A stretch of 64,000 nucleotides of DNA from the IMG/VR virus record IMGVR_UViG_3300032248_000171, positions 38,130 to 102,129 of that record. The stretch is one strand, 5' to 3'. Position numbers and translations under genes: made by a program. Positions within the stretch are counted from its first letter, which is position 1, and every line of letters starts with the position of its first letter. The stretch comes from a virus (taxonomy: Duplodnaviria; Caudoviricetes). Below, one piece after another: positions 1 to 64,000 of this stretch. The notes beneath the pieces were generated by a model, which was not told where the DNA came from, searched no databases, and saw nothing but the letters and a program-made list of their open reading frames with translations.

Positions 1-2
1 CT

Positions 3-2129
3 GACATTGAAACAGCAGATCAAGAGATTCTGCTTATTTCTCTCCGTGATTCTTTTACAAACAGGATCACTGTCTGGGGATCAAAGAGTTTCAAGAATGA
101 AGACAGACAAGTTGATTACATCCATTGCGACAATGAGACGAAACTCCTTTCGTGCTTCCTCAAATGGTGGCAGGAGAATACTCCAGACGTAGTAACTGGT
201 TGGAATGTTCAGCTCTTCGATATTCCATACATCTGTAATCGAATGAATCGTGTGCTTGGTGAAGAGCATACTAAACTGCTCTCGCCTTGGAAACTTGTTT
301 CTAGTCGTGAAATTTATATCAAGGGTCGCAAACAGATTGCGTATGACATCACTGGTGTTGCGTGTTTAGATTACCTCGAACTTTATAAGAAGTTTACATA
401 CACAAACCAAGAATCATACCGTCTCGATCATATCGCGTCGGTAGAACTTGATGCCAAGAAACTTGACCACTCTGAGTTTGATACCTTCAAAGAATTCTAC
501 ACTAAGGATTGGGATAAGTTTGTCAAGTATAACATCATTGACGTTCGCCTTGTTGACCAATTGGAAGACAAGATGAAGTTGATTGAACTTGCTTTGACAA
601 TGGCATATGACGCTAAGGTAAACTATGAGGATGTTTATTCTCAGGTTCGTATGTGGGATAACATCATCTACATCTATCTGGATAAGATGAATGTGGTGAT
701 TCCTCCTAAGAAAGATAGCGTCAAGAATGACAAGTATGCTGGTGCGTATGTGAAAGAACCTGTGCCTGGTATGTATGACTGGGTGGTGAGCTTTGACTTG
801 AACTCACTGTATCCTCACTTGATCATGCAATACAACCTGTCGCCAGAGACCCTCCTAGACCGCCGTAGCAGCGTCAACGTTGACATGCTGCTGGATAAGG
901 CATTCGACACTAGCGACCTTGTGGGGGAGACCCTGTGCGCCAATGGGACGCACTACACCACCAAGCAGCAGGGGTTCCTGCCCAAACTGATGGAGAAGAT
1001 TTACCAAGACCGAACCATCTACAAAAAGAAGATGCTTGCTGCCAAACAGCAGTATGAGAAAACTCCAACAATTGAGTTGAAGAAAGAGATTTCTCGTTGC
1101 AATAACATTCAGATGGCACGTAAGATTCAACTCAACTCTGCTTATGGTGCTATTGGTAACGAGCACTTTCGTTATTACAAACTTGAAATCGCTGAGGCAA
1201 TCACTCTTTCTGGTCAGCTTTCTATTCGTTGGATTCAGAATAAGATGAATGCTTATCTCAATAAGATTCTAAAAACAAAAGGTGCTGATTATGTTATTGC
1301 TTGTGATACCGATTCCATGTATCTTAATCTGGGCCCTCTGGTTGAGACTGTATACAAGGGAAGAGAGAAAACTGCTGAGAGCATTGTCACGTTCCTTGAT
1401 AAGGTCTGTGCAATGGAACTTGAAAAGTTTATTGAAAGTTCTTACCAAGAACTGGCGGACTACCTCAACGCCTACGCGCAGATGATGAAGATGAAGCGGG
1501 AGAATATTGCTGAGCGTGGTTTTTGGACCGCCAAGAAACGCTATGTTCTCAACGTGTGGGATAGTGAAGGTGTGCGTTATGCTAAACCAAAGATGAAAAT
1601 CTGTGGTATGGAGACGGCACGTTCTTCCACGCCAGCTTACTACCGTGATAAACTGGAGCAAGCATATCGTATCATCGTTACTAAAACTAATGAGGATGTG
1701 CTTGAGTTTATCAATGAAATCAAGGAAGATACTAAGAAACAGAACTACCTTGATATTGCATTCCCTCGTGGTTGCAATGGTCTGAAGAAGTATCGAAGCA
1801 GTGCTGACATCTATGCTAAGGGTTGTCCCATTCAAGTACGTGGTGCGTTGCTGTATAATTACTATGTAAAAAAGAATAACTTAGAACACAAATATCCTTT
1901 GATACAGGAGGGGGAGAAGATTAAGTTTATGTATCTTAAGACTCCCAACACTATTGGCGAAAATGTAATCGCTTTCTTTCAACAACTTCCTAAGGAACTT
2001 AACCTTGAGAAGTATGTTGACTACACCACTCAGTTTGAAAAGTCATTCTTCGAACCATTGAAAAATGTGCTAGAATGTATTGACTGGCAATACGAACGTC
2101 GTGGTTCACTTACAAGTTTTTTTAGTTGA
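3..2129 (+). CDS. gp43: Family B DNA polymerase (T4 gp43), 5'-truncated by the window edge
   Basis: Frame is open from position 3 (DIETADQ...TGWNVQLFDIPYI). Motifs SFDLNSLYP, KIQLNSAYG and ACDTDS are present. Confidence 0.97.
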   Translation, partial: DIETADQEILLISLRDSFTNRITVWGSKSFKNEDRQVDYIHCDNETKLLSCFLKWWQENTPDVVTGWNVQLFDIPYICNRMNRVLGEEHTKLLSPWKLVSSREIYIKGRKQIAYDITGVACLDYLELYKKFTYTNQESYRLDHIASVELDAKKLDHSEFDTFKEFYTKDWDKFVKYNIIDVRLVDQLEDKMKLIELALTMAYDAKVNYEDVYSQVRMWDNIIYIYLDKMNVVIPPKKDSVKNDKYAGAYVKEPVPGMYDWVVSFDLNSLYPHLIMQYNLSPETLLDRRSSVNVDMLLDKAFDTSDLVGETLCANGTHYTTKQQGFLPKLMEKIYQDRTIYKKKMLAAKQQYEKTPTIELKKEISRCNNIQMARKIQLNSAYGAIGNEHFRYYKLEIAEAITLSGQLSIRWIQNKMNAYLNKILKTKGADYVIACDTDSMYLNLGPLVETVYKGREKTAESIVTFLDKVCAMELEKFIESSYQELADYLNAYAQMMKMKRENIAERGFWTAKKRYVLNVWDSEGVRYAKPKMKICGMETARSSTPAYYRDKLEQAYRIIVTKTNEDVLEFINEIKEDTKKQNYLDIAFPRGCNGLKKYRSSADIYAKGCPIQVRGALLYNYYVKKNNLEHKYPLIQEGEKIKFMYLKTPNTIGENVIAFFQQLPKELNLEKYVDYTTQFEKSFFEPLKNVLECIDWQYERRGSLTSFFS

Positions 2130-2135
2130 GGTATT

Positions 2136-3143
2136 ATGAGTTTTTTACAATCTGTTATTAAGGAGTTAGATAATGAATACGCAAATGTTGTGGATGATTC
2201 CATTGTATGTAAATCGTTTGTTGATACTGGGTCTTACATACTCAATGCCCTTATTTCTGGTAGCATCTTTGGTGGTCTCCCCTCCAACAAAATCACCGCG
2301 CTTGCTGGGGAAAGTAGCACTGGTAAAACATTTTTCGCTCTTTCAATAGTCAAGCACTTCCTTGACAACAACCCAGAATCACAAGTAATCTATTTTGAAT
2401 CTGAATCAGCTATCGAAAAGGATATGCTTGCTGAGCGTGGTATTGATATCAAGCGTGTGGGTCTGGTTCCTGTCACTACCGTTCAAGAGTTTCGCACTCA
2501 AAGTATCAAGGTAGTTGACGAGTATATGAAACTTAAGAAAGAGGCTAGACCACCGCTGCTTTTTGTGTTAGACTCCTTAGGGATGCTCTCTACTACCAAA
2601 GAGGTTGAGGATGCTACTGCTGGAAAGGAAACCAGAGACATGACTCGTGCTCAGGTTATCAAATCTATCTTTAGGATTCTGTCACTGAAACTTGGTCAAG
2701 CAGAGATTCCTATGATTGTTACTAACCATACATACGATGTGGTTGGCGCTTATGTGCCTACCAAAGAAATGGGTGGTGGTAGTGGTTTGAAGTATTCTGC
2801 TTCCAGTATTCTTTTCCTTTCTAAAAAGAAAGAGAAAGATGGCACTGAGGTGGTTGGTAACATCATTAAAGTGAAGGCACAAAAGTCTCGCTTTACCAAA
2901 GAAAATTCTGACATTGAAACGAGGTTGTATTATGACGCCAGAGGTCTTGACAAGTATTACGGATTACTGGAGTTGGGTGAGAAATACGGAGTCTTCGAGC
3001 GTGTGGGTAACCGTATTAAACTTGATGGTGGTAGTGTTTATCCTTCGGTCATTTATAAGGATCCAGATAAATACTTCACCCCAGAAATCCTCCAAGCCCT
3101 AGATGAATGTGCTAAGAAAGAATTTTTGTATGGCAGTGAGTAA
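2136..3143 (+). CDS. uvsX: RecA-like recombinase UvsX
   Basis: Walker [16 protein letters not shown] and MGGGSGLKY; follows gp43. Confidence 0.96.
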
Positions 3144-4528
3144 TGAGTGAAAGAATCGAGACAACTATATTGCGTAACCTTCTCTGTAATGAACCCTATT
3201 ACAGAAAGGTTGTGCCTTTTGTGAAACCAGATTACTTCAATGAAACCCATGAAAAGGTTATCTATGAAGAAGTGTGGAACTTTGCTAGCAACTATGAGAT
3301 GTTGCCAACAGCAGAAGTATTGATTATCAATCTTGAAAGTAGGAAAGATTTAAATGAGGAAGTATATCAAAACGCAGTTAAGACGATTCAAGGTCTTACT
3401 ACTGCCCCAGTCGAACACAACTGGTTGCTCGACACCACAGAGAAGTGGTGTAAAGACAGAGCAATCTATCTCGCCCTCCTTGAGTCAATCAAGATTGCGG
3501 ATGGAGGCAATCAAAAAGTATCACCAGATGCGATCCCCGCTATACTTCAAGAGGCCCTGGCAGTATCGTTCGACGAACATGTAGGTCACGATTACCTAGA
3601 GAATGGTGCTGAGCGTTATGCTTTCTACCATTTGACTGAGGAAAAAATCCCATTCCACCTAGAATACTTCAATAAGATTACGAAGGGTGGTCTACCCAAC
3701 AAGACATTGAATGTAGCACTTGCTGGCACAGGTGTTGGTAAGTCACTCTTCATGTGTGACTATGCTGCTAACTGCCTATCACTTGGTCGTAATGTTCTCT
3801 ACATTACTATGGAGATGGCAGAGGAAAAGATTGCTGAGCGTATTGATGCTAACTTGTTTAACGTCAATATCAAAGACCTTGTAGATTTACCAGAATCAAT
3901 CTTTAATAATCGTATTAACGAACTGAAGAGAAAAACACAAGGTCGTCTTATCATCAAAGAATATCCAACAGCTGCTGCTCACGTTGGTCATTTCAAAGGT
4001 CTTCTCAATGAACTATCATTGAAGAAGGTATTTAAACCCGACATTATCTTTGTCGATTATCTAAACATCTGTGCTTCATCAAGATATAAAGGAGCAATTG
4101 TAAACTCTTATACCTATGTCAAGGCAATCGCAGAAGAACTTAGAGGATTGGCAGTCGAACACAACGTTCCAATTGTCACTGCTACACAGACTACTAGGAG
4201 TGGTTATGGTAATAGTGATGTCGATCTCACTGATACCAGTGAGTCTTTTGGGTTGCCAGCTACTGCTGACTTTATGTTTGCTCTCATCGCTACAGAGGAT
4301 CTGGAGAAAGATGGCAAGATAATGGTGAAGCAGTTGAAGAACAGATACAATGACCCCACCATGTATAAGAGATTCTTAGTTGGGGTTGACAGAGCACGAA
4401 TGAAGCTCTATAATGTTGATAATGCTGTTGACTTATCCTCTGATAAAGAAGAGGAATATGACTTCGAAGAGATGGCAGCGAAACAAAGCAAAGATACTAA
4501 AAGCAAATTTACCAGTTTTATTTTATGA
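3143..4528 (+). CDS. gp41: DnaB-like replicative helicase gp41
   Basis: AGTGVGKS, FVDYLN, ATQTTR, SESFGLP and KQLKNRY motifs. Confidence 0.96.
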   Translation: MSERIETTILRNLLCNEPYYRKVVPFVKPDYFNETHEKVIYEEVWNFASNYEMLPTAEVLIINLESRKDLNEEVYQNAVKTIQGLTTAPVEHNWLLDTTEKWCKDRAIYLALLESIKIADGGNQKVSPDAIPAILQEALAVSFDEHVGHDYLENGAERYAFYHLTEEKIPFHLEYFNKITKGGLPNKTLNVALAGTGVGKSLFMCDYAANCLSLGRNVLYITMEMAEEKIAERIDANLFNVNIKDLVDLPESIFNNRINELKRKTQGRLIIKEYPTAAAHVGHFKGLLNELSLKKVFKPDIIFVDYLNICASSRYKGAIVNSYTYVKAIAEELRGLAVEHNVPIVTATQTTRSGYGNSDVDLTDTSESFGLPATADFMFALIATEDLEKDGKIMVKQLKNRYNDPTMYKRFLVGVDRARMKLYNVDNAVDLSSDKEEEYDFEEMAAKQSKDTKSKFTSFIL

Positions 4529-4935
4529 GTAAGCAAGTTGACCTAGTTAAGTATACTCAGTTTGTTGATGGCACTACGAGTTATCCTTCTAAATCTAATG
4601 AAGAATTCATTGCTCGTATCCGACAACTTGCTGAGGGTGATGTTCCCATCGCTCGTTTGATGACTGCTGCTGTAGGTCTCTCGGCTGAAGCAGGTGAGTT
4701 CACTGAGATTATTAAGAAGATTGCCTTTCAAGGTAAGGAACTGACTGAAGATAACCGTACCCATCTTATCAAAGAACTTGGTGATGTGTATTGGTATTTC
4801 ACTCAAGCAATGCTTGGGTTGGATGTTGACCTGAATGAAGTAGTGCTGACCAATGTTATGAAACTCACTGCTCGATACCCAGAGGGTGCCTTCGATGTGT
4901 TCCGATCCGAGAACCGCGTAGAAGGCGACATCTGA
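4525..4935 (+). CDS. mazG: MazG-like NTP pyrophosphohydrolase
   Basis: AEAGEFTEIIKK and KELGDVYWY motifs; usual position after gp41 in cyanophages. Confidence 0.92.
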   Translation: MSKQVDLVKYTQFVDGTTSYPSKSNEEFIARIRQLAEGDVPIARLMTAAVGLSAEAGEFTEIIKKIAFQGKELTEDNRTHLIKELGDVYWYFTQAMLGLDVDLNEVVLTNVMKLTARYPEGAFDVFRSENRVEGDI

Positions 4936-4992
4936 CCCGAACCTGTGCTATGATGGGGGTGACCTAAATAAAGGAGACCCCCTTCTGGCACA

Positions 4993-6201
4993 ATGAGTAA
5001 GAACACTCACCTAGAGCACCTAGAAGACAGCATCTTGTTCGACGGAGAACAAGGGGCCAAAGATGCGTTTGCCTTCCTAGACTCTCTCACTAAAACTTTT
5101 AGTGGCACTCAAAACAGTAATTTTAAAATTACCACCAAATGGGATGGAGCACCTGCTATCATTTGTGGTATTGATCCAGAATTTAAAAAATTCTTTGTGG
5201 GCACAAAATCAGTGTTTAACAAAGATGGTAAAATAAACTATACCGAAGATGATATCCAAGCAAATCATGGTCATGCTCCTGGTCTAGTTGAAAAATTAAA
5301 AGTAGCATTAGAATACTTCCCACAATTAAACATCAAGGGCATCGTTCAAGGTGACTTATTATTTACTGATGAAGGTAAGGATGCTAAGATTGATGGGGAA
5401 GATTATTTTACTTTCACTCCTAACACCATTACCTACGCTATTCCAAAAGGCACTCCTGCCTACGAGAAAGCTAAGAAGGCAAAGATTGGTGTGGTATTTC
5501 ACACTCGTTATGTGGGAACTAGCATTGCTTCTTCTCATGCTACCTTTGGTGTAGACATTTCTAAGTTCGTGGAAACTGATGACATCTTTGTTATCAGTGC
5601 TGAAGTAGATACTTTGGGTTCTAATTTTCTTTTAAATGCTAGAGAAAAAAGAACTTTGGATACTATGACTAGAGTTGGTCTAGCACAAGTGAAAGGGTGT
5701 AAAACTTTACTGAATGATATTTCTGTATTGATTGAAGCTAATGATTTGCTTACTGTTGGCCCTCGTCTCAAAACTTACTTCAACACCTATGTGCGGGAAG
5801 GTCGCAAAGTAAATAATGTTCCAGGATTCATCAACAACTTCAAAAAATATTTTGAGGGTGTTGTGATGAAGGAAGTTGACAAAGCAAAGATGGCAAAGAC
5901 TAAAGCAGCAAAACTTAAAAAACTTTATGATGGTCTGGAGTTGATTGACAACAACCTGGAGGCATTTAAAAAACTGGTAGTGCTATATAACACTATAAAC
6001 AATGCTAAACTTTTCTTTGTTAAGAAGTTGGAATCTGCTGATTCAACCCGCACCTTCCTTCGTACCGAGCATGGATTTAAAGTCACTGCGCCTGAGGGAT
6101 TTGTTGCTATCAAAGATGGCGCTGCCACTAAGCTAGTTGACCGTTTGGAGTTTAGTGTTGCTAACTTTACTATAGATAAAAACTGGGTTAAAGGAGACTA
6201 A
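4993..6201 (+). CDS. Conserved T4-like cyanophage protein with covalent nucleotidyltransferase (RNA/DNA ligase-like) motifs
   Basis: TTKWDGAP (motif I, KxDG), QGDLLF (motif III-like), PEGFVAI (motif IV) and TKLVDR (motif V-like), in ligase order. Confidence 0.6.
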   Translation: MSKNTHLEHLEDSILFDGEQGAKDAFAFLDSLTKTFSGTQNSNFKITTKWDGAPAIICGIDPEFKKFFVGTKSVFNKDGKINYTEDDIQANHGHAPGLVEKLKVALEYFPQLNIKGIVQGDLLFTDEGKDAKIDGEDYFTFTPNTITYAIPKGTPAYEKAKKAKIGVVFHTRYVGTSIASSHATFGVDISKFVETDDIFVISAEVDTLGSNFLLNAREKRTLDTMTRVGLAQVKGCKTLLNDISVLIEANDLLTVGPRLKTYFNTYVREGRKVNNVPGFINNFKKYFEGVVMKEVDKAKMAKTKAAKLKKLYDGLELIDNNLEAFKKLVVLYNTINNAKLFFVKKLESADSTRTFLRTEHGFKVTAPEGFVAIKDGAATKLVDRLEFSVANFTIDKNWVKGD

Positions 6202-6755
6202 TGAAACGAGTAGTCGTAACTTTTGGAAGATTTAATCCTCCAACCACAGGGCACGAAAAACTACTAGATGCTGTTAAGAAACAGGCAGGCACTGACGACT
6301 ATAAAATCTATACAGGTCACACTCAAGATAAGAAAGGAAAAAATCCTCTACCTTCTGATGTGAAGGTAGAGTTTATGAAAGAGATGTTTCCCTCTCACAA
6401 AAATCATATTATGTATGACAACAAGTTAAAAACTATTATTCACGTTCTTCAAAGTTTACAGGGTGAGTATGCTGATTTAACTTTAGTGGTTGGAAGTGAT
6501 AGAGTTAGCGAAATGGATTTACTTATTCAGAAGTATAATGGAAAAGATTATACTTTTAGAAAGTTAGAAACAGTTTCTGCTGGTGAGCGTGACCCAGATG
6601 CTGATGATGTATCTGGAATGTCAGCAAGTAAAATGCGAAAAGCTATTGCTGAAGATGATATGATTACCTTTATGTCTGGTCTTCCTGATGGATTCAAAAA
6701 AGATTCTAATAATGTAAAAAAATTGTATAAAATAGTTAAGGAGAATTTACCCTAA
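6201..6755 (+). CDS. HxGH nucleotidyltransferase (cytidylyltransferase-like)
   Basis: FGRFNPPTTGHEKL, VVGSDR and GMSASKMR. Confidence 0.88.
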   Translation: MKRVVVTFGRFNPPTTGHEKLLDAVKKQAGTDDYKIYTGHTQDKKGKNPLPSDVKVEFMKEMFPSHKNHIMYDNKLKTIIHVLQSLQGEYADLTLVVGSDRVSEMDLLIQKYNGKDYTFRKLETVSAGERDPDADDVSGMSASKMRKAIAEDDMITFMSGLPDGFKKDSNNVKKLYKIVKENLP

Positions 6756-8716
6756 TGGGATATAATTTTAGAGTAACTGACAAAGTAGAAGGTATTACTG
6801 CCTTACTTGAGTCTGATAAAACTGGCGGCGTTACGCCAACTATCTACGGAATGATATGGGATTATGCTATAGAAAAATTAAATATGGATGATATCGAGAT
6901 AGGAAATTATCTCGCTATTGATAAAACCAAAAGTGTATTTAAAGTGCATCCACAGGTTGTTATAAAAGTAGATCCTACTATTGAAGAAGGTAGTTCATCT
7001 GATAAAGCTAAAAGATTTATAGAAGCACTTAAAAATAAAATAGGTGTTGGAAATTATCCAGACGCACTTGATCGTATTGGCAGAGGAAAAGGTAATGTTG
7101 CTCTTGGTAGCATTTTTGATGTGGGTGCTGGGTCTGGCGGATCTGCAATTTCAACAACTGACCAAGAAAATTTACAAGTATTAGCTCTTGCGTGGTATCA
7201 AGCTTGTAATACTTTGGGAACTTCAACTAGTGCTGATGCTTTTAATGCTTTCGTACAGGTAGCAGCAGATTCTACGTGGAAAGATGCAAATGAATATAGA
7301 AGAGTTGGTAGTATGGTAGCTGGAAGTACTCGGTTTAAATTAAAATCTTCTACTGGATCATCTGGGTGGGTTACTCCTAAACTAGGAACTGCTAATCTTG
7401 TTGGCATTTCTAAAGTTTGTAAAATAGCACATAAAGATAAAGATTGGATAACCGCAGCGTGGAGAAATGCGGATAAATTACATAGCAGTCATTCACAAAT
7501 CAATTACAAATCATCTGATCTTTATATATTTTCTCATGTAGAAGCGACTGGATATAAATGGTTTAAAGAAAAGTATAATGAACTTAGGAAAAAACTAGTG
7601 CCAAATCCACTGGGAATAAATGTGATGATGGAGGGAAATAAATGGAATCCAGCTGATGCTTTAGCTGTAAACATTAATTCTTTTAGAAAAAAAGAAAATG
7701 TATCAAAAGCTACTACGATAATAAATGGAAACACAACAGATCATCTTGCGGCTCTTGCTGCCTACAATAATTTAATTCTCCAATGGTTTGAAGAAGGGAA
7801 TATTATTCCTATATCTTTAAAAAAATCAAGTAAATCTCCTAAGATTAAATTTATGAATTACAGTGGTGTGGGTGGAACAGACAAAATGCAAGATTCTGTC
7901 ATGGAAACAATGAGTGATATTTCCAAAGCGAAGACAGAAAAACAAAAACTTGATATCATGAATAAACTTGTAATCATTGATAAGGTAGAATATAATGTAA
8001 ACATTCTTAAAACTAAAGTATATTTTTCTTTAGATCTCAACAGGAATGGAACTCCAGATCCTTCAGAACAATTTTATTTTGATGCTAGACCATTTGGTGG
8101 TGACAAAGTAGAAGATATTAAAGTTCAACTATTGCCAGCTAAGGGAGCATCTGCTGCCTTGGGTAGAGCAGAATTTTCTGTGATGGAAGAGTTGATAAAA
8201 AGTTACAATTCTACTCATTTTAATTTTTTGAAAAAGAAGAGACAAGATGCAGTTAATTATATTTTAAAGAAAAGGGGAATGAAAGAATCCGAAATAAGAG
8301 GACCATTTCGTGCAACCCTAGAACAATTTAAAAAAATAGATTTATTTACTAGATTTGGAAAGGGTAGTAGTAATTTTTCGGATACTCTTATTGGAAAATT
8401 ATACAATAATCAGGTGGGGAAAGAGATACTGGCGGAATACATAGGGTCTATAAGTAATACTAAAGGATCGCATATAGACTCTTTGAGTGGTAAATTAGAT
8501 AATTCAAAACATTATAGAGTTAAGTTACAATCAAATGAATTTGCGAGTTTATTTGATATCTCGGATGTCTCTGAAATAATACGCAAAAAAATATTACTTA
8601 CTATCTTCTTTTATATTTCGTCTAGAGGTATATACGCATTTTTGGATGATAGTGATGTTGAAAAAATAAAAAATAGCGCAATAAGATCTTCTCCCTTCAT
8701 TATTCTAGGTGGATAA
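6755..8716 (+). CDS. AT-rich 653-aa protein, putative PD-(D/E)xK restriction-endonuclease-like nuclease
   Basis: KWNPADALAVN...IIPISLKK resembles a D...SxK active site. Markedly more AT-rich than its neighbours. Confidence 0.45.
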   Translation: MGYNFRVTDKVEGITALLESDKTGGVTPTIYGMIWDYAIEKLNMDDIEIGNYLAIDKTKSVFKVHPQVVIKVDPTIEEGSSSDKAKRFIEALKNKIGVGNYPDALDRIGRGKGNVALGSIFDVGAGSGGSAISTTDQENLQVLALAWYQACNTLGTSTSADAFNAFVQVAADSTWKDANEYRRVGSMVAGSTRFKLKSSTGSSGWVTPKLGTANLVGISKVCKIAHKDKDWITAAWRNADKLHSSHSQINYKSSDLYIFSHVEATGYKWFKEKYNELRKKLVPNPLGINVMMEGNKWNPADALAVNINSFRKKENVSKATTIINGNTTDHLAALAAYNNLILQWFEEGNIIPISLKKSSKSPKIKFMNYSGVGGTDKMQDSVMETMSDISKAKTEKQKLDIMNKLVIIDKVEYNVNILKTKVYFSLDLNRNGTPDPSEQFYFDARPFGGDKVEDIKVQLLPAKGASAALGRAEFSVMEELIKSYNSTHFNFLKKKRQDAVNYILKKRGMKESEIRGPFRATLEQFKKIDLFTRFGKGSSNFSDTLIGKLYNNQVGKEILAEYIGSISNTKGSHIDSLSGKLDNSKHYRVKLQSNEFASLFDISDVSEIIRKKILLTIFFYISSRGIYAFLDDSDVEKIKNSAIRSSPFIILGG

Positions 8717-8734
8717 ATATCAATAAAACAATAC

Positions 8735-9025
8735 ATGAAATCACTTAAAGATTTACTACAGCAATCGAAACAGAAAACCTATATGCTGGGGCAAGCATTT
8801 GCTGAAGGCACATGGGTTGAGAATACGAATGGAGAGGTGGGAAAGATTCATCGTCGTGGAGTTAACTATATTATTGCTGTAACTTCTGAGGGTAAGATGT
8901 TTCGTTCGTGGGTAAAGGATATCAAAGAACATTGTGGATGTGAAGCACCTAAGCAAACAACTGCTAAGGATAGTATCAAGAGTTTTATAAATAAGAATAA
9001 AAGAAAAAAGACCAATGACGATTGA
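8735..9025 (+). CDS. Small protein resembling the C-terminal domain of cyanophage cytidylyltransferases
   Basis: GEVGKIHRRGVNYIIAVTSEGKMFRSWVKDI; late-promoter-like GATAAATA just upstream. Confidence 0.6.
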   Translation: MKSLKDLLQQSKQKTYMLGQAFAEGTWVENTNGEVGKIHRRGVNYIIAVTSEGKMFRSWVKDIKEHCGCEAPKQTTAKDSIKSFINKNKRKKTNDD

Positions 9026-10010
9026 AGAGTTTTCTAAACAACTGATTGAAAAATCATTGCTCAACCTTGCTGAGAAGTCGGGAACATGTAATAGCACTGG
9101 TGCTGGAACATCCTGCCCTAGACATGGAGATGCTGATTGTAACTCCTCTAAGCAGAATCGTGCTGAAGGATTGATGCCAGAAGAATTAGTAGGAACTACT
9201 TATGAAATAGTCATGGAAGATGGCGAAACAATCATCATCGAAAAAGTTAAGATGGATGGCAAGGATGACAACGGATTCAAGTCATGCTGGAAGGGATATA
9301 GAAAAACAGGCACCAAAATGAAGGGCGGCAAAGAAGTTAATAACTGTGTGAAGTCGGAAGAGTGGGAAGGAAGCAAAGAAGATAAGGGTGAAGATAAGAA
9401 ACTTGCTAAGAAGAACAAAATGTCTCTCAAGGATTGGGAGAAATCAGATGCTGATAAGAAACATGACATGAAGAAAGAAGAGACGGAGAAGAAAGAATCA
9501 GAGAAAGACGAAGGTGGTAAGCATAAAGAATACAAACATGCTCCAGGCAAAGAAGAGAAGGGTGAGAAGAAGACTGAGAAGGAGATGAAGAAAGAAGCAA
9601 AGGATTATCTACCTGGAAATCAAGAGAAACTAGATGCTAATAAGAATGGTAAACTAGATGCTGATGATTTCAAAAAACTTCGTGCTAAGAAAGGAAAGAC
9701 AGTAAAAGAAATGTGGCAGGTTGCTGAGGGTAAGAAAGTAGAAATCGAAATCATGCCTCAGGTTGATACTCCTAATGATCCAGAGCCACCTAAGAGTCAG
9801 GAAGATTTAAAGAAGAAGACAAAGAAGAAGCAAGCAAACGAGCAAGTTGAACTAGAAGAAAAAAAACTTTCTGCTAAGGAAACTGCTAAGAAAGAAAAGT
9901 TTGTTAAGGGTATGAAGAAAAAGTATGGTTCTTTCAAATCAAAGTATGGTGAGAAAGCACAATCGGTGATGTATGGATCTGCCACCAACATGGCAAAGAA
10001 GGCAGCATAA
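9015..10010 (+). CDS. Lys/Glu-rich modular protein, probable internal virion protein
   Basis: Highly charged. Short modules CWKGYRKTGTKMKGGKEVNNCVK, LDANKNGKLDADDFKKLR and MYGSATNMAK. Confidence 0.55.
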   Translation: MTIEEFSKQLIEKSLLNLAEKSGTCNSTGAGTSCPRHGDADCNSSKQNRAEGLMPEELVGTTYEIVMEDGETIIIEKVKMDGKDDNGFKSCWKGYRKTGTKMKGGKEVNNCVKSEEWEGSKEDKGEDKKLAKKNKMSLKDWEKSDADKKHDMKKEETEKKESEKDEGGKHKEYKHAPGKEEKGEKKTEKEMKKEAKDYLPGNQEKLDANKNGKLDADDFKKLRAKKGKTVKEMWQVAEGKKVEIEIMPQVDTPNDPEPPKSQEDLKKKTKKKQANEQVELEEKKLSAKETAKKEKFVKGMKKKYGSFKSKYGEKAQSVMYGSATNMAKKAA

Positions 10011-10041
10011 ATAAAGCCGACCCATATAACCAGAGGTTACT

Positions 10042-10221
10042 ATGTCAGCTCTAATCGCATGGGCAATCGCTAACCAAGCACTTATCGCAACTGTTCTTTT
10101 CGCAGTTTCAGAAGCACTTGGAGCAAACCCAAAAGTCAAGGCAAACGGTCTTCTTTCACTCATCCTTTTACAAGTTCAAGGACAACTAAAAGCAAAGGGT
10201 GCTAAAGACGTTACCCCCTGA
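10042..10221 (+). CDS. Small membrane protein, 59 aa (not in ORF track)
   Basis: MSALIAWAIANQALIATVLFAVSEALGANPKVKANGLLSLILLQ...; GAGG ribosome-binding site; terminator follows. Confidence 0.7.
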   Translation: MSALIAWAIANQALIATVLFAVSEALGANPKVKANGLLSLILLQVQGQLKAKGAKDVTP

Positions 10222-10243
10222 TTTACAAATCTAAATACACACT

Positions 10244-10268
10244 GGGGATGTTCACATCCCCTTTTTTT
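10244..10268 (+). terminator. Intrinsic terminator
   Basis: GGGGATG-ttca-CATCCCC followed by a T-tract. Confidence 0.8.
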
Positions 10269-10275
10269 ATAAATA
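10268..10275 (+). promoter_or_regulatory. T4-type late promoter TATAAATA
   Basis: Exact gp55 consensus upstream of a structural gene. Confidence 0.75.
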
Positions 10276-10311
10276 CTTCTTAGAATAAGAATATTTTCAC
10301 AGAGGAAACCG

Positions 10312-11436
10312 ATGGCAATTTTCGGAAAAATCGACGCGAAGGCGTTGGCAAATAATGTAAGTGTTACTAACGGTAGCACTACAGTAACTACAACTGGTGA
10401 TTTCACCAATAAAACAACAGCAGATTTTATTCAGAATGGTGATGTTCTTTCACTTAGTACAGTTCAGTATACGGTTGAGTCAGTAGTTTCAGCAACTACA
10501 CTTAAACTTAGAACTGCATATGCTGGTTCAACTGGAACTGTTACTGCTGCTAATGCTCTTCGCAGAACTCCTCCTAAGGAAGTTGCAACTCTTCTGATTG
10601 ATGAGAATGGTCAGAACGCACACTATTCATCTGGCACAAGTATTGTCTTCGTTGATAAAACTGAAGCTGCTTTGGAAGAAAACAAGGCTCGCGGTCTTAA
10701 GTTTCCAGGTTGGTGGACATACAGAACTTATGTTGATGCTGATGGCAACACTCGTTATAAGACAGAGTGCATAGCATTTGTGAAAGAAACTGCTGCTAAT
10801 GCTGGTGATTTTGATACCGACAACGTTGCTGCTGACGTAACTTCAACTATCACTATTTCTAGTCAACCATCTAACCAGTCAACCTCTGGTCCTCTTGGCG
10901 CTATCCTTACATTCACCCGCGCTGGTACTGCCGCTGCTGGAACTGCTGGACCTTACACTATCACTGGTGCCACTACTGGTAACGTAATTACTAACGTTTC
11001 TGGTGGTGCTGCTCCAGCTTCTACTGGATATGAGTTCACAGTTTCTCGTGCTGGTGGGGTATACACTGTCGCGGTTGTAACTGGTGGTTCTGGTTTTGCT
11101 GCTACTGATACAATTCTTGTTAAGGGTAGTCAACTTGGTGGTGTTGATTCAACTAATGACCTCACAATTACTGTTTCTACAGTTGCTGCTGCTACCGCGA
11201 CATTCGCTGTTACTGCTTCTGTTGGAACTGGAACCCTTGCCTATCAGTGGCAAGTACAAACCGCTGCTTCTACAACGAAGTGGACCAATGTTGTTAGTGC
11301 TACTTCGGCTTCACTCGCACTCAGTACTCTCACAAGTGCTGATTCTGGTAAGAAGTATAGAGTTAAGATTACTGGAACTGCTGGTCCAACTGAACTTATT
11401 TCCAGCACTGCAACACTTACCGTAACCGCTGCCTGA
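10312..11436 (+). CDS. Virion structural protein (Thr/Ala/Gly-rich, C-terminal Ig-like domain)
   Basis: PGWWTYRTYVDADGNTRYKTE and LAYQWQ...DSGKKYRVKI...SSTATLTV (Ig-like); late promoter upstream. Confidence 0.65.
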   Translation: MAIFGKIDAKALANNVSVTNGSTTVTTTGDFTNKTTADFIQNGDVLSLSTVQYTVESVVSATTLKLRTAYAGSTGTVTAANALRRTPPKEVATLLIDENGQNAHYSSGTSIVFVDKTEAALEENKARGLKFPGWWTYRTYVDADGNTRYKTECIAFVKETAANAGDFDTDNVAADVTSTITISSQPSNQSTSGPLGAILTFTRAGTAAAGTAGPYTITGATTGNVITNVSGGAAPASTGYEFTVSRAGGVYTVAVVTGGSGFAATDTILVKGSQLGGVDSTNDLTITVSTVAAATATFAVTASVGTGTLAYQWQVQTAASTTKWTNVVSATSASLALSTLTSADSGKKYRVKITGTAGPTELISSTATLTVTAA

Positions 11437-11442
11437 TGATAT

Positions 11443-11802
11443 ATGATTTTTCATGAATTGACACCAGACAACTGGTTGTTATTTGCTATTAAAAACTATG
11501 ACAACCCGTTGTCTGTAACATATGATGATTTTGAAGAGGACTTACAAAAGTTCAAATATATTAAAAGATTACTTCGTCGTTATGATACTACAGGTGAATT
11601 GAAACACCACTTAATTCTCAATCATATCATTACCCTATATAATGTATTCAATGACGCAGCAACGCTGCTTCTATTCTATAAAATAGAATCGCAATACTGG
11701 TCAATCTTGAAAGCATTTATGGTATTCCTTGATAGATTGCCAGAGAATGTAGATACAAAAGATGTAGATGAACAATGTCTGAAACTTCTAAAACTAATAT
11801 GA
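11443..11802 (+). CDS. Conserved T4-like phage hypothetical protein
   Basis: NYDNP...FEEDLQKFKYIKRLL...LILNHII pattern. Confidence 0.75.
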   Translation: MIFHELTPDNWLLFAIKNYDNPLSVTYDDFEEDLQKFKYIKRLLRRYDTTGELKHHLILNHIITLYNVFNDAATLLLFYKIESQYWSILKAFMVFLDRLPENVDTKDVDEQCLKLLKLI

Positions 11803-12593
11803 ATGAAATGATGGCAGGTGATGGATCGTCACTAGCACTTCCTCCTGCCTTTGTGTTTGTAAATACAAAGAAAAAATCTAAAGTAAAACTTCTCAGAAGA
11901 AAACCAGAAGAGAAGGTTGATGGTCGCAAAAAAAGTGCTAAAAAATTAATCCAACGTGTAATGTCCAGGAGGAAAACTAAAATGTCTGAAGAGATTAAAG
12001 AAGTTATTGTGGAGGCAATCTCGGATACCGAGAAGGCACAGAAGCAGATTAAAGCTTCAAAGGAAATGAGAGCAAAGCGTGACCTTCAATCGAAGCGTAG
12101 CGATGCTAAGAAAAAAATGTCTGATAAAGCAGACGAAATGAATACTCTACTTCGTGCTCGTATGTCTGACTTCAAAAAGAAATCGGCAGAGAAGCAACAG
12201 AGGGCAGACAAGCAAGTTCAAAAGAACTCATACGACCCACAGGGTAATGTAATTTCGGAGATGGATAATATGGATTGGAATAGAAGCCCCGTGACGGGAG
12301 CGATTCCTCGTGGTGGTTCAGCAGGCGGTGTAGATGTATTCACTACTGCTATGAAAGTAGCTGAAGAAGGTTCAGCATATGGAAGAGACCCTGAGATTTC
12401 ATTTGCTAATCTTGTATTCCAGGATGGCACAGCGGGAAGAATTGGCGTCTTTGATGCTAAGAGAATCCTTGCTACATATGAGGGTCTATCCCCAGAGAAC
12501 AGAGACAAGTTCCGTGTGATGCTAAACATGAGTAATACTACATATCAGAAAGCACTAGATTTTGCGGTTCGTAACATTCCTAACTCATACTGA
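11799..12593 (+). CDS. Hypothetical basic/coiled-coil protein
   Basis: Long ORF containing DGRKKSAKK; ATGA overlap with the upstream gene. Confidence 0.65.
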   Translation: MNEMMAGDGSSLALPPAFVFVNTKKKSKVKLLRRKPEEKVDGRKKSAKKLIQRVMSRRKTKMSEEIKEVIVEAISDTEKAQKQIKASKEMRAKRDLQSKRSDAKKKMSDKADEMNTLLRARMSDFKKKSAEKQQRADKQVQKNSYDPQGNVISEMDNMDWNRSPVTGAIPRGGSAGGVDVFTTAMKVAEEGSAYGRDPEISFANLVFQDGTAGRIGVFDAKRILATYEGLSPENRDKFRVMLNMSNTTYQKALDFAVRNIPNSY

Positions 12594-12605
12594 TAGAGGG
12601 GAATC

Positions 12606-13001
12606 ATGGCTTTCGGATTTGGAAAAACTGAAATATCAGTTTTAGAAGCAAAATTTTCTATCTATGAAGATCTCTCAAAAGAGATGCTTGATAAACTTGA
12701 GAGAGCAGTAGATAAAATTAGCGAGAGCAACCACAATGTTGCTCTCATCCTTGAAAAACATGAATCTAGATTGGAACAAGCGGATAGGGCAGACAAAGCA
12801 ATTATGAATCTAATCGAGAGAGTAGAAAAAAAACTTGACGATCTAGAAAATAGAGTGGATAGCATTGCTAAGTTCCGTTGGATGACGGTTGGCATCGCTA
12901 CTGCTGCTGCTGTTGTGATTGGATCGTCAGGTTTTTTTGCTAACCTCTTGACACATGGTAGCAACGGTGCTATCATAGAGGAGAAGATCAACGTCAAATA
13001 G
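12606..13001 (+). CDS. Coiled-coil protein with C-terminal transmembrane helix
   Basis: Heptad region followed by FRWMTVGIATAAAVVIG. Confidence 0.7.
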   Translation: MAFGFGKTEISVLEAKFSIYEDLSKEMLDKLERAVDKISESNHNVALILEKHESRLEQADRADKAIMNLIERVEKKLDDLENRVDSIAKFRWMTVGIATAAAVVIGSSGFFANLLTHGSNGAIIEEKINVK

Positions 13002-13004
13002 ATT

Positions 13005-13991
13005 ATGAGTTACATTGACACCAAGTTTATTGGTCTTTTATCATGCCAACTTCTAAAATTCACTGAGAAAAAGAAAGGAACTTACAACTTCCGATGCCCT
13101 TATTGTGGTGACTCAGAGAAGAAACAAAATAAAGCACGAGGCTATCTCTTTTCCATGAGAGATAGTTTTGTTTTTAAGTGCCATAATTGTGGTGTTACCA
13201 GAAACTTTTCTCAGTTTCTTAAAGACCAAAACACTACCCTTCATGATGAGTATGTCATGGAGCGTTATAAAGAAGGCATGACTGGTAAGAACTATCAGGT
13301 AAAAGCACCTGATCTTAAAAAGTTTAATGCTAAACCAGTATTTAAAAAAAATATTTTCAGTGAACTGCCAACCATCGAGTCACTAAATAATACACACCCA
13401 GCAAAGCAATATCTGCTCGCCCGAAAGATACCAGAGAAATACTTCTCAACCTTCTATTACGCAGATGATTTTAATGCTTGGGAAAAGAATGACAACACAA
13501 TCAAAGAAGGACGAATCATCCTCCCGCTTGTATCATCTGATGGGAAAGTGTTTGGGTATCAAGGGCGATCTCTTAATAAAAATTCAAACTTACGTTATAT
13601 CACTACCATCTTGGATAAAGAATATCCTAAACTATTTGGACTTGATCGTATAGATGCTAATGAAAATATTTACGTCACAGAGGGTCCGTTCGACTCTCTT
13701 TTCTTGTCTAATGGATTGGCGATGTGTGGCGCTGACGTTGTACTTGACAGCATACGTTTCCCTACTCGTACATTTGTTTACGACAATGAACCCAGAAACA
13801 AGCAAATCATTAACAGATATGAAAAGTGTATCGCACAAGGAGAAAGTATTGTTATCTGGCCATCATCAATAAAGGAAAAAGATATTAACGATATGGTCAT
13901 GGCTGGTCATAACGTGGAAAGTGTGGTAAGATGGAACACATACAACGGTTTAGAAGCAAAAGTTAAACTTAACGACTGGAAAAAAATATGA
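13005..13991 (+). CDS. gp61: DNA primase gp61
   Basis: Zn finger CPYCGDS...CHNC; TOPRIM motifs TEGPFDS, YDNEPRN and KDIND. Confidence 0.96.
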   Translation: MSYIDTKFIGLLSCQLLKFTEKKKGTYNFRCPYCGDSEKKQNKARGYLFSMRDSFVFKCHNCGVTRNFSQFLKDQNTTLHDEYVMERYKEGMTGKNYQVKAPDLKKFNAKPVFKKNIFSELPTIESLNNTHPAKQYLLARKIPEKYFSTFYYADDFNAWEKNDNTIKEGRIILPLVSSDGKVFGYQGRSLNKNSNLRYITTILDKEYPKLFGLDRIDANENIYVTEGPFDSLFLSNGLAMCGADVVLDSIRFPTRTFVYDNEPRNKQIINRYEKCIAQGESIVIWPSSIKEKDINDMVMAGHNVESVVRWNTYNGLEAKVKLNDWKKI

Positions 13992-16300
13992 GTAACGGCA
14001 CCAATGTTAAAAAGCGCGATGGATCTACAGAGTCACTTAACCTAGACAAGATTCATCTGATGGTAGAATGTGCATGTGAAAACCTGTCTGGCGTATCACC
14101 ATCGCAAGTAGAAATCCAATCAGGTATCCAATTTTACGATGGCATCACAACACAAGAAATTCAAGAAATCCTTATCAGGTCAGCTAGTGACCTTATTAAT
14201 TTGGATTCTCCAAACTATCAGTTTGTTGCTGCTCGTCTCCTTCTGTTCTCTTTATATAAGCAGGTCTTTGGAGATAGTTGGAAGAACGGTTTTCCACCGC
14301 TAGCAGCACATCTATGTGAAGGTGTCACCAAAGGCATCTACGATAATGAGTTGCCTTCTAAATATACTGATGAAGAATGGAATAAGATTAGTTCGTGGGT
14401 TGACCATGACCGTGATTATCTATTCACCTATGCTGGTCTTCGCCAAGTAGTTGATAAGTATTTGGTTCAGGATCGCAGCAGTGGAAGTGTCTTTGAGACA
14501 CCACAATACGCTTATATGTTGGTTTCAGCAACCATCTTCTCTAACTATCCACAAGCAACTCGTCTCTCATATGTGAGGAGATACTATGACGCAATCAGCA
14601 AGCACAAAATCAACGTGCCAACTCCCATCCTCGCGGGAGTTAGAACGCCTCTCAGACAATTTGCGTCTTGTGTTCTTGTTGATAGTGATGACACCCTCGA
14701 TAGCATCTTTAGCAGTGACATGGCTATTGGTCGCTATGTTGCTCAACGTGCAGGCATCGGCATCAACGCAGGTCGCATCCGTGCTCTCAACAGCAAAATT
14801 AGAGGGGGCGAAGTGGCTCACACTGGAGTTATACCGTTTCTCAAAAAGTTTGAAGCAACTGTCCGTTGTTGTACGCAAAATGGTATACGAGGAGGAAGCG
14901 CGACAGTCCACTTCCCAATCTGGCACAGGGAAATCGAAGACATCTTAGTATTAAAAAATAACAAAGGAACAGAGGATAACCGTGTTCGTAAGTTAGACTA
15001 CAGTATTCAAATCAGTAAACTGTTCTATGAACGATTCATCACTAACCAAGAAATCTCACTCTTCTCTCCACACGACGTTCCAGGCTTGTCTGATACTTTT
15101 GGTCTTGCTGGATTTGATGAGTTATACAATGCTTACGAACGAGATACTTCTATTGCAAGAAAAACTATTAGTGCTCAAGAACTATTTCTTTCACTCCTAA
15201 AAGAGAGAGCAGAGACTGGTCGTATCTACATTATGAATATCGACCACTGTAACGAGCACTCTTCCTTCAAGGATAAAGTTTGGATGAGTAACCTATGCCA
15301 AGAGATTACACTTCCCACTAAACCACTACAGCATATCGATGATCCAGAAGGTGAGATTGCTCTTTGTATTCTTTCTGCGGTTAACGTTGGCAAGATTAAG
15401 CATCTAGAAGACATGGAAGAACTTTGTGATCTTTCAGTTCGTGCGCTAGACGAATTGATTGACTATCAAGGATATCCTATTGAAGCAGCACGAATCTCTA
15501 CGCAGAATCGTCGTTCACTTGGGGTTGGTTACATTGGTCTTGCTCACTATCTTGCTCGTCATGGTGAACATTATGATGATCCAGGTGCTTGGAAATTAGT
15601 TCATGATTTATCGGAAGCATTCCAATACTATCTACTCAAATCTTCAAATGAACTTGCCAAACAAAAAGGACGTTGTGGATACTTTGATCGTACTAAGTAT
15701 TCTGATGGTATTCTTCCTATCGATACTTACAAAAAAGATGTTGATGCAATTGTCTCTCACAAGTTGAATTATGATTGGGAATCTCTTAGGGCATCTATCC
15801 GTGAACACGGTCTCAGGAACTCAACATTGTCTGCACAAATGCCATCGGAAAGCAGTTCCGTTGTGTCAAACGAAACTAATGGAATCGAGCCACCTAGAGC
15901 ATACTTGTCCGTTAAGAAATCGAAGAAGGGTGTTCTCAAGCAGATTGTTCCCCAGTATACATCTCTTAAAAACAATTATACATTGCTTTGGGATATGTCT
16001 GGGAATACTGGTTATATTAATATTGTTGCAGTTATGCAGAAGTTCTTCGATCAAGCGATTTCTGGAAACTGGTCATATAATCCAGAGCATTATGAAAATA
16101 ATGAAGTTCCTGTTTCAGTAATGGCACAAGATCTTCTCACTACATATAAACTGGGATGGAAGACTTCTTATTATCAAAACACATATGATGCTAAGAAAGA
16201 TGCTGACGATGATGAGAAGAAAAAAGATATAGAAAATTTACTCAATTCAATTCTAGAAAACGCACAGGAGGAGGATGATTGTGATAGCTGCAAAATTTAA
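13988..16300 (+). CDS. nrdA: Class Ia ribonucleotide reductase alpha subunit
   Basis: ATP-cone, SCVL, SNLCQEI, TSYYQNT and C-terminal CDSCKI. Confidence 0.98.
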   Translation: MSNGTNVKKRDGSTESLNLDKIHLMVECACENLSGVSPSQVEIQSGIQFYDGITTQEIQEILIRSASDLINLDSPNYQFVAARLLLFSLYKQVFGDSWKNGFPPLAAHLCEGVTKGIYDNELPSKYTDEEWNKISSWVDHDRDYLFTYAGLRQVVDKYLVQDRSSGSVFETPQYAYMLVSATIFSNYPQATRLSYVRRYYDAISKHKINVPTPILAGVRTPLRQFASCVLVDSDDTLDSIFSSDMAIGRYVAQRAGIGINAGRIRALNSKIRGGEVAHTGVIPFLKKFEATVRCCTQNGIRGGSATVHFPIWHREIEDILVLKNNKGTEDNRVRKLDYSIQISKLFYERFITNQEISLFSPHDVPGLSDTFGLAGFDELYNAYERDTSIARKTISAQELFLSLLKERAETGRIYIMNIDHCNEHSSFKDKVWMSNLCQEITLPTKPLQHIDDPEGEIALCILSAVNVGKIKHLEDMEELCDLSVRALDELIDYQGYPIEAARISTQNRRSLGVGYIGLAHYLARHGEHYDDPGAWKLVHDLSEAFQYYLLKSSNELAKQKGRCGYFDRTKYSDGILPIDTYKKDVDAIVSHKLNYDWESLRASIREHGLRNSTLSAQMPSESSSVVSNETNGIEPPRAYLSVKKSKKGVLKQIVPQYTSLKNNYTLLWDMSGNTGYINIVAVMQKFFDQAISGNWSYNPEHYENNEVPVSVMAQDLLTTYKLGWKTSYYQNTYDAKKDADDDEKKKDIENLLNSILENAQEEDDCDSCKI

Positions 16301-17465
16301 ACTAATGGAAAATTCACCTATTAAAGTCGATGGCATGACAGTATTTAACTCGAATAAAGTTGACCTCAAAAAACAACCGATGTTCTTTGGTGCTCCACTA
16401 GGTATTCAAAGATATGATACCTACAAGTATCCTATTTTTGATAAGCTGACACAACAACAACTTGGATATTTTTGGAGACCTGAAGAGGTCTCCCTCTCTA
16501 AAGATAGAGGTGACTATTTAACACTTAGACCAGAGCAAAAGCATATCTATACTGCTAATCTTAAGTATCAGATTATGCTTGACTCTGTGCAGGGTCGTGG
16601 TCCTGGTATGGCATTCATTCCTTATTGCTCGCTCCCTGAACTGGAAGCAGCAATGACTATCTGGGAAACAATGGAGATGATCCACTCTCGTTCGTATACA
16701 TACATTATTAAGAATGTTTATTCTGATCCATCAGAAGTATTCGATACTATCCTTGATGACCAGAATATCTTAGAGAGAGCAAAAAGCGTAACGGAAGCAT
16801 ACGATGATTTCATCCGTGCTGCCCAAGAATATTCATCTGGTAACCAGTGGCAACATCAACTTGAAGGAGTAGATGCTGCCAAAGAAACTCTTTATGAATT
16901 GAAGCGTAAGCTCTATCGTGCTGTGATTAATGTTAACATCTTGGAGGGGATTAGATTTTATGTTTCGTTCGCATGTTCGTTCGCTTTTGGCGAACTTAAA
17001 ATTATGGAGGGATCCGCTAAAATTATCTCTCTCATCGCCAGAGACGAAAGCCAACATCTTGTCATTACGCAAAACATTATCAATAAGTGGCATGACGGAG
17101 ATGACCCAGACATCATGGCAATCGCTAAGGAAGAAGAGCAGTGGGTTATTGAACAGTTTAAGAAGACGGTAGATGAAGAGAAGCGTTGGGCGCAGTATCT
17201 ATTCAAAGATGGTAGCATCATTGGATTGAATGATAAACTACTCAACTCATATGTTGAGTATATTGCTAACCGCCGCATGAGAGCGATTGGTTTGAAACCT
17301 GTGTTTGATACTCCTATGTCAAACAATCCACTGCCATGGACTCAGCACTGGTTGTCATCTAAGGGTCTACAAGTTGCCCCACAAGAAACAGAGGTTGAGA
17401 GTTATGTTATTGGTGGTATTAAACAAGACGTTACGAAAGATACGTTTGCTGGTTTCCAACTGTGA
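16275..17465 (+). CDS. nrdB: Ribonucleotide reductase beta subunit (start may be the ATG at 16305)
   Basis: FWRPEEV, EMIHSRSY, LEGIRFY, DESQH and APQETEVESY. Confidence 0.97.
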   Translation: MIVIAAKFKLMENSPIKVDGMTVFNSNKVDLKKQPMFFGAPLGIQRYDTYKYPIFDKLTQQQLGYFWRPEEVSLSKDRGDYLTLRPEQKHIYTANLKYQIMLDSVQGRGPGMAFIPYCSLPELEAAMTIWETMEMIHSRSYTYIIKNVYSDPSEVFDTILDDQNILERAKSVTEAYDDFIRAAQEYSSGNQWQHQLEGVDAAKETLYELKRKLYRAVINVNILEGIRFYVSFACSFAFGELKIMEGSAKIISLIARDESQHLVITQNIINKWHDGDDPDIMAIAKEEEQWVIEQFKKTVDEEKRWAQYLFKDGSIIGLNDKLLNSYVEYIANRRMRAIGLKPVFDTPMSNNPLPWTQHWLSSKGLQVAPQETEVESYVIGGIKQDVTKDTFAGFQL

Positions 17466-17605
17466 AAAAAAGAAAGATAGAAAAACTACAAAAGAAACTA
17501 GAAGAGCAGCAGAAAAACATGGAGAATCTAAACCATCAACAAAGATGGATACTAGACATCCTACTGAAAAAATTCCAGACCCCTGGTTCAATTGAATAGA
17601 TAAAT

Positions 17606-17629
17606 ACCTCCATCATGGAGGTTTTTTAT
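17606..17629 (+). terminator. Intrinsic terminator after nrdB region
   Basis: ACCTCCA-tca-TGGAGGT followed by a T-tract. Confidence 0.65.
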
Positions 17630-17630
17630 T

Positions 17631-17984
17631 ATGAATCCAAGTTCGGCAAAGGCAAAGGGTCGCCGTTTGCAACAATGGGTAAGAGATAAATTGATTGAGA
17701 TGCTTGAAGTTCACCCCGAAGATATTGAATCCCGTAGCATGGGAGCAGGTGGAGAAGACCTTATCATGGCTCGTGCTGCTAGGTTAAAGTTCCCTCACAG
17801 CATTGAATGTAAAAACGTGGAGAAGCTAAATATATGGGATGCTTATGAACAAGCATCTGCCAACTCGGGTGACTATGAACCGCTTGTCGTCATTAAAAAG
17901 AATGGAAAAAAACCGCTAGCAGTGGTTGACGCAGAGTATTTCATACGTTTATTCGGAGACAAAAATGACGCTAGACCTTCATAA
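17631..17984 (+). CDS. PD-(D/E)xK nuclease, Holliday-junction-resolvase-like
   Basis: SAKAKGR...GEDL...SIECKN. Confidence 0.75.
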   Translation: MNPSSAKAKGRRLQQWVRDKLIEMLEVHPEDIESRSMGAGGEDLIMARAARLKFPHSIECKNVEKLNIWDAYEQASANSGDYEPLVVIKKNGKKPLAVVDAEYFIRLFGDKNDARPS

Positions 17985-18636
17985 CTTTTTTAAATTTTAT
18001 GATGACAATAATGATAATCATGTAGCAGCAGTTCAGTGGTTAGAGGATAACCTACCTGCTCAATTCCTTGATGATTCAGAATCAGATTGGATTGGAATTT
18101 TTAGAACTAAACCACCTACACCAGCAGTTCTAGCAGTTCCATATTTCAACCAAGTAGATAACTATAGAGACGCACATAGAACTTGTAACAGTTCATCGTG
18201 TGCTATGTGCCTTGCTTTCCTCAAACCAGGAAGTATTAAAGGCGATGACGAGTATGTTAAAAAAGTGTTTGCTATTGGTGACACAACTGACCATGCCGTA
18301 CAGACCCGTGTTCTACAAGGTTATGGTGTTAAGTCACACTTTAGTTACAATCTTTCTTTTAATGATATTGATAAGAGTCTTGATGCTGGGAAACCCGTTG
18401 TTATTGGTATTCTCCACAGGGGCTCTTTATCTGCTCCTACTGGCGGGCACATGGTTGTAGTTATTGGTAAGACACCAGATGGTAAAGGTTACTACTGTAA
18501 TGATCCATATGGTTCATGTAATGACAATTACACTGGACCAGTAACAAATGGTAAGAAGACCGTTTATACAAAGGCAATGCTTAAGCATCGTTGGTGCCCA
18601 GGTGGCAACGATGGTTGGGGACGTATTTTTGATTGA
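17965..18636 (+). CDS. C39-like cysteine peptidase (putative endolysin)
   Basis: VPYFNQ, TCNSSSCAM, GGHMVVVIG and NDPYG. Confidence 0.8.
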   Translation: MTLDLHNFFKFYDDNNDNHVAAVQWLEDNLPAQFLDDSESDWIGIFRTKPPTPAVLAVPYFNQVDNYRDAHRTCNSSSCAMCLAFLKPGSIKGDDEYVKKVFAIGDTTDHAVQTRVLQGYGVKSHFSYNLSFNDIDKSLDAGKPVVIGILHRGSLSAPTGGHMVVVIGKTPDGKGYYCNDPYGSCNDNYTGPVTNGKKTVYTKAMLKHRWCPGGNDGWGRIFD

Positions 18637-18654
18637 TAACTAAGGAGAACAACA

Positions 18655-19326
18655 ATGGCAAGAATCGATTTACACAACTTCTTCAAGTTCTATGACGAGA
18701 AGAATCCTAATCACGTTAAAGCTGTTCAGTGGTTGGAAGATAATTTACCAGTCAAATATCTAGAAGATAACATCGATTGGGCGGAGATCTATAGAGGAAA
18801 AAAGGGTAATGCGGCACCAGCATCAACATCATCTGCTGCCGCTTCTGTAGTTGGTGGTGATGATGTTCCACAAATGGGTATCAAATTGGTTAAGGAATTT
18901 GAAGGATGCCGTTTGAATGCTTATCCAGATCCACTCTCTGGTGGGTTGCCGATCACTATTGGTTGGGGTTCCACTAGAAATAAGAATGGACAACCATTCC
19001 ATATGGGCGATAGTATCACTCAAGCAGAAGCAGATGAACTATTGATTGAGGAAGCGAAGCATCACTTCCTTCCAGCACTTCGTAAAATTCCACACTGGAA
19101 TGAAATGTCTGATGGAAAAAGAGGTGCCCTATTATCCTTCGCTTATAATTTGGGCGCTGGGTTTTATGGCGGTGATAATTTTAATACTATCACTCGTGTT
19201 CTGAAAAACAAAGAATGGGATAAGGTGCCCGATGCGCTTTACCTCTACAGAAATCCTGGTTCAAATGTAGAAGCAGGACTAGCACGTAGAAGAAAAGCAG
19301 AAGGTGAAGCTTGGAAAAAAGGTTAA
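18655..19326 (+). CDS. GH24 phage lysozyme (endolysin)
   Basis: EFEGCRLNAYPD...TIGWGST, FAYNLG and GLARRRKAE. Confidence 0.93.
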   Translation: MARIDLHNFFKFYDEKNPNHVKAVQWLEDNLPVKYLEDNIDWAEIYRGKKGNAAPASTSSAAASVVGGDDVPQMGIKLVKEFEGCRLNAYPDPLSGGLPITIGWGSTRNKNGQPFHMGDSITQAEADELLIEEAKHHFLPALRKIPHWNEMSDGKRGALLSFAYNLGAGFYGGDNFNTITRVLKNKEWDKVPDALYLYRNPGSNVEAGLARRRKAEGEAWKKG

Positions 19327-19342
19327 CCTCGCATAAGGACAA

Positions 19343-19696
19343 ATGGAAAACAACAAAAGAGAAAAATGTATGAGCACAATTATTAGGATTAGTGTTTTGA
19401 GTTGGAGTGCTGCTCTTCTCACTGCTAGTTATGCTGGTCTTCTTGCTAAGATGGACCCTACATTTATTGCTACAGTATTTACTGCTGCCGCAGCAACTTT
19501 TGGAGTTGATACTTTGAAGAAGGGAGAGGATAAAGAAGATGCCGATAAACCCGCTGGAAGGAATCCAGAACCTGAATTCATCATCGATACCCCAGCTCCA
19601 ACCGAGCCAACTATCGCCACTACAGCAACCGAAGGTTGCCCAGAATGCGGTGCAGGGGATTCTCCCGACTATAGTAGAGCAACTACCGCCAGCTAA
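19343..19696 (+). CDS. Two-TM membrane protein, holin candidate
   Basis: Two hydrophobic helices around MDPTFIA; directly follows the lysozyme. Confidence 0.5.
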   Translation: MENNKREKCMSTIIRISVLSWSAALLTASYAGLLAKMDPTFIATVFTAAAATFGVDTLKKGEDKEDADKPAGRNPEPEFIIDTPAPTEPTIATTATEGCPECGAGDSPDYSRATTAS

Positions 19697-20285
19697 AACT
19701 CAGGTTCCTGTTACCAATGGATTGGAGCGTCCAGTATTTGACGCTCCTGATCCTTCTATCAAATATCCTGTGATTAATGTTCCTACACAGGAGGAATTTG
19801 ATGCGGCTGTGAGAGCAGAGAAACAAAAAGAACAGCAGGAAAAAGAAGAGAAGGAAAGAAAACTTCCTGATTCTCCACCACCAGTAATACCAGCAATTAA
19901 CGCTGTTCAACCACAAGATAAATCAGAGTCAACTACTCAACCTACCACCGACAAACCCGTAACAGCTGAGATACAGGTGCCTATCCTAGGAGCGGTTCCA
20001 GTGCCCACAAACAAAGAAGTGGCACTGGCAGGCACCACAGCAATGGCAGCAACCGCAGCGGCGCTTCTAGGCAAGTCTGCGGTCGATTTTTTATTGAAGT
20101 TTTTTAAACCTATTGCCAATCAAATTTGGATTCGTGGCAAAAAACTTCTATCTAAAGATTTAACTGACTATGAGTTACAACTATTCTTTGCTTTTGAAAA
20201 AGATAAGCAGATGAAAGCAGTTGCCAAGAAGTTAAAAAAAGAATTTAAACTAGAAAAGAAACGTCAGCATAACTTGGGTAAGTAA
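19539..20285 (+). CDS. Pro/Gln-rich protein with one hydrophobic segment
   Basis: Long ORF with ALAGTTAMAATAAALL; start uncertain because of the overlap with the upstream ORF. Confidence 0.6.
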   Translation: MPINPLEGIQNLNSSSIPQLQPSQLSPLQQPKVAQNAVQGILPTIVEQLPPAKTQVPVTNGLERPVFDAPDPSIKYPVINVPTQEEFDAAVRAEKQKEQQEKEEKERKLPDSPPPVIPAINAVQPQDKSESTTQPTTDKPVTAEIQVPILGAVPVPTNKEVALAGTTAMAATAAALLGKSAVDFLLKFFKPIANQIWIRGKKLLSKDLTDYELQLFFAFEKDKQMKAVAKKLKKEFKLEKKRQHNLGK

Positions 20286-20699
20286 TTACTTCTTACGCTT
20301 AGCATCTAACTCAGCAAAGTTTTTCTTTTTGGTCCCGCCATCATACGTCCAAGCATAACCTTCAACAATCATTTGATCATTCAATGATGTCTCTTGGTCG
20401 TTGATGAATAGATGACCGATGATTCTACCATACTTTTCTGTGCTATCTGGTAGTTCGGTCTTAATCAAAATGTGTTCAGCATTTTCTACTTTATGCTTAA
20501 GCCATTCTTTAGATTCGAGACCATATTTCTTTTCATTAGCATCAGCTGTTCTGCTCTCTGGGGTATCGACACCAGCAAGACGAATTCGCTTAGTAAGGGA
20601 GATATCAAAACCAAGATCAATGTCAGCATCAATAGTGTCGCCATCGATTACCTTTGTGATTTGTTTGATACGATAGATGTATGGATCTTTTAATGACAT
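20286..20699 (-). CDS. SNase-like (thermonuclease family) nuclease
   Basis: VIDGDTID, RIRLAGVDTPE and EKYGRII. Confidence 0.9.
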   Translation of the reverse strand: MSLKDPYIYRIKQITKVIDGDTIDADIDLGFDISLTKRIRLAGVDTPESRTADANEKKYGLESKEWLKHKVENAEHILIKTELPDSTEKYGRIIGHLFINDQETSLNDQMIVEGYAWTYDGGTKKKNFAELDAKRKK

Positions 20700-20911
20700 C
20701 AGAATGGGAGTTTAAACTTCTCTGTATTTAGTTTAGGGATGGGTAGTTTTCCCAATGCTTTTGATATTTGTTTCTCTACCACAGCACCTACAAACTCTTC
20801 TGGGTTGTCTAAAATCTTCTGTGCCTTCTGATAAGTTATGTAAGCACCATAGCAAAGCACGGCACTAACGCTCAAACTCAATACTGATAATCCTAATGCT
20901 AGTTTGTTCAT
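20699..20911 (-). CDS. Small membrane-anchored protein
   Basis: N-terminal hydrophobic helix; translationally coupled to neighbours. Confidence 0.65.
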   Translation of the reverse strand: MNKLALGLSVLSLSVSAVLCYGAYITYQKAQKILDNPEEFVGAVVEKQISKALGKLPIPKLNTEKFKLPF

Positions 20912-21102
20912 TCTCTTCCCTCTTCTTTGTGTATAAAAACTTTTAAATCTTTGACATATTTTCTTAGTATCTGTGCCTGTTCCTCATGCCAAAAATCACC
21001 CGTCTCTAAATGAAGACGGGTGTGATTGTCTATGGCTTTGAGTATCTGGTGAATAGGTTTGTTCCAGCATTCACGTTTTGGAGTGTCCCACTCTCTCGAC
21101 AT
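20908..21102 (-). CDS. Hypothetical protein
   Basis: GAGG ribosome-binding site; coupled to the downstream gene. Confidence 0.65.
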   Translation of the reverse strand: MSREWDTPKRECWNKPIHQILKAIDNHTRLHLETGDFWHEEQAQILRKYVKDLKVFIHKEEGRE

Positions 21103-21108
21103 AAAACC

Positions 21109-21702
21109 TCATTGTTTTTTAACTTGCCCAATGCTTAGTGGCGCAGGTAACGTAGTATTTATCTGGGGATACCTTACAACTATGTCAGCACATACTGAAT
21201 AGTAAGGAGAATTAGGGTGAAATGTAACACCTAATTTTATAGCTTCTCCACACTTAAGTAATCTAACTAACTCAAAATCTAAACGTGCTTTATCTGCTTC
21301 GGCATTCTGTCTTTTTATTTCTGTTCTTGCTCTTTCCTTACATAATTCCATTAATGTGCCATCAAGTGGTACATTAAGACCAGCAGAGATACCCCAGTTA
21401 TGACTACTTGAATCAAATGATTCTGGGTCCATGCTAGAGTTTCCACTCTTCAACATAAATGGAGATATCGAAAATGTAGCACCTTGGCAGGCAACACCAT
21501 TACCATATGTGTTCATAGCATATGGTCCTTGTAATACTTGAACTGCCTGGTTAGTTACGTTACCTGTGGCAGATGCCGAAGGTCCAGCAATGTTTGTGTT
21601 GGAAGGAGCTTGTTGAGCAAAAGCACTGCCAGCAAATACTACTGAGTAAAGACAGATATAGAGTTTGTTGTAGAGTCTTGTGTAGTTGTTCTGTCTATCC
21701 AT
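21109..21702 (-). CDS. Putative exported protein with conserved cysteines
   Basis: AxA signal cleavage (GSAFA/QQ); NQAVQVLQGP and RLDFELVRLLKCGE; start uncertain. Confidence 0.65.
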   Translation of the reverse strand: MDRQNNYTRLYNKLYICLYSVVFAGSAFAQQAPSNTNIAGPSASATGNVTNQAVQVLQGPYAMNTYGNGVACQGATFSISPFMLKSGNSSMDPESFDSSSHNWGISAGLNVPLDGTLMELCKERARTEIKRQNAEADKARLDFELVRLLKCGEAIKLGVTFHPNSPYYSVCADIVVRYPQINTTLPAPLSIGQVKKQ

Positions 21703-22004
21703 GTTTCTTTAGCTACTCCAGGTCCGAGATAAGTCTCACTAAACTGGAACGGAGCACCTTGATTCATAATAGAGTAACTAGTTCCTGGCGCAGGTGACCC
21801 AGGAATATTGATATTAGTTCCAGTTACAGTATAAGATGTGCCAGTTGTATATTCTATTTGTCTAATAGTCTCAACAATTTCTGTTCGAGACTTAGTTTCT
21901 GCTGTGATAGTTCCTCTAGTAAAATTGGGCACAACACTTTCAGCATAAGCGGGAGTACAAATGACTCCCGCTGCTAAAAGCAATACGGGAGTTATATGTC
22001 TCAC
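21639..22004 (-). CDS. Putative exported protein
   Basis: Signal peptide ending PAYA/ESVVPNF; Thr-rich, predicted beta. Confidence 0.7.
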   Translation of the reverse strand: MRHITPVLLLAAGVICTPAYAESVVPNFTRGTITAETKSRTEIVETIRQIEYTTGTSYTVTGTNINIPGSPAPGTSYSIMNQGAPFQFSETYLGPGVAKETWIDRTTTQDSTTNSISVFTQ

Positions 22005-22462
22005 TTAAATACGCTCAACTCAACACTACGTTGTGCTGTTGCTGTGGTTCCTGCTCCACCAGCAGTAACTGTGGGAACACCAGTTGTTGATAGAGTACCA
22101 GCGAGAGAACCTTTGTCTCCTGCTAACTGAGTAACACTATCCCCATAAAGGTTGGGAGAAGCAATAACTCCAGCACTGACCGACTGAGTGGTGACTGATG
22201 TATCAGCAGACCTTGAAGTTTCTGAAAAAACAAATCCTTGACCAGCTGAGTTAACTTCATATGAACCAGTGGAACCAACACCACCAAATGTATTTGCTTT
22301 AATATTTGAACCAGAGACTGAGTATTCCCCTCCAAGTCTCGTAGATTGTACCGCTGCACCCTGAACGTTTAATTGTATTGAATCAGTAATCCTAGATGTG
22401 ATTTCACCTGCAAAAACAGGAGTAGTTAAGAATAACGAAAAGACAAATGCTAATCTTTTCAT
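22001..22462 (-). CDS. Putative exported Gly/Ser/Thr-rich protein
   Basis: MKRLAFVFSLFLTTPVFA signal peptide; late-promoter-like CATAAATA on the minus strand at 22489-22496. Confidence 0.7.
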   Translation of the reverse strand: MKRLAFVFSLFLTTPVFAGEITSRITDSIQLNVQGAAVQSTRLGGEYSVSGSNIKANTFGGVGSTGSYEVNSAGQGFVFSETSRSADTSVTTQSVSAGVIASPNLYGDSVTQLAGDKGSLAGTLSTTGVPTVTAGGAGTTATAQRSVELSVFK

Positions 22463-22523
22463 TTTTTTGTATAAAATACGACTATATGTATTTATGTTTC
22501 GTAGTGGTTCGGAAAGCACCCCC

Positions 22524-22552
22524 TTGACAAAATCCTAAATACTTGCTATATT
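22524..22552 (+). promoter_or_regulatory. Sigma70-type promoter
   Basis: TTGACA-N17-TATATT. Confidence 0.7.
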
Positions 22553-22659
22553 ATGGTGTTCATCATGAGAACGTGAGTGACATTAGAGCCGTGGAAGGTG
22601 CCTCCCGAGAGGGTTGGTATACCCCCCTTCTATACGGATGTAGAGTTCAATTAAACTAA

Positions 22660-23298
22660 ATGCAAAATATCTTTACAGTAGCCCTGCCGATTTTGGCATC
22701 GGTTACAACCAGTACGGCAACACTGCCTGGTTTATTTCCTCCTCCCCCATTGAGTGCTCCGCCACCATATTCTGTTATTAAGGAGTTTGAGACCAAGACA
22801 GCGACCAAAGAGGTTGCTCCCGAAAAGCCAAAAGAGAAAAGGCTAATTTGTAAAGGGTGTTCGAATCAAGAACAAATTGCTCTTGATTATTTCCAAGACG
22901 TTGGAATCAAAGACAGAAACGCCCTTGCTACCATCATGGGTAACATTAAACAGGAATCAACATTCGTGTCTAATATTTGTGAAGGTGGTAGCAGAAAGAA
23001 TTACCGTAATTGCTATGGTGGTTATGGTTTAATTCAGTGGACATCTGCCAATCGTTACTATGGATTGGGTGAATTTGCTAAAAAGTTTGGTGGTTCTCCA
23101 TCAGACATCCACACACAACTTCGTTATTTGACCAGTGAAGTTCAATGGAAACAGATTGAAAACCATATGAAACAAGGTGGTAAATCAATCTATTCCTACA
23201 TGAACTATGCTTATGATTGGATTGGTTGGGGCTATCATGGTGCCCGCACATCTTATGCTCATGATTATGCTTCCAAACTAATCTCAGTAGAGGTTTGA
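22660..23298 (+). CDS. Phage-tail-lysozyme-family hydrolase with N-terminal signal/anchor
   Basis: ALATIMGNIKQES...GGYGLIQWT. Confidence 0.8.
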   Translation: MQNIFTVALPILASVTTSTATLPGLFPPPPLSAPPPYSVIKEFETKTATKEVAPEKPKEKRLICKGCSNQEQIALDYFQDVGIKDRNALATIMGNIKQESTFVSNICEGGSRKNYRNCYGGYGLIQWTSANRYYGLGEFAKKFGGSPSDIHTQLRYLTSEVQWKQIENHMKQGGKSIYSYMNYAYDWIGWGYHGARTSYAHDYASKLISVEV

Positions 23299-23339
23299 AT
23301 CTAGGATAAATAATGGGGAGTGGCGCCGCTCCCCTTCCT

Positions 23340-23741
23340 ATGTTTAACTTCGGTAAAAAGAAACCAGATATAAAACAATATGCTATAATCAGTGTAGTGT
23401 TAACAACTATTATTGCCACTCTTTCTCAATGCACGGGAATTAAACAAGATAGTATTTGGGATTTACTTGATGAAGTTCAAAGAAGATATTTCCCCCAAAC
23501 TATTATCAACGACTTTATCATAAAAGACCCAGAGAAACTAGACCGAAGAATTCATAGAGATGTTGACAGAGCAATAGATGATTACTGGAGACAATCTGGT
23601 TTATCAAAAGCAGAGGTATCAAAACCTCGCTATATAGAAGAAGCAAACGACGAAACATTATGTTACAGCGAAGAGTGTAAGACACTCGCCCCACCCATGA
23701 GGTTATGTGCCCCATGGCTTGACACCTGCCCCAAGCAGTGA
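23340..23741 (+). CDS. Membrane-anchored hypothetical protein
   Basis: TM segment AIISVVLTTIIATL; Cys-rich C-terminus. Confidence 0.6.
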   Translation: MFNFGKKKPDIKQYAIISVVLTTIIATLSQCTGIKQDSIWDLLDEVQRRYFPQTIINDFIIKDPEKLDRRIHRDVDRAIDDYWRQSGLSKAEVSKPRYIEEANDETLCYSEECKTLAPPMRLCAPWLDTCPKQ

Positions 23742-23759
23742 TATAATACTCTCATACGA

Positions 23760-23835
23760 GGGCACGTAGCATAATGGATAATGCATCATCCTTCTAAGAT
23801 GTCGATTGCTGGTTCGACCCCAGCCGTGCCTGCCA
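23760..23835 (+). tRNA. tRNA-Arg(TCT)
   Basis: Cloverleaf; anticodon loop CTTCTAA; encoded CCA. Confidence 0.88.
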
Positions 23836-23908
23836 GGGAGATTAACTCAGCGGTTAGAGTGTCTGATTTACATTCAGAAGGTCATTGGTTCGAATCCGAT
23901 ATTTCCCA
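23836..23908 (+). tRNA. tRNA-Val(TAC)
   Basis: TCTGA-TTTACAT-TCAGA. Confidence 0.9.
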
Positions 23909-23916
23909 TACGAATT

Positions 23917-24144
23917 ATGAATACATATTATATCTCAATAGCAACGATTGCTGCTATCGTATACATACTCTGGCAAGACCCTAATGTGCCGAGATTTATT
24001 GAATTGATGTATCAATTGGCAAAGATTAATGTAATTCGTTTTTTTATGAAAATTAAAATGAAACGACAACTTGATAAAGATTACAATGAAATGCAAAAAG
24101 CTATGAAGGAATGGTTAAAAGAAAATGGCAAAGATAAGATGTAA
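23917..24144 (+). CDS. Small membrane protein
   Basis: MNTYYISIATIAAIVYILWQDP; real start lies after tRNA-Val. Confidence 0.65.
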   Translation: MNTYYISIATIAAIVYILWQDPNVPRFIELMYQLAKINVIRFFMKIKMKRQLDKDYNEMQKAMKEWLKENGKDKM

Positions 24145-24382
24145 AGCATGTGGAACTGAGATAGAGTTAACACAAGCAAATAAAAGTAAAGCATGTGGAT
24201 GTAGTAACCAGACATTTCTGCGTTTGGATAGAAATGGAATGCCCATAATCACAGGTAACGATTTGAATTTGGTGACTGCCATTGATGGTCTATCCAAACC
24301 TAAAGAAAAAAAGCTTGACATCTCACCAGTATCAGGTTATACTAAGCGGGTTCCGAGAAAATTGGATTTTGAGGTCCGATAA
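24125..24382 (+). CDS. Zn-ribbon hypothetical protein
   Basis: CKACG...CGCSN and RKLDFEVR. Confidence 0.7.
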   Translation: MAKIRCKACGTEIELTQANKSKACGCSNQTFLRLDRNGMPIITGNDLNLVTAIDGLSKPKEKKLDISPVSGYTKRVPRKLDFEVR

Positions 24383-24407
24383 ATAATTAAACAATCAATT
24401 AACTATC

Positions 24408-24545
24408 ATGCCAACAATTTTTAGTTACGTTCTTGGAAGACGTGCATCACTTCAAACAATTGAAGAAGTTCTAGAAGAAGCACCTGCTGTTGACCCACTA
24501 GCAGATGCTCCAACATCTACATCAGAAGAAACACCTGCTGAATAA
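24408..24545 (+). CDS. Small acidic protein, 45 aa (not in ORF track)
   Basis: MPTIFSYVLGRRASLQTIEEVLEEAP...; GATAAATA upstream. Confidence 0.5.
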   Translation: MPTIFSYVLGRRASLQTIEEVLEEAPAVDPLADAPTSTSEETPAE

Positions 24546-24552
24546 TCTGACT

Positions 24553-24640
24553 GGAAGATTGGCCGAGCGGCTTAAGGCAGCAGTTTGCTAAACTGCCGAA
24601 GGAGTCAATCCTTCCGATGGTTCGAATCCATCATCTTCCG
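24553..24640 (+). tRNA. tRNA-Ser(GCT)
   Basis: GCAGT-TTGCTAA-ACTGC; long variable arm; G73. Confidence 0.92.
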
Positions 24641-24678
24641 TTGCCCTCTGGGCATTTTGTAAACTAACAATAAAAAGT

Positions 24679-26160
24679 ATGAAAATCAAACAACTGATGC
24701 TTGCACCTGTTGCTTTGGGAATGATTGCTCCTGTTGCTGCGAATGCCGCAGACCTTAACTTGGCAGCAGTCAATCAATATTCCTCTAGCGATCAGGTTAC
24801 AAGCGTTTCGCAACTCTCTGATGTGAAACCTACTGACTGGGCTTACCAAGCACTTTCTAGTTTGGTTGATCGTTATGGTTGTGTTGCTGGTTATCCCAAT
24901 GGCACCTTTGGTGGTGCTAAACCAATGACTCGTTTTGAGGCAGCTGCTCTTCTGAACTCTTGCCTTGATCGTGTCACTGAAGTAACCGATGAACTTAAGC
25001 GTCTTCTTGCTGAGTTTGATAAAGAACTAACCATTCTTACTGCTCGTGTGGATGGACTCGAGAGTAAAGTCGGTCAACTTCAAGCAACTCAATTCTCTAC
25101 TACTACCAAACTTAAGGGTGAAGCAAACTTCGTTCTTGGTGGTGTTCCTGGTTATAAGACTACTACTGGTGCTAGTGCTGGTAATACCGCATTTAACTAT
25201 GACCTTCGTATCAACCTTGATACATCGTTCACTGGTAAGGATTTGCTCCGTACTCGTCTGCGTTCTGGTAACTTCTCCAGTCAACCTTTCGGTTCTTCTT
25301 CGTCACTACTCAAACTTGACAAAGCAGAAACCTCTACTGCTGGCGACAGCAATGTGTGGTTGGATCGTCTGTATTACACCTTCCCTGCTGGTAAGAATGT
25401 AAAACTAACTGCTGGTGCTCTTGTTCGTAACACTGAACTGGCATGGATTGCTTCAGCATACAAGTCTGAAGTTCTTGACTTCTTCCAACTTGGTGGTGCT
25501 TCAGGTGTCTATAACAAGGCAACTGGTCAAGGTTTCGGTGCTCAATACACTCAACCAGGAACTCAAGGTTTGGTTGCTAACCTAAACTATGTTGCTATCA
25601 CTGGTTCTTCTAGTTCCACTGGTGTCTTTGATTCCTCTGGTGGTCTGAACGTTCTTGCTCAGGTTGGTTATCGTGCTCCTCGGTGGGGCGTGGCAGTCGG
25701 TTACCGCTATGGCACCGAGGGTTCACGGGTTCGTAACTTCAACGCTCTTGGCGGCGGTTCTGGCGCCCTTACACACGGTCAGGATTCCAACAGCGTAGCA
25801 TTCAATGCTTACTGGCAACCTAAGACTTCTGGCATCGTTCCTTCCATCAGCTTTGGTTATGGATATAACGGTGTGAGTGGTGCTGGTAAGACTACTGGTG
25901 CTACCAACTCACAGTCTTGGATGGCAGGTCTTCAATGGTCTGATGTGTTTGCTAAGGGTAATGCTGCTGGTGTTGCTGTTGGTCAACCTTCCAACACTGA
26001 GAATGCTAGCAAGGCAACCATGCTTGAAGTGTTCTATAAGTATCGTGTAAGCGATAACATTGCTATCACTCCTGCTGTGTTCTATGCTTCAGACAATCAA
26101 GGTTCGCAGAATGCTACCTCCAACTGGGGCGGTGTGATTCAGACCAAGTTTACGTTCTGA
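24679..26160 (+). CDS. Cyanobacterial outer-membrane porin (Som/OprB-type with SLH domain)
   Basis: Signal peptide; SLH domain DVKPTDWAYQAL...GYPNGTF...TRFEAAALL; QFSTTTKLKGE; C-terminal Phe (TKFTF). Confidence 0.95.
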   Translation: MKIKQLMLAPVALGMIAPVAANAADLNLAAVNQYSSSDQVTSVSQLSDVKPTDWAYQALSSLVDRYGCVAGYPNGTFGGAKPMTRFEAAALLNSCLDRVTEVTDELKRLLAEFDKELTILTARVDGLESKVGQLQATQFSTTTKLKGEANFVLGGVPGYKTTTGASAGNTAFNYDLRINLDTSFTGKDLLRTRLRSGNFSSQPFGSSSSLLKLDKAETSTAGDSNVWLDRLYYTFPAGKNVKLTAGALVRNTELAWIASAYKSEVLDFFQLGGASGVYNKATGQGFGAQYTQPGTQGLVANLNYVAITGSSSSTGVFDSSGGLNVLAQVGYRAPRWGVAVGYRYGTEGSRVRNFNALGGGSGALTHGQDSNSVAFNAYWQPKTSGIVPSISFGYGYNGVSGAGKTTGATNSQSWMAGLQWSDVFAKGNAAGVAVGQPSNTENASKATMLEVFYKYRVSDNIAITPAVFYASDNQGSQNATSNWGGVIQTKFTF

Positions 26161-26219
26161 TAAACAAAGGGGGTTGACAAGACCCCCCGACCTCCTATAT
26201 AATATGGAGGTCAACAAAT

Positions 26220-26304
26220 GGAAGTGTGTCCGAGTGGTTGAAGGAACTTGTCTTGAAAACAAGCATGGTGAAAGCCATCGTGGGTTCGAATCCTACCACT
26301 TCCG
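26220..26304 (+). tRNA. tRNA-Ser(TGA)
   Basis: CTTGT-CTTGAAA-ACAAG; long variable arm. Confidence 0.92.
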
Positions 26305-26494
26305 TTGGTACTCGTTAGGCAGATAGCCTAGAAGGAGACCAACTTCTACTACGGGTATCTTCCGTAGAGTCGTATGGGGATGGTTTGGCAGGGTCTTAAG
26401 GATTTTGCCTTCTGGGTGAAGTCCGACCATCCCCACAAAGATAGAGGGTAAGCCTCTGTTATATCCTTGAGGTATATTACGCTTACTCCATCAA
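26305..26494 (+). ncRNA. Unassigned structured RNA between tRNA-Ser and tRNA-Pro
   Basis: Consecutive stems plus a pseudoknot; no convincing ORF. Confidence 0.5.
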
Positions 26495-26566
26495 CGGTGT
26501 GTAGCGCAGCGGTAGCGCGTTCCGTTTGGGGCGGAAAAGTCGCAGGTTCGATCCCTGCCACGCCGA
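26495..26566 (+). tRNA. tRNA-Pro(TGG)
   Basis: TTCCG-TTTGGGG-CGGAA. Confidence 0.92.
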
Positions 26567-26574
26567 TTCTTCTT

Positions 26575-26850
26575 ATGGAGACTTTGATGTTAGTAATTTA
26601 CACCCGCGATAACTGCCCATATTGCAGTAAACTCAAAATGGTTCTGGATAGTTTTGCTGTGGAATACACACAACACAATCTGGGGGTTGACTTTGACAGG
26701 GAACAGTTCTATGATGAGTTTGGTGAAGGTTCAACCTTCCCTCGTGTGGTGTTAGATGGTTCAGTTCTTGGTGGTTGCACCGAGACATTGGAGTTTCTTA
26801 CTAGCATTGGATGCCTACAAGAAGAAAAAGACATGGAGTGCATGGTATGA
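26575..26850 (+). CDS. nrdC: Glutaredoxin (NrdC-like)
   Basis: CPYC, STFPRV and LGGCTE. Confidence 0.9.
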   Translation: METLMLVIYTRDNCPYCSKLKMVLDSFAVEYTQHNLGVDFDREQFYDEFGEGSTFPRVVLDGSVLGGCTETLEFLTSIGCLQEEKDMECMV

Positions 26851-27020
26851 CTGAGATTACTGAAGAAACATTCTGCCACGATTTCGATGAAATCATGGAT
26901 AGAGTTATCACTGGTAGAGAATGGTTCGTCATTACTACTACTGAAGAAAGTAATAGAGTTTTGCTTGCTCCTGTTGACCCAGAAATGGGGCTTCCTTTCG
27001 GGGAAGTTGAGGGGAATTAA
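26847..27020 (+). CDS. Phd/YefM-like small protein
   Basis: MTEITEETFCHDFDEIMDRVITGREWFVIT...VLLAP fits the Phd pattern. Confidence 0.5.
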   Translation: MTEITEETFCHDFDEIMDRVITGREWFVITTTEESNRVLLAPVDPEMGLPFGEVEGN

Positions 27021-27083
27021 CTCAGTTGGTAGAGTGCCTGCTTTGCAAGCAGGATGTCAGGAGTTCGAGTCTCCTATTCTCCA
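27011..27083 (+). tRNA. tRNA-Ala(TGC)
   Basis: CCTGC-TTTGCAA-GCAGG; G3:U70. Confidence 0.92.
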
Positions 27084-27099
27084 TTTGCGAATAGCAAAT

Positions 27100-27172
27100 G
27101 CTCCTTTAGCTATCTGGTGAAAGCAATCGACTCATAATCGATGTGAGGTGGGTTCGATCCCCTCAAGGAGCA
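27100..27172 (+). tRNA. tRNA(CAT), elongator Met or Ile2
   Basis: ATCGA-CTCATAA-TCGAT; paired G1:C72. Confidence 0.85.
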
Positions 27173-27177
27173 CCTAA

Positions 27178-27270
27178 GGGGGTGTAGCTCAATTGGCAGA
27201 GCGGAAAGCTTATACCTTTCGTATACGGCAGATTACCGTGCGGTTGGGGGTTCGAGTCCCTCCGCCCCTA
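27178..27270 (+). tRNA. tRNA with TAT anticodon (nominal Ile) and long variable arm
   Basis: GAAAG-CTTATAC-CTTTC; variable stem TACGG/CCGTG; 93 nt. Confidence 0.8.
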
Positions 27271-27292
27271 TATAATAAAAAAGGAGGGTATC

Positions 27293-27505
27293 ATGTATGA
27301 GAATCAAACAGAATTTGAAAAAGAACTAATTTATTTTGGTAATAGAGTCAATGTTATTGTTGGATTTGAAATGTCAGGCAAACTAAATGCCGATGATGCC
27401 TACAAACAAATCAAAGATTTATATAAAGAATTAAAAAAACTTCGTAAACAAGAAAAGAAACAAGACCATCCATTAGATTACGATGAAATCCCTGAGAGGT
27501 ATTGA
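27293..27505 (+). CDS. Conserved cyanophage hypothetical protein
   Basis: FGNRV...GKLNADDAYKQIKDLYKEL; AGGAGG ribosome-binding site. Confidence 0.75.
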   Translation: MYENQTEFEKELIYFGNRVNVIVGFEMSGKLNADDAYKQIKDLYKELKKLRKQEKKQDHPLDYDEIPERY

Positions 27506-27506
27506 T

Positions 27507-28082
27507 ATGACTATTTCACAAGGACTTGTAGAAACTGAAGACGAAGAGCCTGGATTTGAGATTACTCATCTCTCATTCAGAAAGAAAAGGTCTAACAACA
27601 TGTGTGGTGGACCTGTAGATTACTACATCGGAAACATCGTATTTCGTTTAACCAATGAAAGTGCGAAAGGTCGCATGGAATACATTCTGAAAGAGAATGA
27701 GAGAGTTCGTGTAGCACCAGATGAGGAGTTACACAACAAGTATTATGATGGTCTGCACTTTAAATTTTCACCAAAAGAAGAAAGAAATGAGGATGGAGAA
27801 AAATTTTATCCATTAGATATCATCAACAAAGAAGGTATCAAAGATGAAGATGTATTCATCTATGCTTACCGTCGTAACATGGATCCCCTACATGATTTTG
27901 TTCAATACATTGAGAAATTTGATTGTTACCGAATGCACGAATACTTCCAAGACACACCAGTAGTTCGTGGTATAATACAGTATCTCCAAGACATGAAAGA
28001 TGGTAAACCGAATCCGAGCCGCACTGTCTACCATGAGCAGTTCCTCAACACGCTCACAAACCTTTGCTGGTGGTGGGACTAG
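27507..28082 (+). CDS. Hypothetical protein
   Basis: Long ORF ending NLCWWWD; GAGG ribosome-binding site. Confidence 0.7.
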   Translation: MTISQGLVETEDEEPGFEITHLSFRKKRSNNMCGGPVDYYIGNIVFRLTNESAKGRMEYILKENERVRVAPDEELHNKYYDGLHFKFSPKEERNEDGEKFYPLDIINKEGIKDEDVFIYAYRRNMDPLHDFVQYIEKFDCYRMHEYFQDTPVVRGIIQYLQDMKDGKPNPSRTVYHEQFLNTLTNLCWWWD

Positions 28083-28174
28083 AACCTGTTCCCGTTGCAA
28101 AACCGAATACCCCCTTGACAGCACCCACTACCAAGTGGTAAAATACTTTCGTACAGGATTTTCCTACTACTGCA

Positions 28175-28438
28175 ATGAGTGTAACAAACCAAAGCCGCGT
28201 GAAAACAATCCTTGATCGTTTCCCTTATAGATATGTACAGGTTGGCACTTTAGAAATCAATGGCAAACCTGATTGCCGTATTCAAAAAGTAGATTCATAC
28301 ACTGGTCGCTACCGTGATATGTATCTTTGTGATAACGAGATGCAGTTCTTGACAGCGATTGAAGATTTTGAATACACCAAATGGCTTGACCCAGACACAG
28401 TTCCATGCTACATTAAAGGAGACGACAACGATGATTGA
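28175..28438 (+). CDS. Conserved cyanophage hypothetical protein
   Basis: RFPYRYV...DCRIQK...MYLCDNEMQ...KWLDP. Confidence 0.75.
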   Translation: MSVTNQSRVKTILDRFPYRYVQVGTLEINGKPDCRIQKVDSYTGRYRDMYLCDNEMQFLTAIEDFEYTKWLDPDTVPCYIKGDDNDD

Positions 28439-28793
28439 CACAGTAAAATACCAACTAGAACGAGCAGTTGATGCTCTACGCACCGCTTTAAAACTCGGTG
28501 CTAGCAATGAAGACGGTTATCTTCTTCGTAATATTTCTGATGCTATTACTGATATTGAAGGATGGCAAACATCCCTTCGATTCAATGAGACCAAATCAGA
28601 ACCCGAAGTTTCTGATCCCGCTTGGGATGAAGTTCTAAAACGAGTTAGTAAGCGAGGTGGTTTCACTTGGAATAATAAAACCGAATTTGTTCCAGCTAAA
28701 CCAGAGAATACATCGAATGATTTCTTTGTTTCTTCCCAAGCACCTATAGCATATTATAGTGGTAATGAGGATGATGTAGTTACCTTCTCATAA
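28431..28793 (+). CDS. Hypothetical protein
   Basis: AGGAG ribosome-binding site before MIDTVKYQLE. Confidence 0.65.
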   Translation: MIDTVKYQLERAVDALRTALKLGASNEDGYLLRNISDAITDIEGWQTSLRFNETKSEPEVSDPAWDEVLKRVSKRGGFTWNNKTEFVPAKPENTSNDFFVSSQAPIAYYSGNEDDVVTFS

Positions 28794-28857
28794 ATAAAAA
28801 CGCAGTCACGGAGAGACTTTAAAAGAACTGGTGGAGTCAACTTACCCTCTGTATACT

Positions 28858-29052
28858 ATGTTGGAAACTAAAATGCGTATTGTCGAAGACCTCGACAATG
28901 GTGATCAAGTGGTTACATATTTTGAAGTAAAGATGATTGACAAAAACTTCTATTACGTCTATAATGGAGTCAATCATGGACCATATGGTGATTTTGATGA
29001 CGCAGTAGACGCTGCTTACGAGGATTTAATTCCTCAACCTGTCTCGGAATGA
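28858..29052 (+). CDS. Small hypothetical protein
   Basis: ORF containing HGPYGDFDDAV. Confidence 0.5.
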   Translation: MLETKMRIVEDLDNGDQVVTYFEVKMIDKNFYYVYNGVNHGPYGDFDDAVDAAYEDLIPQPVSE

Positions 29053-29180
29053 CATTAAACTTGCCCTGGTCGGGAACCCCCTCGATGAGTTTCCAGTTTC
29101 TCTAAAGAACTGGTGGTGCGGATGGGGTTACTCCCGCCCAGTTTCCTGCCTCTGGTCAAAGGGCAGGTGGCGAGCCTGAA
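29040..29180 (+). ncRNA. manA-like structured RNA with two tandem pseudoknot modules
   Basis: GAG-ttt-CCAGTTT-CTC-taaa-GAACTGG-tggtg and CCAG-ttt-CCTGCCT-CTGG-tcaa-AGGGCAGG-tggcg. Resemblance to the cyanophage manA motif is from memory only. Confidence 0.6.
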
Positions 29181-29227
29181 GGGGGGGTTGACACCCCCTT
29201 ACCCTTCTGGTATACTATGGGAGTCGT

Positions 29228-29302
29228 CGCAGGATAGTCAAGTAGTAAGACGCTAGGCTCATAACCTAGAGAACGAGGGTGCAAATCCCTCTCCTGCCCC
29301 CA
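29228..29302 (+). tRNA. tRNA-fMet-like (CAT)
   Basis: C1:C72 mismatch; CTAGG-CTCATAA-CCTAG; T-loop TGCAAAT; encoded CCA. Confidence 0.82.
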
Positions 29303-29385
29303 GCCCAAATGGTGAAATGGTAGACACAGCGGACTTAGAATCCGCCGCCTTAAAAAGCGTGGAAGTTCGAATCTTCTTTTGGGCA
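29303..29385 (+). tRNA. tRNA-Leu(TAG)
   Basis: GCGGA-CTTAGAA-TCCGC; long variable arm; A73. Confidence 0.92.
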
Positions 29386-29760
29386 CTTGATACTGCTGGA
29401 AATATTCGGTGGTATCATTAGGTAAGGAAAGTAAAAGGAGCATGGGAGTCGGTGACACTTCTGAAACGCACGACGCATACCGCACCTGCCTAACTATCTG
29501 GCCAGATAGTATAAGTTAGCCTAGACCGAGATAGGCACGGTCATATGATATGCTCAAACAGACTGCTTACGTGGTCAAGCCTCTATCAGCGTTAGCTCAA
29601 TTGGTAGAGTGCCCCCGATGGTGGGGAGGGTGTTGGTTCGAATCCGACACGCATCGCAATCAAAGGCATGAAAAACTGGAGATTGCAACCCAATATGTTG
29701 GGTAACCGCTCAAAACTATATCGTATCGTAGCAGATACATAGATATAGTGGAGAGCACCT
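29386..29760 (+). ncRNA. Unassigned large structured RNA region containing a tRNA-like domain
   Basis: Continuous stems and pseudoknots between tRNA-Leu and tRNA-Gly. Confidence 0.5.
29586..29658 (+). other. tRNA-like element (canonical D and T arms, aberrant anticodon loop, 4-bp acceptor stem)
   Basis: TAGCTCAATTGGTAGAGT...CCCCC-GATGGTG-GGGAG...GTTGG-TTCGAAT-CCGAC. Confidence 0.65.
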
Positions 29761-29832
29761 GCGAAATTAGTTCAGTGGTAGAACGCTATCCTTCCAAGTT
29801 AGATGTCAGGAGTTCGAATCTCCTATTTCGCT
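29761..29832 (+). tRNA. tRNA-Gly(TCC)
   Basis: Anticodon loop CTTCCAA; U73. Confidence 0.9.
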
Positions 29833-29851
29833 TCCCCACTATGGGATACTT

Positions 29852-30007
29852 ATGTCACTTATTTCACAAATGGATAGAGACCTTGCTATTGAAGCATTGG
29901 ATTTCTACCTCTTCAGTAAAAGTAATGACTTCACTGAAGCAAAAAGAGCAGAAGTAAATGCTCTTCTTAATTGGGTCAAATTAGAGAAATCTAAACATGA
30001 ACATTAA
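29852..30007 (+). CDS. Small hypothetical protein, 51 aa (not in ORF track)
   Basis: MSLISQMDRDLAIEALDFY...LLNWVKLE. Confidence 0.65.
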   Translation: MSLISQMDRDLAIEALDFYLFSKSNDFTEAKRAEVNALLNWVKLEKSKHEH

Positions 30008-30158
30008 ACTTTGGTATTGTAAAAGCATGGGTCAGTGGCGTTGGACATTGACCGATGATTCTAGACCAATTATCAAACAAGAATCTGGGCAACGACCAGA
30101 TTTAAGAGATGCTATGAATGACGTAGCAAACACAGTTGAATACATGTTAGGCAACTGA
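29997..30158 (+). CDS. Small hypothetical protein, 53 aa (not in ORF track)
   Basis: MNIKLWYCKSMGQWRWTL...ESGQRPDLRDAMNDVANTVEYM. Confidence 0.7.
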   Translation: MNIKLWYCKSMGQWRWTLTDDSRPIIKQESGQRPDLRDAMNDVANTVEYMLGN

Positions 30159-30165
30159 TTTTTAT

Positions 30166-30237
30166 TGGGATGTAGCACAACGGCAGTGCGAAGAGCTGTT
30201 AACTCTTAGGTTACAGGTTCGAATCCTGTCATCCCAG
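30166..30237 (+). tRNA. tRNA-Asn(GTT)
   Basis: AAGAG-CTGTTAA-CTCTT. Confidence 0.92.
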
Positions 30238-30240
30238 TTC

Positions 30241-30322
30241 GGGTAGGTGTCCGAGTGGTTAATGGAGATGGGCTGTAAACTCATTGGCTCTGCCTACGGG
30301 GGTTCAAATCCCTCCCTGCCCA
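30241..30322 (+). tRNA. tRNA-Tyr(GTA)
   Basis: ATGGG-CTGTAAA-CTCAT; variable arm present. Confidence 0.92.
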
Positions 30323-30551
30323 TATAAATAAACACACAATGGTGAACATCATGGTTAACTTCAGTAAGCAAATTGAGATTAAGATTAGCGATTGCCGCCA
30401 GCATATCGCCAAATCCCTCCTGCTTGCTAATATGTAACCATCGATACATAAGCAAGATTTATCAGGGGGGAGGTTGACAAAACCGCCCCCCTATTTTATT
30501 GTAGATACATCGGTGGGAGACCCACCAGCACCTCGAAAATTTAACCCTTTT

Positions 30552-30624
30552 GGGTCTGTTGCATAGCGGCTAATGCACCTGGCTTTTAACCAGTATATCG
30601 TGGGTTCGAATCCCACCAGACCCA
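30552..30624 (+). tRNA. tRNA-Lys(TTT)
   Basis: Anticodon loop CTTTTAA. Confidence 0.9.
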
Positions 30625-30627
30625 TTT

Positions 30628-30699
30628 GGCTCATTAGTGTAGTGGTTAACACGCCTCTCTGTCTAAGAGGTATCAGGGGTTCAAATCCCCTATGAGTCG
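30628..30699 (+). tRNA. tRNA-Asp(GTC)
   Basis: CCTCT-CTGTCTA-AGAGG. Confidence 0.9.
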
Positions 30700-30703
30700 T
30701 CGT

Positions 30704-30778
30704 GTTCCTATCGACTAGCGGTTAGGTCACCTCCCTTTCAAGGAGGCAACACGGGTTCGAATCCCGTTAGGAATACCA
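30704..30778 (+). tRNA. tRNA-Glu(TTC)
   Basis: CCTCC-CTTTCAA-GGAGG; encoded CCA. Confidence 0.9.
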
Positions 30779-30779
30779 A

Positions 30780-30852
30780 GGAAACATAGCTTAGTTGGTA
30801 AAGCATTCGACTGATAATCGAAAGACCACTGGTTCGAGTCCAGTTGTTTCCA
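30780..30852 (+). tRNA. tRNA-Ile(GAT)
   Basis: TTCGA-CTGATAA-TCGAA. Confidence 0.92.
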
Positions 30853-30853
30853 T

Positions 30854-30925
30854 GTGTCGTTAGCCTAGTGGTTAAGGCAGTGGTTTGTGGAACCACCTAG
30901 ATGGGTTCAATTCCCATACGGCACC
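30854..30925 (+). tRNA. tRNA-His(GTG)
   Basis: GTGGT-TTGTGGA-ACCAC; C73. Confidence 0.9.
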
Positions 30926-30927
30926 CC

Positions 30928-30999
30928 GCCCTTATAGCTCAGTGGTAGAGCAACTCACTAGTAATGAGTAGGTCGCTAGTTCGAATCTAGTTGAGGGCT
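30928..30999 (+). tRNA. tRNA-Thr(AGT)
   Basis: ACTCA-CTAGTAA-TGAGT; GCC acceptor start typical of Thr. Confidence 0.88.
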
Positions 31000-31073
31000 T
31001 GAGAAATCGTCTAATGGTAGGACACCTCCCTTTGAAGGAGTTTATCTAGGTTCGAGTCCTAGTTTCTCAGCCA
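31000..31073 (+). tRNA. tRNA-Gln(TTG)
   Basis: Anticodon loop CTTTGAA; U1:A72; encoded CCA. Confidence 0.88.
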
Positions 31074-31145
31074 GATGGGTTGGTCTAATGGTATGATGCA
31101 GGTCTCCAAAACCTTGCGATGGGGGTTCAAATCCCTCACCCTTCG
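31074..31145 (+). tRNA. tRNA-Trp(CCA)
   Basis: Anticodon loop CTCCAAA; one acceptor-stem mismatch. Confidence 0.82.
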
Positions 31146-31148
31146 CCT

Positions 31149-31222
31149 GCTTTCTTAGCTCAGTGGATTAGAGCAATCGGCTACGAACCGATGTGTCGTA
31201 AGTTCGAATCTTACAGAAAGCG
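31149..31222 (+). tRNA. tRNA-Arg(ACG)
   Basis: ATCGG-CTACGAA-CCGAT. Confidence 0.92.
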
Positions 31223-31518
31223 TTAGTGTGTGTATCCGTAAGTCAACGCCAAATCTACGCCAATTATAACAATTGAAAAAATAATTACAGCACTAATGAT
31301 GGTGTTGGTCATCTTTGGTTTCTAAGTATGCTAAGCGTAGTATGTAATAGATACAATAAATTGTGAACAGTAATCCTGCTCCCAGAATTGTAATAACTCC
31401 CCAAGGTAACTCATTCATCATTTTCGTCCTCGTATGTTGATGGTTCCTCGAATAGCTCTTCCATCTTTTGGCAGAAAACTCTTTCTAGTAGTTGTTTAAT
31501 TTGTTCTTCCGTTATCAT
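31223..31518 (-). CDS. Run of three very small overlapping ORFs, two of them single-TM (not in ORF track)
   Basis: MITEEQIKQLLERVFCQKMEELFEEPSTYED; MNELPWGVITILGAGLLFTIYCIYYILRLAY; MTNTIISAVIIFSIVIIGVDLALTYGYTH. Confidence 0.5.
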
Positions 31519-31663
31519 TTCTGATGTTCTGTTCCAAGTAGGTATGTAGTTGTGAAATAATATTGCTGTATTGTCTTCTTACTTGTTGGTCTGGTGATTG
31601 GTTAGCATACTTATTACATGCTACGATAATTTTTTTAATACTTTCTTCTGATAGTCTATACAT
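31496..31663 (-). CDS. Small hypothetical protein, paralog of 31656-31844
   Basis: MYRLSEESIKKIIVACNKYA...LHTYLEQN. Confidence 0.65.
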   Translation of the reverse strand: MYRLSEESIKKIIVACNKYANQSPDQQVRRQYSNIISQLHTYLEQNIRNDNGRTN

Positions 31664-31844
31664 TAGTGATATGACATTCGGTTGGTTGATCAACATTAGA
31701 ATCAAAATTTTGGTCTAGGTAGATACAAAGTTTTTTGATTATAGTGTGGTATTCGTCATACATCCATTCACTACCAGTGTTATTGGCATAATCTTTACAT
31801 GCTGTGATGATTCTATTAACGTCTTTGTTGGAAAGATTATACAT
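31656..31844 (-). CDS. Small cyanophage hypothetical protein
   Basis: MYNLSNKDVNRIITACKDYANNTGSEWMYDEY. Confidence 0.7.
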   Translation of the reverse strand: MYNLSNKDVNRIITACKDYANNTGSEWMYDEYHTIIKKLCIYLDQNFDSNVDQPTECHITNV

Positions 31845-31906
31845 GATTTATTGGTATCTGTGGTATTTAGAATCAGTTTTCGAATGTCAGGGTCTGGTGA
31901 CAGGGC

Positions 31907-31952
31907 TTGACAGACCGAGCAGGATGCTATATACTATGTAAAGATTCGTAAC
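31907..31952 (+). promoter_or_regulatory. Sigma70 promoter for hli with an adjacent HLR1-like (RpaB) box
   Basis: TTGACA-N17-TATACT; the reverse strand of 31935-31952 reads GTTACGAA-TC-TTTACATA. Confidence 0.6.
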
Positions 31953-31960
31953 AAAACGAA

Positions 31961-32170
31961 ATGACGACAACGACTAATGAGTATGGGCAGCAAAACATGT
32001 TTGCTAAGGAGCCCGTTATGTACATCTCAGATGAAGATGCTATCAAGTATGGTATGATGACTCACAATGAGCGAGCAGAGCTTGCCAATGGGCGCTGGGC
32101 TATGCTAGGATTCATTGCAGGCATCGTGTCCTACGTTGCTACAGGTAAACTATTTTTTGGAGTATTCTAA
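31961..32170 (+). CDS. hli: High-light-inducible protein
   Basis: AELANGRWAMLGF; N-terminal QQNMFAKEP extension. Confidence 0.95.
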   Translation: MTTTTNEYGQQNMFAKEPVMYISDEDAIKYGMMTHNERAELANGRWAMLGFIAGIVSYVATGKLFFGVF

Positions 32171-32292
32171 TGAACAAATTCGGATGGACCCCAGAGGCAG
32201 AGATTCTTAATGGTCGCCTCGCTATGCTTGGTTTCGTAATTGCTGTCGGAACCTATCTTACAACTGGTCAGATTCTTCCAGGAGTTTTCTGA
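32170..32292 (+). CDS. hli: High-light-inducible protein, 40 aa (not in ORF track)
   Basis: MNKFGWTPEAEILNGRLAMLGFVIAVGTYLTTGQILPGVF. Confidence 0.95.
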   Translation: MNKFGWTPEAEILNGRLAMLGFVIAVGTYLTTGQILPGVF

Positions 32293-32296
32293 TAAT

Positions 32297-32328
32297 TTAA
32301 AGGGGGGTCTTTCGACTCCCCTTTTTTT
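32297..32328. terminator. Terminator between convergent genes
   Basis: AAAGGGGGGTC-tttc-GACTCCCCTTT followed by a T-tract. Confidence 0.8.
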
Positions 32329-35300
32329 CTAGAATAGAGGAGTTGTATATACTCTAACGTTATCTAAGTTCTGATCTAGTAAGTAGAAGTAATATCCATT
32401 TAAAGACATACTAAAATCAATAGGAGTTACTGGACCGCCCACTGCAGTTCCAATATATAAAAGTTTATTTCCATACGATGCATTTGCAAGTGAACCATTT
32501 ATACTTATGTCATATTGGAACAAAGCTTCTCCACCATATACATATAAATATTTTCCATCTTTATCTATACTTATTGACTTGAGAGTAGTTGATTGTGATG
32601 CAACGTTAAATGAACGCTCGTCGAATCCTACTAAAGTATTTGCAGTAGTGAGATTTATTTGATAAACTGTATCATTATCCAATCCAGTAAAATATAATTT
32701 TGTTCCATCATTACTCAATTTTAATCCATTTGGTGTAGTATCTGTTCTTGTAGTAGCATATGATGTATCTAATGTTAATGTGCCTAGAGCATTTGGAGTA
32801 GAATTTGAAAGTTGATAAATCGTATCATTTGTAGCTCCAACTAACCAGAATTTAGATGCATCAGAATTACATTCTAATCCTGTTCCTTGAGAATCTCTTG
32901 TAGATATAGATACGGAACTTGTAGCATATGCAAGTGTTGCGACACTATAATTTTCTCCAAAGTCATATCTAAAAATGTTATCATTAGTTTGACCAAGTAA
33001 AAACAACCTACTTCCAGTAGAATTCATACAGAATGATTTTGGTGTACCATCCTGACCTGAAGTAATAAGAGTAGCACTATATGCAGTATCTGGAAAATAT
33101 GCTGTTTTCAATGGTATTTGTCTAATTACAGATAGACTATCAATATAATACATCATTGTGCCATCAGTATTAAAAGCAAGGCTATTTGGGTTTAAATCAT
33201 GTGCTAAATTATAAGTTTTAGTGCTATTTGTGGATGATATAGTGGTGACATTCCATGCTGTTCCGAAAGTATATCTATGAATTTTATCTGTAACTTGATC
33301 TGCCATTAAAACTTGAGTGCCATCATCAGACCACCAAATGCCAGTTACCGTTGCCCCAGGAACTGTAGATTGAGTACTACTATTTGTATACCCATTTATA
33401 TTCCATTTATATGAAAATGATAATGCTCTGATAGTATCTCCAGTACTTCCAAAGAATAATCCTCTTAATCCATCTTTGTCAACAAAAAAATTAAGTGGGG
33501 TGGCGTCTATACTTTCAGAAATTTGATCAATGTATATACTATCAATTTCAAATGCAGCATCTAATTCGAGTTGAATTATATCATAATTTGCAGTTATGGT
33601 AAACAATTGTTTACCTGTATGACTTATAGCCAGTCCAAATGGATTTGCATAGTTTACAAGATCGGTTTGTTTTACAACTGTTGCGTTTGTAATAGCATAG
33701 TTTGAAGCATTATATTGTCGTATTGCGTCAGGCGCACTACCTTGTCCTATTATGTAAAATTTAGATCCATCACTATTAAACGCAATTCCTGTTGCTGCTG
33801 TTTCTGCCAATGTAGGACTGGTATTTGTTAAAGTTGCTGATGAAATATTCCATGGAAAATTTAATGTATATGTGCGTATCGTATCATTAAGAGCACCAGC
33901 CATTATCATTCTTGTTCCATCTGGTTTAAAAGTTATTGCGGCTGGAGACGAATCCTCAAGACCCGCATTATAATACTGCATATTTAATGAAGATATATCA
34001 AATGCAGTATCTAAATCAAATTGATAGATTTTTCCTGCATCACACACAAAAACTCGTAATCCATCATTACTAAACTTGATGCTTTCTGCATCTAGACTCA
34101 TAATCCATTCAATGTCTTTAGTTGTACCAGTAGATAATGTAGTTCCATATGCTGCCGATGGAATATATTCACGTATAATTTCAGTTGCACCTACAATATA
34201 GTATTTTGTTCCATCGCTACTAATATCAAATCCGAAAACATTAGTTTCTGGAGATATAACACTTCCAGAAACAAAAATTGCGGAAGATGCTACCCAAGCT
34301 TTTGCTAAATCGTATCTATAAATATCATCATTTAAATTTCCTAACATAAACATTTTAGTTCCGTCTGAACTAAATCTTATTTCTGTGGCGCTAGTATCTT
34401 GAGTACCAATATAAACTGATCCTATATTTGCAGTTTTAGATTCATGGGCGGTCTCCATGGTAAATCTATAGATTATATTAGTATCCAATACATAAATATA
34501 ATTTCCCCCTTTTGAAACACAAATATCTGCTGCGCTTAATAAAGATATAACACTTGCACCTATATTCAATGCTGATGTAGTAACTTCAGACCAACTTCCA
34601 GTCCACGCAGTTGCAGAAGTATATTTACGAATAGTATCTGTGCCATCTCCAACAATATAAAAAGTTGTTCCTTCTGTTACTCCCGATCCATATGCAATAG
34701 CAACTCCAGTGGGAGATGTTTCAGAACTAACATCTCTAACGACAGCAGTATTTTGTGTAGCAGTATCAATATTTCCCCATAGTTTTCCAGATTGTACCGT
34801 AAGATCATAAATGAATACATCGTCTGCTGTGGTATCTGTTAGAGCAATCCACTCACCATCGGAACTAATTTTTAAACTGTTCATGGTGCCACTAGCACCA
34901 CTGACTAATAAACTTTTGTTGTCATATAATCCAGTAGAAATATCCCATGGAGTCTGTAAACTATATTGGTAAATCCTGTCATTTGTAGTTCCAATGATAT
35001 ATAATTTTTCGCCATCTCTTGAAATATCGAAGCCAGTGGCAGAAGTTTCATTTCCATAAACGAAACTTTTATTATCATATGTTGCTGTAGTGATATCCCA
35101 TGCAGTAGATAATGTATATTGATAGATTGCATCATTGTTACTACAAAGAACATATAATTTTTTACCTTCATCTGCTCCAGATCCACCAAAAGTAAATGCA
35201 CTTGCGGAGACCACTTGAGATGCAAAAGATTGTGAAGTATATGGAGATACTGCAGTAGTTATATCCCACGCAGTAGTTAATTTTCTTTCATAAACTCTAT

Positions 35301-38300
35301 CATTTCCAAATCCAAGAATATACAATCTAGTTCCATCAGAACTAAGGTCTACAGATTGTATACCAGTATCTATTCCCGATAAATTTAATACTTTTGCAGA
35401 TGGACTTGTGTTTGTTAATGTATTAATATCCCAAGATGTTGATAATTCATATTGATAAATTGAGGAGTCTGTTATATCACTTACATATAATTTTTTTCCT
35501 GCTTGCCCACTACCTTCACCACTATTAAATGCAATTCCAGTTGCATTTGTGTTGTTAACATTAGGCCAAGTTTTTGTTGGTACAAATGTTGCAGTGGTAA
35601 TATCCCATGCAGTGGTCATTCTAAATTCAATAATTCTATTATTGCTATCATCAACAATATACACTCTTGTTCCTGTGTCATTAAATGAGATATCATTAAG
35701 TGTAGCTGCCGACAAATTCTGTCCTACGATATCATATCTTGCAACATATGAAGCTGTATCTAAATCATATGCAGTAGATAAAGCATATTGAATGATGCAA
35801 TCCCTAGTGTCTCCTAAAATATATAATTTCTTTCCTTGATCTGTTCCAGACCCACCAAATTTTAAATTTTTTAAAACTCCTGTGGTAGGGTTAGAAAAAT
35901 CGTAAGACTTTGCGCCAGTATTTGTTTTCAGTGCATATGCAGTAGAAATATCCCATGGAGTTGATAAAGTTCTTTGGTAAAATGCATTGGATCCATCTCC
36001 CATCATCAACAATCTGGTTCCCGCAGGAATAGTATCTCCATTTGAATTTACAAATGAAGATGGATTTAAATGTGCTCCAACAATTGCACTCTCTGGTAAT
36101 ACAAATGATTTATTATCATATGTAGATCCAGAAATATCCCAAGTTGTATTTTCCCCACTTAATGGCATCGAATACTGATAAATTCTATCATTATTATTTC
36201 CAACAACATACATTTTTTTACCAGAATCTCCAAATGAAAGAGCAGCTGCTCCACCAGCATCTTGTGTGCTTATACTTTTAGATTTGTTATTCCAAGCAGT
36301 ACTGATATCCCAAGCAGTTTCGACATAAACTTGAATTAATCTGGGAGCATTAAGACCAAGCATAATAAAAGATTTGCCATCTGGCATAAATCTAATATCT
36401 TGTGGGTCTGCATCTAATCCAGTAACGCTAAAACTTTTATTATCATATACAGCATTTATAATATCCCAAGCATCATATTGAATTGGAATAGTATATTGAT
36501 AAATTGTATCGTCAGTATTGTTTAAGACATATACCTTTCTTCCACTATCACCAAAAGTTACTGTGTATGGATTTGAAGCCAGCGCAGAGACATTTAACTT
36601 ATCAAAGTAATATCCAGTAGTTATATCATTAGGAGTTTTCATTCTATATTCATAAATTTTATTAGTTTCATCTCCTAGAACATAAAGTTTACTTGAATCT
36701 ATAGAAACCGTAAATGATTTAAAATCATTATCTATTGCTACAGATAAAGATCCTACATTAGTATACTTAACTATATCAAATGCTGTTGGCAAACTCCACT
36801 GAACAATCGTGGAAGTTGAAGAAAGTATAAAAAGAGAAGTTCCAGATGAATTAAATCGAATACATTTAGGATTTGGAAAAGATTGAAAGTATGAAAATAA
36901 TGTACTTTCATCATATGCTGTTCCAAATTTAAGTTTTGCAATTTGATATGAAGATGCATCTAAAATGTATAAAGAATTTCCATCTGGTGATAAAAATATA
37001 TCGGACCAAACTTTAGATGTATTTGGATCTTCTAAAAGGTGAGTTAATGAAACTGTATTTTTATTGGTAAAAGTTGCTATACTATCTACATCATAAGGTG
37101 TAGGTAATGGATATCTATAAAGCAATTTAGATGCTGATACACCATCAAAATTGTATATTTTTGTTCCGTCACTAGATATTTGCAAAGCACTAGAAGTATA
37201 ACCAGTTTCATAAAAATCATCTTTAAATGAAGTGATATCATATGCTGTAGTTAAATTTAAAACATATAATTTATTAGCAGAAACGTATGCTAGATAAGAT
37301 CCATTTCCAGAAATAGATACATCTTCTATAGTAGTTCCATAAGCTCGTGAATATCCTGCATTACTAGTTCCCCCTCCAGCTATATACCCTGCGGTAGTTA
37401 AATCTATTCTTTGAATTGCAGTAAGTCCATTTGTTGTGTTATCGCCATAATAAACTTTATCATCACTATCTCCAATTGCCAATCCAGAAGTTGTAAATTG
37501 CGGAGATACACTTCTTCTTTTTACACTTGCAGCAAAACTACTAATATCCCAAGCAGTAGGCAATTTAATTGCGGTAACATTACTATATAATGACGCACCA
37601 TCTCCACCAGAAACTATAATTGTTTTACCGTCGCTACTAATATCAATTCCAGATGGGTTTGCATATATTAATGATATAGATACTGGTGTTGATTGTAAAG
37701 TTCCTGTTGATACGTTCCATGCAGTGGATAGATTATATTGTCTTATAGTATCATTTGTTTCGCCAGTAATATATAATTTATTTCCACTATCACCAAAAAT
37801 TATTCCGCCCACATTAGTATCTGCACTTGAAATATTTAATGATATTGTGTCATAAGTAACTGAACTTGCAAGATTAAATCCAGTAGGTATGTTATATTGG
37901 TATATTATATCGTTGGTTCGATCTGCAACATACATTTTAGTTCCATCATCTTTAAATGCAAATCCCCTAGGATCAGTTGCTTGTGTATAAACAGAAAAAC
38001 TAACTGAATCATATGTCGCAGTAGAAACATCCCAAGCAGAAGATAATGTATATTGATAGACTGTAGCAGTACTCGCACCAGTTCCAAGAACAAACATTTT
38101 TGTTCCAGTTGAATTAAATCTGACTGCTTTTGGTGAAGTTGTTTGAGCTGAAATGTCTTTACTTTTTGATGGATCAGTAAGTCTTCTAATGTTGAAAGCA
38201 GTACTTAGAGTATATTGATGTATTTTTGCAGGAGCATTTGAAATCACTACATATAAATTATTTCCACTATTTCCATAAGTAACATCACAATGATTTGGAG

Positions 38301-39579
38301 ATGCTACTGGCGTAATAATTGGCGATTTGTAAGATTGAAAGTTTGCTGTGTTTATATCCCATACAGTTTCTAGATCTATTTCATAAATAAAATCTCTTTG
38401 ATTGCCAATTAAATATAATTTTGTTCCAGCATCACTAAACGCTACTCCTTTAATATCATTATCTGATGCTCCTGTAGTTCCAAAGTCAAATAATTGAGTA
38501 GATAAATCAATTGATTTGGAGTCATATGTTGCACCAGAAATATCCCATGCAGTAGACAAAGAAAATTGATATAGGAACAGGTTTCCTCCACTACTGTTAA
38601 CAGTCCAATATTTTAATCCATCGGGTTTAAAATGGAGACCTTTATACCCAGTAGTTTTAGAATCTGCTTGAGTGGTTTTATTAGTAAAACTAGTTACATT
38701 ATTTCCACGATAGGCAGTTCCCAAATTTAATTGAGTAACTTGTCCGTCATCTCGCATAACGTATAATTTATTGCCACTATCACCATATATTGTACCTGTT
38801 GAATTGGTGGCACTACTTATAGACAAATCATAAACATCCACAGCATTTGATGCGGTGGTTACATCCCATGCCACAGAGAGATTATATTTTATTATACCTT
38901 TATCATTAGTATTGTTATCTCCAAGATACATTTTAGTTCCATCTGAACTAAATGTTAATGATGATAAATTATTAAAATGAGTATATTTTTTGACGGAATC
39001 ATATATAGATGCAGATAGATTCCATTGGTTTGTTACACCATTTCCGACAGCATAGCTATGAACTATTCCATCAGTTCCGTTGATGGTAAATAATCTAGAA
39101 CCATCCGACTTAAATACAAGAGCAGCTCCAGTTGTATTTGCTTGTGCCGTCAGTGTATTTGTTAAAGACAAATTGGTTATATCATATGGACCATTAACAC
39201 AGGTGTATTGATAAATTGTTGTGCTATTACTAGTATACAAAAAATTTCCAGAGTTTCCAAAAGTAACAGCAGTAGGATTATTTGGTAAACTAAAAGTATC
39301 TATATCTGGCGTTAAACTACTTGGATCAAATGGCACAGAAGCTCTAAACTGGTAGATATAATCTCCCAATCCACAAAGAAGTGCTTTTGTGCCACCATAA
39401 TTAAAAATAAATGATTGTTCAGTAGTCTCTACAGCAGGCCAAAATTTTGAAGAACTTTTTGCAAAAGTATATTTTTCTATTTGACCAATAGTTTTGTTTA
39501 CATATATCTGATCTTCTAGATCCCAAACACCAGAAATTTTATTAAAATTATAATTTCCGCCAATCTGTTTTAAACTCAT
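32329..39579 (-). CDS. 2416-aa multi-beta-propeller repeat protein (probable virion adhesin/fibre)
   Basis: Dozens of ~50-aa repeats of the form F..DG.K.Y..G...D.IYQY.LSTAWDI.TA; AT-rich. Confidence 0.8.
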   Translation of the reverse strand: MSLKQIGGNYNFNKISGVWDLEDQIYVNKTIGQIEKYTFAKSSSKFWPAVETTEQSFIFNYGGTKALLCGLGDYIYQFRASVPFDPSSLTPDIDTFSLPNNPTAVTFGNSGNFLYTSNSTTIYQYTCVNGPYDITNLSLTNTLTAQANTTGAALVFKSDGSRLFTINGTDGIVHSYAVGNGVTNQWNLSASIYDSVKKYTHFNNLSSLTFSSDGTKMYLGDNNTNDKGIIKYNLSVAWDVTTASNAVDVYDLSISSATNSTGTIYGDSGNKLYVMRDDGQVTQLNLGTAYRGNNVTSFTNKTTQADSKTTGYKGLHFKPDGLKYWTVNSSGGNLFLYQFSLSTAWDISGATYDSKSIDLSTQLFDFGTTGASDNDIKGVAFSDAGTKLYLIGNQRDFIYEIDLETVWDINTANFQSYKSPIITPVASPNHCDVTYGNSGNNLYVVISNAPAKIHQYTLSTAFNIRRLTDPSKSKDISAQTTSPKAVRFNSTGTKMFVLGTGASTATVYQYTLSSAWDVSTATYDSVSFSVYTQATDPRGFAFKDDGTKMYVADRTNDIIYQYNIPTGFNLASSVTYDTISLNISSADTNVGGIIFGDSGNKLYITGETNDTIRQYNLSTAWNVSTGTLQSTPVSISLIYANPSGIDISSDGKTIIVSGGDGASLYSNVTAIKLPTAWDISSFAASVKRRSVSPQFTTSGLAIGDSDDKVYYGDNTTNGLTAIQRIDLTTAGYIAGGGTSNAGYSRAYGTTIEDVSISGNGSYLAYVSANKLYVLNLTTAYDITSFKDDFYETGYTSSALQISSDGTKIYNFDGVSASKLLYRYPLPTPYDVDSIATFTNKNTVSLTHLLEDPNTSKVWSDIFLSPDGNSLYILDASSYQIAKLKFGTAYDESTLFSYFQSFPNPKCIRFNSSGTSLFILSSTSTIVQWSLPTAFDIVKYTNVGSLSVAIDNDFKSFTVSIDSSKLYVLGDETNKIYEYRMKTPNDITTGYYFDKLNVSALASNPYTVTFGDSGRKVYVLNNTDDTIYQYTIPIQYDAWDIINAVYDNKSFSVTGLDADPQDIRFMPDGKSFIMLGLNAPRLIQVYVETAWDISTAWNNKSKSISTQDAGGAAALSFGDSGKKMYVVGNNNDRIYQYSMPLSGENTTWDISGSTYDNKSFVLPESAIVGAHLNPSSFVNSNGDTIPAGTRLLMMGDGSNAFYQRTLSTPWDISTAYALKTNTGAKSYDFSNPTTGVLKNLKFGGSGTDQGKKLYILGDTRDCIIQYALSTAYDLDTASYVARYDIVGQNLSAATLNDISFNDTGTRVYIVDDSNNRIIEFRMTTAWDITTATFVPTKTWPNVNNTNATGIAFNSGEGSGQAGKKLYVSDITDSSIYQYELSTSWDINTLTNTSPSAKVLNLSGIDTGIQSVDLSSDGTRLYILGFGNDRVYERKLTTAWDITTAVSPYTSQSFASQVVSASAFTFGGSGADEGKKLYVLCSNNDAIYQYTLSTAWDITTATYDNKSFVYGNETSATGFDISRDGEKLYIIGTTNDRIYQYSLQTPWDISTGLYDNKSLLVSGASGTMNSLKISSDGEWIALTDTTADDVFIYDLTVQSGKLWGNIDTATQNTAVVRDVSSETSPTGVAIAYGSGVTEGTTFYIVGDGTDTIRKYTSATAWTGSWSEVTTSALNIGASVISLLSAADICVSKGGNYIYVLDTNIIYRFTMETAHESKTANIGSVYIGTQDTSATEIRFSSDGTKMFMLGNLNDDIYRYDLAKAWVASSAIFVSGSVISPETNVFGFDISSDGTKYYIVGATEIIREYIPSAAYGTTLSTGTTKDIEWIMSLDAESIKFSNDGLRVFVCDAGKIYQFDLDTAFDISSLNMQYYNAGLEDSSPAAITFKPDGTRMIMAGALNDTIRTYTLNFPWNISSATLTNTSPTLAETAATGIAFNSDGSKFYIIGQGSAPDAIRQYNASNYAITNATVVKQTDLVNYANPFGLAISHTGKQLFTITANYDIIQLELDAAFEIDSIYIDQISESIDATPLNFFVDKDGLRGLFFGSTGDTIRALSFSYKWNINGYTNSSTQSTVPGATVTGIWWSDDGTQVLMADQVTDKIHRYTFGTAWNVTTISSTNSTKTYNLAHDLNPNSLAFNTDGTMMYYIDSLSVIRQIPLKTAYFPDTAYSATLITSGQDGTPKSFCMNSTGSRLFLLGQTNDNIFRYDFGENYSVATLAYATSSVSISTRDSQGTGLECNSDASKFWLVGATNDTIYQLSNSTPNALGTLTLDTSYATTRTDTTPNGLKLSNDGTKLYFTGLDNDTVYQINLTTANTLVGFDERSFNVASQSTTLKSISIDKDGKYLYVYGGEALFQYDISINGSLANASYGNKLLYIGTAVGGPVTPIDFSMSLNGYYFYLLDQNLDNVRVYTTPLF

Positions 39580-39947
39580 TATGCTATCTCCTCATATCCT
39601 ACAATTATACTGATAGCATTTGCTAATCCAGCAGTAGCACGGAGACTATCTCCTTCTTCCAAATAAAAATAAGTTTCTTTGGTTGAAATTATTTGGGTTG
39701 CATCTGCAGGAACAGAGACGGTGTACACAATATAATTATCAACACTTCCATTGTAAACACTAATGCTTATATCAGCAGGTGATGTTCCATTAACATTTGC
39801 TGCAAAAATACTATTAATTTTTAAAACTTTTCCACTATTGGCAAGATTTACAACTCCAGTAATAGTGGTAATGTTAGTAGTTGGCAAAATAATTCTTGCC
39901 GTTTTACCTGTAATGATGGTTGGGTTTTTAAGATTAGGTGCGGCCAT
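39579..39947 (-). CDS. Small beta-rich protein upstream of the giant repeat gene
   Basis: MAAPNL...GKT...VSVPADAT...YLEEGDSL; TAATG-coupled to both neighbours. Confidence 0.75.
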   Translation of the reverse strand: MAAPNLKNPTIITGKTARIILPTTNITTITGVVNLANSGKVLKINSIFAANVNGTSPADISISVYNGSVDNYIVYTVSVPADATQIISTKETYFYLEEGDSLRATAGLANAISIIVGYEEIA

Positions 39948-40174
39948 TAGAATATCATCCCCATCATTACTGGACTTATATCAGAACTACTACCAGTAGA
40001 AGCAGTGACCCATAGAGTTCCTGATACTGTTGATGAAAGAACTTGCCCTAAAGATCCTGCAGCACCTGTAGAATCAAGTAGCGCAGAACCAAACAAATTT
40101 AATGAATCTCCAGATTTAAGTTCTTCTATTCTATTATTGGTAGTATCAAAAGTTAAAGGAAAGCGATTTGCCAT
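39947..40174 (-). CDS. Small tail-fibre-like protein
   Basis: MANRFPL...IEELKSGDSLNL...GSLGQVLSST..GTLW, a fibre-type GQVL..W motif. Confidence 0.65.
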   Translation of the reverse strand: MANRFPLTFDTTNNRIEELKSGDSLNLFGSALLDSTGAAGSLGQVLSSTVSGTLWVTASTGSSSDISPVMMGMIF

Positions 40175-40201
40175 TATACGACTTAGTGCCTTATTTAAAT
40201 A

Positions 40202-40209
40202 TATTTATA
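40202..40209 (-). promoter_or_regulatory. T4-type late promoter for the minus-strand cassette
   Basis: Plus strand TATTTATA reads TATAAATA on the minus strand. Confidence 0.7.
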
Positions 40210-40215
40210 AAGGGC

Positions 40216-40279
40216 TTGACAGCAGCGACCACCCGTGCTATGATAAATAAATGTTAAGGAATCAACACATTCCTTAACA
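40216..40279 (+). promoter_or_regulatory. psbA promoter and 5' leader hairpin
   Basis: TTGACA-N17-TATGAT overlapping GATAAATA; perfect 11-bp inverted repeat TGTTAAGGAAT/ATTCCTTAACA at 40252-40279. Confidence 0.7.
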
Positions 40280-40308
40280 ATACTTAAATCACTACTCGGA
40301 GTTATTCA

Positions 40309-41388
40309 ATGACTGCTACCATCGCCCAACGCAATGGAAGCAATACATGGGAACAGTTCTGCGAGTGGGTTACCTCTACCAACAATCGTTTGTATGTTGG
40401 GTGGTTCGGAACTCTTATGATTCCTACCCTGCTTGCTGCTACTATCTGTTTCATTGTTGCTTTTATCGCCGCACCCCCCGTTGATATCGACGGAATCCGT
40501 GAACCTGTTGCTGGTTCACTCATGTATGGAAACAACATCATTTCTGGTGCTGTCGTTCCATCTTCCAATGCTATTGGTCTTCACTTCTATCCCATCTGGG
40601 AAGCTGCTTCACTAGACGAATGGCTATATAATGGTGGACCATTTCAACTGGTCGTCTTCCACTTTCTAATTGGTATCTATGCCTACATGGGTCGTGAATG
40701 GGAACTCTCTTACCGATTGGGTATGCGTCCTTGGATTTGTGTTGCCTACAGCGCACCCGTTGCTGCTGCTAGCGCAGTTTTCCTCGTCTATCCCTTTGGG
40801 CAAGGTTCCTTCTCTGATGCCATGCCGCTCGGCATTAGTGGAACATTTAACTACATGCTTGTTTTTCAGGCGGAGCATAACATCCTCATGCACCCCTTCC
40901 ATATGCTTGGGGTGGCTGGTGTATTTGGCGGTTCTCTTTTCTCTGCTATGCATGGATCTCTGGTCACTAGTTCACTCGTTCGTGAGACAACTGAAACCGA
41001 ATCCCAGAACTACGGATACAAGTTTGGGCAAGAAGAAGAAACATACAACATCGTAGCTGCTCATGGATACTTTGGTCGTTTGATTTTTCAATATGCATCC
41101 TTTAACAATAGTCGTAGCCTTCACTTCTTTCTGGCTGCTTGGCCTGTTGTTGGTATTTGGTTCACTGCTCTTGGCGTGTCTACTATGGCCTTTAACCTTA
41201 ATGGTTTCAATTTCAATCAATCTATTGTGGACAGTCAAAATCGTGTCGTCCCAACTTGGGCTGACATCCTTAACAAAGCAGGACTTGGAATGGAAGTCAT
41301 GCATGAACGAAATGCTCACAACTTCCCCTTGGATCTTGCCGCCGCTGAATCCACGCAAGTGGCTCTCACCGCGCCATCTATCGGTTGA
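40309..41388 (+). CDS. psbA: Photosystem II D1 protein
   Basis: [30 protein letters not shown]; uninterrupted; Gln at position 130. Confidence 0.99.
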
Positions 41389-41413
41389 TACCTTCTGAGG
41401 TATAAATCAAATC

Positions 41414-41437
41414 AATCCCCTTCGGGGGATTTTTTTA
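41414..41437 (+). terminator. psbA terminator
   Basis: AATCCCC-ttcg-GGGGATT followed by a T-tract. Confidence 0.85.
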
Positions 41438-41473
41438 TGCTTATTAATAAATACCAATAAGTCGCAAGCACTT

Positions 41474-41851
41474 ATGGTTCCCTTACATTCGCCTAAGGAC
41501 TATCTGTTTAATCTTCATACAGCATCTAAGAATGAAGCAAAACGATTATGGAGACAGAATATAAAAGATGCTTGGAACAACGAATGTGCTTATTGTAAGT
41601 CAGAAGAAAATATTACACTAGACCACATCCTACCGCAGTGTAAGGGCGGTCTAGACATCAAAACAAATGTGGTAGCATGTTGCCATTCATGTAACCAATC
41701 TAAGGGGCATACTGCTTGGGAAGAATGGTATTACAGTCAGTATTTCTTTTCTCATGAGAACTATGAGAAGATTAATAACTGGATGAAACCAGAAGCACCA
41801 TCTAATGTGTATCGATACCCCAGAAGAAAACTCATTCCGCCCACCGCTTGA
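41474..41851 (+). CDS. HNH endonuclease
   Basis: CAYC...TLDHILPQCKGG...NVVACCHSCNQSKG. Confidence 0.92.
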   Translation: MVPLHSPKDYLFNLHTASKNEAKRLWRQNIKDAWNNECAYCKSEENITLDHILPQCKGGLDIKTNVVACCHSCNQSKGHTAWEEWYYSQYFFSHENYEKINNWMKPEAPSNVYRYPRRKLIPPTA

Positions 41852-41907
41852 CAGGCGTTTGAAAATCAGGTAGAATAGGTCACAAGGAATTTACCCCTCT
41901 CTTTACT

Positions 41908-42159
41908 ATGAAAAATAAAATGATAGCGGTAGCAATGTTTTCACCTTTTCTTTTTGTGAATTCAGCATTTGCTCAGTATTACCAGCAAGCCCAATACAAT
42001 CCAGGAACAGTAGTTACTAATTCGAATCAACCAGTGATCGTTCCACCCACTGTTATTATGCCATCTGAACAAAATTCTTCCAAGAAATCTTGTAGGCAAA
42101 ACGTAATTGATTTGTTTTTGTTTAGGTGGAGTACAACTGCTGGAGATTGCACTCCATAA
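41908..42159 (+). CDS. Small exported protein
   Basis: Signal peptide ending SAFA/QY; one Cys pair. Confidence 0.6.
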   Translation: MKNKMIAVAMFSPFLFVNSAFAQYYQQAQYNPGTVVTNSNQPVIVPPTVIMPSEQNSSKKSCRQNVIDLFLFRWSTTAGDCTP

Positions 42160-42201
42160 TCGTTGACTTTATGAGGCAAATCTGATACACTGGGGGAGCA
42201 T

Positions 42202-42411
42202 ATGCTCTCCTTTTTTATGGAAACTTTTGAACAAACTTGTTACAAACCATATGATAGGCATGATTATAAATTAGTTTTTACTAATAACACATCAAAAATC
42301 TTTGATAACTATATGGATGTGCAAGCAGTATGGTTTCAAACAGCTAAGCAATTCGTAAGTCACATTGAAGTATTGAATAAAAAGAAAAAAACTAACCCAA
42401 AAGGATTCTAA
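42202..42411 (+). CDS. Conserved cyanophage hypothetical protein
   Basis: KPYDRHDYKL...KGF. Confidence 0.7.
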   Translation: MLSFFMETFEQTCYKPYDRHDYKLVFTNNTSKIFDNYMDVQAVWFQTAKQFVSHIEVLNKKKKTNPKGF

Positions 42412-42435
42412 ATAAACACGATAACTGGAGATAAC

Positions 42436-42789
42436 TTGATGGAACAGGAAGTGCTGGGTGTTCATCACATTGCAGAATTGTGTCAATGTAATGCCGAACT
42501 CTTAAACAACTCTGAATACATTAGCACTTCCCTAAGGCAAGCAGTGCAACATGCGAATGCCACATTACTTGAAGAAGTTAAATACGAATTCACCCCACAA
42601 GGAATCACTGCATTGTGTCTGCTATCAGAAAGTCACATCAGTATTCATACGTGGCCAGAGAAACACTATGCTGCCGTTGACATCTTTACCTGTGGAGACC
42701 ACACCATGCCAGACAAGGCTTGCCAATTCATGGTAGATGCGTTAGAATGCAAGCAACCAAAAATGACCGTATTGAAACGAGGTATCTAA
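42436..42789 (+). CDS. speD: S-adenosylmethionine decarboxylase proenzyme
   Basis: LLSESHISIHTWPE...DIFTCG. Confidence 0.93.
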   Translation: MMEQEVLGVHHIAELCQCNAELLNNSEYISTSLRQAVQHANATLLEEVKYEFTPQGITALCLLSESHISIHTWPEKHYAAVDIFTCGDHTMPDKACQFMVDALECKQPKMTVLKRGI

Positions 42790-43040
42790 TGGAAATCATA
42801 GCTTATACTCTAGAAAATTGCCCTTCATGTGGATATTTAAAAGAACTTTTTAATAGAGCAAATGTAGATTACAATGAAGTGGTAGTAAGAAAAGATATTA
42901 CGGTTGAAGAATTTGGTCAACTTTATCCTGGCATTGGTAATTTCCCATATGTAATAATTGATGGAGAAGTTGTGGGTGATTTGCTATCAGTAGCTAAACT
43001 CTTTGTGCAAAAGGGATTGGTAAGTTCTAAGAAGGAATGA
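42789..43040 (+). CDS. Glutaredoxin-like protein
   Basis: CPSC and FPYVIIDG. Confidence 0.8.
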   Translation: MEIIAYTLENCPSCGYLKELFNRANVDYNEVVVRKDITVEEFGQLYPGIGNFPYVIIDGEVVGDLLSVAKLFVQKGLVSSKKE

Positions 43041-43423
43041 TGATGGCAATTCTTGAAGACATCTCTGATATCGTAAACAAAGCTATTGACCTTGCTTTTA
43101 TAGAAGAAAAATATCAATTAAATTTTTATAGTTATCTTCAAGGAGAACAATGCAAACGGTCTGCTGTGTTGCAATTTATTAATTCTGGTTTAGGATTGGC
43201 GTTAGCAAATCAGATAGAAGAAATCGATGTGTACCTTGAAGGTGGGGAAACAGCAGCATTTGTTCGTGAATCTTATAGTTGGATGGGTAAACCTCGTGCT
43301 CGTAAAGTGCGAGACTATTTGAATAAAATTCTAGAGGATGCTCAAAAATATGAACAATCAAAACGACCAGGAAGAAAACCTGGAAGCAAGAATAAAAACA
43401 AACCAACAGTTACAACTAAATAA
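43037..43423 (+). CDS. Conserved cyanophage hypothetical protein
   Basis: YLEGG...RESYSWMGKPRARKVRDYL. Confidence 0.75.
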   Translation: MMMAILEDISDIVNKAIDLAFIEEKYQLNFYSYLQGEQCKRSAVLQFINSGLGLALANQIEEIDVYLEGGETAAFVRESYSWMGKPRARKVRDYLNKILEDAQKYEQSKRPGRKPGSKNKNKPTVTTK

Positions 43424-43575
43424 AGGTATAGAATTCATGCTGCGTAGGAGGGTTGATAAAATCAAACCTAAACATGAATTCAAACTGAGTAAAACATTCA
43501 GCCTCCTACGCAGAACATTCCATTTAAATTTGGGGTTCTCTTGGGAGGTTGACAAACCAACAAGAGGGTAGTAAG

Positions 43576-43818
43576 ATGGAGTCAGCAACACCATACATCC
43601 TGTTCTTCTGTGGAGCAGGTATCATCGGTTCATTTGTTATCGGGTTTATGCTTGGATGGTTCGGAAACGATATTGTCTATGCTTTTCTAAACAAGAATAG
43701 GATTCAACCAATGCATCCTGAAATGTTTGATGAACATGGTAATGTAGTTCCAGATGAAGTTATTGCTTTTAGATTCGAAAACGCAGACGATTCAGAGGAG
43801 TACGACGACGAGGATTAA
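43576..43818 (+). CDS. Single-TM conserved cyanophage protein
   Basis: TM segment followed by HPEMFDEHGN and an acidic tail. Confidence 0.75.
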   Translation: MESATPYILFFCGAGIIGSFVIGFMLGWFGNDIVYAFLNKNRIQPMHPEMFDEHGNVVPDEVIAFRFENADDSEEYDDED

Positions 43819-44721
43819 ATGATTCTAATTGATATGAATCAGATTATGATTAGTAATCTGATGATGCAGATGAAAGGTGATGCTCTTAACGAAAATCTTG
43901 TTAGGCATATGGTGCTCACAGCATTGCGAGCATTCGAACGACAATACTCTCCCATGTATGGTGAAGTAGTATTAGCATATGATTCCAAACACTATTGGCG
44001 TAAGGAAGCATTCCCTTATTATAAACAGAATAGAAAGAAAGATCGTGAAGCATCTGATTTAGATTGGGGAGCGATCTTTGAGGTCTTGAATAAGATTCGA
44101 GATGAGATTAAGAACTTCTTTCCATACAAAGTAGTTGAGGTTTATGGTGCAGAAGCAGACGATGTTATCAGCACACTCACTACCTTCCAAGCATACAAAA
44201 ACATTAAGCTCGAGAAGCAAGGGAAAGAAGCAGAGAAAGTTTTGATTCTTTCTGGCGATAAAGATTTTATACAACTTCAGAAGTATCCCTTTGTGAAGCA
44301 GTATAATCCTATTCTTAAGAAAGAAATTAAACACGACAACCCTAGAGAATATATTTTAGAACATATTATCAAGGGTGATAAGTCAGATGGTATACCTAAC
44401 TTCCTATCTGATGACGACACATTCGTGGCAAACAAAAGACAGAAACCTATAAGTAAGAAAAACTTAGAAAAATGGGTGACACTATCACCATCGGATTTCT
44501 GTTTAAGTAAAGAAGCATTGGAAAACTACGCGCGTAATAAGAATCTTATTGACCTTGATTGTATACCAGAGCATCTAGCAGTAGAAATTGTAAGTTATTA
44601 CAAGGCACTAAATAATTCTGAAAAGAAAGTTCCACTAGAATACTTTCAACAGCATCAACTCACCAAGTTGATGGAGGAATTTGTATTTCGTAACACACAA
44701 CCACAATTTAACTTGAACTGA
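43819..44721 (+). CDS. rnh: T4 RNase H (5'-3' flap exonuclease)
   Basis: AEADDVI, LSGDKDFIQL and KGDKSDGIPN. Confidence 0.95.
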   Translation: MILIDMNQIMISNLMMQMKGDALNENLVRHMVLTALRAFERQYSPMYGEVVLAYDSKHYWRKEAFPYYKQNRKKDREASDLDWGAIFEVLNKIRDEIKNFFPYKVVEVYGAEADDVISTLTTFQAYKNIKLEKQGKEAEKVLILSGDKDFIQLQKYPFVKQYNPILKKEIKHDNPREYILEHIIKGDKSDGIPNFLSDDDTFVANKRQKPISKKNLEKWVTLSPSDFCLSKEALENYARNKNLIDLDCIPEHLAVEIVSYYKALNNSEKKVPLEYFQQHQLTKLMEEFVFRNTQPQFNLN

Positions 44722-44722
44722 T

Positions 44723-45172
44723 ATGGCAACTGATACTTATAGACCTTTGATTTCGGAAGTTCTTCGCAAGGTCAACAACGCTAAAACTAAAAAAGAAAAG
44801 ACAGAACTTCTACTCAAATACAATACCCAAACTCTTCGTAGTTTGCTTATTTGGAACTTTGATGAGAGTGTAAAGTCAGCACTTCCAGAAGGTGATGTTC
44901 CTTTTACTAAGAACCCAGCACCAGAAGGAACTGACCACATTCTTTTGGAGAATGAAGTTAAGAAGTTCTTCTACTTTATTGAAGGTGCTTCTACTATCTC
45001 TAAAACTAAGCGAGAGCAAATCTTCTTAGGCATGATTGAATCACTACATCCTGATGAAGCAGAAGTTTTGATTCTTGTTAAGGATAAGAACCTCCAGAAG
45101 AAGTTTACTCGTATCTCACGAGCTCTTATTGAAGAGACCTTCCCCCAAATCAAATGGGGAGGTCGCAGTTAA
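44723..45172 (+). CDS. Conserved T4-like hypothetical protein
   Basis: LPEGDVPF...LHPDEAEVL. Confidence 0.8.
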   Translation: MATDTYRPLISEVLRKVNNAKTKKEKTELLLKYNTQTLRSLLIWNFDESVKSALPEGDVPFTKNPAPEGTDHILLENEVKKFFYFIEGASTISKTKREQIFLGMIESLHPDEAEVLILVKDKNLQKKFTRISRALIEETFPQIKWGGRS

Positions 45173-45426
45173 TGAAAATTCTCCATGAGAATTGTGACCC
45201 TAAACTAGCAGACGATAGAGGATTGCCTTACACGGCATACCTTGTTGAATACGAGATTGATGGAGCAAAGGCATTCGATATAGTTATTCCCGATAAAAAA
45301 GTAGAAATCTTTGATTATTATTGGGATAGATATCGTGAGGGATTGAAGGGATGGAAACAATCTGAAGGCAGAGTTAATCCAAAACTTTGGGGAGTGCAAC
45401 CAAAAGAAACCAAAAAGAAGAGGTAA
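45172..45426 (+). CDS. Conserved cyanophage hypothetical protein
   Basis: LPYTAYLV...FDYYWD...GRVNPKLW. Confidence 0.75.
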   Translation: MKILHENCDPKLADDRGLPYTAYLVEYEIDGAKAFDIVIPDKKVEIFDYYWDRYREGLKGWKQSEGRVNPKLWGVQPKETKKKR

Positions 45427-45428
45427 CA

Positions 45429-45821
45429 ATGGCAATCGTAATTACCAATGCAGGCAAACAAAAAGCATTGGAATATTTTGTGGGTAAAGATAACTCCACA
45501 GAATCTTTAATTTTAAAACTTTATAGCAATAATATCTCTCCAGAAAGAGATGATACTCTTGATTTATATACAGAAGTAACTGGTGGTGGTTATGTTTCTA
45601 AAGCATTGACACCTGCCAGCTGGTCTATTACTGATGGCACAGCAGAATATCCACAGCAAGTGTGGACATTTACTGGTGCTGCTAGCACAGTTTATGGATA
45701 CTATGCTGTTTCTGCTACCAGTAATGAACTTATGTTTGCAGAAAGATTTGCTAGTGGACCATACACCATCACCACATCTGGAGATATCATTCGAGTAACA
45801 CTTAACCTATCTTTAATTTAA
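45429..45821 (+). CDS. Hypothetical protein, structural-like
   Basis: LKLYSNN...VYGYY...FAERF. Confidence 0.65.
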   Translation: MAIVITNAGKQKALEYFVGKDNSTESLILKLYSNNISPERDDTLDLYTEVTGGGYVSKALTPASWSITDGTAEYPQQVWTFTGAASTVYGYYAVSATSNELMFAERFASGPYTITTSGDIIRVTLNLSLI

Positions 45822-45822
45822 C

Positions 45823-46017
45823 ATGACTGAACAAACTATTGACATTGAAGCACAAGAAGTGGTAGAATTACCTGAGGTAGAACCACAAACTCCTTTCATT
45901 AACACTAAGATTAATGAGAAGGAGTTGAAAAAAGTTATGAAAAGATACAAGCGTTATCGCAAATCTACCCTTGCCGAAGTTCGTCGTCTAGATGGTGCCC
46001 CCCAATATGAATTCTGA
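45823..46017 (+). CDS. Hypothetical protein
   Basis: ORF with acidic N-terminus and basic C-terminus. Confidence 0.55.
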   Translation: MTEQTIDIEAQEVVELPEVEPQTPFINTKINEKELKKVMKRYKRYRKSTLAEVRRLDGAPQYEF

Positions 46018-46672
46018 AATTAAACTTATTTCTATCACTCAAGGTGCTGGAGAATTAGTTGAACAAACCGCGCAAGAAGTAATCTCTTACATTGCTCGTG
46101 TGAGTAATCCAAACAATCAACTGAACTTTGATACTGCTGCTGGTCTTCTTCGCTACTGCATCAAGCACAAGCATTGGAGCCCATTCGAACATGCTTACAT
46201 GACTCTAGAGATTAATACCAATAGAGGAATTGCTCCACAGATTTTGCGCCATAGGAGTTTTACATTTCAAGAGTTTTCACAGAGGTATGCTGATACTAAT
46301 CTGTTGACCGAAGATATTCCTTTGCCTGAACTTCGTAGACAGGATACAAAGAATCGTCAGAATTCTATTGATGACCTTGACCCTGAGTTAGTCAACGCAT
46401 TTCAAACTAGAAATCGTATGCTATTTGCTGAGGCATCCGAGCTCTACAGCGACATGGTTGAGGCAGGAGTTGCTAAGGAGTGTGCTCGCTTTGCCCTGCC
46501 CTTAGCGGTGCCTACACGCCTCTACATGACTGGTTCGTGCCGTTCTTGGGTACACTACATCGACCTGCGCTCTGCCAACGGCACTCAGAAGGAGCACATG
46601 GATATCGCTGAGGGATGTAAGGAAATCTTTAAGACCCAGTTCCCAACGGTTGCGGAAGCACTGGAATGGTGA
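46007..46672 (+). CDS. thyX: Flavin-dependent thymidylate synthase
   Basis: HWSPFEH and RHRSFTFQEFSQRY. Confidence 0.96.
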   Translation: MNSEIKLISITQGAGELVEQTAQEVISYIARVSNPNNQLNFDTAAGLLRYCIKHKHWSPFEHAYMTLEINTNRGIAPQILRHRSFTFQEFSQRYADTNLLTEDIPLPELRRQDTKNRQNSIDDLDPELVNAFQTRNRMLFAEASELYSDMVEAGVAKECARFALPLAVPTRLYMTGSCRSWVHYIDLRSANGTQKEHMDIAEGCKEIFKTQFPTVAEALEW

Positions 46673-46699
46673 TATACTAGGGTCACTACCAAAGACCCT

Positions 46700-47251
46700 A
46701 TGAATATCTTCTATCTCAACTACGACCCTCGCACTTGTGCCGCCGAGCACTGCGATAAGCATTGTGTGAAAATGATTGTTGAGTATGCTCAACTTCTTTC
46801 CACTGCTCATCGTGTGCTCGACGGCATTTCTTATATGGATAAGACCGCTAACAATCGTAACATCAAACGATTTAAGTTAGACGAACCACGAGAAAGCAAT
46901 TTATACAAAGCATCTCATATCAATCATCCATCTAATATCTGGGTGCGACAATCTCGACGACACTACCAATGGTTATTTGAGTTGTTCCAACAATGCTGTT
47001 ACCAATATACTGATCGGTATAAAAAGTTTCATGCGTCTGAACATCTTAGTGGTTACTTAACACAAGCACCATCTAATCTTCCAGACAATGGATGGTCAGA
47101 ACCGCCCCCAGCAATGCCTGATAAATACAAGGTAACTGGAGATTCAATCCAGTCATATCGCAACTATTATATTGGAGACAAGGCAGCATTTGCTACTTGG
47201 AAATCTCCTTCTACACCACCCCTATGGTTTACTGAACATGCCAACGTATAA
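46700..47251 (+). CDS. Pyrimidine-dimer DNA glycosylase (DenV-like family)
   Basis: MNIFYL...HCDKHCVKMIVEYAQLLST...HINHPS...AMPDKYK. Confidence 0.75.
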   Translation: MNIFYLNYDPRTCAAEHCDKHCVKMIVEYAQLLSTAHRVLDGISYMDKTANNRNIKRFKLDEPRESNLYKASHINHPSNIWVRQSRRHYQWLFELFQQCCYQYTDRYKKFHASEHLSGYLTQAPSNLPDNGWSEPPPAMPDKYKVTGDSIQSYRNYYIGDKAAFATWKSPSTPPLWFTEHANV

Positions 47252-47468
47252 ATTCAAAGATAATAACACTGGTGAAGAGTTTGAAAAGTGGATGTATATG
47301 GCAGATAGAGAACCCTACCTTGCTGAAAATCCCCACATTCATCAGATGCCAACTCTCCTCCATGCTGTTTCTGAAATAGGAAACTGGCAGAATAAAACTG
47401 ATAGCGATTGGAAACACATTATCAATCGTGCTGCTGATACTCCTGGATCAACTGTAGAAAGGCTTTAA
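47238..47468 (+). CDS. Conserved hypothetical protein (FmdB-like, Cys-less)
   Basis: MPTYKFKDNNTGEEFE; usual position upstream of phoH. Confidence 0.7.
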   Translation: MPTYKFKDNNTGEEFEKWMYMADREPYLAENPHIHQMPTLLHAVSEIGNWQNKTDSDWKHIINRAADTPGSTVERL

Positions 47469-47469
47469 T

Positions 47470-48228
47470 ATGGCACCAAGAACTCGTAAGACCAAGCAAG
47501 TCGTTCCAACTGGAATGAGTATTAAACAAATGAAGCGTAAGAAACCACTAAACTTTGATGCATTTGCTAAAGACATTGAACCGTTGACAGATGCTCAGCG
47601 CGTCATGTTTGAAGCATGGGAAAAGGATAAACATTTGTTTGCCTATGGTGCTGCTGGAACAGGTAAAACATTTGTTGCTCTTTACCTAGCACTTAAGAGT
47701 GTTCTCGATGAGAACACTCCTTATGAGAAAGTTTATATTGTTCGCTCACTTGTAGCAACTCGTGAGATTGGTTTCCTTCCTGGTGACCATGAAGATAAGT
47801 CATCGCTTTACCAGATTCCATATAAGAATATGGTAAAGTATATGTTTGAATTGTCAAACGATGAAGAGTTCGAACTACTCTATGGTAACTTGAAGAATCA
47901 AGGCACCATTAGTTTCTGGTCTACATCATTCCTTCGTGGCACAACAATGGATAACTGTATCATTGTTGTGGATGAAATGCAAAACCTTAACTTCCATGAG
48001 CTTGATTCAATCATCACTCGTGTCGGTCAGGATTGTAGAATCATCTTCTCTGGTGACGTTGCCCAGAGTGACCTTATCAAAACCAATGAGCGCACTGGTA
48101 TTCATGACTTCCAAAAGATTATCAACAGCATGGAAGAGTTTGAGTCAATTGAGTTTGGTGTCAATGATATTGTTCGCTCTGGTTTGGTTCGCAGTTATCT
48201 AATTAGTAAAATTAATTTGGGATTCTAA
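47470..48228 (+). CDS. phoH: PhoH-like ATPase
   Basis: GAAGTGKT, IGFLPG, DEMQN and DIVRSGLV. Confidence 0.95.
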   Translation: MAPRTRKTKQVVPTGMSIKQMKRKKPLNFDAFAKDIEPLTDAQRVMFEAWEKDKHLFAYGAAGTGKTFVALYLALKSVLDENTPYEKVYIVRSLVATREIGFLPGDHEDKSSLYQIPYKNMVKYMFELSNDEEFELLYGNLKNQGTISFWSTSFLRGTTMDNCIIVVDEMQNLNFHELDSIITRVGQDCRIIFSGDVAQSDLIKTNERTGIHDFQKIINSMEEFESIEFGVNDIVRSGLVRSYLISKINLGF

Positions 48229-48903
48229 ATGTTTATTCATTCTTCGTCATTCACTCCTATTGAACTTGAAGCTGTAATGGTTGATGGTCGTAGGTTATAT
48301 CCTACACCTTCTGGTAAAAAGCATCCTTCCATTACAACAGTTCTTGGAATGTGCCCGAAGAAGAAAAAGAAACTCAATGAATGGAAACAGCGTGTTGGGT
48401 ATGATAAAGCTCAACGAATCTCCAATCGTGCTGCCACTCGTGGCACTGGATTTCACGGGATAGTTGAAAATTATTTGAATAACTGCTATAATGTGGAGGA
48501 ACATAAGAGTTCACCCCTCCCCCTCTTAATGTTTAAGAATGCTGTTCCGACACTTAATAGAATCACTAAGGTCTATTTACAAGAAGCAGCACTCTATTCT
48601 GATTACCTTGAAATTGCTGGGCGTGTCGATTGTACTGGTGAATTTGATGGTATCCCATCTGTTATTGACTTCAAAACTTCTGCTGAAGAAAAGAAAGAAG
48701 AATGGATGGAAGATTATTACGTTCAAGAAACTGGATATGCGTGTATGTTTTATGAACTATATAATACACGCATTAAACAACTGGTTACTATTGTTGCATG
48801 TGAAGATGGCAACACACAAGTTGTGATTAAGAAGCCCGAAAAAGAATATCTCGATAGATTAATCTACCTACGCGCTCTTTACGAGGAAAAATATGGAGGA
48901 TAA
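48229..48903 (+). CDS. PD-(D/E)xK exonuclease
   Basis: PSITTVL, RGTGFH, AGRVDC and IDFKTS. Confidence 0.9.
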   Translation: MFIHSSSFTPIELEAVMVDGRRLYPTPSGKKHPSITTVLGMCPKKKKKLNEWKQRVGYDKAQRISNRAATRGTGFHGIVENYLNNCYNVEEHKSSPLPLLMFKNAVPTLNRITKVYLQEAALYSDYLEIAGRVDCTGEFDGIPSVIDFKTSAEEKKEEWMEDYYVQETGYACMFYELYNTRIKQLVTIVACEDGNTQVVIKKPEKEYLDRLIYLRALYEEKYGG

Positions 48904-49147
48904 AGATAAACTAATTGAGGATAAATTTATGACTACTGTGAGATTCTCTACGGAAGTAGAGACACTTGTGAATAGTGATTCGATGAGTTACATTGATGCT
49001 ATCATTCATTATTGTGACACTAATGATATTGAACTGGAATCAGTACCCAAATTGATTTCGAAACCACTGAAAGAGAAGCTGAAGCATGAAGCACAGCAAC
49101 TCAACTACATGAAAAAAACATCCCGTGCGAAACTAATGTTGGTATGA
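48893..49147 (+). CDS. gp33: Late transcription coactivator gp33
   Basis: YIDAIIHYC...LISKPLKEKLKHEA. Confidence 0.9.
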   Translation: MEDKDKLIEDKFMTTVRFSTEVETLVNSDSMSYIDAIIHYCDTNDIELESVPKLISKPLKEKLKHEAQQLNYMKKTSRAKLMLV

Positions 49148-49494
49148 GCGACTTTTTTGATTCCGATATCATCCGTGAAGAAGCACGGGAGATGGAAAGG
49201 TTACAGATGAAAGCAATGGAACTTACCCTTGCCGCACCATTAAGTAGTGGTAGTAAAGTAGAACAACTCAACTACATCTATACTGTTCGTGAACTAGTAG
49301 AGAAACAACAGATTTTCTATGCCAGATTGAGACTTTCTGATGATCCCAATGCCGTTGAAATGTGTAAACACATTGAAGAAGGAGCTAAGATGCTCTATGG
49401 ATGGTGGGAAACCGCAGACGTTCGTGAACTTATGCAAAGTATGCTTGACAAACTCAACCAATTTGAAAAAGAAATTCTAGAGGCAGGGGGTTGA
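49144..49494 (+). CDS. Conserved cyanophage/cyanobacterial hypothetical protein
   Basis: FFDSDII...EKQQIFYARLRLSDDP. Confidence 0.75.
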   Translation: MSDFFDSDIIREEAREMERLQMKAMELTLAAPLSSGSKVEQLNYIYTVRELVEKQQIFYARLRLSDDPNAVEMCKHIEEGAKMLYGWWETADVRELMQSMLDKLNQFEKEILEAGG

Positions 49495-49574
49495 CGCCGC
49501 CCTCTGCCTGTGCTACAATAACCAAGTGATCAGGCGTCACACAAACCTAATCTAAAACAATCCGAGGTAATCCT

Positions 49575-50480
49575 ATGTCTTTTGCTGATCTCAAGCGCAA
49601 ATCCCAAACGTCTTTCTCTTCCCTCACTAAGGAACTAGAGAAAGCAAACTCTACTTCCAGTGGCGATGATCGCTTTTGGAAGCCCAGCGTTGACGCCGTT
49701 GGTAATGGTTTTGCCGTGATCCGTTTCCTCCCTGCTCCTGATGGTGAGGATATTCCTTTCGTGAAACTCTACTCCCATGCCTTCCAAGGTGATGGTGGTT
49801 GGTATATTGAAAACTCTTTGACCACTCTTGGTGGTAAAGACCCTGTTGGTGAAGTCAATCGTAAACTGTGGAACAGTGGTCGTGATGCCGATAAAGAAAC
49901 TGCTCGTAAGCAGAAGCGTAAGCTCACTTACTACGCTAACATCTTTGTGGTGAGTGATAAAGCAAACCCAGAGAATGAAGGTCGGGTATTCCTGTATAAG
50001 TTCGGTAAGAAAATCTTTGATAAGATTACCGCTGCCATGCAACCTGAGTTTGAAGATGAAACCCCTGTGAATCCTTTCGATTTGTGGGAAGGTGCTAATT
50101 TCAAACTGAAAATCACTAACGTTGCTGGTTACTGGAACTACGATAAGTCTGAGTTTGCTGCTCCCTCTGCTCTGAAAGCAGATGATTCTGAACTTGAAAA
50201 AGTATGGAAGCAGGCACATTCACTTCAGGCATTTACGTCTGCCGATAACTTCAAATCATATGAAGAACTGGAAGACCGTCTGAATCTGGTGCTGGGTATC
50301 ACTAAGACCCCTGCTGCTGCTCGTGCTGCACAGGTGACCCGTGTGATGGATGAGGAAGAGGATGAAGAGTTCTCTGCTCCTGCTCCCCGCACTGCCCCTG
50401 CTAAGGTAGCTGTTGCTGCTGGTGCTGATGAAGATGACGACGCACTCAGTTACTTCGCTCGCCTTGCTGAGGAAGACTGA
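49575..50480 (+). CDS. gp32: Single-stranded DNA-binding protein gp32
   Basis: DDRFWKP, YKFGKKIFDK, GANFKLK; acidic tail ending YFARLAEED. Confidence 0.97.
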   Translation: MSFADLKRKSQTSFSSLTKELEKANSTSSGDDRFWKPSVDAVGNGFAVIRFLPAPDGEDIPFVKLYSHAFQGDGGWYIENSLTTLGGKDPVGEVNRKLWNSGRDADKETARKQKRKLTYYANIFVVSDKANPENEGRVFLYKFGKKIFDKITAAMQPEFEDETPVNPFDLWEGANFKLKITNVAGYWNYDKSEFAAPSALKADDSELEKVWKQAHSLQAFTSADNFKSYEELEDRLNLVLGITKTPAAARAAQVTRVMDEEEDEEFSAPAPRTAPAKVAVAAGADEDDDALSYFARLAEED

Positions 50481-50507
50481 TTTTCAAAATCACATAACAA
50501 AAACTAT

Positions 50508-50538
50508 TTGGGCGGCAAAAAAATCCGCCCATTTTTTT
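50508..50538. terminator. Terminator between convergent gp32 and gp53
   Basis: TGGGCGG...CCGCCCA followed by a T-tract. Confidence 0.75.
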
Positions 50539-50552
50539 GTCTAAAAAGTTTT

Positions 50553-51242
50553 TTAGATTCCAGCGCGTTTTGTTTTAGTATCGATGTAGCTAGAGGAATC
50601 TGTGTATTCTAATAAGTTTTCAAATTGCACCACAAACTTCTGCAATAGGTCTGAACGCAGAATATAAATCTCTCTTCTACTATCATTTAAATTCTTTTCG
50701 TATTGATAGTTAGATACTTGCTCACACAATTCATTTCCTGCTTTTGTGAGGTATTGATTGGTGCCTCTATCATAGAATTTATGTGTAGTATCGTAATATT
50801 TCTTATCTACTACTAAACCCTCTTTTAATAAAACTTCTCCCAAACTATTTTTCAACTCTGTGGTTGCATAGTGATGTGTTCTATCAGCTGGCAGTAGATT
50901 TGCTTGTGCTGGTTCATAGGGGTCTGATTGATATGATCTATCAACAAAATCATACAATCTAGATTCTTTAATAGGCAAATCAAAATTGGTATTGATTAGA
51001 TTGTTGGTTAAAAGAATAACCCAATCATAATCAGTACTACCATAGAATTTTTGAGAGATTAAATCTAATCTATCATCATCAGTGATAGTATATTTGTTAT
51101 AATACACTGAATTGTTATAGATTGCATCGATTATATTTACTTTACGAAATAAATTCTTCGCCAACACATAAGTTTTCTCTGATACAGGAAAACTTAATGG
51201 CTTTTGATCGTATTCAATGTTTGGAATTTTAGAAAAAAACAT
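50553..51242 (-). CDS. gp53: Baseplate wedge subunit gp53
   Basis: LysM-like DDRLDLISQKFYG...WVILLTN. Confidence 0.9.
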   Translation of the reverse strand: MFFSKIPNIEYDQKPLSFPVSEKTYVLAKNLFRKVNIIDAIYNNSVYYNKYTITDDDRLDLISQKFYGSTDYDWVILLTNNLINTNFDLPIKESRLYDFVDRSYQSDPYEPAQANLLPADRTHHYATTELKNSLGEVLLKEGLVVDKKYYDTTHKFYDRGTNQYLTKAGNELCEQVSNYQYEKNLNDSRREIYILRSDLLQKFVVQFENLLEYTDSSSYIDTKTKRAGI

Positions 51243-51243
51243 T

Positions 51244-52158
51244 TTAGTAGTTGGTGGAGTCGGTTATTTCGTCTGCAAATAGAAGTTTTAGTTCACTAAA
51301 CTGTAATGTTAATATTACTGCAGTTGGAGCACCAGATTCAAAAGTAGACCAAGCGCCATCTGCGGTGTAATTAATATCTACAGATCCAATAGCACATTTT
51401 TTATATTGAGTTACCCATTTACTATCTTTTGTTTTATTTTTAAAAGTAACCTGCACTATATGAGGAACTTGAACTAAAACTTGAGTTGCAGTTGATGCTC
51501 TTGGCAACATAGCTCTTTTAAATGTGTTGCATATTGTTCTGATGTCATTAGATTCCTTTTCATTTCTCGCATTCATTTTAAAAGTTAATCCAAATGTTCT
51601 CAACTGAGGACCACTATAAAGAACTTCAGTGTTTGGATTAAGTATTTTACCCTGAGTAGATGCTAAAACATCGTTTATTCCAACACCACCACCAAATCCA
51701 GGAATGCCATTCATTCCTGCTTGCACTGCTTTAGCAGCAAACCATGGCATTAAACCACCTTTCATGCTATCCAATGATTTTACAGCACTTTGCACACCTG
51801 TTTCTAATGCCCCTTGGTCTGCTCCATTTATTGAACCCACCGATCCCATCAATGCAGCACCCAACGGACTGAAATCTCTGCCGCCCCAATTTGCAGCATA
51901 ATTTCCTCCTATATCTTCTGGCATGTATAGACCAATAGTTGGCCAGTTAGTCACTACTTCGCCATTTTTATTTTTTTCTGTTGCTGGAGCAAAAGAAATA
52001 GAATTATATTTGTCTAAAAACACATCATTTGCAACTAGTTGTTTTTCTGGAGGTCCAGGAGCAAAAGCACTTTTATATTCATAAAATTGAAACATCACCC
52101 AATCGCCAGATTGTTCTGCTAAATCTCTAGGATATCTTAGTGTTGATTGTTGCGCCAT
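51244..52158 (-). CDS. gp48: Baseplate tail-tube cap gp48
   Basis: LRYP, LNPNTEVLYSGPQLRTF and LQFSE. Confidence 0.88.
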   Translation of the reverse strand: MAQQSTLRYPRDLAEQSGDWVMFQFYEYKSAFAPGPPEKQLVANDVFLDKYNSISFAPATEKNKNGEVVTNWPTIGLYMPEDIGGNYAANWGGRDFSPLGAALMGSVGSINGADQGALETGVQSAVKSLDSMKGGLMPWFAAKAVQAGMNGIPGFGGGVGINDVLASTQGKILNPNTEVLYSGPQLRTFGLTFKMNARNEKESNDIRTICNTFKRAMLPRASTATQVLVQVPHIVQVTFKNKTKDSKWVTQYKKCAIGSVDINYTADGAWSTFESGAPTAVILTLQFSELKLLFADEITDSTNY

Positions 52159-52835
52159 TAACTTACTTCCGTAATGTCTGAAGGTTTACCATAACCTCTG
52201 ATAACTCTTTTTGCTTTGATGCGGTCTCCCCATTTAGCATTAGTTTCTGTCCACACATCGGATGATTTGTATGGTCTCAATACTCCACCCGTATCTTTAA
52301 CAAAATGTTCAATAGGTAATGCGATAGCAGTATCCCATTCAGCAGAGGCAAGATCTAAAAGGAATCCGTCTACATGGTCCAGAATATATTTATGAATACA
52401 TATGCGTGGAATGTCTATTCTTCCTTGGTGTAGTTTTTCTATTACCAATGGTCTCTTCTTTGGATGTAAGTAGTGTAGATTGGCACCAATAAAATACTCT
52501 GGTGTGGCATGAAAGACATACACTAATGGGAATTGATCATAGTATGGTAAGTATTTCATCTTTGCTTTGTATTCAAAGATAAACAATCTTCCTTGTCTGA
52601 CAAATCTTCTTAATCTATTTTCGTCTTGTTCGTCTTCTTCATCAATACGATCTTTCTTTTCATCTCGTATTAAGTGTTCTGGATTTTGTTTCAAATCCAT
52701 TGCCAGTGACTTCAATGTTTGTCTATACCACTGCCAGGAGCGTTCTTCTTCACCTGCTTTTTCTTTGATCTTTTCAAAGATAGTTTTGTAATTTTGTTTT
52801 GTTCCTTTCTTTTGTTGAGCAAATCCTTTTGCCAT
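52158..52835 (-). CDS. gp2: DNA end protector gp2
   Basis: YYDQFPLV...GANLHYL. Confidence 0.85.
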   Translation of the reverse strand: MAKGFAQQKKGTKQNYKTIFEKIKEKAGEEERSWQWYRQTLKSLAMDLKQNPEHLIRDEKKDRIDEEDEQDENRLRRFVRQGRLFIFEYKAKMKYLPYYDQFPLVYVFHATPEYFIGANLHYLHPKKRPLVIEKLHQGRIDIPRICIHKYILDHVDGFLLDLASAEWDTAIALPIEHFVKDTGGVLRPYKSSDVWTETNAKWGDRIKAKRVIRGYGKPSDITEVS

Positions 52836-52838
52836 ATG

Positions 52839-53273
52839 TTATACTCCTAAGTCATCTTCGGTGAGAATAAGAAATTTCATTTGTCTATCCTCACACCAGT
52901 CACTTGCAGCTTCCCATTTCGCTTGATTCTTTAGGAATGTCAATACTTTATTTTTGTATACTTTTGTCTGCTTTGTTGCAGGAGGTGGAGGAGTGATCTG
53001 TTTCTTCGGTTTGATTTCAATGAGATATTTTTTGATTTCATTTGTTTTAGTACGAATTTTGATATAGAAGTCAACATAATAACGATGCAATCTCCCATCA
53101 ATCGGAGAACGATAAGGTATTATTACTTCTTCACTGCCCCATTGTATCACGCTGGCATTACGATCACAGAAAACCATAAACTTTCTTTCCCAGAGTGAAC
53201 GATAAACAATGTTCATCGGATTTCCTCTGTATTTGCTGGGATTTACGGGGCGATAGAATCCCGAGTAAGCCAT
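52839..53273 (-). CDS. gp4: Head completion nuclease gp4
   Basis: YRSLWE, WGSEE, IEIKP and NQAKW. Confidence 0.92.
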   Translation of the reverse strand: MAYSGFYRPVNPSKYRGNPMNIVYRSLWERKFMVFCDRNASVIQWGSEEVIIPYRSPIDGRLHRYYVDFYIKIRTKTNEIKKYLIEIKPKKQITPPPPATKQTKVYKNKVLTFLKNQAKWEAASDWCEDRQMKFLILTEDDLGV

Positions 53274-53308
53274 AAATATAAATATAAAACTACTCAAGGA
53301 TATTTAGA

Positions 53309-54073
53309 GTGGCAGGAACCCGTACAGCAGCAACAAGTATAACAAATATAGCTAGAATGCTGTCTCAGGGTGGAGGAATAGCATCTTCTAATATATTTAA
53401 AGTTACCTTTCAACCCAACGGAAGGAGTAAAACCAATAGAGTTTTTGATAATATCAAAGAAATTTTGCCAGGATTTATTGAATCGGAATTAGAAGGAGAT
53501 AATATTGGAACTAGTTCTGCTGCATACATTTCAATGATGTGTGATGAAGCAGTTTTGCCTGGAGTTCAAGCAGCATCTGGCCAGATAAATGGAATTTATA
53601 CTGGGTCTGGAACTTATAACTATGCACACACAAGATTGTATAATGATTTAACATTGTCATGGATATGTGATGCTAATATGACACCTGTTAAATTTTTAAC
53701 TACTTGGTTTGATGCTATTTTTAATGAATATAGTGCTGACGATAAAACAAGATATAGACCAAAAAATCAAGTAGATTCAAAAGATGTAAACAAAAGGGAT
53801 AGAAACAGATCCACAAGATTATCTTATCCAGATGATTACACATTAAATCTTTCTATATTGAAAGCAGAAAAAAATGCTAATTCAGAAACTGGTAGACCAT
53901 CAATAAGATATTATTTTGATGGAATATATCCATATTCTATTGATAGTATTCCCTTATCTTTTGGTGCTTCTACTCTAGTCAAAGTAACTGCTAATTTTTA
54001 TTATGAAAAATGGTATACTTATCATGTTAATCAATGGGGACGCCAAACATCAACATATAATGCTCGACCATAA
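53309..54073 (+). CDS. Tail-tube-initiator (gp54/gp19-like) protein
   Basis: CDEAVLPG...YPYSIDSIPLSFG...VTANFYY; TATAAATA at 53277-53284. Confidence 0.7.
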   Translation: MAGTRTAATSITNIARMLSQGGGIASSNIFKVTFQPNGRSKTNRVFDNIKEILPGFIESELEGDNIGTSSAAYISMMCDEAVLPGVQAASGQINGIYTGSGTYNYAHTRLYNDLTLSWICDANMTPVKFLTTWFDAIFNEYSADDKTRYRPKNQVDSKDVNKRDRNRSTRLSYPDDYTLNLSILKAEKNANSETGRPSIRYYFDGIYPYSIDSIPLSFGASTLVKVTANFYYEKWYTYHVNQWGRQTSTYNARP

Positions 54074-54111
54074 ATAAAATTACGAACATATAATTTCCTT
54101 TTGGAGTAATC

Positions 54112-54828
54112 ATGCCTTTACCAAAACCACCAGTTCCAACATTTGAAACGAAAATTCCATCGAGTGGCAAGAAGATTCAATACAGACCATTCCTAGTTAA
54201 AGAAGAAAAAGTTCTTTTGATTGCTATGGAATCTCAGGATACCAAGCAAATTAAAGATGCCGTTGTACAAGTTTTGAAGAATTGTATATTAACTAGAGGT
54301 CTTAAGCTTGAAACTTTGTCAATGTTTGATATTGAATATATCTTTTTGCGTATCAGATCTAAATCTGTTGGCGAAACTGTCGAGATGAAATTTATTTGCA
54401 AAGATGATGGTGAAACAGAAGTTGTTTATGAATTAAATTTGGATGAAGTTGAAGTTCAATTTCCAGAAGGTCACAGCAAAAAGATTGAGTTAGATGAAAT
54501 ATCAGGAATGGTTATGAAGTATCCTGGTTATGATCAGTTTGTGAAAACTCAACTACTTCAGAAAGAACCTTCCACTACTGAAGTATTTGATATTGTTATT
54601 GATGCGGTTGATCAAATTTATCAGGGCGATGAGATTTGGGATTCTAGTACAACATCTAGAAAAGAAATCATTGACTACGTTGAGGGTTTGACCACCAAGC
54701 AGTTTGAAAAAATTCAAGAATTCTTTGCAACTATGCCTAAACTATCTCACACCATTGAGATTACAAATCCAAATACTGGTGTGAAATCTGAGTACGAAAT
54801 TGAGGGATTGGTAAATTTTTTCGCATAA
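54112..54828 (+). CDS. gp26: Baseplate hub assembly protein gp26
   Basis: YRPFLVKEEK, FDIEYIFL.IRSKSVGE and C-terminal EGLVNFFA. Confidence 0.92.
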   Translation: MPLPKPPVPTFETKIPSSGKKIQYRPFLVKEEKVLLIAMESQDTKQIKDAVVQVLKNCILTRGLKLETLSMFDIEYIFLRIRSKSVGETVEMKFICKDDGETEVVYELNLDEVEVQFPEGHSKKIELDEISGMVMKYPGYDQFVKTQLLQKEPSTTEVFDIVIDAVDQIYQGDEIWDSSTTSRKEIIDYVEGLTTKQFEKIQEFFATMPKLSHTIEITNPNTGVKSEYEIEGLVNFFA

Positions 54829-54995
54829 GCCTATTTCATGAATCACTTGAGAACCATTACAGGTCCAATTTTAATTTGATGTATCATCATAAATTTTCCT
54901 TAACTGAATTGGAAAATATGATGCCATGGGAGAGGCAAGTATATATTGCGATGCTTAATCATTACATCGAAGAACAAAAGAAAAATAACCAGTAA
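54804..54995 (+). CDS. gp51: Baseplate hub assembly catalyst gp51 reading frame (-1 relative to gp26; not in ORF track)
   Basis: LFHESLENHYRSNFNLMYHHKFSLTELENMMPWERQVYIAML; the first ATG is only at 54879. Confidence 0.85.
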   Translation, partial: GIGKFFRISLFHESLENHYRSNFNLMYHHKFSLTELENMMPWERQVYIAMLNHYIEEQKKNNQ

Positions 54996-57900
54996 TGAGA
55001 TACGGAAACATCATAAAATCATATGAAATACCATTCAAACAGTGGTCTCCTGCTCGTCAGGCACAGTGGAAGAATGGTATGCTCAAAAATCTCCTGGAAT
55101 TTAACAGGGGAATTGTTGCTGTTTCTTATGGTGTTGAGTATGACCAAGTTACTCCTATTATATTTGGAGCATTAGGTAAGTCGGATAAAGAATTCCCAAT
55201 CCCTCTCGATGGTACACTTTCTCCAACGGATTCACGGGGTTTACAGCAGGGGAAAGAGTATGCCTGTCTTCTCTGGGAGTATTTTGTTGGTGTTAACTTA
55301 CTAGAAACACCAAAGGTTTTAGAACCACCAGCAAATCCACTGAATAATCAGAACACTGAACCAGTAGTTAAAGAACCACAAAAAGAAGTTCTACCCGAAC
55401 CAGTTCTACCCGAACCAGCGAAGCAAGATGCTTTGCAGGAAGATGATGGCGAACAAGAAGAAAAAGAAACCATCAAGGAAGTTACAAAACTCACTGATGA
55501 GATAGACAAAGAAGACGATAAGAAATCTAGTCCCAAAGAAGAAGATAACGATAAAGATTTTGATAAAATTAGTGATGCTTTAAAAAATATTAAAGGATCT
55601 ATAAGTTCGCAGGCATCTATTGTCACTGCAATCTCTAACACAAACTCTGGGTCTATACAAACCTTGGGATTGATTAAAGATATCTTCACTACTCAGAATG
55701 AACTTATTAAAAAACAGTTTGAAGATGAAGAGTCTAGACAAAATGAAGCTGCTGTAGAACAAAGCACTAAGAATAGTGGGTCAGTTAAATCAACATCCAC
55801 TATGGACACTGGCAATGCTAGTGGGGAAATTATTAAAATAGATGGTGATGTATTAACTGTTAAACCAACCGAAGGATCTTTCCAAGAAGGTCAACAGATT
55901 TCTTCTGGTGGTGGTGGATTTGATTTGTTCGGAATGTTAAAAGGTATCGCAGGAAAATTTGGAAAGGGTAAAGGAGGTGGCGGTGGAGGAGGATCTCCAA
56001 TTAAAATGTCAATGGGTGGATTTTTAAACACTGCATATCCTGCTATGGCCAAAGGAGGAATATCTCCAGGCATATATGATAAACCAACCAGAGGAAATCT
56101 AATGCCTGGACAGGCAGTCATTCCTTTGAATAGAAATATAGGAAAGAATTTAGACCCTAGAAAAAAAGTATTAAACAAATCACAACCATTTGCTGATGTT
56201 ATGCAGACACCAGTGAAAGCAATAGGTGCTGCTATTATTGCTACGGCTGGTAATTTTATCAGAGCACTTGGACCATTGGGTGGATTCTTTGCTCCGTATA
56301 TTACTTCTTTGATTAATCCAATGGGTCTTGTTTTGGGACTCAGTACTTCAGTAATTGAGAGTATTCTTGGTGGTCCCGCATATGCTGCTGCATTAGATCA
56401 AGACAAACAACAGAATGTTTTTGCAAAATTGTGGTCTGATTTGATGAAAGTATTTGGATTTAATTTTGATGCAGACAAAGAAGATAAAAAAGATAAAAAA
56501 AATAATACAAACAATAATATAACTGCTGATAATATAGATGGTACAACTGCTGAAAGGGCAGCAAAAGTTGCTACTCAATTAATGAGTTCTCTTGGATTGA
56601 AAGATTTTCAAGCAGCTGGTATTGTTGGCAACTTACTTGCAGAAAGTGGGTTGGAAGCAGCAAGAGTTCAAGATACACCAGCAGGACAGAAGGGATTGTT
56701 GAAAGTTGATGGTTATACTGGATATGGTTACGCGCAGTGGACTTCTGCTGGTAGGCAACAAGCTCTATGGGACTATGCAAAATCAAAAGGTGTAGATCCA
56801 GCAACACAACCATTAACTGATGGCGTCAATCTTGGTTATTTGGTAAAAGAACTAAAAGAAAGTTATAGTGGTGTTGTGAGTGGTTTAAAATCTAGTACGT
56901 CGTTACAGGAAGCTTCAAATGTAGTATTGTTTGACTTCGAATCACCTAGAAATCAAGGTCCATCTGTACAAACGGCTAGAGCAAGCAAAGGTAAAGCAGT
57001 ATTAGATAAAATGTCTGCCGAATCTGGAGGAATGTTCAACTCTCCATATTCTGGTGATGCTTTTACTTTAAGTGGACCAAATAGTGGATATGATGTGCCT
57101 GCCTTAGGTATAGAAATGCATGGTAAAGAAATTGTGGTTCCAAATGAATATGAAAATGGATTCACTGTTCTGCCTGTGGAAAATAATAGGTTCAGTTTAA
57201 AAAATGACCCTCTACGCACTCTAATGCAGTGGAAAAATATCTTTTCCAGCAAATCAAAACCAGTTGATCCTGGTATTGGTTCCCGACCAAAATTTGCAGC
57301 AGGTGGTAAGGTTACTTTATATGCTGGTCATGCTGATATGACATCAGATTCTCCAGGTGGAAAGGGAACTAATGGTGGAGCAGATGGAGGAGCTCCAAAG
57401 ATTGCAGATGCTTCTGGGTATTTTACAACAGAAGCATATCTAAATGATAAGATTGCTGCTGCAGCTGCTGCTAAATCAGGTGGCATGGCAGAATATAGAG
57501 CACCAATTAAAACAAGGAATGGTAGTGATTCCAAGAGCAACTGGGAGAGAGCAAGGAAAGATGCTGCTGGTGGCAACTCTCCTATTGAAATTCACCACGA
57601 TGCAGAGAGTGGTCATGGTGGTATGATAGCAACGGATCAGCAGTCAATAAACAAAAACAAATTCTTTAAGGGAGTAAATGATTCCTTTGGATTCTATCGT
57701 ACTGGCAACGAAGGGTTTGTTAGTAGAGGTGGAACTATATTAGAAATGGCAGCATTGAGTAAGAGCATCAGACAAAATCCTAGTTCTTGGATATCTTCTG
57801 CATCCACTCAACTAGCAGATGCTATTAAGAAAGGTGCAGGAATGAAAGTAGATGATACAAATTCTAATGATACAACTAACCAAACATCTCCATCTGAATC

Positions 57901-58225
57901 TACACAATCAGAGGATCCTTTTGTTAACATGGAGAATGCTATTAAATCTATGAGTGTTGGATTTGGATTGTCTGCTGCTGTTAGAGATGGATCTGTAACA
58001 GACGAAGCATCATTCAAAGCAATGCAAACTCGTCTTACTGCTGCAGCTGGAGCAGAAGTAACCACTCCAAAAACTCCAACGATAACACCATCCAAACAAG
58101 CGGCTCCTTCTAATGTTCATGTTGTATCTAAAGGTTCTGAAAAAGTAATTATGGTTGGCAGTGGAAGCAACGCTAAACAAGTTGGCACAATGTTAAACAA
58201 TCTATGTGTACCAAACTACGGATAA
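54995..58225 (+). CDS. Tape-measure/hub-like tail protein with phage-tail lysozyme and amidase domains
   Basis: AAGIVGNLLAESGL...GYGYAQWT (lysozyme); LYAGH..TE...IEIHHD...ILEM (Amidase_3-type Zn ligands). Confidence 0.75.
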   Translation: MRYGNIIKSYEIPFKQWSPARQAQWKNGMLKNLLEFNRGIVAVSYGVEYDQVTPIIFGALGKSDKEFPIPLDGTLSPTDSRGLQQGKEYACLLWEYFVGVNLLETPKVLEPPANPLNNQNTEPVVKEPQKEVLPEPVLPEPAKQDALQEDDGEQEEKETIKEVTKLTDEIDKEDDKKSSPKEEDNDKDFDKISDALKNIKGSISSQASIVTAISNTNSGSIQTLGLIKDIFTTQNELIKKQFEDEESRQNEAAVEQSTKNSGSVKSTSTMDTGNASGEIIKIDGDVLTVKPTEGSFQEGQQISSGGGGFDLFGMLKGIAGKFGKGKGGGGGGGSPIKMSMGGFLNTAYPAMAKGGISPGIYDKPTRGNLMPGQAVIPLNRNIGKNLDPRKKVLNKSQPFADVMQTPVKAIGAAIIATAGNFIRALGPLGGFFAPYITSLINPMGLVLGLSTSVIESILGGPAYAAALDQDKQQNVFAKLWSDLMKVFGFNFDADKEDKKDKKNNTNNNITADNIDGTTAERAAKVATQLMSSLGLKDFQAAGIVGNLLAESGLEAARVQDTPAGQKGLLKVDGYTGYGYAQWTSAGRQQALWDYAKSKGVDPATQPLTDGVNLGYLVKELKESYSGVVSGLKSSTSLQEASNVVLFDFESPRNQGPSVQTARASKGKAVLDKMSAESGGMFNSPYSGDAFTLSGPNSGYDVPALGIEMHGKEIVVPNEYENGFTVLPVENNRFSLKNDPLRTLMQWKNIFSSKSKPVDPGIGSRPKFAAGGKVTLYAGHADMTSDSPGGKGTNGGADGGAPKIADASGYFTTEAYLNDKIAAAAAAKSGGMAEYRAPIKTRNGSDSKSNWERARKDAAGGNSPIEIHHDAESGHGGMIATDQQSINKNKFFKGVNDSFGFYRTGNEGFVSRGGTILEMAALSKSIRQNPSSWISSASTQLADAIKKGAGMKVDDTNSNDTTNQTSPSESTQSEDPFVNMENAIKSMSVGFGLSAAVRDGSVTDEASFKAMQTRLTAAAGAEVTTPKTPTITPSKQAAPSNVHVVSKGSEKVIMVGSGSNAKQVGTMLNNLCVPNYG
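55388..55417 (+). repeat. Perfect 15-bp tandem repeat (VLPEP twice)
   Basis: GTTCTACCCGAACCA occurs twice in tandem. Confidence 0.85.
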
Positions 58226-58248
58226 ATATGTCAGGAAGGTATAACTAA

Positions 58249-61200
58249 ATGGCGGCAGGATCTGTAAATTCAACATCAACGTATGTGGAAGGTAAAAGTT
58301 TTAGCTTTGCTAAGACAGTTGCTTCTAAGGTGCTTGATGCTGCCTATGCTGCGAAGGATAAAAAGAAAAAGATAAATGCTTCTGGTCATGAAGCACCGAA
58401 AGGATTGTTTGCTAATGAATTAAAGAAGCAATTCATTACCAATCCATATAAAGATTTTACTAAAAAGATAAACAAAAATATTGAAAAGAAAGCAAAGTTT
58501 GTTGGTCTTTTCAGTGATAGTGGTGAAAAATTTATAAACAAATTTCAGATAGGAAAAAAGAAACCACCTACGAAACCAAGTAAACCATCTGATTCTCCTA
58601 AAAGTGGAGGAGGTGGTGGTGGCGCTGGTCTGTCTGGTATTGGTTCTATTGTTTTAGATATAGAACAACTTGCAAATTCATTTAGTAATCTTACGAGTTT
58701 GTTTAATACAAATCTTGGATTGACATACAAGATGAGTGGTGGACTTGCTGACATAAAAAATATTTTATCAGAACAACTTTCACTACAAAAGGAAAAGATA
58801 TCTAGAGATGAGATGCGAGCAAGAGAAGCATCTTTAGAAAATTCTCAACAAAATTCTGGTTCGGTCTCTTCCACTTCTACTATAAGAGACCAAGGATTGT
58901 TGGAGATGTTTGGTGATTTTAAAAATATCATTAACATGATTAAATCATTGCCAGAAATGTTTGGTGGATTATTTAAAAGTATTATTTCAAAATTTCCTGG
59001 TGGTAAATCTTTACTGGCAAAATTTGGCAAAGGGGCAGCAGTTGCTGGTGTGGAAGGAGCAGCAGAAGCAGGAGGAAAAGGATTACTGAAAGGATTATTT
59101 AGAAATTTTCTCAAACCTCTAAGGGGAGTTTTTAAAGCTATTCCTTTTGGTCTTGGAGGTCTTTTTGATTTTGCTCTTAACTTAGCATTAGGTGAAAATC
59201 CTGGTAGGGCAGCTGCCAAAGCAATTGGTTCAACCATTGGTTCTTCATTGGGTGCAATGGTTGCTGGAGCATTAGGACTTGCTGGCGGTCCAGCAGCAAT
59301 TGCTACTGGTGCCGTTGGAGCAATCTTAGGTGGAACAATAGGTGATTGGTTGGGTGGTGCTGCCTATGATATGTTTGCTCCTAAAGATAATAAGATGGCT
59401 GCTGGTGGCGTGATGATTGGTGAGGCAGGACCAGAGATGGTCACTCCATTAAACTCTGCTATGGGTCAAGGAATGATGGGTGGTGATGCATTAGATGATG
59501 CATATGCTCAACCATATAATGCTGTGGCTGGTGGTATGCTAGCAGTAACCAAAGATTTTGTTGAGGGTATGGGACCAATTGGATCGATGGTTGCTCCTGC
59601 TATACAAAACGATGTTGATAAATTGGGTAGAGTATTTGATATTCCCTCCACCTCCACAAATATAGAAGTTGGTGGAGCAAATCTAAGAGCAAATCCTCTT
59701 GCGGAAAGAGAAGGTAAAAAATACATGCAAGATTTGGTTGAAGGATCTCTAAAAAAACTTTCTCCTGAGAAGAAAAAAGATAAACAATCATCTACTGGAA
59801 GCAGTGGTGGTTCGGGAGGTACTACTCCCTCGTCTAGTGATGAAACAGGAGGTAATACTCCCGCAGATAGTGGTACTACACCAACAGCAGCACCAACTAA
59901 ACCTGCCGAAACTAATGATCAGTATGCTCAAAGACAATTAAAAGAAACTGTTTCAGGAGTCAACCCCACTATGGTTCCTGCTGCAAATACTCAGGGATAT
60001 ACTACCATTGATCAATTTAATGTTGCTAACCCTAATTTTGAGAGAGTTAAGTATGATACTGGTAATGTTGCTGAAGGATATTTTTATGATTCCAAAGGAA
60101 ACATTTATCAAATTAAAGAAGATGGAACCAGAAGAGTTATATCAAATGATAAAACAATTTTAAAAAAAGGAGTACCAAATGGGTGGATGAATGAAAGAAT
60201 GAATTTCTTCCAAAGAAATTTGAGAGATGGTAGAGTAACTCTTTCACATAAACCAACGATTGGAGCATATGATTACGCATCCAATGGTGTTTACACTAGA
60301 AAGCAAAGGTTGAGTGCGTGGGCAGATGAAAGTAATCCTGGTGCAGCGAGCAACATGGAAACTTATGCTCAGATAACACCAGTTTCTAAGTATGATCCAA
60401 CTGGAACAAAATTCAATGCTTCTCAACCATATGGACCTGTTCCACAAACTAGTATGGGCAGACCAAATGATCCAGGCAAAGGAAAAGCAGAATCGGGTAT
60501 CAAAGCAGTTCTAACTTTAAGTGGGGGCACATGGCCTAATCTTCCTGTGCATTCTTTTGCTGAAACAAAACCTCATCATGGTGGTGGTGACCAAAGTGAT
60601 GGTGCTGGTGGATTTAAAAGAGATTATCTATTACAGAAACCAAATGCAAAGGATGGTGTTCTTGCTGGTCCTAGTCATAAAGGAGCACCAGTTCCTGCTG
60701 GTATGAATGGTTATGCTGAGGTAGAAGGTGGAAGTGTTAATGCAGTTAGAATCTGGGATAAACCCGCCAGCGATCCTACTCGTAAAATGAGAGCAAGATT
60801 TCTACACTTTGATAGTATAAGAGTGAAGACAGGAGATCAAGTTAATCCAGGAACTATACTCGGTGGTCAAGGTAATAAACCAAACTACGATGCATACCAT
60901 GTTCATCTAGAAGCATCAGCAAAAGACCAAGACCAATGGATTAAAACAGTTGATGCTATGATTGCTGGTGGTCAGTTACCATCTGATTCTGAAAATCCAT
61001 CCGACCCAGGTGTTCAAACATCTGATGACCCATTTGAGGCAATGAATCAAGCAATTCAAAAGCTATCTGTTGGTCTTGGATTATCTGCTGCTGTACAGAA
61101 GGGCATGGTAACAGATGAAGCATCATTCAAATCATTACAAGATAAATTAAGCACTGCTGCTGCTGATAAATCTCCATCTGCTGCTTCGGATAAAGCATCA

Positions 61201-61497
61201 GCACCAGCACATTTCGAAAGAGCTGGTGGTGGTGGGGGTGCGGGCGGAAGTAGCACTCAACCATCTCCTGCAGCACCACCAAGACCTGCTGCGACCCCAA
61301 TGGGGGCATCGGGACCAGCACCCGCTACACAATCGCCACAGGTGGCAGTGGTGGGCGCTCCTGTTGCTGCATCATCTCAAGTTGCGGTCCCTTCATCTAG
61401 ACCTAACATGACTCCTGCTGGGATGAGCGATGATTCTTTTGCCAGCCTAGATAGCACTGCAATGACATTAAAACCATTTACTTACTGGGTATCATAA
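58249..61497 (+). CDS. Paralogous tape-measure/hub-like tail protein with an M23-like peptidase domain
   Basis: Gly/Ala hydrophobic region; FLHFDSIRVKTGDQVNPGTILGGQG...HVHLE. Confidence 0.72.
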   Translation: MAAGSVNSTSTYVEGKSFSFAKTVASKVLDAAYAAKDKKKKINASGHEAPKGLFANELKKQFITNPYKDFTKKINKNIEKKAKFVGLFSDSGEKFINKFQIGKKKPPTKPSKPSDSPKSGGGGGGAGLSGIGSIVLDIEQLANSFSNLTSLFNTNLGLTYKMSGGLADIKNILSEQLSLQKEKISRDEMRAREASLENSQQNSGSVSSTSTIRDQGLLEMFGDFKNIINMIKSLPEMFGGLFKSIISKFPGGKSLLAKFGKGAAVAGVEGAAEAGGKGLLKGLFRNFLKPLRGVFKAIPFGLGGLFDFALNLALGENPGRAAAKAIGSTIGSSLGAMVAGALGLAGGPAAIATGAVGAILGGTIGDWLGGAAYDMFAPKDNKMAAGGVMIGEAGPEMVTPLNSAMGQGMMGGDALDDAYAQPYNAVAGGMLAVTKDFVEGMGPIGSMVAPAIQNDVDKLGRVFDIPSTSTNIEVGGANLRANPLAEREGKKYMQDLVEGSLKKLSPEKKKDKQSSTGSSGGSGGTTPSSSDETGGNTPADSGTTPTAAPTKPAETNDQYAQRQLKETVSGVNPTMVPAANTQGYTTIDQFNVANPNFERVKYDTGNVAEGYFYDSKGNIYQIKEDGTRRVISNDKTILKKGVPNGWMNERMNFFQRNLRDGRVTLSHKPTIGAYDYASNGVYTRKQRLSAWADESNPGAASNMETYAQITPVSKYDPTGTKFNASQPYGPVPQTSMGRPNDPGKGKAESGIKAVLTLSGGTWPNLPVHSFAETKPHHGGGDQSDGAGGFKRDYLLQKPNAKDGVLAGPSHKGAPVPAGMNGYAEVEGGSVNAVRIWDKPASDPTRKMRARFLHFDSIRVKTGDQVNPGTILGGQGNKPNYDAYHVHLEASAKDQDQWIKTVDAMIAGGQLPSDSENPSDPGVQTSDDPFEAMNQAIQKLSVGLGLSAAVQKGMVTDEASFKSLQDKLSTAAADKSPSAASDKASAPAHFERAGGGGGAGGSSTQPSPAAPPRPAATPMGASGPAPATQSPQVAVVGAPVAASSQVAVPSSRPNMTPAGMSDDSFASLDSTAMTLKPFTYWVS

Positions 61498-62963
61498 TGG
61501 TGCAAACTAATCCCTACTTAAACAAATATTCTCTGTCATCTGATGTAGTATTAACTGCTAATGATGGTAAAAAATATACTTTAGCATCAGTTGATGCATC
61601 CAAAAAAGATGTAGAGATAATGTACATGACAATATATGAGTCAATCGATACTCCATATCTGTTGGCAGAAATGAACATTACTGATGTGGCATTGAACCTA
61701 GTTGGATCTATTCCTTTGCAAGGTATGGAAAAGATTACCTTTGGAATCAAGACACCATATTATTCAGACAAAGAATACAAGTATGAATTTAGAATTTATT
61801 CTATTCGCAATAGATTTGTCAATAATAAAATTCAAAACTACACTCTAGATTTAATTAGTTACGAGGGATTACGCAACGAAGCCACCAGGGTGGGTGGAGT
61901 TCTTATGGGAACAGGTGATAAGATTGTCAAGGATGTTCTCACAAAATATCTTGGTGTAACAACTAAGGTAAACGATGCACAGATGGAAGCATGTCAATAC
62001 AGAATGAAGATGATTCCATCCAACAAGAGACCATTTGATTTGATTGCTTCTATCTTACCAAAGTGTATATCATCTTCCTCTAAATCTTCTGCTGATAAAG
62101 GATTAAAATCTTCATTCGGCACCAAAGAAAAGACAACCTCCAACACAAGTACTCCATCCAAAGATGCTGCTGAAAATATTACTGGTAGTGCTGGGTATTG
62201 TTTCTGGGAAACACAGGAAGGATATAAATTTAAATCTATAGATAAGTTGTGTTCAAGTGGTGGACAATTTGGTGGTGATGCACCTAAGGGTACTTTCGTG
62301 TATCAGATGGCAAATGTGGACAACCAAGATAGTGGTAGAAACATCATTGAATACAATTATATCAACGAGATTGATGTGATGAAGAAGATGAGGCATGGCA
62401 CTTACTCTTCTATGATGGTGTTCTTCAACCCATCTACTGGTCAGTATGAAGAGTATGTCTATGATATCGAGAGAGCATACAAAGGTATGGCACATCTCGG
62501 AAAGGAAGAAAAGATACCAGATGGCCCACTGCAGCTGTCTAAATATCCTACGAGGATCATGACACAAATTATTGACGATGAAACTTTTTATAATGGTACT
62601 GGTATTGCATCTATAGATTCTAAAAATAACACTGGATCTGGTACAGATTTTCCAGATTTCAAAAAATATTATGCTGCTCAATCAGTTAGTAGAACACTAT
62701 TGATGAGCAATCAACAATTGAATATTACTATAGCAGGAAATCTCACATTGAGAGCAGGAGATAAGATAGTCGTTAAGTTACCAAAAGTTACTGTTAGTGA
62801 CAAAAAAGAAGATAGTCCCTATGACAAACAACATAGCGGAACATATTTAATCAAAAGTATTTCATACGAGTTTAGTTTATCTAAAGGCAACCAATCAAAT
62901 GTTGCCGTATCAAATCTAACTTTAGTTAGAGATTCATTCGGTATATTCACTTCAGACATTTAG
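61497..62963 (+). CDS. Baseplate hub protein (gp27-like)
   Basis: YESID, FWETQEGYKFKSID, GNLTLRAGD and SGTYLI..I...F; lies just before gp5. Confidence 0.7.
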   Translation: MVQTNPYLNKYSLSSDVVLTANDGKKYTLASVDASKKDVEIMYMTIYESIDTPYLLAEMNITDVALNLVGSIPLQGMEKITFGIKTPYYSDKEYKYEFRIYSIRNRFVNNKIQNYTLDLISYEGLRNEATRVGGVLMGTGDKIVKDVLTKYLGVTTKVNDAQMEACQYRMKMIPSNKRPFDLIASILPKCISSSSKSSADKGLKSSFGTKEKTTSNTSTPSKDAAENITGSAGYCFWETQEGYKFKSIDKLCSSGGQFGGDAPKGTFVYQMANVDNQDSGRNIIEYNYINEIDVMKKMRHGTYSSMMVFFNPSTGQYEEYVYDIERAYKGMAHLGKEEKIPDGPLQLSKYPTRIMTQIIDDETFYNGTGIASIDSKNNTGSGTDFPDFKKYYAAQSVSRTLLMSNQQLNITIAGNLTLRAGDKIVVKLPKVTVSDKKEDSPYDKQHSGTYLIKSISYEFSLSKGNQSNVAVSNLTLVRDSFGIFTSDI

Positions 62964-62973
62964 GAGAAATAAA

Positions 62974-63183
62974 ATGTCAATCAAAAATTATATAGATAAA
63001 GGTAGAAAGATTGTTGATGACCCATTAGTGTCAGCACAATCTCGTCGTCATACAGAAGAAGAGTTAGAAAGATTGGAAAGATATAGTCAAAAACATCCAG
63101 ATACTGACGAGGTTCCATCACCACTGGAATTATTTTGTGATGAAAATCCAAGTGCAAAAGAATGTAAAATTTTTGACGTATGA
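62974..63183 (+). CDS. cp12: Phage CP12 (Calvin-cycle regulator)
   Basis: RRHTEEEL..LE.Y...HP...PSPLELFCDENPSAKECKIFD. Confidence 0.88.
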   Translation: MSIKNYIDKGRKIVDDPLVSAQSRRHTEEELERLERYSQKHPDTDEVPSPLELFCDENPSAKECKIFDV

Positions 63184-64000
63184 TACAAGAACTACTAGGG
63201 CAAACTAATTTTGTTGGGCGTGATGGTTTCTACTGGTGGATGGGTCAGGTAGAGACGGAGAAAGGCGAGCAACAGAAGGGTGATGACAGATACAAAGTAA
63301 GAATTGTTGGTCATCACTTGAAGGATTGCAATGCGGTTCCTCACGATGATCTGCCCTGGGCTATTGTAATGATGCCACCAACTGCTCCCAGAAGAGAAGG
63401 TAATGGTGATTATCATAGTGTAAAATATAAAGCAGGTGATTGGGTAGTTGGATTCTTCTTAGATGGTAAAGATGGGCAGCAACCAGTTATCATTGGATCA
63501 ATTGGTCAACAGGTTAATGCAACCACACAAGTAAATAAAGACAAACCAGATAGTAAGTGCTTAGCTTTCACCACCTTCGTTGAACAAGGTATCAATCCAG
63601 CATCGGGTGTTTCTGCTACACAGCAGGCACAATTACAGGCAGGTGGTGTGAGTGGGAATGGTGCTGCTGCTGGTGTCAATACAGCGGGGCAAGTAAATTT
63701 AAATAACCCAGTAAACAATACAAATCAAAATGCATCGGGACAGTTACTAGGGACCAAATGCTGCAACAGTGAAGTCAATCCTTCAGGGGAGTATTTCTGC
63801 GTAGGTATTGCGGATGCTAAATGTGATGCAGCACAGAATGACCAATCAAAATTTACTTCTGTTCTCACTGATTTATTTTATAATATTCAAGGTGCTGGTG
63901 GACAATATGGCACTAGAGTAGTAAGTAAGTACACTGGAAAACTTTATGACTATGTTGATATTGCACAAGGTTATATCAATAAAATAACTAAGATAGGTAG
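63180..64000 (+). CDS. gp5: Baseplate hub/tail spike gp5, 3'-truncated by the window edge (not in ORF track)
   Basis: MIQELLGQTNFVGRDGFYWWMGQVE...RYKVRIVGHH...DLPWA...WVVGFFLDGKDGQQPVIIGSIG; frame open to the end of the window. Confidence 0.92.
   Translation, partial: MIQELLGQTNFVGRDGFYWWMGQVETEKGEQQKGDDRYKVRIVGHHLKDCNAVPHDDLPWAIVMMPPTAPRREGNGDYHSVKYKAGDWVVGFFLDGKDGQQPVIIGSIGQQVNATTQVNKDKPDSKCLAFTTFVEQGINPASGVSATQQAQLQAGGVSGNGAAAGVNTAGQVNLNNPVNNTNQNASGQLLGTKCCNSEVNPSGEYFCVGIADAKCDAAQNDQSKFTSVLTDLFYNIQGAGGQYGTRVVSKYTGKLYDYVDIAQGYINKITKIG

What the first reader, a model, noticed from the sequence alone, without database searches (positions are those of the whole stretch)
29386..29760. ~375-nt non-coding, pseudoknot-rich region with an embedded tRNA mimic
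Seen between tRNA-Leu and tRNA-Gly: hairpin TGATACTGC/GTGGTATCA; long-range stem TTAGGTA/TGCCTAA; perfect palindrome ACTATCTGGCCAGATAGT (29493-29510); H-type pseudoknot GCCTA-GACCG-aga-TAGGC-a-CGGTC; GAGCAT/ATGCTC pairing. It then contains a tRNA-like domain with good D and T arms but a GATGGTG loop and only a 4-bp acceptor stem, followed by ACCCAA/TTGGGT and GCTC..ACTATATC-GTATC/GATAC..GATATAGT..GAGC. AAGGAAAGT and AACAGACTGCTTA faintly recall conserved RNase P RNA regions, but the topology does not clearly fit. Inference: a large phage ncRNA or a set of small RNAs, analogous in context to tRNA-associated RNAs such as GOLLD, perhaps acting as a decoy for anticodon nucleases.
Basis: partly seen in the sequence, partly recalled or inferred. 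Interest (0 to 1): 0.75.

Follow-up and report, generated by a model that had tools for sequence, protein, structure and literature searches.

The report
Phage tRNA-spacer RNA with rearranged antitoxin
The 374 bases between two tRNA genes of this uncultured cyanobacterial virus encode a real, conserved, modular non-coding RNA whose unchanging core is a rearranged copy of the small RNA that bacteria use to silence their AbiF suicide enzyme, so it is probably a viral decoy against that defence, while the tRNA look-alike inside it is only an optional insert.

Summary
Window 29387-29760 is ORF-free and folds strand-specifically (z -4.3 on +, -1.8 on -). It has no Rfam match except a partial tRNA hit.

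I found 16 distinct versions (184-374 nt) in uncultured phage and metagenome contigs. All 14 with both flanks held fill the tRNA-Leu(UAG) to tRNA-Gly(UCC) spacer, downstream of wcaG RNA and a sigma-70-type promoter. None was found in 50,697 deposited phage records or 185,579 prokaryote species genomes.

The RNA is a chain of modules:
- a 5' hairpin (strong covariation);
- an invariant palindromic hairpin;
- an H-type pseudoknot;
- M4 and M6, conserved as well as the flanking tRNAs;
- variable hairpins between them.

The tRNA-like domain occurs in only 3 of 16 versions and is skipped exactly in a metatranscriptome contig.

M4 is a circular permutation of the abiF antitoxin RNA (RF03085). It shares 21 of 21 fixed nucleotides, the same 6/1 internal loop and a 6-bp helix with the same two closing pairs. 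One relative carries a canonical abiF in the same spacer.

The antitoxin-decoy function is inferred, not shown. Host AbiF could not be checked.

This scan had already flagged the same family, and the abiF lead, on other genomes. I re-tested that lead here.

The parts
29188..29216 (+). Sigma-70-type promoter (TTGACA, 17 nt, TG-extended TATACT) of the tRNA/ncRNA operon, immediately after wcaG RNA
   Evidence: 11 of 12 matches. The same arrangement is visible in the relatives printed.
29303..29385 (+). tRNA-Leu(UAG). Its 3' processing would set the 5' end of the ncRNA.
29387..29417 (+). P1, the 5' hairpin flush with the tRNA-Leu trailer. It belongs to a mobile 'post-tRNA hairpin' module set.
   Evidence: Covariation at 6 of 7 outer pairs. 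The sister hairpin type recurs after tRNA-Ser at window 26306-26343 and after other tRNAs in relatives.
29418..29493 (+). Clade-specific 76-nt insert domain closed by a 7-bp stem. Internal fold unverified.
   Evidence: Present with a few differences in metatranscriptome contigs of X16, X18 and X19. Absent from the 15 contig relatives.
29494..29509 (+). P2 (module M2), a 16-nt palindromic hairpin with an invariant self-complementary GGCC loop
   Evidence: Mean pairwise identity 0.94.
29519..29542 (+). H-type pseudoknot (5+5 bp)
   Evidence: The window has A-U pairs where relatives have U-U or U-G. The type-B relatives form a pseudoknot of the same topology with covarying stem 1.
29552..29584 (+). 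M4, a circularly permuted abiF motif: GCU, a 6-nt strand, a 6-bp hairpin (29561-66 with 29571-76), A, AGC, CUCU
   Evidence: abiF consensus. Canonical cyanophage-type abiF sequences. Hairpin covariation: 0 of 500 shuffles reach the observed score. The word pair occurs once in the window, against 0.02 expected.
29589..29652 (+). Optional tRNA-like insert with an intact elbow, a 4-bp acceptor stem and a short non-decoding anticodon arm
   Evidence: Present only in the window, L008 and L079. Skipped as 29589-29655 in an RNA-library contig. No parent tRNA in the window.
29656..29686 (+). Optional hairpin with a 6-bp stem and a conserved 19-nt loop
   Evidence: Present in 10 of 16 versions, with U-A to C-G compensation in the stem. 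Replaced by unrelated hairpins in the others.
29688..29703 (+). Variable small hairpin
   Evidence: The same or a different hairpin sits at this place in relatives.
29708..29760 (+). M6, the 3' composite hairpin flush with tRNA-Gly. It repeats the words GCUCAAA and AGC-NYCU and is a diverged second abiF-like unit.
   Evidence: Mean identity 0.89, equal to tRNA-Gly. It occupies the place, just upstream of tRNA-Gly, where S-CREM1 has a canonical abiF RNA.
29761..29832 (+). tRNA-Gly(UCC). RNase P cleavage at its 5' end would set the 3' end of the ncRNA.

Best explanation
The spacer is a genuine modular non-coding RNA of the phage tRNA operon. It is transcribed from the promoter at 29188-29216 together with tRNA-Met, tRNA-Leu and tRNA-Gly. 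It is released when the host's tRNA 3' and 5' processing enzymes cut at the flanking tRNAs (inferred).

Its invariant core is derived from the abiF antitoxin RNA. M4 is a circular permutation of that motif, and M6 is a more diverged second unit.

AbiF (Abi_2, a HEPN RNase) is a dimeric toxin. In C. difficile it is neutralised in trans by an RNA carrying two abiF motifs. The phage carries no Abi_2 gene. The most likely job is therefore a toxin-less antitoxin mimic: it binds a host or prophage AbiF-type RNase and prevents abortive infection, as pseudo-ToxI does for ToxN.

P1, the pseudoknot and the variable hairpins are scaffold or processing modules. The tRNA-like domain is an optional insert, most likely the remnant of a tRNA that once punctuated the RNA.

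What is shown: conservation, structure, the permuted abiF homology and the operon context. What is inferred: the processing, the binding to AbiF and the anti-defence effect.
For: **Family and context**
- There are 16 distinct homologues. All 14 whose flanks are held lie between tRNA-Leu(UAG) and tRNA-Gly(UCC).
- M2, M4 and M6 are as conserved (0.94, 0.85, 0.89) as tRNA-Leu and tRNA-Gly (0.85, 0.89).
- Covariation supports P1, the M4 hairpin and the pseudoknot.
- No ORF is conserved. The 24-codon ORF changes frame or is absent in relatives.
- A promoter lies upstream. An RNA-library contig of depth 83 covers the element (weak evidence).

**Homology of M4 to abiF**
- The abiF consensus is a 6-bp P1, then A, AGC, an 11-nt loop, GCU, a 6-nt strand, and the P1 return strand.
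- The cyanophage-type canonical copies share 21 of 21 fixed nucleotides with M4 (11 from the GCU word on, 10 through the AGC word). They also share the 6-nt/1-nt internal loop and the G-C and A-U pairs that close the 6-bp helix.

**Links between canonical abiF and this spacer**
- Contig G001 holds a canonical abiF (43.3 bits) together with M2-M6 in the same Leu-to-Gly spacer.
- S-CREM1 has a canonical abiF 4 nt upstream of the syntenic tRNA-Gly.
- L102, L124 and L131 have one upstream of tRNA-Leu(UAG) and lack this spacer RNA.

**Toxin-less abiF in viral contigs**
- Of 119 canonical abiF instances, 24 abut a downstream tRNA.
- Only 5 have an Abi_2-like ORF nearby.
- This genome has no Abi_2 gene.

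**Precedents in the literature**
- RCd22, with two abiF motifs, binds and neutralises dimeric AbiF in trans (PMC12373285).
- Pseudo-ToxI is a phage-evolved antitoxin mimic (PMC5086642).
Against: - M4 and M6 do not score with the Rfam abiF model even at E <= 10. This is expected for a permutation, but it means membership rests on my own alignment.
- The 11-nt abiF loop is opened. Only its first four nucleotides, and in some members its last three, survive. If AbiF reads that loop, binding may be lost.
- M6 has a different internal-loop geometry.
- G001 carries a canonical abiF as well as M4 and M6, so they may not be redundant.
- Published surveys report the Abi_2 family mainly in Bacillota and Pseudomonadota. 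I could not test whether picocyanobacterial hosts have it.
- No binding, processing or phenotype data exist.
- The 16 sequences are related, so covariation counts are not independent events.
Confidence: 0.45

Rival explanations
1. A free-standing structured RNA with a function unrelated to AbiF, for example a self-assembling or scaffolding RNA like manA, which occupies the same slot in S-CREM1. On this view the abiF-derived words are only evolutionary raw material.
For: - manA lies flush between tRNA-Leu and the next tRNA in S-CREM1.
- manA RNAs form RNA-only cages through kissing loops (preprint 10.64898/2026.07.01.735769).
- P2 has an invariant self-complementary GGCC loop in all 16 members.
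- Conserved parts other than M4 (P2, the M6 apical loop, the 19-nt loop of the 29656-86 hairpin) have no abiF counterpart.
Against: - There is no sequence or CM similarity to manA, and the architecture differs.
- The most invariant single-stranded words are exactly the abiF words.
- Multimerisation is pure inference.
Confidence: 0.2
2. A purely cis-acting spacer. Its hairpins insulate neighbouring tRNAs and guide RNase E, P or Z processing of the operon transcript, and the excised RNA has no trans function.
For: - The P1-type hairpins recur directly after several different tRNAs.
- M6 and the canonical abiF copies sit 0-4 nt upstream of tRNA 5' ends.
- Marine relatives join tRNA-Leu to tRNA-Gly with only 35 nt, so the insert is dispensable for tRNA production.
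Against: - Conservation of long single-stranded words and loops matches that of tRNA genes. Processing signals would not need that.
- The homology is to an RNA known to act by binding a protein.
- Most other tRNA junctions in this array are 0-3 nt long and need no such element.
Confidence: 0.15
3. One reading: the embedded tRNA mimic is the active part and decoys anticodon nucleases or other tRNA-targeting defences.
For: - The elbow (D and T loops) is intact.
- The five differences between the two known variants all preserve the fold, and the anticodon arm is identical. By my own rough estimate this would happen by chance with p of about 0.07.
Against: - The domain is present in 3 of 16 members and is an indel polymorphism among close relatives.
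- It has a 4-bp acceptor stem, and a 4-bp anticodon stem with no U33.
- It has no parent tRNA or anticodon identity for a nuclease to recognise.
Confidence: 0.05
4. Neutral debris: decayed tRNA genes and recombination scars with no function.
For: The composition is mosaic with frequent module swaps, and it includes a tRNA remnant.
Against: - Blocks are as conserved as functional tRNAs.
- Compensatory changes are present.
- The folding signal is strand-specific.
Confidence: 0.03

Closest known systems
abiF RNA motif (Rfam RF03085; RCd22 of C. difficile, PMC12373285)
   Same: - The conserved words on both sides of the core.
- A 3-bp AGC/GCU helix, a 6-nt/1-nt internal loop and a 6-bp helix with the same closing pairs.
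- Two units per RNA, as in RCd22.
- Canonical copies occur in the same operon slot in relatives.
   Different: - The connectivity is circularly permuted: the distal end of P1 is closed and the 11-nt loop is opened.
- It does not score with the Rfam model.
- It has no adjacent Abi_2 gene.
- It is embedded in a 200-370-nt multi-module RNA bounded by tRNAs.
Pseudo-ToxI of phage TE (Blower et al. 2012, as reviewed in PMC5086642)
   Same: A phage-borne, toxin-less RNA antitoxin mimic that would neutralise an abortive-infection RNase.
   Different: - ToxI/ToxN is an unrelated toxin and RNA family.
- Pseudo-ToxI is a tandem repeat processed by the toxin itself.
- Here the function is inferred only.
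manA RNA (RF01745) in cyanophage tRNA arrays, e.g. S-CREM1
   Same: - The same genomic slot, directly after tRNA-Leu.
- It begins with a hairpin flush with the tRNA and ends flush with the next tRNA.
- Presumably released by tRNA processing.
   Different: No sequence or structural similarity. There is no long-range closing helix.
Phage T4 small stable RNAs rnaC and rnaD (species 1 and 2) in the T4 tRNA cluster (from my own knowledge)
   Same: Non-tRNA stable RNAs encoded inside a T4-like phage tRNA operon and matured with the tRNAs.
   Different: No homology was tested or is expected. The T4 RNAs also have unknown function.
tRNA (RF00005) and tRNA pseudogenes
   Same: The insert at 29589-29652 keeps the D arm, the T arm and the elbow contacts.
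   Different: A truncated acceptor stem and a non-decoding anticodon arm. It is an optional insert.

Membership tests
abiF RNA (RF03085) | Scores at or above the Rfam gathering threshold (37 bits) | tested here: not met
   No abiF hit for the window spacer at E <= 10, nor for M4 or M6 of G001. The canonical copy in G001 scores 43.3 bits and that of S-CREM1 52.2 bits.
abiF RNA (RF03085) | The two conserved core words (the one containing AGC-CUCU and the one starting GCU-CAAA) | tested here: met
   Both are invariant in all 16 members. The combination occurs once in 64 kb, against 0.02 expected.
abiF RNA (RF03085) | 3-bp AGC/GCU helix, asymmetric internal loop (1 nt / 6 nt) and 6-bp outer helix | tested here: met
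   All are present in M4, but in circularly permuted strand order. The 6-bp helix covaries. For M6 the internal loop differs, so the result there is inconclusive.
abiF RNA (RF03085) | Closed 11-nt terminal loop of conserved sequence | tested here: not met
   The loop is opened. Only its first four nucleotides (3' of AGC) are kept, and in type-A members its last three (5' of GCU).
abiF RNA (RF03085) | Lies upstream of an Abi_2/AbiF gene | tested here: not met
   No PF07751 in the 102-kb record, which is about 55% complete. The same holds for 114 of 119 canonical viral copies.
abiF RNA (RF03085) | Binds and neutralises AbiF toxin | not testable with these tools
   Needs co-expression or EMSA tests.
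tRNA (RF00005), for 29589-29652 | Full cloverleaf with a 7-bp acceptor stem and a 5-bp anticodon stem plus 7-nt loop (U33, purine 37) | tested here: not met
   35.2 bits over model positions 4-67 only. Acceptor stem 4 bp; anticodon stem 4 bp with a loop lacking U33. ARAGORN does not call it in the window.
tRNA (RF00005), for 29589-29652 | D-loop/T-loop elbow | tested here: met
   alignment. Both known variants keep GG in the D loop and the UUCRANU pattern in the T loop.
manA RNA (RF01745) | Match to the covariance model and multi-stem junction architecture | tested here: not met
   No hit at E <= 10. See the S-CREM1 manA alignment for comparison.
RNase P RNA, tmRNA, GOLLD, ROOL, Y-RNA-like | Match to the Rfam models, or to ARAGORN for tmRNA | tested here: not met

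The most novel reading that the evidence does not exclude
Phage tRNA arrays act as 'RNA anti-defence islands'. tRNA punctuation releases toxin-less antitoxin RNAs. In this clade the abiF antitoxin has been circularly permuted, duplicated and built into a larger RNA that presents two binding units to a dimeric HEPN toxin. The RNA may itself pair up through the invariant palindromic GGCC hairpin. This would be a new architecture for an RNA-based counter-defence in ecologically important cyanophages.
Probability: 0.3. Interest if true: 0.8.

Novelty: new variant of a known kind. Interest (0 to 1): 0.62.

Why it matters
If the reading is right, it has three consequences.
- It would be a natural, conserved example of a phage carrying an RNA antitoxin mimic. 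So far that is known mainly from laboratory escape mutants (pseudo-ToxI).
- It would explain why abiF RNAs without a toxin gene are common in viral contigs and so often abut tRNA genes.
- It would give a purpose to some of the unexplained structured RNAs in cyanophage tRNA arrays.

The circular permutation also offers a natural test of which parts of the abiF fold AbiF recognises.

If the decoy reading is wrong, the element is still an uncatalogued RNA family conserved as strongly as tRNAs.

Tried and rejected
**Homology searches that found nothing**
- blastn of the spacer against 50,697 phage records gave no hit at E 1e-5. At E 10 only the tRNA-like part hit other tRNAs.
- A scan of 185,579 species genomes with the M6 pattern gave only 4 chance hits, in Prevotella-type and Bacillus-type genomes.
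- Rfam at E <= 10 gave nothing but tRNA.

**Searches with many false hits**
- 46 of the 60 hits to the M4 pattern in viral contigs were unrelated sequences, mostly with an 8-nt gap and no hairpin.

**Coding potential**
- The 24-aa ORF at 29668-29742 was considered and rejected. It is frameshifted in L003 and its start is absent in L012, L029 and L078.

**Context**
- The neighbouring proteins give no functional hint.

**Host Abi_2**
- I tried to reach cyanobacterial genomes to look for Abi_2.
- Literature searches for Abi_2 in picocyanobacteria found nothing usable.

**Prior description**
- The supplement of the IMG/VR structured-RNA survey (PMC10690425) is not held. I therefore cannot say whether this motif is among its 8,495 candidates.

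**RNA evidence**
- The metatranscriptome evidence comes from assembled contigs only. It shows no ends, no strand and no expression level, and parts without cover mean nothing.

**An alternative fold**
- I considered a 'canonical-order' abiF reading, with AGC of M4 pairing with GCU of M6 and M5 sitting in the loop. I rejected it because the flanking strands cannot form the outer helix.

**Origin of the tRNA-like insert**
- No parent tRNA was found in the window; the best identity is 73%, which is background.

Full report
**Setting.** The window is part of a 102-kb IMG/VR virus record, about 55% complete. It carries 22 tRNA genes and a wcaG RNA at 29085-29181. Its nearest cultured relative in this region is the estuarine T4-like Synechococcus phage S-CREM1. 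The finding lies between tRNA-Leu(UAG) (29303-29385) and tRNA-Gly(UCC) (29761-29832). A sigma-70-type promoter (TTGACA, 17 nt, TG-extended TATACT) at 29188-29216 sits a few bases upstream of tRNA-Met. Met, Leu, the spacer and Gly are therefore one transcription unit.

**The observation.**
- The + strand folds much better than shuffles (z -4.3). The - strand does not (z -1.8).
- Rfam gives only a partial tRNA match, 35.2 bits over model positions 4-67. Nothing appears for RNase P, tmRNA, GOLLD, ROOL or manA, even at E <= 10.
- Only short ORFs are present. The 24-codon one is frameshifted or absent in relatives.

**Relatives.** I did not search with the element itself. I first searched IMG/VR for the 3' end of the flanking tRNA-Leu, which gave one contig with a shorter but clearly homologous spacer. 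Conserved blocks from that comparison then recovered more contigs from IMG/VR and from metagenomes.
- There are 16 distinct versions of 184-374 nt. Every one with both flanks held lies between tRNA-Leu(UAG) and tRNA-Gly(UCC).
- None was found in 50,697 deposited phage records.
- None was found in 185,579 prokaryotic species genomes.

**Anatomy.** The RNA is a chain of modules.
- **M1.** A 5' hairpin flush with tRNA-Leu. Its sequence varies freely, but six of its seven outer pairs covary.
- **M2.** A 16-nt palindromic hairpin with an invariant GGCC loop. Its few changes are of the G-U type, which fit an RNA on the + strand.
- **M3.** An H-type pseudoknot in two sequence types of the same topology. 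Stem 1 of type B covaries. In the window both stems are perfect, where other type-A members have a U-U mismatch or a U-G pair.
- **M4.** Two invariant single-stranded words flank a 6-bp hairpin that covaries strongly. None of 500 shuffles reaches the observed score, and RNAalifold predicts the same helix independently.
- **M5.** One to three variable hairpins. This is where the tRNA-like domain sits in the window.
- **M6.** A composite hairpin, nearly invariant in sequence, flush with tRNA-Gly. It is 98% paired, against 13-54% when the partners are slid.

M2, M4 and M6 are as conserved (mean identity 0.94, 0.85, 0.89) as the flanking tRNA-Leu and tRNA-Gly (0.85, 0.89). That rules out neutral decay.

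**The tRNA-like domain.**
- It occurs only in the window, L008 and L079.
- A 323-nt contig of a freshwater metatranscriptome matches 29419-29588 and 29656-29741 and skips exactly 29589-29655. The domain is therefore an indel among close relatives.
- Its elbow is intact, but the acceptor stem has 4 bp and the anticodon stem has 4 bp with a loop lacking U33.
- No parent tRNA is recognisable.
- I read it as an optional insert, most likely the remnant of a tRNA that once punctuated the RNA. Whether it still directs RNase P is untested.

**The modules are mobile.**
- The hairpin type that forms M1 in several relatives also follows tRNA-Ser at window 26306-26343, and follows other tRNAs in relatives.
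- The three-hairpin cassette of that Ser-to-Pro spacer forms the 5' end of the L078 version.
- In S-CREM1 the slot after tRNA-Leu holds manA RNA instead, and a canonical abiF RNA lies 4 nt upstream of the syntenic tRNA-Gly.

**The abiF link.** Earlier notes of this scan on other genomes proposed that the conserved centre is a permuted abiF RNA. I tested this myself.
- The Rfam consensus is a 6-bp helix P1, then A, AGC, an 11-nt loop, GCU, a 6-nt strand, and the return strand of P1. AGC pairs with GCU.
- I collected 119 canonical copies from viral contigs. The cyanophage-type copies (L102, L124, L131, G001) have a P1 that ends in UC and restarts with GA, with the 6-nt strand CAAACA.
- M4 reads GCU, CAAACA, a 6-bp hairpin that starts GA and ends UC, then A, AGC, CUCU.
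- All 21 non-variable nucleotides are therefore identical. The 6-nt/1-nt asymmetry of the internal loop is kept, and so are the helix length and its two closing pairs.
- The strand connectivity is rotated. The far end of P1 is closed by a loop and the 11-nt loop is opened. A tandem duplication of abiF followed by loss of the outer halves would give this directly.
- The word pair occurs once in the 64-kb window, against 0.02 expected.
- M6 repeats the GCU-CAAA word and an AGC-NYCU word, but its internal loop is different. I call it a diverged second unit with less confidence.
- As expected for a permutation, neither unit scores with the Rfam model.

**Context supports the link.**
- Contig G001 carries P1, a canonical abiF (43.3 bits), a run of ten N, and then M2-M6, all in the one Leu-to-Gly spacer.
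- L102, L124 and L131 have the canonical abiF just upstream of tRNA-Leu(UAG) and lack the spacer RNA.
- The window's genome has neither a canonical abiF nor an Abi_2 gene.
- Of the 119 canonical viral copies, 24 lie within 25 nt upstream of a same-strand tRNA and 7 lie just downstream of one.
- Only 5 of the 119 have an Abi_2-like ORF in the fetched locus. Toxin-less abiF RNAs bounded by tRNAs are therefore a general feature of viral contigs.

**Mechanism.**
- In C. difficile, RCd22 carries two abiF motifs. It binds the dimeric Abi_2-family toxin AbiF and neutralises it in cis and in trans, and the stem structure is required (PMC12373285).
- Phage TE escapes ToxIN by evolving a pseudo-ToxI antitoxin mimic (PMC5086642).
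- By analogy, I propose that the spacer RNA is cut out of the operon transcript at the flanking tRNAs. It would then present two abiF-type units to a host or prophage AbiF-type RNase and block abortive infection.
- These steps are inferred: release, binding, and the existence of the target in the host. Published surveys place Abi_2 mainly in Bacillota and Pseudomonadota, and I could not search cyanobacterial genomes.
- I put the full functional statement at 0.45, the abiF ancestry of M4 at about 0.8, and the reality of the RNA at about 0.9.

**Rivals.**
- A manA-like self-assembling or scaffold RNA. The invariant palindromic GGCC loop and the manA cage preprint make this worth testing.
- A purely cis-acting processing spacer.
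- Neutral debris.

Each is weighed in its own section of this report.

**Expression evidence is weak.** Assembled contigs from RNA libraries of freshwater and lake samples cover the element, one at depth 83 against 3-18 for its flanks. Contigs show no ends, no strand and no level. A marine RNA-library contig joins tRNA-Leu to tRNA-Gly with only 35 nt, so the element is dispensable for the tRNAs themselves.

**Novelty.** The RNA as a whole is not in Rfam. Its core is a new (permuted) variant of a known motif, used in a known kind of strategy. I could not check whether the 2023 IMG/VR survey of structured RNAs lists it. This scan had already noted the same family on at least four other genomes.

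Noticed in passing
window 26306-26494: The tRNA-Ser to tRNA-Pro spacer is a second modular structured RNA. It has a three-hairpin cassette shared with L078's version of the studied RNA, plus a 3' pseudoknot module. That module contains the abiF-like word with AGC-CUCU and a downstream GCUUAC that can pair with it. In L002 the 3' module sits in a different spacer, after tRNA-Asn.
   Followed up: partly
window 29085-29216 and 30460-30502: wcaG RNA is followed at once by the operon promoter. This order (wcaG, promoter, tRNA-Met) is conserved in relatives and in S-CREM1. In both TTGACA promoters of the array the -35 box sits in the loop of a G-run/C-run hairpin, which could double as a terminator for upstream transcripts.
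   Followed up: no
L064 1714-1790; L203 about 800-880 (minus strand); L102 and L124 next to tRNA-Met: A second non-canonical tRNA-like element lies between tRNA-Met and abiF or tRNA-Leu in S-CREM1, G001, L102 and L124. ARAGORN calls it tRNA-Leu(caa) in L102 and L124. By eye, the anticodon region of the sequences printed there looks irregular. It is absent from this window.
   Followed up: no
L146 and L178: In these contigs a canonical abiF RNA lies 87 nt upstream of an SLH-OprB porin gene. This is the same kind of porin as window 24679-26160, which sits inside the tRNA array.
   Followed up: no
window 26318-26332 against 29494-29499; M1 of L003, L008, L029, L067: The apical loop of the 'post-tRNA' hairpin (AGAUAG) is identical to the 3' strand of the palindromic hairpin M2, and so is complementary to its 5' strand. 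A competing or kissing interaction is possible, in cis in relatives and in trans in this phage.
   Followed up: partly
window 27178-27270: ARAGORN and Rfam call a 93-nt tRNA-Ile(UAU) with a long extra arm, conserved in L002, L008 and L012.
   Followed up: no
L067 520-564 (minus strand); X18 loose end at 29741: Some relatives carry an extra 45-nt hairpin between M6 and tRNA-Gly. An X19 contig replaces most of the spacer with 501 other letters. The family is therefore larger and more varied than the 16 versions analysed.
   Followed up: no

What the first reader, a model, noticed from the sequence alone, without database searches (positions are those of the whole stretch)
54804..54995. Probable programmed -1 frameshift fusing gp26 to a start-less gp51, a lambda G/GT-like arrangement in a T4-like phage
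Seen: gp26 ends GTA AAT TTT TTC GCA TAA (54811-54828). This contains two in-frame X XXY YYZ slippery heptamers, A AAT TTT and T TTT TTC. The -1 frame opens just upstream (after TGA 54801-54803) and reads ...FRISLFHESLENHYRSNFNLMYHHKFSLTELENMMPWER to TAA at 54995. No ATG or GTG occurs before 54879, which is inside the gp51-like region. The pair sits immediately before the tape-measure-like genes. Known: tail assembly chaperones of many long-tailed phages are made as G and GT by a -1 shift at this genomic position, whereas T4 gp26 and gp51 are treated as separate genes. Inference: here gp26 and gp26-51 are the G/GT equivalents.
Basis: partly seen in the sequence, partly recalled or inferred. Interest (0 to 1): 0.8.

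Follow-up and report, generated by a model that had tools for sequence, protein, structure and literature searches.

The report
Frameshift in T4-like hub-chaperone gene
One tail-baseplate assembly gene of this uncultured marine T4-like phage very probably makes a 238-residue and a 294-residue protein, because some ribosomes slip back one base on a strictly conserved TTTTTTC; phage T4 makes the same pair from two separate genes (26 and 51).

Summary
gp26 (54112-54828) ends GTA AAT TTT TTC GCA TAA. The -1 frame is open from 54804 to TAA 54993-54995 and has no ATG/GTG/TTG before 54876.

- All 91 related single-gene loci in the main set (74 distinct) carry an in-frame T TTT TTN within 0-3 codons of the gp26 stop.
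- The gp51-like ORF is in the -1 phase in all 98 single-gene loci examined.
- Its conserved peptide starts at the heptamer, about 18 codons before any start codon.
- A profile of the conceptual fusions aligns T4 gp51 (249 aa) in one stretch across the junction. T4 gp26 stops at the junction.
- Six phages that carry a separate gene 51 keep the terminal Phe residue(s) but have no heptamer.
- The N-terminal 95 residues of the gp26 model resemble the HK97 tail assembly chaperone (Z 7.3-7.7; suggestive only).

This window has no convincing downstream RNA structure, but it has a GAGGG 9 nt upstream of the heptamer.

No paper or database record that I could search reports the slip, and a 2016 review states that G-T frameshifting is conserved "except T4". 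Earlier agents of this scan reached the same reading on other genomes (315 notes, at least 277 genomes). No experiment exists.

The parts
54112..54828 (+). gp26-type gene, zero-frame product of 238 aa (short form, baseplate hub assembly chaperone)
   Evidence: Pfam T4_baseplate PF12322 E 3e-67 and phrog_150 E 3.6e-74. AlphaFold2 model pLDDT 86.
54816..54822 (+). Slippery heptamer T TTT TTC (X XXY YYZ in the gp26 frame); proposed site of the -1 tandem slip of two tRNA-Phe
   Evidence: Present in frame in 91/91 single-gene loci as T TTT TTC, TTT or TTA. The preceding codon always ends in T. Absent in 6/6 phages with a separate gene 51.
54813..54819 (+). Second in-frame heptamer A AAT TTT; not conserved, probably incidental
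   Evidence: The preceding codons vary (AGT, GAT, TCT, or C/G before AAT) in the other loci.
54802..54806 (+). Shine-Dalgarno-like GAGGG 9 nt upstream of the heptamer; possible stimulator (inferred)
   Evidence: The Glu codon at this position is GAG in 17 of 21 representatives, against 32% GAG in the same genes (binomial p = 5e-6). It is not universal: S-RSM4 and others lack it.
54826..54828 (+). TAA stop of the zero frame, one codon after the A-site codon of the heptamer
   Evidence: The stop lies 0-1 codon after the heptamer in 72 of 74 distinct loci.
54822..54995 (+). -1 frame extension: 57 codons plus TAA, the gp51-like C-terminal module. With gp26 codons 1-237 it gives a 294-aa fusion.
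   Evidence: phrog_634 'baseplate hub assembly catalyst' E 7e-23; also matches the C-terminus of phrog_150, positions 238-278 of 282. tblastn finds it in 547 phage records, aligned from residue 1-2. Coding-type variation in the -1 frame before any start codon.
54801..54803 (+). TGA that closes the -1 frame 13 nt upstream of the heptamer, which limits where the frame can be entered
   Evidence: In about 12 loci the -1 frame opens only at the TTT TTT itself.
53309..54073 (+). Upstream tail-tube-family gene (gp54-like), same strand
   Evidence: Pfam Phage_TTP_2 E 3.8e-48 and phrog_45 tail tube. The neighbour in ValKK3 is annotated as baseplate-tail tube initiator.
54995..58225 (+). Downstream 1076-aa protein with a tail lysozyme domain. 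Its ATG overlaps the TAA of the -1 ORF (TAATG). Tape-measure candidate, not proven.
   Evidence: Pfam Phage_lysozyme2 E 4.5e-24; the weak phrog tape-measure hit covers only the lysozyme region.
58249..61497 (+). Second giant protein (1082 aa) with an M23 peptidase-like region; paralog of the previous one
   Evidence: Peptidase_M23 E 1.2e-4, below the curated cut-off. Three collinear BLASTP segments with the 1076-aa protein, E 2e-15 to 2e-6.

Best explanation
Gene 26 of this phage is a two-product gene. Most ribosomes read 54112-54828 and release the 238-aa gp26. A minority reach codons AAT TTT TTC with tRNA-Phe in both the P and A sites, slip back one base on U UUU UUC (both tRNAs re-pair with UUU), and read 57 more codons in the -1 frame to TAA 54993-54995. 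This gives a 294-aa gp26-51 fusion with the junction ..GLVNFF|RISLFHE... The fusion is the counterpart of full-length T4 gp51, and the short form is the counterpart of T4 gp26. By analogy with T4 genetics and with lambda gpG/gpGT, both forms act as baseplate-hub/tail-initiation assembly chaperones that are not built into the virion, and the slip efficiency fixes their ratio. Shown here: the sequence architecture, its conservation, and the homology of the fusion to T4 gp51. Inferred: that the slip happens, that it is ribosomal, its efficiency, the stimulatory role of the upstream GAGGG and of the nearby stop codon, and the chaperone function.
For: (1) 91/91 single-gene loci (gp26 38-99% identical; 74 distinct) have an in-frame T TTT TTN 0-3 codons before the stop. 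(2) Synonymous sites are fixed. The preceding codon is AGT, AAT, GAT or TCT and never a non-T synonym, and the P-site codon is always TTT. Given the amino acids and the genes' own codon usage, P is about 1e-10 for 29 representatives below 70% identity, treating them as independent. The A-site codon can be TTA (Leu), so the nucleotide run is kept rather than Phe-Phe. (3) The gp51-like ORF is in the -1 phase in 98/98 single-gene loci. (4) The 21 codons between the heptamer and the annotated ATG vary like coding sequence in the -1 frame (entropy 0.98/0.72/1.44 by codon position). The other two frames there carry 2.9 and 1.9 stops per sequence. In 13 of 29 representatives there is no ATG/GTG/TTG before extension codon 18. 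(5) A profile HMM of 29 conceptual fusions aligns T4 gp51 residues 16-245 as one domain across the junction, whereas T4 gp26 ends at the junction. Both T4 proteins match PF12322 over their full length. (6) Natural control: T4, CF1, KP185, ABTNLsp5, Morttis and Acj9 all carry a separate gene 51. They keep ..EFF/EFV/EFI.. at the gp26 end, but coded GAR TTC TTT, TTT GTC or TTT ATT, so 0/6 have a heptamer. (7) The window's own 102-kb record has a single PF12322 gene. (8) This explains the published puzzle that cyanophage gp51 is only about 20% of normal length (PMC3037559). (9) The gp26 N-domain model matches HK97 tail assembly chaperone 2ob9 (Z 7.3-7.5), YqbN 3klu (Z 7.4) and 3fgx (Z 7.7), with the next unrelated hits at Z 4.3 or less.
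Against: There are no experimental data of any kind: no fusion protein, Ribo-seq or reporter assay. The window has no convincing downstream stimulatory RNA structure (MFE z = +0.57), and no structure is conserved across lineages. The same heptamer occurs in frame at 4 of 34 other Phe-Phe sites in the window's long ORFs, so the motif alone is not diagnostic. Some lineages (Vibrio ValKK3, Mendera, Cr30, S-CRM01) have an ATG at the junction that could allow coupled re-initiation. Three distant loci (two Ackermannviridae and Vibrio K397) keep the -1 phase with only T TTC. The own record is about 55% complete, so a second gene cannot be excluded. The probability figures treat related sequences as independent.
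Confidence: 0.82

Rival explanations
1. Transcriptional slippage. RNA polymerase adds one extra U in the T-run, and ordinary translation of that mRNA subpopulation gives exactly the same fusion protein.
For: The site is a homopolymer. Ten of 74 distinct loci have T7-T8 runs (for example AGT TTT TTT TAA). The protein product would be indistinguishable from that of a ribosomal slip.
Against: The run is only 6 T in the window and in 64 of 74 distinct loci. Documented bacterial slippage is on runs of about 9 A or T (PMC5009743). The run is always phased as xxT TTT TTN, which RNA polymerase would not need. TTC is the commonest A-site codon although TTT is the preferred Phe codon (72%), so run length is not being maximised.
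Confidence: 0.08
2. Two independent genes, as in current GenBank annotation. A short gp51 (39 aa here, from TTG 54876 or ATG 54879) is initiated on its own, and the upstream -1 frame conservation is not translated.
For: A Met is conserved at extension codon 18/19 in most lineages, and records annotate 44-60-aa 'baseplate hub assembly catalyst' genes from it. Some lineages have an ATG at the junction.
Against: Eighteen to nineteen conserved residues lie upstream of that Met, with coding-type variation and no stops only in the -1 frame. They align to T4 gp51 residues about 200-220 without a gap. The phase is invariant in 98/98 loci. No SD-like sequence precedes 54876/54879. The heptamer conservation would be left unexplained.
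Confidence: 0.05
3. Non-canonical initiation near the junction (for example ATA 54825) gives a free 56-aa gp51-like protein that includes the conserved N-terminal stretch.
For: The codon overlapping the gp26 stop is ATA or GTA in many loci.
Against: That codon follows automatically from the overlap with TAA/TAG. ATA is a very poor start codon. This reading does not explain the fixed T-run, the fixed -1 phase or the contiguous homology to T4 gp51. In loci where gp26 ends TTT TTT TAA the codon is TTA/ATA in other positions.
Confidence: 0.03

Closest known systems
Phage T4 gp26 (208 aa) and gp51 (249 aa), baseplate hub assembly chaperones (Leiman et al. 2010, PMC3004832)
   Same: Same protein family: PF12322 and phrog_150. 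The short form ends at the same ..GL..FF.. position. The long form carries the same C-terminal helical module of about 45-57 aa. gp51 is required for hub assembly but is absent from the particle.
   Different: T4 encodes the two forms as two divergently transcribed paralogous genes and has no slippery run. Here one gene plus a -1 slip is proposed to give both. The Cys pairs of the T4 proteins are largely absent from the window protein.
Lambda gpG/gpGT and the conserved -1 frameshift of tail assembly chaperone genes in long-tailed phages (Levin 1993 and Xu, Hendrix & Duda 2004, as reviewed in PMC5009743)
   Same: An X XXY YYZ heptamer lies a few codons before the stop of the short ORF. The extension is start-less and in the -1 frame. 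The gene follows a tube-family gene and precedes giant tail-lysin/tape-measure-like genes. The products are assembly factors not found in virions. The N-domain model resembles the HK97 chaperone structure.
   Different: No sequence similarity to G/GT families. The shared part is about twice as long (238 aa, with extra domains), and the extension is short (57 aa). The T4-type proteins act in baseplate hub assembly. The review explicitly lists T4 as the exception.
Phage P2 gpE/gpE+E' (myovirus tail chaperone frameshift)
   Same: A contractile-tail phage. From my own recollection (not checked here), its slip site is also a T-run (TTTTTTG) at the very end of the short ORF. The review notes 2- to 3-fold higher efficiency in P2-like phages.
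   Different: Unrelated sequence family, much smaller proteins, and experimentally proven.

Membership tests
G/GT-type programmed -1 frameshift of tail assembly chaperone genes | Two overlapping ORFs, the second in the -1 frame and without its own start codon | tested here: met
   The -1 frame is open 54804-54995, and its first start-like codon is at 54876. The same holds in 13 of 29 representatives.
G/GT-type programmed -1 frameshift of tail assembly chaperone genes | [quoted passage not shown] | tested here: met
   T TTT TTC at 54816-54822. Present in 91/91 loci, with synonymous sites fixed. Absent in 6/6 two-gene phages.
G/GT-type programmed -1 frameshift of tail assembly chaperone genes | Position between the tail tube gene and the tape measure gene | tested here: inconclusive
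   The upstream gene belongs to a tube family (PF23849). The downstream 1076-aa and 1082-aa proteins carry lysozyme and M23-like domains, but tape-measure identity is not shown. In Cr30 an annotated tape measure lies two genes downstream.
G/GT-type programmed -1 frameshift of tail assembly chaperone genes | The shared part has the tail-assembly-chaperone fold | tested here: inconclusive
   Model residues 1-95 match 3fgx (Z 7.7), 2ob9 HK97 TAC (Z 7.3-7.5) and 3klu YqbN (Z 7.4), well above the next rows. However, Z below 8 is within the tool's stated grey zone, Foldseek E-values were not significant, and the T4-type gp51 model did not return these hits.
G/GT-type programmed -1 frameshift of tail assembly chaperone genes | Both the short and the frameshifted protein are made, in a fixed ratio, are needed for assembly, and are absent from virions | not testable with these tools
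   Only indirect support: T4 gp51 is required but is not in the particle, and gp26 and gp51 are listed as hub assembly chaperones (PMC3004832).
T4 gp26/gp51 family (Pfam PF12322 T4_baseplate) | Full-length match to the family profile above the curated cut-off | tested here: met
   227 bits against a cut-off of 24.5, residues 9-238 on profile positions 2-219.
T4 gp51 long form | C-terminal extension homologous to the gp51 C-terminus and contiguous with the PF12322 body | tested here: met
   The extension hits phrog_634 at E 7e-23. The fusion HMM aligns T4 gp51 residues 16-245 in one domain. Contiguity exists only after a -1 shift.
Programmed transcriptional slippage | Long homopolymeric run (about 9 A/T in the bacterial cases) | tested here: not met
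   The run is 6 T in the window and in 64 of 74 distinct loci. The length requirement is taken from PMC5009743.

The most novel reading that the evidence does not exclude
The -1 frameshift in gene 26 is the ancestral state of the whole T4 superfamily. It is present in Kyanoviridae, Schizotequatrovirus, Emdodecavirus, Menderavirus, the Methylophilales phage Melnitz, Aeromonas and Caulobacter myophages, and in degenerate form in Ackermannviridae. It would be homologous to the lambda G/GT tail-chaperone frameshift. Tevenvirinae and Twarogvirinae would then have replaced it by duplicating the gene and fixing the shifted frame in one copy (gene 51). On this reading T4 is not an exception to the tail-chaperone rule but a derived solution, and gp26/gp51 act on the tape measure and tube initiator as G/GT do.
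Probability: 0.5. Interest if true: 0.8.

Novelty: new member of a known kind. Interest (0 to 1): 0.7.

Why it matters
First, it would remove the one stated exception ("except T4") to the rule that long-tailed phages make their tail assembly chaperone in two forms by a -1 frameshift. Second, it explains why gp51 of cyanophages and marine vibriophages appears to lack its first ~200 residues. Third, it corrects the annotation of hundreds of phage genomes, where a 40-60-aa "baseplate hub assembly catalyst" is called from an internal Met or not at all. Fourth, it gives a concrete hypothesis for the long-unclear role of T4 gp51 and gp26: a G/GT-like pair whose ratio matters. Finally, it is a natural case in which a recoding signal and a gene duplication are interchangeable solutions.

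Tried and rejected
- **Conserved downstream RNA stimulator.** RNAalifold on 29 representatives gave no consensus structure. The window's 75 nt downstream fold no better than shuffles (z +0.57). Several other lineages have their own hairpins 5-8 nt downstream (z down to -5.4), but these are not homologous in position.
It is not conserved.
- **Sequence search of the PDB with gp26.** No hit.
- **Foldseek against the PDB.** Nothing significant.
- **VIA search with the T4-type gp51 model.** Only generic helix-loop-helix matches to residues 205-250, and no chaperone hits.
- **Local Pfam on the extension.** No family. The precomputed domain PF28602 seen on T4-type gp51 is not in the local copy, so I could not name it.
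- **Literature.** Seven searches combining gp51, gp26, frameshift, T4-like, cyanophage, baseplate hub assembly catalyst and tail assembly chaperone found no report of this slip. Subscription journals are not covered.
- **Database records.** No inspected record annotates a joined or slippage CDS.
- **T4 late-promoter motif.** There is no TATAAATA between gp26 and the extension.
I sampled two-gene phages through the phage collection instead.
- **Folding the fusion itself.** A -1 fusion cannot be handed to the fold tool, so I folded a natural T4-type gp51 relative in its place.

Full report
**What is in the sequence.** The + strand ORF 54112-54828 encodes a 238-aa protein. It matches Pfam T4_baseplate (PF12322) over its whole length (E 3e-67) and phrog_150 'baseplate hub' (E 3.6e-74). 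It ends GTA AAT TTT TTC GCA TAA at 54811-54828. The -1 frame is closed by TGA 54801-54803 and then open to TAA 54993-54995. Its first ATG/GTG/TTG codons are TTG 54876 and ATG 54879. The 57 codons from 54822 match phrog_634 'baseplate hub assembly catalyst' (gp51) at E 7e-23. They also match the C-terminal end of the gp26/gp51 family profile phrog_150, positions 238-278 of 282.

**Context.** The neighbours on the minus strand are gp53-, gp48-, gp2- and gp4-like genes. On the plus strand there is a tail-tube-family gene (53309-54073, PF23849), then gp26 with its extension, then two giant proteins. These are 1076 aa with a tail lysozyme domain and 1082 aa with an M23-like region. The same order is found in Kyanoviridae such as S-RSM4, Syn1 and Sf-CH1b. 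In those records gp51 is annotated as a 44-aa ORF from an internal ATG, or is not annotated at all. The window lies in a 102-kb virus record, estimated to be about 55% complete, that contains only this one PF12322 gene. The closest isolate proteins are below 60% identical.

**Conservation of the signal.** I collected 80 loci from viral contigs with the gp26 protein alone as query, so there was no selection on the 3' end. I added 10 annotated phages.
- All 91 loci, counting the window (74 distinct; gp26 38-99% identical), have an in-frame T TTT TTN 0-3 codons before the gp26 stop. The heptamer is TTTTTTC in 56 distinct loci, TTTTTTT in 10 and TTTTTTA in 8.
- The downstream gp51-like ORF is always in the -1 phase.
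- The codon before the run is AGT, AAT, GAT or TCT and never a synonym ending in another base. The P-site codon is always TTT.
- With the codon usage of the same genes (TTT 72%, AAT 73%, GAT 77%, Ser xxT 52%), the chance of this is about 1e-10 for 29 representatives below 70% identity. That figure treats them as independent, which they are not fully.
- The A-site codon may be TTA (Leu), so it is the nucleotide run that is kept, not Phe-Phe.
- In about 12 loci and in Melnitz, MED4-213 and S-RIM8, a -1 frame stop sits immediately before TTT TTT. There the frame can be entered only at the heptamer.

**The extension is translated from the heptamer on.** The conserved -1 peptide (consensus FFRIALSH..L.NYY..NF.LMQHHKYSL.E.E.M.PWERE.Y) starts at the run. 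In the 21 codons that precede the annotated Met, per-site variability by -1 frame codon position is 0.98/0.72/1.44. This is the same coding pattern as in gp26 upstream (1.16/0.81/1.67) and in the rest of the extension (0.90/0.48/1.40). The other two frames there hold 2.9 and 1.9 stops per sequence. In 13 of 29 representatives, the window included, no ATG/GTG/TTG exists before extension codon 18. tblastn of the 57-aa extension finds 547 phage records, nearly all aligned from residue 1 or 2. They include Vibrio (KVP40-type), Pelagibacter, Methylophilales, Sinorhizobium and Paraglaciecola phages.

**Relation to T4.** In T4, gene 26 (208 aa) and gene 51 (249 aa) are divergent neighbours. Both match PF12322 over the whole profile, and T4 gp51 covers phrog_150 positions 13-280 as well as phrog_634. 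So gp51 is a gp26 paralog with a C-terminal extension. A profile HMM built from 29 conceptual -1 fusions aligns T4 gp51 residues 16-245 in a single domain, running without a gap through the junction (..[20 protein letters not shown]..). T4 gp26 aligns up to the junction and ends there (..EFFEL). The frameshift product is thus the counterpart of T4 gp51, and the zero-frame product is the counterpart of T4 gp26. This explains the remark of Sullivan et al. 2010 that cyanophage and marine vibriophage gp51 lack the first ~200 residues (PMC3037559).

**Natural control.** Six phages carry a separate full-length gene 51: T4, Citrobacter CF1, Klebsiella KP185, Salmonella ABTNLsp5, and Acinetobacter Morttis and Acj9. 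At the homologous gp26 end they keep ..EFF....EFV.. or ..EFI.., but coded GAR TTC TTT, TTT GTC or TTT ATT. None has the heptamer. The slippery run is therefore found only where a -1 extension follows.

**Wider distribution.**
- Aeromonas phiWae14, Stenotrophomonas Mendera, Caulobacter Cr30 and Cronobacter LPCS28 also have the heptamer and the -1 gp51-like ORF.
- Two Ackermannviridae (phiMAM1, UPM 2146) and Vibrio K397 keep the -1 phase but have only T TTC (GTTTTCAT, ATTTTCAT, CTTTTCAAG). That would allow at most a single-tRNA slip.
- Some lineages (ValKK3, Mendera, Cr30, S-CRM01) have an ATG overlapping the gp26 stop. Coupled re-initiation could coexist with slipping there.

**Stimulators.** No downstream structure is conserved, and the window's own downstream 75 nt fold no better than shuffled sequence (z +0.57). 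Several other lineages have strong private hairpins 5-8 nt downstream. Upstream, GAGGG (54802-54806) lies 9 nt before the heptamer. At this Glu codon GAG is used in 17 of 21 representatives, against 32% in the same genes (p = 5e-6). This fits a Shine-Dalgarno-like stimulator of the dnaX type, which is my inference. It is not universal. The zero-frame stop lies 0-1 codon after the heptamer in 72 of 74 distinct loci. Whether that helps the slip or only marks the natural end of the gp26 domain cannot be told.

**Ribosomal or transcriptional.** An extra U added by RNA polymerase would give the same protein. Three observations argue against this. The run is only 6 T in the window and in 64 of 74 distinct loci, while bacterial slippage is documented on runs of about 9 (PMC5009743). 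The run is always phased xxT TTT TTN. TTC is the commonest A-site codon although TTT is the preferred Phe codon. I put transcriptional slippage at about 8%.

**Fold.**
- The AlphaFold2 model of gp26 (36-sequence alignment, pLDDT 86, pTM 0.80) has an N-terminal domain, residues 1-95. Its best matches among 48,161 PDB representatives are 3fgx (Z 7.7, rmsd 3.8, 86 aligned), YqbN 3klu (Z 7.4) and the HK97 tail assembly chaperone 2ob9 (Z 7.3-7.5). Then comes a PLE protein (5.2), and then unrelated rows at 4.3 or below.
- From memory, YqbN belongs to the XkdN-like tail chaperone family.
- The tool warns that Z below 8 can be a common arrangement, and Foldseek gave no significant E-value. I therefore count this as suggestive only.
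- A natural T4-type gp51 relative folds with pLDDT 91.5. Its C-terminal 45 residues form three helices packed on the body. The fold search for that model returned only generic helix-loop-helix matches.

**Literature and prior notes.** Leiman et al. 2010 list gp26 and gp51 as hub assembly chaperones and state that gp51 is required but not present in the particle (PMC3004832). Atkins et al. [quoted passage not shown] Seven full-text searches found no report of a frameshift in gene 26/51 of any T4-like phage, and none of the inspected GenBank or RefSeq records annotates one. The scan's own notebook holds 315 notes, from at least 277 other genomes, with the same reading. I took two leads from it, the 'except T4' quotation and the chaperone-like fold, and checked both myself.

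**Verdict.** This is a G/GT-type programmed -1 frameshift in the gp26/gp51 hub-chaperone gene. It is apparently unpublished and widespread in T4-like phages outside the T-even core. My confidence that the fusion is made by recoding at the T-run is about 0.9, and that the mechanism is a ribosomal -1 slip about 0.82. It is a new member of a known kind, not a new mechanism. All functional statements remain inferences until a fusion protein is shown.

Noticed in passing
window 54995-58225 and 58249-61497: The two tandem giant proteins (1076 and 1082 aa) are paralogs. They share three collinear segments (N-terminal, middle Gly/hydrophobic, and a C-terminal ..DPF..M..AI...SVG.GLSAAV..G.VTDEASFK.. 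motif; E 2e-15 to 2e-6). Their central enzymatic domains differ: tail lysozyme versus M23-like. They may be the tape-measure/cell-puncturing proteins of this phage group.
   Followed up: partly
L095:1620-1700, L096:1600-1680, L098:1580-1660 (Serratia phiMAM1, Klebsiella UPM 2146, Vibrio K397): Ackermannviridae and a 157-kb Vibrio phage also have a gp51-like ORF in the -1 phase after their gp26-like gene. The run there is degenerate (GTTTTCAT, ATTTTCAT, CTTTTCAAG), and no gp51 is annotated. This may be a single-tRNA slip variant, or re-initiation.
   Followed up: partly
L093:1590-1800 (Aeromonas phage phiWae14): A large Aeromonas phage has the heptamer and a hidden -1 gp51-like ORF that opens only at the TTT TTT. 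This may explain why gp51 was reported missing in Aeh1 (PMC3037559), if Aeh1 is built the same way. I did not check Aeh1.
   Followed up: no
L001, L018, L019, L034, L050, L091 downstream of the heptamer: Several lineages carry strong hairpins 5-8 nt downstream of the heptamer that are not homologous to one another (z -2.3 to -5.4), while the window's lineage has none. The stimulators seem to be lineage-specific.
   Followed up: partly
proteins P0003-P0094 (T4-type gp51): The precomputed domain PF28602 accompanies PF12322 on nearly all T4-type gp51 proteins. It is not in the local Pfam copy, so its name and extent could not be read. It probably covers the C-terminal module.
   Followed up: no
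window 53277-53284 (+): An exact T4 late-promoter-like TATAAATA lies about 25 nt upstream of the tube-like gene start (53309), inside the 5' end of the divergent gp4 gene. There is none between gp26 and the extension. The motif is not enriched in the window overall (7 found, 5.7 expected).
   Followed up: partly
window 52839-53297 (-): The gp4-like head completion protein matches Pfam Tn7_TnsA-like_N (endonuclease fold) at E 3e-20.
   Followed up: no
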